From Octopus sinensis (Eukaryota), in assembly GCF_006345805.1 (NCBI RefSeq), contig NW_021823769.1:1-21279 (forward strand): 21,279 nucleotides of DNA, given 5' to 3'. Shown here one piece after another: positions 1 through 21,279 of this stretch; positions within the stretch are counted from its first letter, which is position 1, and every line of letters begins with the position of its first letter. The notes beneath the pieces were generated by a model. It had not been told where the DNA came from. It ran no database searches and was given only the letters and a program-made list of their open reading frames with translations. Position numbers and translations under genes: made by a program.

Positions 1-599
1 TAAGAGTCAATTAAATGCATGACTTGAAATAAGTATGGCCTTGAGCTTCCTTCAATTACATTTACATACAACAGAAGACGTTGATCTTTTGAATTTGCGT
101 GAATAATACTTAGAGAGATCTGAATTCTTTCAACAGATGTATCTTTTGTAGAAATTTCCATAAAATTTTATGATTTTAATTAGATTTATTCCAGTTTTCA
201 ATCTTGTTGCGGTGAAATTCAACAAACAACGTAAGTGTAAGACGTCATGGAAGAAAGGACCGAAATGGCAAAGTAGGTGAATGTAAGGATTCAAGCAACT
301 TCATTTATTTGAAATAAGTATGTGAACATACTTCATCTAATTCCTACAGTTACGGGAGGTTATAAGTATTCTTGTCACCGCAGTCCGTGTGGCGCACCAT
401 GAATTTCTCACTCGCATAACACCTCATGGTTGTTAAACAACTGTGCCTCCCCAGATAAACATGTATTCAAAAAAATTATTCAAACCTTTTTTTACTTACT
501 TAAGTACTTCTCTCTCTCTCTCTCTCTATGTATCATAGGCTGTCGACGTCTTTTTTCTACATTCTCATCTCTGAGCCTCTTTTTTTTTTTTTTTGCTTT

Positions 600-730
600 T
601 CTCCATCAATATCCCTGCTTTTTCAGCCCTACTCTGATCACGTCACACCTCTAACTATTTTAGGGCAACCTCTCTTCCGCCTCTCTCGTGGCTTCCACGT
701 TAGGGCCTGTTGTGTTATCTTCGTGGGTAG
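600..730 (-). mobile_element. Relic of an RTE-clade LINE ORF C-terminus
   Basis: ORF 638..859(-) contains ITQQALTWKPRERRKRGCPK, resembling the RTE C-terminal motif ITxQALxWNPxGKRxRGRP. After a frameshift it reads NS*RCDVIRVGLKKQGY*W, resembling NTWRR..ELKK.G..W. Family assigned from recalled motifs. Confidence 0.5.
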
Positions 731-835
731 AAGGAGAGTTTCGACATTGCCGTTTCTTTTCGGATTGTGGTGCACTTCATCATAAATAAGTTTCTCCGAG
801 AGAAACCATTCCCGCCCAGATATTAATTCGTTTCG

Positions 836-1297
836 TATTCTTTCATTTGTATCAGTCATTTAACTGCGACCATGCTGGAGCACCGCCTTGAAAGGTTTTA
901 GTTGAACAAATGGACTTCAGGACTTATTTTTTAATCCAAGTACTGTTTTGAGCCTACTACTTTTTAAGACTAGTATTTATTCTAGCGATCTCTTTTGCCG
1001 AACTGCTAGTTAACGAGAATGCAAACACGCCAACACCGATTGTCAAGTGGTGCTGGTGGTGCTGGCAGAGGGAGAAACAAAGACACAAAGACGCACACAT
1101 AGATACACACACATACACACATATGTATGTATGACGGGATTCTTTCAGCTTCCGTTTACCAAATTCACTCACAAGGTTTTTGGTCCACCCGAGGGTATAC
1201 TAGAAGGCATTTGCCGCAGGTACCAAGCAGTTGAACCGAACTCAAAACGATGTGGTTGGGAAGCAAGATTCTTACCAGGCAGCCACGCCTGCGCCTA
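836..1297 (-). mobile_element. tRNA-derived SINE, family 1, near full length
   Basis: The reverse strand starts AGGCGCAGGCGTGGCTGCCTGGTAAGAATCTTGC (A-box-like head), then a body, an internal (CA)/(TA) microsatellite, and a 3' half ending ...GACTGATACAAATGAAAGAATA. Homologous to 1541-1747, 4020-4235, 8936-9082 and 9822-10033. Confidence 0.85.
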
Positions 1298-1540
1298 GCT
1301 TTTTACCACGCGTAACTTTGCTTTTTTTTCTCTTGATAAGCGTGTTTGTCCTACGCAAACCCATTTTTAACTCTGGAGAAAATGGGTCACATATTAGTCT
1401 TTCCTCTAACCTTTGTCCTGTCCAGTAAGGGATACCTTCCTGGGAGGTTACGGTCTGCTGGCATAGTTCTCAACGTTATTGAAGCACATAATGCAACCAG
1501 GATCAGACCTTGTGGTAGATATTATCTAGACACAAAGATA

Positions 1541-1743
1541 TAGGCGGTGTGGCTATGTGGTAAGAATCTTGCTTCACAACCACACGGTTCTGGGTTCAGT
1601 CGCACTGCGTGGTACCTTGGGCAAGAGTCATCAACTATTGCCTCGAGTCGACCAAAGCCTTTTGAGTGGATTTGGTAAACTGAAAGAAACCCGTCATACA
1701 TACATACGTACATACATAAATTCTTATACATACACACACACAC

Positions 1744-1747
<4 letters not shown>
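1541..1747 (+). mobile_element. SINE family 1, 5' half
   Basis: A-box-like TGGCTATGTGG and B-box-like GGTTCAGTCGC, then CCTTGGGCAAG...GAGTGGATTTGGTAAACTGAAAGAAACCCGTC. It is an inverted homolog of about 1130-1297 and ends in a (TACA)/(CA) tract. Confidence 0.8.

Positions 1748-1794
<47 letters not shown>
1748..1794. repeat. (TAA)n microsatellite upstream of LINE
   Basis: Direct reading. Confidence 0.95.
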
Positions 1795-1796
<2 letters not shown>

Positions 1797-2931
1797 GAAA
1801 ACTACTATAAAATAACCACCTGGAAAACTACTATAAAATAACCACCATAGGACTGCAAAAATATCTACTTCAGAAGGAAGGAAAACTGATCCAGATAGCG
1901 GCAAAACACGAGCAAAACAAAAAACTGTTCTCAGTATTTAAGGAAGCTGACAAATACAAACAAGAAATCATACCACCTAATAAACATGAAGAAGAAGAAG
2001 AAGAAGATGAAGAACACAACAAAAGCTATAAAACAAATGAAATCCAAACTGAAAATAGAACAGCAACGAACCATGATAAACGATGGCAAGAAAAGCCCCT
2101 TCATGGTAAATACTGGACTAAACTAAACGCAAAAGAAATAGACAAAGAAAAATCCCAGCAATGGTTGAGAAGCTCAGGACTCAAAGCAGAAACAGAGGAT
2201 TTTTATTGCAGCACAAGACCAAAGCCTCCCCACCAGAATTACCAAAAACATGTAATGAAAAGAAATATTACAAGTAACTGCAGAATATGTGGAGATGGAC
2301 AAGAAACAATAATCATATTATCTCTAGCTGCCCAGTCTTGGCTAAGAAGGAATATATTCACAGACATGACAGAGTTGGAACCTACATACATTGGAAGCTA
2401 TGCCAACATTATGGAATAACAACAAAAAAAGATGGTATAAGGCACACACCAGAAAAGGTCACAGAAAACGAGAAAGCAACCATACTCTGGGATATGCCGA
2501 TACACACAGATAGAGAAATTAGGCCAACAGACCAGATATAGTTGTCAGAGATCATGAAGAAAAAAAATGCTTTCTAATTGATGTATCAATACCGGCTGAT
2601 GACAACGTGTCTCTAAAAGAAATGGAGAAACTCAAATACAAAGACCTGGAATAGAGGTAACTAGAATGTGGAATCTGAAAACAGAACAATTCCTATCATA
2701 GTAGGTGCGTTAGGCATGATAAAAAATATTCAGACAAATACATAACAAAAACACCAGGACTTACAAACACATATACATACAGAAAATTGCACTACTAGGC
2801 ACTGCACACATCCTACGCAACACTTTCCATACAATAACCATCAGAGCATCACAACAAATCACAGCACATACCCAAGGCACACAGAGCTGTACTCGGTAGT
2901 GAAGTGAAAGCACGCTATAAAAATAAAACTA

Positions 2932-2934
<3 letters not shown>
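1795..2934 (+). mobile_element. 5'-truncated R4/Dong-like RLE non-LTR retrotransposon, family D1, frameshifted
   Basis: Stitched frames give WQEKPLHGKY..WLRSSGLKAETE..CRICGDGQETI.HIISSCPVLAKKEYIHRHDRVGTYIHWKLC..ILWDMPIHTDREI..RPDIVV..LIDVSIPADDNVSLKEMEK..KYKDL..IVGALGMIK..QKIALLGTAHILR. This is a CCHC knuckle, RHD motif and PD-(D/E)xK RLE. A short 3' UTR is followed by (TAA)n. Clade assigned from motif and target similarity. Confidence 0.9.
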
Positions 2935-2974
<40 letters not shown>

Positions 2975-3054
2975 TAATAATAATAATAATATAATAATAA
3001 TCAATATGCTCGGTAGTGAAGTGAAAGCACGCTATAAAAATAAAAATAAAACTA

Positions 3055-3109
<55 letters not shown>

Positions 3110-3133
3110 TAATAATAATAATAATAATAATAA

Positions 3134-3164
<31 letters not shown>

Positions 3165-3171
3165 AAGAAGA
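2935..3171. repeat. (TAA)n tracts grading into (GAA)n
   Basis: Direct reading; interrupted by 3001-3057. Confidence 0.95.
3008..3057 (+). mobile_element. Isolated 50-bp 3' terminus of the D1 LINE family
   Basis: GCTCGGTAGTGAAGTGAAAGCACGCTATAAAAATAAAAATAAAACTACTG matches about 2891-2934, with (TAA)n on both sides. Confidence 0.85.
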
Positions 3172-3350
3172 ATGTGGGAGTGCCATAACAGTAGTCTGTT
3201 GAATGGTCAGCTGCGCTGACCCACAGTTGATGGTAACAGTTGCCCTTCAATTCATGAAAATATTTCTTTTGAATGTTTTGTTTATGAAATTTGTGTAGGT
3301 GTTATTCTAAATAGCATTAGTGATAAAGTTAGGAAGGAGAAGGAAGGAGA

Positions 3351-3455
3351 CGAAGAAGAAAAGAAGAAGAAGAAGAAGAAGAAGAAGAAGAAGAAGAAGA
3401 AGAAGAAGAAGAAGAAGAAGAAGAAGAAGAAGAAGAAGAAGAAGAAGAAGAAGAA
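3351..3455. repeat. (GAA)n microsatellite
   Basis: Direct reading. Confidence 0.95.
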
Positions 3456-3534
3456 AGAGAAGGGAGAATAGGAAGGAATGTATATAGTGTGAAAGTAGTA
3501 AGGTGTTAAATGTTTAAATATATATATATATATA

Positions 3535-3743
3535 CAGGGTATCCCAGAAGTCCGCACCATTCTGGTTTTCATAAAAAATTATTAAAACAATTAATTTTAT
3601 TATATTTTCTCGGCATGTTTTATTGTAGAAGGTGCTCAATTTGAGCATTTGTTATGGATTAATTGCAATAACGCGTTCTTGAAATCAGTTAAGGGTGTGG
3701 TCTTTTAAAAAACCACGTGGTGCGCAACTTCTGGGGAACCCTG
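3535..3743. mobile_element. Tc1/mariner-type MITE, 209 bp
   Basis: Left TIR CAGGGTATCCCAGAAGTCCGCACCA (3535-3559) versus right TIR reverse complement CAGGGTTCCCCAGAAGTTGCGCACCA (3718-3743), 22/26 aligned. TA on both flanks within (TA)n; no ORF. Confidence 0.85.
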
Positions 3744-3781
3744 TATATATTATATATATAATATATATAATATATATATAT

Positions 3782-3812
<31 letters not shown>

Positions 3813-3822
3813 ATATATATAA

Positions 3823-4010
3823 TCATCATCATCATCATCGTTAACGCCCGCTTTCCATGCTAGCATGGTTTGGACTGTTCAACTGGGGTCTGGGAAGCCA
3901 GAAGGCTGCACCAGGCCCAGTCTGATCTGGCAATGTTTCTACGGCTGGATGCCCTCCCTAACGCCAACCACTCCGTGAGTGTAGTGGGTGCTTTTTACGT
4001 GCCACCGGCA
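3823..4010 (-). mobile_element. 3' fragment of a SINE with an RTE-related tail and (ATG)n end
   Basis: The reverse strand carries GTTGGCGTTAGGGAGGGCATCC, resembling a motif shared by RTE UTRs and RTE-mobilised SINEs. It ends ...GCGGGCGTTAACGATGATGATGATG. Family call is from recall. Confidence 0.6.
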
Positions 4011-4019
4011 TATATATAT

Positions 4020-4235
4020 ATATGTATGTCTTTGTGAGTGTGTGTTCCTCATCACTGCCTGTCAACAACTGTTGGTGTATTTACGTCCCCGTAATCATAG
4101 CGGTTCGGCAAAAGAGAACGATAGAATAGGTATAAGGCTTAAGCTTAATAAGTAAGTCCTAGTGTCCAGGCGGTGCTCCAGCATAGCCGCAGTCAAATAA
4201 ATGACTGAAACAAGTCAAAGAATAAAAGAATAAAA
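4020..4235 (+). mobile_element. SINE family 1, 3' half
   Basis: TTTACGTCCCCGTAATCATAGCGGTTCGGCAAAAGAGAACGATAG...GGCGGTGCTCCAGCATAGCCGCAGTCAAAT...GACTGAAACAAGTCAAAGAATAAAAGAATA; inverted homolog of 8936-9082 and 9822-10033. Confidence 0.8.
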
Positions 4236-4434
4236 TTTCCTAATTTGAAGAAGGCACGCGGATCATCTGGTTTGCCGACCATTTTCTGCTAATCTGAGAG
4301 TCCCATGTCATATGACTGACAGTAATACCGATATCCGTAAACAGCAAAAAAAAAAAAAAAAATCGATGACGAAGGAATTTTCAGATTATAATCAATAACT
4401 GCACTAAGTAACGTACTATATAACTACAACTAAG

Positions 4435-4461
<27 letters not shown>

Positions 4462-4465
<4 letters not shown>

Positions 4466-4579
4466 AGTAAAAGAAGAAAATGCTGACAAAATAATTTAAG
4501 TAATTTAAGTAATTTAATTAGGTCAGCATTTTCATTTGTCAGCATTTTCATTTGTCAGCATTTTCTTCTTTTACTCTTT
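4462..4579. repeat. Perfect 29-bp inverted repeat with a tandem-repeat spacer
   Basis: AAAGAGTAAAAGAAGAAAATGCTGACAAA (4462-4490) is the exact reverse complement of 4551-4579. Confidence 0.9.
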
Positions 4580-4617
4580 TTATATATCACAACTCTGTTC
4601 CACATCTCCTTTTTTAA

Positions 4618-4876
4618 ATATATATATATATATATACATACATAGATATATACATATATATATATATACATACATAGATATATATATATACATATACATA
4701 TATATATATACATACATACATATACATATATACATATATAACATATATATGCACACACGTATATATACATACACACGTACGGACGTGTGCATATATATAT
4801 ATATTTTGGTGCATATGTATTCATATATTCATACATATACATGTGCATATTCAGGCATGTGTGTATATATGCATTT

Positions 4877-4960
<84 letters not shown>

Positions 4961-5212
4961 ATAGATTTGTAAACATATAACTATATATATAACTAGAAAG
5001 AAACATTATTTCTAAATCTCTCAAAGAAAAATCAGTAACAGTTCTATAATATATATACCCACGTGTGTATGCATGTATGTATGTATGTATGTATGTATAT
5101 ATATGTATGTATGTATGATGTATGTATGTATGTATGTATGTATTTATGTATGTATGTATGTATGTATATATGTTATATATATATATATATTATATATATA
5201 TATATATATATA
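4618..5212. repeat. Compound (TA)/(CATA)/(TATG) microsatellite blocks
   Basis: Direct reading; source of the spurious YI/IY ORFs. Confidence 0.9.
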
Positions 5213-5954
5213 ATACAACTATAACATCCGCTGTGAAGCAAATTAAAAACTTTTGGCAATGAATAACATAAAATAAATAAATAGATAAATAAAAAATACT
5301 TAAATAAACTTAAATAAAACATAGCAGAATGAAAATAGTTAATTATTTCACTTGACAAGAATTTAGATAGATTTCGTGTATTAAACGAAAAATCGTGAAA
5401 TTTTGACCTGATGTAGCAATACGATAACTGGATATGTTTAACATTGATTGAGAAGCAATTTAAATCTATCGATTGCTTTGACAGATAATACAGCAAATCG
5501 ATCGACCGACTAAGAACTGCATAATAATTACTTTACGCCAGTCTTTCGCCGGAATGTGGTGGGTGTGCGCGTATGTGGTTATGTATCCATCAGTGTGTTT
5601 AAGTGTGAGTGGTTGTGTATGTATGTGTGTACTCAGATCTTACAAGGGTCGCCATTTCCTTTCATGTTTACAAATGTACTCAAACAACATATACCAGTCA
5701 TAGTAGGGTTGGATAAGGTTAATAGAATCGAATATATTCTATCGTTATTGTCCCCCACATATATACACACATCCACACAATTGCAAAAAAACAAAACAAA
5801 ACAAAAACAAAAACAATTCACTTTCGATTAATAAAAGGAAATTGAAATCAATTTTCTTCAGATGTTCATTATGAAAAAAACAACAACAAAAAACAAAAAA
5901 CAAAACAGAGACTTAAAGAAGTGAATTATTATTTTATATGGAAAATTATGAGTG

Positions 5955-6012
5955 TGTGTATATATATACATATATGTATATATATATATATACATATATA
6001 TGTATATATATA

Positions 6013-6074
<62 letters not shown>

Positions 6075-6330
6075 TATATATATATATATATTATTATTTA
6101 TTAGTATAATGATATCGTTATATATATATATTTTAATCCAAACGGGAAAACAAAAAAAACAACAACACGTGGAACAATTACAGTATTATTATTAATAGGC
6201 GCTCAGGAAAGATGGAAGCATATATATATATATAATATATATATATATATTATTTATTAGTAAATGATTCGTTATATATATATATATATATATTAATATA
6301 TATATAATATATTTATAAACGATATCATTA
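5955..6330. repeat. (TA)n-rich region with short unique inserts
   Basis: Direct reading. Confidence 0.85.
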
Positions 6331-6575
6331 TTAATAAATAATAACAATAATAATAATGCCATCAGGCATTAAAGGCAAACAAGCAAATTCATGAATATGT
6401 AATTAATTATTAATTATAATTCAGGGTAGACGAATTACCAGCATTGCTAGAAATAAGAGTCGAAAAATACTCAGATAAGTCACCATTTCGCTGAAAATTC
6501 AACAGGCTGACGAAAATCGAGGAACGAGTAAAATCTGACGTACCAATGCGGCTGAAAGCCACAAATGAGGATCAC

Positions 6576-6640
6576 AGACATATCTATATCACGTGATTTC
6601 GAACTTAGAGATATTTCGCTTAATTCTCATCAGCAGGTCT
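6576..6640 (-). ncRNA. Candidate type I hammerhead ribozyme
   Basis: Minus strand: AGAC CUG | CUGAUGA | GAAUUAAGCGA-AAUA-UCUCUAAGUUC | GAAA | UCA-CG-UGA | UA^ | UAG AUAU GUCU. Core is intact. Stem II has 9 of 11 positions paired with a G10.1-C11.1 closure. Stem I is 3 bp, a 4-nt bulge, then 4 bp. Confidence 0.55.
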
Positions 6641-6683
6641 CGCTGTTGCCATAGGTTAAATTTATACTCGCTTCAGAGATACA

Positions 6684-6684
<1 letters not shown>

Positions 6685-6725
<41 letters not shown>

Positions 6726-6732
6726 TATATAT

Positions 6733-6782
<50 letters not shown>

Positions 6783-6786
6783 TATA

Positions 6787-6819
<33 letters not shown>

Positions 6820-6845
6820 CTATATATATATATACATATATATAT
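6685..6845. repeat. (TA)n microsatellite
   Basis: Direct reading. Confidence 0.95.
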
Positions 6846-7052
6846 ACGGAAAGTTTACGAAAAAAGCAAAAGACGAAGACAGGTGGTGTACAAAACAAAC
6901 AGATGTATTAGTATAACGCTCAGGAATAGAAAAAGTCTTTTACGTTTCGAGCCTACGCTCTTCTACAGAAAGGGGCACAGAAAAAACAAGGAGAGAAAAA
7001 AATGTGTGTAGTGGCTAACGATCTATCATGGCGACTAGGGCCGGACAGATGC
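6846..7052 (-). mobile_element. Putative Penelope-like-element (PLE) terminal fragment with a minimal HHR-like motif, inside (TA)n
   Basis: Minus strand CUUU CUGUAGA A GAGC-GUAG-GCUC GAAA C GUA^ AAAG (6972-6937) matches the CUGANGA-A-stem-GAAACGUH pattern seen at PLE termini. No PLE ORF is present in the window. Confidence 0.45.
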
Positions 7053-7055
7053 ATA

Positions 7056-7086
<31 letters not shown>

Positions 7087-7399
7087 TAAGATGGCAGCGA
7101 GCGGAAGTATCTAACTGGGTGATATCGTCCATCAGACACGCACAATTATATGCATGATTTAATTTGCATAACAAATAACAAATATTTAGATCTCAACGTA
7201 TATTCCTGTTTGTCCAAAAGGAAGACTGTGAGGAGTATTCTTATTACCATCGAATTTCATTTGGCTGGACTCCGCAGTTGGATAAGTTCGATAAAATTAT
7301 TATAACTGTTTATCATTGTTACTGAATGTACGTTAGATGATACAGTGAATATTTTATGAACAAATTCTGCGATCTTATTTTGCTTTCTACATACACACA

Positions 7400-7433
7400 C
7401 ACATACAAGCATATATATATATATATATATATA

Positions 7434-7467
<34 letters not shown>

Positions 7468-7641
7468 CATATATATATATACATATATATATATATATGT
7501 TATATATTTATGTTGTATTATATATATATGTATATATATATATGTATGTATATATGTATATATATATATTGTAATACAACATATATATATATATATACAA
7601 TATTATATATACAACATAATATATAATACATGCATACATAT

Positions 7642-7673
<32 letters not shown>

Positions 7674-7689
7674 CAACATATATATATGC

Positions 7690-7720
<31 letters not shown>

Positions 7721-7835
7721 CAACATATATATACATATATACATTATATATACATACATATATATACAATCATATTATATATATATATATATATATATAT
7801 ACTATGTATATATATAATAATATATATATATATAC

Positions 7836-7884
<49 letters not shown>

Positions 7885-8058
7885 GCTCGTTGTGTCTGGG
7901 GAGAATCATTCTCTTTCAGTGCATTATAATTTAACACACACTCTCCCAGCCAACTCAGCAGAATATGCTTCAACACACTAACTCACATAAAGAATCTTGT
8001 AAACCAAATCCAACAACGATATATATGTATATATATATATCTTTATATATATATATAT

Positions 8059-8120
<62 letters not shown>

Positions 8121-8170
8121 TGTGTATGTTTGTGACTATGTGCCTGTGTGTCTGTGTGTGTATGTTCAAA
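7400..8170. repeat. Long degenerate (TA)/(CATA) and (TG)n microsatellite blocks
   Basis: Direct reading. Confidence 0.9.
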
Positions 8171-8233
8171 TTATTATTTATTCTAGATTTTTCATATTTT
8201 ATAATTACTTGTGTTTTTTTTTCTTAGCGTAAG

Positions 8234-8547
8234 TTTGGAACAATAAAGTTCCGAAGTTCCTATTCGATATTTCCTGACCTTTACAAGACAAATTTCAAGA
8301 ATTCAATAGACTTGGCGTCTATGCTGTTCCTTATATACTTGTTGAATTAATGGAGAATTTGTCCACCAATGCCAGACTACCGATGTAGAAACCTAACGGT
8401 GAAAAGACTTTTGGCGAAAAGTCGACATAAATTTAACAAGTATATAAGAAACAACGTAGAGAACAAGAAAACCTTTCAATTCTCCAAAATGAGAGTGTGT
8501 AGGTCTGGAAATGTCAAACAGGAATTTCGGAACTCCATTGTTCCAAA
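8234..8547. mobile_element. Diverged foldback (palindromic) element, about 314 bp
   Basis: Outer arms 8234-8280 and 8501-8547 match at 40/47. An inner pair (CTTATATACTTGTT at about 8330-8343 and AACAAGTATATAAG at about 8434-8447) lies in the same register. Confidence 0.75.
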
Positions 8548-8621
8548 ATTCCATGTATTTAAGGAAACAAGTATGAAAGAAAGGCTATACATGGCGTGTA
8601 TATATATATAATATATATATA

Positions 8622-8689
<68 letters not shown>

Positions 8690-8912
8690 GGCATCCTTTT
8701 GTCTCTCTGGAGACAATAGCATAAACTAATCCAGTCTGGTTTTTACATTTCATGTCCTCTCCAGTTTTGTACATGTCTGGGCCAGATGTAAGAAAATCCT
8801 GGGTAGCCCAATCGACAGGGTTCCTCTCTCGATCTTGCTGACGTAGTTCAAAGGAATGCAGTGCATTATGTTTGGCATTACTCTTCCGGCAGCTCCTGCA
8901 ACCAAGCTGGTG
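8690..8912 (-). mobile_element. Short RTE-derived bipartite element (5'-UTR-like piece joined to an RTE 3' end)
   Basis: The reverse strand begins TTACATTTGGCACCAGCTTGGTTGCAGGAGCTGCCGGAAG and ends ATTGTCTCCAGAGAGACAAAAGGATGCC. These resemble BovB/RTE 5' UTR and 3' terminal motifs as I recall them. Confidence 0.5.
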
Positions 8913-8935
8913 CCAAATGTAATATATATATATAT

Positions 8936-9080
8936 ATTTTTTTTTTACTTGTTTCAGTCATTTGACTGTGGCCATGCTGGAGCACCGCCTTTAATCGAGC
9001 AACTCGACCCCGGGACTTATTCTTTTGTAAGCTCAGTACTTATTCTATCGGTCTCTTTTGCCGAACCGCTAAGTAACGGG

Positions 9081-9082
<2 letters not shown>
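8936..9082 (-). mobile_element. SINE family 1, 3' fragment
   Basis: TTACTTGTTTCAGTCATTTGACTGTGGCCATGCTGGAGCACCGCC...CTTTTGCCGAACCGCTAAG; homologous to the other family 1 copies. Confidence 0.85.
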
Positions 9083-9118
<36 letters not shown>

Positions 9119-9139
9119 GCACATACATTTCTCTCTCTC

Positions 9140-9146
9140 TCTCTTG

Positions 9147-9220
<74 letters not shown>
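9140..9220. repeat. (CTAT)n microsatellite
   Basis: Direct reading. Confidence 0.95.
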
Positions 9221-9221
<1 letters not shown>

Positions 9222-9229
9222 GGTCTAAA

Positions 9230-9378
9230 AGTTTAGCACAAGGTTACCATACGTGTGGAAGGGGTTAACGTCGATTACATCGACCCCTGTGTTCGACTGG
9301 TACTTATTTTAGTGACCAAGAGAAAATGAAAGGCAAATTTGACCTCAGCGGAATTTGAACTCCGAACGAAAAGACAGA
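9230..9378 (-). mobile_element. SINE family 2, diverged fragment
   Basis: GTCGATTACATCGACCCC...CTGGTACTTA...ATGAAAGGCAAATTTGACCTCAGCGGAATTTGAACTC; homologous to 16391-16604 and 20610-20842. Confidence 0.7.
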
Positions 9379-9512
9379 TATATATATATATATCCGCATT
9401 AGACTTCTCACTCATACTATTATCGAACCGAGAGTCTAACAGCGGTCCTTCCGTAGCACTTATATAGCCTTACCTGCCTTTTGGGTCTTCTGGATACTAG
9501 AATTTCTCAAAG

Positions 9513-9548
<36 letters not shown>

Positions 9549-9617
9549 ATGAACAATAAGGGTGGCTTCTTAGTAATTTTACAACCAAAAGACTAAAATA
9601 CATACGTCACTAAAGCA

Positions 9618-9816
9618 ACTGAGGGCACTATTCGGCAGCAGTATTGCTAGAAATAAGAGTGAAAACGACTCGTAGCTACAACAACGCACCACTGACGAGC
9701 GTTAATGTAAACGTGAAATCATTGGTGATCTGGCTCTGCTCGGTGCTTGTCAGTAAATCATATTGTGGCTATGACTGTTATTTCCAGCAATACTGGTGCT
9801 GAATACTGCCCTCAGT
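9618..9816. mobile_element. 199-bp element with 39-bp TIRs enclosing a hammerhead ribozyme
   Basis: 9618-9656 versus the reverse complement of 9778-9816 match at 35/39. No confident target-site duplication (TSD). Confidence 0.8.
9682..9749 (+). ncRNA. Type I hammerhead ribozyme, canonical core, AUC cleavage site
   Basis: CCA | CUGACGA (9692-9698) | GCGUU-AAUGUA-AACGU | GAAA (9715-9718) | UCA-UUGG-UGA | UC^ (9729-9730) | UGG. Distal stem I is CAA-C-GCA / UGC-UUG, beyond a 10-nt bulge. Confidence 0.8.
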
Positions 9817-9821
9817 CACTA

Positions 9822-10033
9822 TATTCTTTTATTTGTTTCAGTTACTTGACTGCGGCCATGCTGGAGCACTGCCTTTAGTTGAGCAATTCGAGCAAATCGA
9901 CCTCAGGACTTATTCTTTGTAAGCCTAGTACTTATTCTATCGTTCTCTTTTGCCGAACCGCTAGTTTACGGGGACGTAAACACACCAGCATCCGTTGTCA
10001 AGCGATGTTAGTGGTGGTGGGGGACAAACACAG
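9822..10033 (-). mobile_element. SINE family 1, 3' half
   Basis: Homologous to 836-1080, 4020-4235 and 8936-9082. It stops at GGGACAAACACAG, directly abutting LINE sequence. Confidence 0.85.
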
Positions 10034-11085
10034 GGGGTATCCTGTGCTGACAACAAATGAATACAAAAATCACCATGATAGGTTAGGACAGTATTTACAT
10101 TGGAAAATATGTAAACACTACAAAATCAGCTCTCCTGCTTACTGGTATGAATATCATCCTGAGCCAGTCGTTGAAGGTAAAAGCGTCACTATCCTCTGGG
10201 ATTTTCCACACGGCACCGACAGAACGATCTAGGCTAATCGACCAGACACAATTACCAAAGAAAGGAAAATACTTGTAGACTAATAGAACTATTCCCACTG
10301 ATAAAAATACATCTGTAAAGGAATTTGACAAATTAAGGAATCATAAGGACCTGTAAATTGAAATACAAAAGATGTGGCATCTTAAAGCGAAAACTGTTCC
10401 TGTTATTGTAAGTGCCCTAGGTATGATAAAAAAAAAGGAATGTCAGATTATAACATCTCTTGTCCTTCACTTGCCCTGGGAAGCTGAGTATGTCTCGGGA
10501 AGTGATTGTAACAAACAAGCAGATTAAATGCCCTGATGCAGTACCGGTCACTAGCTCTCATGTCTTCTGATCTAAACTGACTGGAAGCGTTATCATGCAC
10601 ATTGTTTTGTCTTGGTATAAAAGATGGGCTACAGCAAATATTCTGCTCAATACCACAGATTTGCTTGTCAGTTGTTTGGCCTTAACTAGTTGAGCATGTC
10701 CCTTTTTGGCTGATATTATGTGCATTTCTGATCACGAGCAGAATTAGTGGTGGAGTATCATAGCTATGTGTTGAGAGGAATTATTTGGGGTTTGGATAAT
10801 TCACCACTGGAAACAAGGGTGTTTCGTTCAACATCCTTAAATAACACTTATTCAGGGACCTTTTGAGCAGGATGGGCTACTCGACTTGAAGAAAATTCTA
10901 ACTGAGCCCCACCTGCAAAGACATGCGCTGTTTATCTTGATATGAGATCACCACATCGCGCACATATGGTTGTGATGCATGTGCCTGGTGTACCTTTAAC
11001 AGACGGGTAGAAGTGATGGGTATATTTGGCTTCGTAAATTTTATCCCAGTGTTACTTTGATTGCCTGCATTGCTGCCTCACTCTG
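10034..11085 (+). mobile_element. R4/Dong-like LINE fragment, family D2, with probable long 3' UTR
   Basis: PVLTTNEYKNHHDRLGQYLHWKICKHY..WYEYHPEPVVEG..TILWDFP..TDRTI*ANRPD..EFDKL..KMWHLKAKTVPVIVSALGMIKK. About 630 bp of non-coding sequence follows and ends in TAATAAT; calling it the UTR is inference. Confidence 0.75.
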
Positions 11086-11092
11086 TAATAAT

Positions 11093-12126
11093 AGAAAGTT
11101 CCTAACGGTGCATGGAGCTCATCAACCATGTGTAGACACTAATCACCTATACATTGAGAGAGCAAATGGAGGAAGGGGACTGAAACGTTGCTAGTGACAG
11201 TTAGGAACGAGGGAGTATTGAGAGCAGAAAAAAAGGAAAACAAAAGCAGAAATACAAGAAGGACATGAAGAAGAATTGCGCGAGAAGGAACTACACAATT
11301 AATTCATGTAGCCACAACAGAAGTTGCGGGATAAAATAGGTGGGATTGACTGAAGAAAGGAACTCTAAAAAAAGAGACCGAGGGCACTATACTGACAGTG
11401 CAAGACCACGCTTTGGCCATGAACTGGAGGGTCAACCTTAGGAATGAGCAAGTGTCCCCGCTGTGCCGCATCTGCAATGGAGTGGAGGAAACCATTGGCC
11501 ATATCACGAAAGAACGCCTTAGGCTTGCCTAAAATCACAAGTTGTGGCGGCACGACCAGGTAACGAAAGTGCTACATTGGAAACTGTGCAATAAGTGAGG
11601 GTTAGAGGGAGGCAAGATATGGTATGAGCACAAATCGCAGAGAGTAACGGAGTCTGGGACTAGCAAAATCCTCTTGATTTCCCAATCCAAACAGATCAGG
11701 TGCTGGAGTATAACAGACCGGACCTCGTGGTGGTGAACAAGGTGCACCACATATGCTACATAGTTGATGTTTCATGTCCATTTGACCCACGAATAGTCAA
11801 GAAGGAAGGCAAAAAGATAGATAGATACAACCCCCTTAAGTACGAAATAGCCCAGCTATGGAAAGTGAAGAAGATGAAGATGGTGCCAATTATTGTTGAG
11901 TCCTTGGGAACAGAATCAGAAGGCATCAAAGGGAATATAAAGGAAATTGAAATAGAGTGCCCCATAGAACTGTTACAAAAGGCTTGCCTCCTTTGCACGG
12001 CCAGAATAATCAGGAAAGTATTAGATAGCCGAAAAGAACGAATAGCATGGTGCCGTATGCTGCAGGTAGTAAACCAGCTATGCATGCAAGACTCTAGGAA
12101 TTCCAACAAAACCTGTGATAAAGGAA
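11093..12126 (+). mobile_element. R4/Dong-like LINE fragment, family D3, decayed
   Basis: RKFLTVHGAHQP..LYIERANGGRGL (end of reverse transcriptase), WDxLKKGTLKKETEG, CRICNGVEETIGHI, RHDQVTKVLHWKLC, YNRPDLVVV..IVDVSCPFD..YNPLKYEI..LLQKACLLCTARIIRKVL (ORF 11700..12131). Ends in AATAATAATA. Confidence 0.85.
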
Positions 12127-12136
12127 AATAATAATA

Positions 12137-12450
12137 AAACAAGTGGGTGTATTCCACCGTAACTAGGTAAATAGAATCTTCGAACGGAGACGGTCAGTAG
12201 CGACACCTGTAGGTCTGACTACGCTGCATTGAGAAGGGGCAACAACCCTGAAACATGTCTGTAGCTGTCGGACTAGCAGGTTGAAGCGGCTGACCTCCCC
12301 TGTTCGAAGGTTTAATAACGGACGCAGTTTGTGTGTCAAGTAGCTAGCTTGAGGCGATGGCTTCATGGAGCTAATCAGCGACAGCTTTATTCTTATTTTT
12401 AAGAATGCCATATTAGTATGGCGATAACTATTAATAATGAAAGTAATAAC
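12137..12450 (+). mobile_element. About 310-bp non-coding HHR-bearing element between a TAA tail and an (ATG)/(TAA) tract
   Basis: Starts right after the D3 (TAA)3 tail. Contains a rod fold (12178-12309) and a 3' hairpin GCCATA-TTAG-TATGGC (12407-12422). Boundaries are inferred from the flanking repeats. Confidence 0.55.
12205..12281 (+). ncRNA. Type I hammerhead ribozyme with the compensatory U3-A8 core and a GUC site
   Basis: GCUGCA | UUGAGAA (12229-12235) | GGGG-CAACAA-CCCU | GAAA | C-AU-G | UC^ (12258-12259) | UGUAGC. Stem I extends as ACCUG-UAG-GUCUGAC / GUCGGAC-UAG-CAGGU. Confidence 0.75.
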
Positions 12451-13382
12451 CATAATGATGATGATGATGATGATAATGATGATAATAATAATAATAGACT
12501 AGGTATATAACCATATCTATATATTTGTATTTATCAGTCTATCAGCTTCTGTCTGTCCGCCTGTGTTCTTGTATGTCTGCCTGTCTATCTATTCATATAT
12601 ATATATATATGTATGTATGTGTGCTTGCGTGTTCATAGGTATACTTACATATATGCTTAAATATTTATGCAACAAATACTAATGTCGTGTACGTACATAC
12701 ATACATACATACATACATACACACATACGCACATACACACACAAGCATACACGCACATAATAAACTAGTGGACTAATAATCAATCCATACAGTTTAACTC
12801 CCGAAGATAATCATCAATCGTTTATTCATATGCAAGTTATTGAGGTGACAGTCTGCTTCATACAAATTGCTATTTTCATGCCTGATAGAATTCACCTGAA
12901 GATATTCCATGATATGATTATCATATCTCTGTCTAGGTATGTATGTATGTACGGACATATATATATGTAACAAAAGAACACAACATTGGGATTCAATATT
13001 CATAACAGTTGTTTCGGCAAGTGTTTATTGCTGCACTCTTAACAAAAATCATAGCGAAAATCTGCCATCATCAGGTAAATTTGAAACACCTAAGGTAGAA
13101 AAAGAAGCGTCATCAGTTCACCCGGAGAAAATTGTTGGTGAACGGATTAACGTCTGCTACTACCTTACCTTTCGACTATTTCCAGAGGTATGGCAAGGAG
13201 CCGAATTCTTTCTGCCATACGTATGGCCCTCCAGTAGCAACTATCTCCAGCCAGGATTTGATCTTTGATCACAGCCTCACATAGTCGTCTGAATCGAGGT
13301 GTTGGATTAATTTCGGCGTGCGGACGCGGAACGCTTACTGTGTCTTTTCTTGCTGACCTCAGTTTTGTAGTCTCCGTTGCAG

Positions 13383-13484
13383 CTGTCGATGTCAGGTCTT
13401 ACAGCCTTTACAATTTTAACAGAGCATTGAGCAACAGTCATGTTGTCGGCATTTTGATTCCTGGCGCGAATCATCAAGATATCG
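13383..13484 (+). CDS. Candidate isolated 102-nt phase 1-1 exon (VDVRSYSLYNFNRALSNSHVVGILIPGANHQDI)
   Basis: Pyrimidine-rich acceptor ...TTTTGTAGTCTCCGTTGCAG| and donor G|GTAAGT, with an open frame. No recognised homolog. Confidence 0.25.
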
Positions 13485-14039
13485 GTAAGTCTTATTCCAA
13501 TACTTAGATGGCTTTCAGTCTTTGATCTCAGTTAACTTTTTCTAAATTACGTCTTTAATCTTTATGCTCTCCAACGCCGTTGATTGTTCAATGATATATC
13601 AAACTATTCTTGAAAAAGAAGGCATAAAATGTTATAAAATTTAATCCGAACTCCCTGTATACTCCGCAAGTCTCACACTCTCTCGAGCTTATCATTGAGA
13701 GCACAGGATCTATTTAACACTTTGACAGGGGCACGTGTTGATATGACAGCAGGATATGTCTACACACCAGTGAACCTGTGCGAGATCTCCTCTAAGCCTT
13801 TTAAGCCTTAGCCATAGAACCATCCTGTAGTACTTGATCTAAAACTGGATCCCTTCGACATGATCGAATAGCCAATCGCAACCAGTCGGGATTCACAGTA
13901 CAGACTGTAGTAGTCGTCCTTTCAATCGCTGAACACAAAACGTGGCTCGCGAGCCCTCTGATCGGGTGTTTTTTGCTGCGTCACCCTTCTGGGTTAGCAT
14001 CTCATCCTTGTACACCAAACTGTTGTGAGGGTCCTTGTT

Positions 14040-14165
14040 TCCAGCTGAGTGGATTGGAGCAACGTGAAATGAAGTGCTTTGATCAAGAAAACAACGCACG
14101 GCCAGCTTGGAAATCGAAACCATGACCTCGTGATCTAGACTGCAACACTTTAACCAGTAGGCATT
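14040..14165 (-). mobile_element. SINE family 3, diverged 5' fragment
   Basis: CCAGCTGAGTGGATTGGAGCAACGTGAAATGAAGTGC...GGAAATCGAAACC; homologous to 16731-16860. Confidence 0.7.
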
Positions 14166-14367
14166 CATAGGTATTGTTACATCAAACCAGAGCTGACGTG
14201 GGAGTACTTGTAACTGAGGAGTAACTTCATACTCTACAAACTTCTTACCTGGAGTGTCAGCACTGGATGCAATTAAATGTCTGGCTCAAGAAACAGACAC
14301 ACCTACACGTCCATTTATTCCACTAATAAATACAACTGAAAATGGCATGACCATTCTTCTAGCCGCT

Positions 14368-14369
<2 letters not shown>

Positions 14370-14451
<82 letters not shown>

Positions 14452-14649
14452 ATATATATATCTATCTATATATCTATCTATCTATTTTTTTTGTTCTTTT
14501 CTTCCCTTTTACGATCCCTCTTGATCGAAAACCTACGCCCCCCTTTTTTTAATTTCTTTTGTTTTTTGTTTTTTTCATCCCCCAAAAGAAAAGCTCTACC
14601 TTGTAACTTGTCCCATCTGTGTCCAGCCCTGTGTGGCCAATAAAGAAAC

Positions 14650-14748
<99 letters not shown>

Positions 14749-14796
14749 CCCACCTACATATCTATCTATCTACCTACCTACTTACCTACTACCTTC

Positions 14797-14834
<38 letters not shown>

Positions 14835-14881
14835 CTCTATCTATCTCTCTATCTATCTATCTCTATCTATCCATCTCCCTC

Positions 14882-14928
<47 letters not shown>

Positions 14929-14975
14929 CTCTATCTATCTCTCTATCTATCTATCTCTATCTATCCATCTCCCTC

Positions 14976-15060
<85 letters not shown>
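14370..15060. repeat. (TATC)n arrays interrupted by a roughly 180-bp insert
   Basis: Direct reading. The end of the insert (TTGTCCCATCTGTGTCCAGCCCTGTGTGGCCAATAAAGAAA, about 14608-14648) resembles the SINE family 2 tail at about 20800-20840. Confidence 0.9.
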
Positions 15061-15061
<1 letters not shown>

Positions 15062-15383
15062 GGCCAACATTAACACATATAAATTGATTAACAGTCTTGC
15101 ATTTCGTTCTTCATCCCGTGTTTCCGATTTCATATTCTGATGGCATCGACTTTAGATTATATAGCTCCGAGATTAATAAATTCCAATAATTGATTTATTT
15201 GAATACATTTCTACCCTAGAAAATTTCGCTTTCAGTGTCAGAAATCAATAATCCTTCGAAGAAGAGTGGAACTGGTCGGCAGTGATAGTATAGTGGTGGA
15301 ACTAAATGGTTTGGTTACAACACTTTATCATCCAAGTTCAAATTCTTTGCAATCTGACTTTATCTGGAATCTATCCGCATCGG

Positions 15384-15683
15384 ATCATCATCATCATCAT
15401 CATCATCAACATCACCACCACCACCACCACCACCACCACCACCACCACCACCACCACCACCACCATCACCATCATCACCACAACCACCACCATCCCATCA
15501 CCACCATCATCATCATCCTCATCATTATTATCATCATCATCATCATCATCATCATCACCACCACCACCACCACCACCACCCACCACCACCACCACACTAC
15601 AACCATCACCATCATCACCACAACCACCACCATCCCATCACCAGCATCATCATCATCATCATCATTATTATCATCATCATCAT

Positions 15684-15724
<41 letters not shown>
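15384..15724. repeat. Compound (ATC)/(ACC)/(TAA) trinucleotide array
   Basis: Direct reading; source of the poly-His/Thr/Ile ORFs. Confidence 0.95.
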
Positions 15725-15726
<2 letters not shown>

Positions 15727-16010
15727 TCCAGATGCCATGAAACCCTAAAATAGCAGAAATTCAAAAGATAGTGCTCATGGGAACTGCTCATATCCTACGC
15801 AAAATACTTTCTATGTAATCTCAAGTTTTAAAACAAACATAATCTTCGTATGGTTTTTTAGACATTCACTAGTACAACACTAAGTACAAAACCAAATATA
15901 TGGCACCCTAGGCATAACACCAGCATGAACTTTCAACTTGTTGTCTCTTGAGGTCTCTGGGTGAGACTTGGAGCCAACTTGTACAAATGTAAAGCAAAAG
16001 TCAAGCATAG
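15725..16010 (+). mobile_element. 3' end of an R4/Dong-like LINE, family D4, between (TAA)n tracts
   Basis: KIAEIQKIVLMGTAHILRKILSM* followed by about 190 bp of 3' UTR and then (AAT)n. Confidence 0.8.
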
Positions 16011-16029
16011 AATAATAATAATAATAATA

Positions 16030-16093
<64 letters not shown>

Positions 16094-16390
16094 TATATTA
16101 ATAATAATAATACAAATGCCTTCTTATCGACGTACCAGTCCCAACAGATGACAATGTATTCTTTAAAGAAAAGGAGATACTGTCAAAATACAAAGATCTG
16201 GAAACAGAGATAACCCTAATGTGGAGCCTGAAAGCAGAAACAATCCCTATAATAACAGGTGCATTAGGTGATTAACAATACATAATAAAAACATCAGTAC
16301 TTATGAATATATATCTATGAGAAAATAGCACTACGAGGCACTTTCACTATAGTGAAAATAACAACATCAAAGCAAACCACAGCACATATC

Positions 16391-16604
16391 TTTTTTTTCT
16401 ACTCTAGGCACAAGGCCCGAAAATTTGGGGGAGGGGCTAGTCGATTAGATCGACCCCAGTACGCATCTGGTACTTAATTTATCGACCCCGAAAGGATGAA
16501 AGGCAAAGTCTACTTCGGCGGAATTTGAACTTAGAACGTAAAGACAGACGAAATACCGCAAAGCATTTGCCCGGTGTGCTAACGTCTCTGCCAGCTTGCC
16601 GCCT
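16391..16604 (-). mobile_element. SINE family 2, near full length
   Basis: Reverse-strand head AGGCGGCAAGCTGGCAGAGACGTTAGC, B-box AGTTCAAATTCC, and body CTTTGCCTTTCATCCTTTCGGGGTCGATAAATTAAGTACCAG. Confidence 0.85.
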
Positions 16605-16866
16605 TTTAATAAATAAATGTTCCTTCTCGAGCCATGCCAGGCTTATAAGGGCCGGTTTCCAGGTTTTAGTGGCGTAGAAATTCCCCACCTTGTACGGGAC
16701 GCCGGTCCGTCGCAGGATTACTCATTTTTACCAGCTGAGTGGACTGGAGCAATGTGAAAATGAAGTGTTTTGCTCAAGAACACAACGCATCACCCGGTCC
16801 AGGAATCGAAACCACAACCTTACGATCATGAGTTCAACACCCTAACCACTGAGCCACGCGCCTCCA
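16605..16866 (-). mobile_element. SINE family 3 (V-SINE-like), full length
   Basis: Reverse-strand head TGGAGGCGCGTGGCTCAGTGGTTAGG...GGTTTCGATTCCTGG. Central CCTGCGACGGACCGGCGTCCCGTACAAGG resembles the V-domain as I recall it. Confidence 0.8.
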
Positions 16867-16906
16867 CAAATCACAGCACGTGATAAAAATCAAAATAACA
16901 ACAATA

Positions 16907-17460
16907 ATTTGTGATGAAGCAATGGCACACATTTTTGTAGAAAGCTCTAAGTTGGTCCAGGGTGGAGATTTAAGAAAAGGCGGCACGATCAAGTTGTAAA
17001 AATTTTGCATTGGAGACTGTCAGAAATTGAGATTTGAAATTTGAAGCACTTGGTATGAACATCAAATATAATGAGTGCTTGGGGGAGTTGGAAAAATGCA
17101 AGATTTTTTAAGGATTTTCCCAATACAAGTGGATAAGAATTTAGAACATAACAGGCCAGATATTACGTGGAAAATCGAATTCGCTTGCTGATTGATCCAT
17201 CATGCCCATTTCAGCATTTCAGGACAGTGAACAATGCTGAAAAGTCGAAAAAATACAACCCCTTAAAATTTGAGATTGCGTGGATTTGGAACATGGGATC
17301 TGTAAAGATTGTACCTCTGATAATTGGCGCATTAGGGGCTGGGAGTGTTAACATAGAGAAAGGCTTAAAGGAGATTCGAATGGAATGTCCTGTAAAGCTT
17401 CTACAGAAGCTTTGCCTCTTGAAGACATGGAATATTATCTGAAGTGTTTTGAGGACTTGA
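16907..17460 (+). mobile_element. Highly decayed R4/Dong-like LINE fragment related to D3
   Basis: RHDQVVKILHWRL..WYEH..HNRPDIT..LLIDPSCPF..KYNPLKFEIAWIWNM..VPLIIGALG..ECPVKLLQKLCLL (ORF 17167..17442). Confidence 0.8.
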
Positions 17461-17496
17461 TTGCTTGTTAAAAATCATGTGGATATCTAAGCGCTG

Positions 17497-17899
17497 GGAT
17501 CTTTTCGGTTTGAACGGCAGTTTTTAAGCTAACTAAAAAATTTTAAACTTCGTATACTGGTAGAATGTGTTTATAAAACATCTTTTTCTCTTGGCTTTAT
17601 TGAGAAAATTCTATAGTTTGTAAGATATTTGTTGTTTTTTTCCCTTCAATTTCTGCAATTTAAACCAATCAATGACGTCCATTGAAGTAAAAAAACATTC
17701 TGTGCCGTATGACTATGTCCCTCGTTTAAGAAACAGATTGGGTTTATTTACATTTGTGAAGAAAAAAAAGATACCCTTCCCCACACCCCTAACCCTAAAA
17801 CAGATTGAAATGCAATAGATCGATACTAGGGCCATAATTATGGGTGACAATTTTATATGACAACGCTAGGAAAAACTGCCGTTCAAACCGAAAAGATCC
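17497..17899. mobile_element. 403-bp MITE with perfect 29-bp TIRs and an 8-bp TSD (Merlin-like)
   Basis: TIR GGATCTTTTCGGTTTGAACGGCAGTTTTT (17497-17525) is the exact reverse complement of 17871-17899. Flanks are AAGCGCTG (17489-17496) and AAGTGCTG (17900-17907). Confidence 0.9.
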
Positions 17900-18924
17900 A
17901 AGTGCTGCATAATGGTACTGTAGTGGTTATATATATTCATTACAAGGTGCTAATGTGGCTGCGTGTATGTTATTACAAGAGTTCATAAAGAGACGAAGAA
18001 TAAATTCAAGACTTATATATTTACTACATAAAAATATATTTTATTCATTGGTTAAGGATGAAGCATAATCAACATGTAGAATCTAGTTGAATGAAGTAAT
18101 CTATGCAAGAAAGTTCATAGATAGGAAATATAGAAATAACGGCTAAGTGGTAGTTTTCAATCATGTGGCGTAGAGAAATAGATGGACATAGCAATGACGT
18201 GAATAGCTCTAAGTCTAAGTCTAATTGATTAAGAAGCGAAGAGCAGGGTTAGTAAGCTGTTTATATTAATGGAACACTAGACATTCTAGAAACTTCCAAG
18301 AGAAACGCTAAGCTTCTTGAATAATTAAAAATCATGTCTCATGACACAGATGCTTCGAGAAAGTGAAAGGAGGTTACTCTATAATCTTTATTGCAAGGGA
18401 GATCATTCAACTATTTAGCCACTACAGGACTGAAGCCAAAACCGCGTAGTTTCAAAGTCAGCATCTTAACCACACAACAATATCTATCTGTATATAGAAT
18501 TTCGTCATTATAGAGTCCGTAAAATAAGTACCATTTGATAATTCCCTTCGACTGTACTCTAACTCCTAATAAGATAATAAAAATGAAATGAAACAATTAT
18601 ATATTTAGGCAGTATTTAAACCGCAAAATAGGACAGAGACTTGATTTTCAACATCAAAGGGAAAATGAGTGAAAAAATAATGGCATAAAAGAATCCATCC
18701 ACACCGAAATTACAAAAGTGGTTTGTAAATAGGTGGAGTCGACGAATATTAATGGAAGAAGTTAAATATTTATAGGCGGAACAACGAACTAGATAAAGAG
18801 ATTAGATTAATTGTCACATGTATGATGTCTTGAAATATATTTTCTACAAATATTACTGGCTATTTATACTTTCTCTAGGACTGTGAATACATCATGAAAC
18901 GATTATACAAATACTCTAGGGAAC

Positions 18925-18975
<51 letters not shown>

Positions 18976-19104
18976 TTATGTATACACGCACATATATAAA
19001 TGTATACATATATATTGTATTCACGTAAGTATAAATGTGTGAATATAGGTATGGTAATGCAAACAGGAAAAAAAGAACAAAAAATATGAGCATAGGGATA
19101 TTAA

Positions 19105-19214
19105 TTTTGCAGAAACAATAGAATTACTCAAAGAACTGGTTTCGTGCGTTAGCACTGACAAGTACTAAAGCACGAAACTCGCGGACCTTGAGTCATACTG
19201 TTGCTTCTGCAAAA
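19105..19214. repeat. 110-bp foldback hairpin derived from a hammerhead motif
   Basis: Arms 19105-19133 and 19186-19214 match at 24/29, with an inner GTTTCGTGC/GCACGAAAC stem. The + strand reads CUGACAA GUAC-UAAA-GCAC GAAA CUC...GAG UC^. Confidence 0.7.
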
Positions 19215-19224
19215 TATTAATATA

Positions 19225-19264
<40 letters not shown>

Positions 19265-19345
19265 TATAGATAGATAGATAAGCATGTATACGAATACATA
19301 TATATAATATATATATGTGCATATGTATATATATATTATATATAT

Positions 19346-19389
<44 letters not shown>

Positions 19390-19779
19390 TATATATATAC
19401 ATATATAGGTGAGAGAGTTGTATGTGAAAGCACGTGGTTGGATGTATTTAAAAGACAAAATAGAGTGAAAAAACTACAGAAGGCTTGTATTATATGGTTA
19501 AAGAATATATCTAAATCGTTTTGTTAGAAAAATGTCGTATTTTCGCTATGTTGTGAAATATGGAGTTCCAGGCAGAGAAAGGTAATCAGGGATTTTTTCC
19601 GGTATAAGGGAGATAATCAAACATGTTGGGAATGACTAATTCCCAACATGATTTGGTTTAGATGGAATAGAATGTTACAAGTGGTTAGGTTTTGCTTTAT
19701 ATATTTTTCAATGGGGCGAGTTTCCTTATTTAAAAATGTTAGAAATGGTTAAGTTTTGGCTTATCTTTTTCAACATATG

Positions 19780-19811
<32 letters not shown>

Positions 19812-19913
19812 CATGCATACATGCATACATATATACATATATACATGCATACATACATACACATATACATATATATATGCATACATGCATACATATATAT
19901 ACATATATATATG

Positions 19914-19947
<34 letters not shown>

Positions 19948-19950
19948 TGT
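19215..19950. repeat. (TA)n and (CATA)n blocks with a unique spacer
   Basis: Direct reading. Confidence 0.85.
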
Positions 19951-20406
19951 ATTGGCTTATGATTTTCACTGTTTGATTTGCCTAATAGTGGTTTGATCTC
20001 TAATTTAATATAACATATATATATTTATACTATAAAATTAGATTTAATCCTAAATCTAATTTTTCCCTGTAAGTTTGGATTTACTCCCTAATATTATTAT
20101 TATTAATTTATATATATAAATATATGCATACACACTACTCGCGCGCATGCACAGAGACACACACACACATATATAAACACTTATGATATGCAATTTAGTA
20201 GCTCCAGCTCGCTGAGGGTGTTGGCTTTGTTGTGTAGATTGGTTGTTTATTTATCAGGGAATGGCCAAGTGATGCAGACATCTCTAATAGCACTCCAGCA
20301 ATCATCTAATATCGATGAAAACTGTGTTAAAACAGCTCATCATTGCTTTTTTCAATCTATAGAACAACAGTTATATTATCCATGTTTCTACTTTTATTAT
20401 ACAGGG

Positions 20407-20409
<3 letters not shown>

Positions 20410-20472
<63 letters not shown>

Positions 20473-20843
20473 GACAGAGACAAACACACGCATGTACACA
20501 TAATTCACACATAAATATACATGATATTTTGGTTGAGTTTCATCCGTGCATTTAAATTTATGATTGCATGGTTTACATGGACATCATCCATATGTCGGTA
20601 TGTGTGTGTAAGGCGGAGAGCTGGCAGAAACGTTAGCACGTCGGGCGAAATGCTTAGCGGTATTTCGTCTGCCGTTACATTCTGAGTTCAAATTCCGCCG
20701 AGGTCGACTTTACCTTTCATCCTTTCGGGGTCGATAAATTAAGTACCAGTTACGCACTGGGGTCGATGTAATCGACTTAATACCTATGTCTGTCCCTGTT
20801 TGTCCCCTCTACGTTTAGCCCCTTGTGGGTAATAAAAAAATAG

Positions 20844-20883
<40 letters not shown>

Positions 20884-21279
20884 CTGTATTGTTGCGAACG
20901 TGTGAGTGTGCGCATGTGTAAGTTCATTTCGTAGAATGAAACGGATATCGTAAAGAAACATTTCTGTATTTCTAATCTCCATTTTTTTGTAAGCACAACA
21001 ATACGTATATGCACGTTTGTATGCTTATTTCTAGAAGTGTAAACATAAAAAGCTGCAATCAGAACTTATATGGTTACGCACTCATACACACATACATGCG
21101 TGTGCGTGTGTGTGCGTGCGCGTGAATGTGTGTATGTCCGCGTGTTGGTGTGTGAGATTCGATTTTGATATATTATATATTTCCCATTGATAATTATATT
21201 CACACATACGCACAGTCACTCAGATACCTTTCCATAGACGCATGCACACACACACACACACACACACACGCACGCATGT
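20410..21279. repeat. Scattered (CA)n/(TG)n microsatellites
   Basis: Direct reading at 20410-20475, 20847-20879, 21100-21135 and 21245-21275. Confidence 0.85.
20610..20842 (+). mobile_element. SINE family 2, full length
   Basis: A-box-like TGGCAGAAACGTTAG, B-box GAGTTCAAATTCC, the same body as 16391-16604, and an A-rich end. Confidence 0.88.

What the first reader, a model, noticed from the sequence alone, without database searches (positions are those of the whole stretch)
9618..9816. Canonical hammerhead ribozyme enclosed by 39-bp terminal inverted repeats
Seen: all core nucleotides (CUGACGA, GAAA, AUC^ at 9730) with stems I-III. The HHR sits on a 10-bp helix (9672-9681/9763-9772), beside a GAGT/ACTC side hairpin, and is closed by 35/39 TIRs, giving a 199-nt rod with the ribozyme at its tip. 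The one non-canonical pair, G10.1-U11.1, fits CpG decay of C-GAAA. Established: HHRs occur in PLEs and in retrozymes (direct or tandem repeats); I know of no TIR-bounded MITE-like element carrying one. Inference: a non-autonomous element that looks like a MITE but encodes a self-cleaving RNA. It could be a retrozyme or PLE derivative with inverted ends, or an endogenised rod-like RNA.
Basis: partly seen in the sequence, partly recalled or inferred. Interest (0 to 1): 0.88.

Follow-up and report, generated by a model that had tools for sequence, protein, structure and literature searches.

The report
Decayed hammerhead retroelement, head-to-head copy
The hammerhead ribozyme motif and the inverted repeats are real, but together they are a worn-out, head-to-head pair of truncated copies of an ordinary ribozyme-carrying retroelement repeat, probably in an octopus genome, and not a new kind of MITE-like element.

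Summary
The sequence features exist. A hammerhead (HHR) core lies at 9692-9730, and chance gives such a motif in 3 of 1000 shuffled windows. It is flanked by inverted arms that match at 38 of 43 positions.

The feature belongs to a dispersed repeat of a 2.72-Gb eukaryotic genome, probably Octopus sinensis. Pattern searches find at least 194 HHR-bearing copies and at least 2163 copies of the 3' "arm".

The family consensus is a canonical type I HHR. It has a 14-bp stem I and a G10.1-C11.1 pair, and it sits in a unit of about 310 bp that also occurs as partial tandems.

The window copy matches that consensus only from CCACUGACGA (9689) onwards. Everything upstream (9555-9690) is a reverse-complement copy of the family's own 3' arm.

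The "TIRs" are therefore two 5'-truncated copies joined head to head. The junction is unique in the genome. The arms are unequal in length and there is no target-site duplication (TSD).

About a third of the sampled arms show the same inverted arrangement, each with a different centre, and most centres lack the HHR. The outer ends abut microsatellites.

This architecture has been published for Penelope-like element (PLE) insertions, and animal non-LTR retrozymes have been proposed to be PLE derivatives.

The window ribozyme keeps only 3 bp of stem I, has a G·U pair at 10.1/11.1, and its catalytic fold is 14.5 kcal/mol less stable than the rod. It is probably inactive.

Verdict: a new member of a known kind, of low interest.

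The parts
9555..9690 (-). Inverted, 5'-truncated copy of the family's 3' module (the 'arm'). Its own sense runs on the minus strand. Its 3' end (..CCACCCUUAUU) points left, and its truncated 5' end is at the junction 9689/9690.
   Evidence: 89.7% identical (122/136, no gaps) to the arm consensus of 26 other copies.
9689..9824 (+). Sense copy of the family, 5'-truncated inside stem I of the HHR. It runs through the HHR and the arm to the internal UAUAU. It carries three deletions relative to the consensus (18, 10 and 10 nt), and one of them removes the GGGAG..CUCCC hairpin.
   Evidence: 93.2% identity to the consensus over aligned positions. The alignment to 29 HHR copies is homologous only from CCACTGACGAG onwards.
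9689..9733 (+). Hammerhead remnant. Stem I is 3 bp (9689-9691/9731-9733), CUGACGA is at 9692-9698, stem II at 9699-9714 (G10.1·U11.1), GAAA at 9715-9718, stem III at 9718-9729 and C17 at 9730. The predicted cut is between 9730 and 9731.
   Evidence: The family model R1 scores it 62.1 bits with 6/14 stem I pairs non-canonical.
9689..9690 (.). Head-to-head junction. The dinucleotide CC is shared by the inner end of the arm (..ACGCACC) and the start of the HHR copy (CCACUGA..), giving a 2-nt microhomology.
   Evidence: The 25-nt junction sequence is unique in the genome at up to 3 mismatches.
9618..9660 (.). Left half of the best-matching part of the inverted repeat. It pairs with 9774-9816.
   Evidence: 38/43 complementary. 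All 5 differences are private to one arm, and the other arm keeps the family consensus base.
9774..9816 (.). Right half of the best-matching part of the inverted repeat.
9513..9550 (.). (AT)n(GT)n microsatellite that abuts the outer (3') end of the inverted copy. Probably the insertion target.
   Evidence: At least 16 of 26 other arms also end at a microsatellite.
9825..10020 (-). Unrelated abundant SINE-like repeat. Its 3' tail faces the 3' end of the sense copy. The right boundary is approximate.
   Evidence: The same repeat tail (..GCAGTCAAATGACTGAAACAAGTAAAAGA) sits next to the arm ends in L003, L010 and L016. It is also seen beside L017.

Best explanation
The feature is one decayed insertion of a dispersed, non-coding retroelement family that carries a hammerhead.

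The family unit is about 310 nt. It reads spacer, then a canonical type I HHR with a long stem I, then a small hairpin, then a 3' 'arm' of about 135 nt ending ..CCACCCUUAUUAUUUAUA. The genome is 2.72 Gb and is probably Octopus sinensis. That identification rests on the assembly size and on a scaffold N50 that I recall from memory, not on sequence.

The window locus consists of two 5'-truncated copies joined head to head. An inverted copy holds only the 3' arm (9555-9690). A sense copy begins inside stem I of the HHR (9689-9824). Their shared 3' arms look like TIRs, and the leftover HHR sits between them.

This matches the insertion architecture described for Penelope-like elements (PLEs) and their non-autonomous derivatives: partial tandems, an inverted 5'-truncated copy next to the 5' end, and insertion at microsatellites.

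Shown: homology to the family; the consensus HHR; the unique junction; recurrence of head-to-head pairs with variable centres; ends at microsatellites; and an excess of 3' arms over HHRs.

Inferred: integration was by target-primed reverse transcription, with both target ends priming (or a template switch), using a PLE enzyme supplied in trans. Family members with two HHRs can release a monomer of about 310 nt by self-cleavage, as retrozymes do. The window ribozyme is now inactive.
For: - Family size. At least 99 arm hits and at least 41 HHR hits by BLAST. 194 matches to a 25-nt HHR pattern against 0 for the control, and 2163 matches to a 25-nt arm pattern against 1 for the control. The 11:1 excess of arms fits 5' truncation.
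- Consensus HHR. The consensus of 29 other copies is AAGGCGCCGGUGAGAGCCA-CUGACGA-GCGUU-AAUGUA-AACGC-GAAA-UCACUGGUGAUC^UGGCUAUGCCCGGUGCUU. 84.7% of pair cells are paired, against 34-47% when partners are slid. One stem II pair is G-C in 19 copies and A-U in 11, and is never broken.
- Window copy. It is homologous only from 9689 onwards. The left part is 89.7% identical to the arm consensus in reverse orientation.
- Junction. It is unique in the genome.
- Inverted arrangement elsewhere. It recurs with different centres in L004, L006, L008, L016, L019, L022, L023, L024, L028, and in L017, L051, L055, L053 and L062.
- Orientation of inverted HHR pairs. Seven are head to head and one is tail to tail.
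- A fuller example. L055 reads (CA)n | inverted arm | 2.1 tandem units of period 308 | (TA)n(TG)n. L031 holds 1.45 units of period 314.
- Ends. At least 16 of 26 outer ends abut microsatellites.
- PLEs in this genome. They are abundant: at least 147 GIY-YIG hits were scored out of 4846 candidates, many in open frames of 600-880 aa.
- Literature. PLE insertions form partial tandems plus an adjacent inverted 5'-truncated copy, carry HHRs in their pLTRs and prefer microsatellites (PMC8557442). Canonical type I HHRs in low-GC tandem repeats of about 300 bp are non-LTR retrozymes (PMC7229834). Retrozymes have been proposed to be non-autonomous PLE derivatives (bioRxiv 10.64898/2026.07.22.740005).
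Against: - No autonomous PLE sharing this HHR or arm was found. Twelve sampled GIY-YIG loci (±1.5 kb) hold neither, so the PLE link rests on architecture and literature alone.
- Rfam models do not call the family a hammerhead at gathering score. The best result is HH9 at 19.1 bits, E = 0.021, on copy L046.
- Most copies are monomers or fragments, not tandems.
- One decayed monomer is not unusually structured (z = -0.71), so the retrozyme trait 'highly self-paired circRNA' is not shown.
- Only 5 of 30 sampled copies keep an intact core. The family may be extinct.
- Neither expression nor cleavage was tested.
Confidence: 0.78

Rival explanations
1. The family is the same, but the inverted structure arose at the DNA level after or apart from retrotransposition. 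One route is two independent insertions into the same microsatellite in opposite orientations. Another is a fold-back rearrangement, or a central deletion of a longer head-to-head dimer.
For: The left arm is closer to other genomic copies (up to 90%) and to the consensus (89.7%) than to its partner (88.4%), and no derived change is shared between the arms. Independent origin therefore cannot be excluded. The sense copy carries three internal deletions. In L055 the left flank (CA)n is the reverse complement of the right flank (TG)n, which hints at palindromes reaching beyond the element.
Against: Head-to-head arrangement is systematic: 9 of 26 arms, and 7 head-to-head HHR pairs against 1 tail-to-tail. 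Random nested insertions would give both orientations equally. The divergence between the arms roughly equals the sum of each arm's divergence from the consensus. That is what one event followed by independent decay would give.
Confidence: 0.15
2. It is a genuine TIR-bounded, MITE-like non-autonomous DNA element that carries a functional hammerhead at the tip of its hairpin.
For: The arms match at 38/43, the rod is strong (z = -10.6), and arm(+)...arm(-) hairpins are common in the family.
Against: The junction is unique in 2.7 Gb. There is no TSD. The arms are unequal, and the outermost bases are not part of the repeat. Centres differ between copies and mostly lack the HHR. 27 of 29 HHR copies have no inverted arm upstream. 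The HHR here has lost the 5' strand of stem I.
Confidence: 0.03
3. It is an endogenised viroid-like or HDV-like rod-shaped RNA replicon, or the HHR motif is a chance occurrence inside a palindrome.
For: The fold is rod-like. No Rfam hit supports the ribozyme.
Against: Hundreds to thousands of decayed genomic copies with 5' truncation and microsatellite ends behave as a retroelement. No exact match to a 29-nt HHR pattern was found in the viral contig collection. There is no ribozyme on the opposite strand. Chance is excluded by homology to a family whose consensus is a better HHR than this copy, and by 3/1000 shuffles.
Confidence: 0.02

Closest known systems
Metazoan non-LTR retrozymes (Cervera & de la Peña 2020, PMC7229834)
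   Same: The family has a canonical type I HHR with long helices I-III. The unit is non-coding, about 310 bp long and of low GC (this copy 41%). Tandem dimers and partial multimers occur with periods of 308-334. There are many decayed genomic copies, and PLEs are abundant in the same genome.
   Different: Most copies seen here are monomers, 3' fragments or head-to-head pairs, not long tandem arrays. circRNA expression is untested. Cephalopods are not mentioned in the main text of that paper. The window copy holds 0.45 of a unit and a single crippled HHR, so it cannot release a circle.
Penelope-like element insertions and their pseudo-LTRs (Craig et al. 2021, PMC8557442)
   Same: Partial tandems, an adjacent inverted 5'-truncated copy that creates flanking inverted repeats, frequent 5' truncation, a preference for microsatellites, and an HHR in the repeated 3' region.
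   Different: No RT/GIY-YIG ORF is attached, and no autonomous partner was identified. PLE HHRs are usually minimal variants with a very short helix III, whereas this family's HHR is a full canonical type I.
Twin-priming 5' inversions of LINE-1 and SINE insertions (established knowledge, not tested here)
   Same: An inverted 5' segment is joined to a 3' segment in direct orientation, with microhomology at the junction (2 nt, CC, here).
   Different: In twin priming the inverted part normally comes from the region upstream of the direct part. Here both halves hold the same 3' arm. This needs a multimeric or second template, or priming of both cDNAs near the 3' end.
MITEs
   Same: Short, non-coding, with inverted repeats and a strong hairpin fold.
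   Different: No TSD, no conserved termini, unequal arms and a unique internal junction. The rest of the family behaves as a retroelement.

Membership tests
Hammerhead ribozyme, type I | Conserved core: C3 U4 G5 A6 N7 G8 A9, G12 A13 A14, the A15.1-U16.1 pair, H17 | tested here: met
   The window has CUGACGA at 9692-9698, GAAA at 9715-9718, U9729 and C9730. Five of 30 sampled copies keep every core position, including the G10.1-C11.1 pair tested in the next row.
Hammerhead ribozyme, type I | G10.1-C11.1 pair closing helix II | tested here: not met
   The window has G9699·U9714. The family consensus has G-C, and T at 11.1 occurs in 12 of 30 copies, which fits CpG decay of AACGCGAAA.
Hammerhead ribozyme, type I | Three helices, with helix I long enough to carry the loop 1/loop 2 contact | tested here: not met
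   Helices II (5 bp) and III (4 bp) are intact. Helix I is 3 bp in the window against 14 bp in the consensus, and 6 of 14 pairs are non-canonical in the R1 alignment. At family level the feature is met.
Hammerhead ribozyme, type I | Reaches the Rfam gathering score of a hammerhead model (RF00163, RF00008, RF02275-7) | tested here: not met
   The window gives no hit at E<=10. Twenty family loci give none at gathering score. The best result is RF02275 at 19.1 bits, against the 52 needed, on L046.
Hammerhead ribozyme, type I | Self-cleavage 3' of H17 | not testable with these tools
   This needs in vitro transcription. The fold energetics argue against it here: -77.5 kcal/mol for the catalytic fold against -92.0 kcal/mol for the rod.
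Metazoan non-LTR retrozyme | Canonical type I HHR inside short (150-450 bp) head-to-tail repeats, from dimers upward | tested here: inconclusive
   At family level, tandem HHRs occur 308 nt apart (L055) and 334 nt apart (L020), and L031 holds 1.45 units. Most sampled loci, however, have a single HHR. The window copy is not tandem.
Metazoan non-LTR retrozyme | Non-coding and of low GC (<45%) | tested here: met
   No ORF of 90 aa or more lies in 9555-9824. GC is 41%.
Metazoan non-LTR retrozyme | Expressed as highly self-paired circRNAs of 170-400 nt | not testable with these tools
   No RNA data were available. One decayed monomer folds no better than its shuffles (z = -0.71).
PLE-type insertion / non-autonomous PLE derivative | Partial tandem (pLTR-like) copies with variable 5' truncation | tested here: met
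   L031, L051 and L055. The arm:HHR ratio is 2163:194.
PLE-type insertion / non-autonomous PLE derivative | Inverted 5'-truncated copy directly adjacent to the 5' end | tested here: met
   Seen in the window and in 9 of 26 sampled arms, each with a different junction. Inverted HHR pairs are 7 head to head and 1 tail to tail.
PLE-type insertion / non-autonomous PLE derivative | Insertion at microsatellites | tested here: met
   At least 16 of 26 outer ends abut (TA)n, (CA)n or (TG)n. In the window the partner is (AT)n(GT)n at 9513-9550.
PLE-type insertion / non-autonomous PLE derivative | Sequence similarity to the 3' end or pLTR of an autonomous RT + GIY-YIG element | tested here: inconclusive
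   PLEs are abundant, but 12 sampled loci hold neither the HHR nor the arm. Only 12 of at least 4846 candidates were looked at.
MITE | Target-site duplication flanking the element | tested here: not met
   The flanks are ..GTGTATGAAC and TCTTTTATTTG.., with no shared k-mer of 4 or more at the ends.
MITE | Conserved terminal inverted repeats at the very ends, shared by many copies with the same internal sequence | tested here: not met
   The left arm extends 63 nt beyond the repeat, and the right arm lacks the terminal ~45 nt. The junction is unique. Centres vary between copies.

The most novel reading that the evidence does not exclude
The head-to-head 'arm, HHR, arm' configuration could be a working unit rather than debris. 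When transcribed it would fold into a long hairpin. The ribozyme at the tip would cut the loop open and leave a perfect-ended dsRNA, which could feed an siRNA or piRNA pathway against the family. That would be a ribozyme-assisted route to small RNA precursors. A weaker and more likely version is that the PLE-style insertion scars of this canonical-HHR family give independent structural evidence, in a mollusc, that non-LTR retrozymes are integrated by PLE enzymes.
Probability: 0.04. Interest if true: 0.75.

Novelty: new member of a known kind. Interest (0 to 1): 0.24.

Why it matters
The window copy is a dead fragment and matters little on its own.

The family behind it appears to be an undescribed cephalopod example of the type I hammerhead repeats known as non-LTR retrozymes. 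No paper in the searched library links hammerheads or retrozymes with octopus beyond a passing mention.

Its insertion scars are partial tandems, head-to-head truncated copies and microsatellite targets. These are the scars described for Penelope-like elements, so the family offers a simple structural test of the recent proposal that animal retrozymes are non-autonomous PLE derivatives.

It is also a practical warning. PLE-type insertions mimic TIR elements and will mislead MITE finders.

Tried and rejected
- **Rfam scans.** I scanned the window at gathering score and at E<=10, and 20 family loci at gathering score. No hammerhead was called. One good copy gave only a weak HH9 hit. I therefore relied on my own descriptor, the family alignment and a family covariance model.
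- **Search for an autonomous partner.** The genome has many GIY-YIG (PF01541) hits. Twelve such loci and seven RF00163 loci contain neither the family's HHR nor its arm. This is inconclusive because the sample is tiny. The coordinates of the listed GIY-YIG hits and HHR hits never fall within 5 kb of each other, by inspection.
- **Reading G000 loci in Python.** They are not provided as files. I used the alignment files instead.
- **Fold of a 308-nt monomer from L055.** It is not more stable than its shuffles (z = -0.71). This gives no support for a rod-like monomer from that decayed copy.
- **Viral contig scan for the HHR pattern.** No hits.
- **Snap-back self-priming at the CUGACGAG/CUUGUCAG helix as the exact origin of the junction.** I considered it. 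It predicts an extra 9 nt (CCGTCTTAT) that are absent, and it predicts arms of equal length, which is not what is seen. I kept it only as a variant of the mechanism.
- **Chance occurrence of the HHR.** Rejected.

Full report
**The observation**

- CUGACGA at 9692-9698.
- A 5-bp helix II at 9699-9703/9710-9714, closed by G·U, with loop AAUGUA.
- GAAA at 9715-9718.
- A 4-bp helix III at 9718-9721/9726-9729 with loop UUGG.
- C17 at 9730.

A descriptor scan of my own required CUGANGA, helix II of at least 4 bp, GAAA, an A-U-closed helix III of at least 4 bp, a non-G at position 17 and helix I of at least 3 bp. It finds this one site in the 21-kb window on either strand. Three of 1000 dinucleotide-preserving shuffles give any hit.

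The inverted arms are real (I1; 38/43). The 199-nt stretch folds into a rod of -92 kcal/mol, z = -10.6.

Three things do not hold:
- Helix I has only 3 bp (9689-9691/9731-9733).
- No Rfam hammerhead model matches, even at E<=10 on a 451-nt slice.
- In the minimum-energy rod the ribozyme is not formed, because CUGACGAGC pairs with GCUUGUCAG. Forcing the catalytic fold costs 14.5 kcal/mol (-77.5 against -92.0).

**It is a member of a repeat family**

The window is contig C240 of a 2,719,151,902-bp assembly with 13,516 contigs. Size and contig lengths fit the 2.72-Gb chromosome-level Octopus sinensis assembly cited in PMC12564688. My recollection that its N50 is 105.89 Mb matches the length of contig C10, 105,892,736 bp. 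I treat the species as probable, not proven.

BLAST of the region against its own genome gave at least 99 hits to the arms and at least 41 to the HHR part. Exhaustive pattern searches gave three counts:
- 38 exact matches to a 20-nt helix II/GAAA motif, against 0 for the control.
- 194 matches at up to 3 mismatches to a 25-nt GAAA/helix III/helix I pattern, against 0 for the control.
- 2163 matches at up to 3 mismatches to a 25-nt arm pattern, against 1 for the control.

**The family consensus is a better hammerhead than the window copy**

I aligned 29 other HHR copies in the correct orientation. The consensus reads ..AAGCUGACAAGG..GAGUUUAACCC-AAGGCGCCGG-UGAG-AGCCA-CUGACGA-GCGUU-AAUGUA-AACGC-GAAA-UCACUGGUGAUC^UGGCU-AUGC-CCGGUGCUU-AGGGAGCUUGCCUCCC-UUGUCAGUAAAUAAGACGG-UGCGUUAUUGUGGCUAUGAG...

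This is a type I hammerhead with G10.1-C11.1. Its helix I has 5 + 9 bp interrupted by a 4x4 internal loop.

On the alignment, 84.7% of pair cells are standard pairs, against 34-47% when the 3' partners are slid by 1-3 columns. One helix II pair is G-C in 19 copies and A-U in 11, and is never broken. The slid control flatters a structure derived from the consensus. The A-U state may also be one inherited subfamily change, so I take this only as consistent with a working ribozyme at the time of amplification.

The family is old. Only 5 of 30 copies keep every core position. The commonest lesion is C11.1 to T (12 of 30), and G12 to A occurs in 3.

Rfam does not call these copies either. A core-intact copy, L046, gets a local match to Hammerhead_HH9 at 19.1 bits, E = 0.021.

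A covariance model built from 20 copies (R1) scores well-kept copies at 80-101 bits. It scores the window copy at 62.1 bits, with helices II and III intact but 6 of 14 helix I pairs non-canonical.

**What the 'TIRs' are**

In the alignment the window is homologous to the family only from CCACUGACGAG (9689) onwards. In 27 of the other 29 copies the upstream sequence is the conserved 5' strand of helix I and its leader.

In the window, the upstream sequence 9555-9690 is the reverse complement of the family's own 3' region. It is 122/136 identical to the arm consensus, without gaps. The sense copy runs from 9689 to about 9824. It is 93.2% identical to the consensus and carries three deletions of 18, 10 and 10 nt. 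The first removes the GGGAG..CUCCC hairpin.

The locus is thus two 5'-truncated copies joined head to head, sharing the dinucleotide CC at the junction. The GAGU/ACUC side hairpin is the part of the left arm whose partner on the right has been deleted.

- The arms are unequal. The left one reaches the family's 3' terminus (..CCACCCUUAUU, at 9555). The right one stops at the family's internal UAUAU (9820-9824).
- No target-site duplication flanks the insertion.
- The 25-nt junction sequence occurs once in the genome at up to 3 mismatches.
- The five differences between the arms are all private to one arm. This fits one event followed by independent decay, but it does not exclude two events.

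**The same architecture recurs with other centres**

Of 26 other arms aligned with their surroundings, 9 are followed by an inverted partner: L004, L006, L008, L016, L019, L022, L023, L024 and L028. Every junction is different. Several centres sit at the small GGGAG hairpin or just downstream of it, and most contain no HHR.

Further cases are:
- L017, an arm(+)/HHR/arm(-) locus like the window but with a different junction that keeps the 5' strand of helix I.
- L051.
- L053 and L062.
- L055, which reads (CA)n | 85-nt inverted arm | 2.1 sense units with two HHRs 308 nt apart | (TA)n(TG)n.

With the family model, inverted HHR pairs within a locus are head to head in seven loci and tail to tail in one. 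Partial tandems exist (L031, 1.45 units of period 314; L020, two HHRs 334 nt apart).

The outer (3') ends abut microsatellites in at least 16 of 26 copies. In five of them (L009, L011, L019, L025, L029) the arm is cut at or near its internal TATATA. This is the form of the window's right end. In the window the left end abuts (AT)n(GT)n at 9513-9550.

**Comparison with the literature**

Craig et al. 2021 (PMC8557442) describe PLE insertions as highly 5'-truncated and organised in partial tandems that form pseudo-LTRs. [quoted passage not shown] HHRs typically lie in the pLTRs. They report the insertion bias for microsatellites specifically for the new N-terminal-EN PLE clade.

Cervera and de la Peña 2020 (PMC7229834) define metazoan non-LTR retrozymes as canonical type I HHRs in low-GC tandem repeats of about 300 bp that are expressed as circRNAs.

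A 2026 preprint (10.64898/2026.07.22.740005) argues from co-distribution and pLTR similarity that these retrozymes are non-autonomous PLE derivatives.

The family here fits all of these descriptions at the level of DNA anatomy, and the genome is rich in GIY-YIG elements with long open frames.

I could not find the autonomous partner. Twelve sampled PLE loci contain neither the HHR nor the arm. The genome-wide model search that would settle this was not available.

**Mechanism, with its status**

Shown: the locus is a head-to-head pair of truncated family copies at a microsatellite, and the family shows a systematic excess of 3' parts, partial tandems and head-to-head pairs.

Inferred:
- Integration was by target-primed reverse transcription in which both ends of the cut microsatellite primed cDNA on family RNA, or the enzyme switched templates.
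- The two cDNAs were joined at their truncated ends by microhomology.
- The enzyme was a PLE RT/endonuclease acting in trans.
- Full units with two HHRs can excise an RNA of about 310 nt.

The window ribozyme is very probably dead. It has lost the 5' strand of helix I and with it any loop 1/loop 2 contact, it has G·U at 10.1/11.1, and it competes with a much more stable rod.

**Verdict**

The finding is a new member of a known kind, and this particular copy is debris.

The modest value lies in two points. Cephalopods seem not to have been described as hosts of canonical-HHR retrozymes. The insertion scars of this family also offer a structural test of the retrozyme-PLE link.

Noticed in passing
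window 6420-6690, minus strand (R1 model hit 6652->6568): A second hammerhead-bearing element lies 3 kb away: ..GGCAACAGCGAGACCUG-CUGAUGA-GAAUU[16 nt]AGUUC-GAAA-UCACGUGAU-A^UAGAUAUGUCUGUGAUCC. A divergent arm-like stretch (GACTCTTATTTCTAGCAATGCTGG) follows it, and a long (TA)n (6687-6846) lies on its 5' side. R1 scores it 33.4 bits, E = 1.7e-6. It looks like a different subfamily with a palindromic helix III (UCACGUGA), as in the dimer-forming minimal HHRs.
   Followed up: partly
window 9825-~10020 (minus-strand sense); also the flanks of L003, L010, L016 and L017: An abundant SINE-like repeat (tail ..GCAGTCAAATGACTGAAACAAGTAAAAGA) sits tail to tail against the 3' end of the HHR family copy in the window and in 3 of 26 other copies. 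This suggests that the microsatellite tails of this SINE are a favoured target.
   Followed up: partly
L055 (G000:C8:68011237-68012536): The flanks of this complex insertion are (CA)n on the left and (TA)n(TG)n on the right. They are reverse complements of each other, so the palindrome may extend into the target. This is not explained by simple target-primed insertion.
   Followed up: no
L078 (G000:C16:25146363-25146839) and L075 (G000:C3:114408469): Other, unrelated RF00163 type I hammerheads exist in the genome. Two lie 431 nt apart in tandem in L078. One lies 500 nt upstream of a 5S-rRNA-like sequence in L075 (46 bits). These are probably further retrozyme or PLE families.
   Followed up: no
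window 9990-10232, 11664-12131, 17152-17442 and 2200-2419 (plus strand): Several open-frame fragments share C-terminal motifs (..RPDLVV..DV.CPFD......KY.PL..EI...W....V.P.I.G.LG), seemingly from one and the same retroelement family. The window is otherwise dominated by (AT)n, (TATC)n and other microsatellites. C240 is an unplaced 21-kb repeat-rich contig.
   Followed up: no
G000:C12242:20800-22400 (L050, L051, L056): A near-identical (99%) 426-nt inverted duplication of a family copy, plus a 477-nt direct duplication, lies on a small unplaced contig. It is either a very young complex insertion or an assembly artefact of a palindrome.
   Followed up: partly
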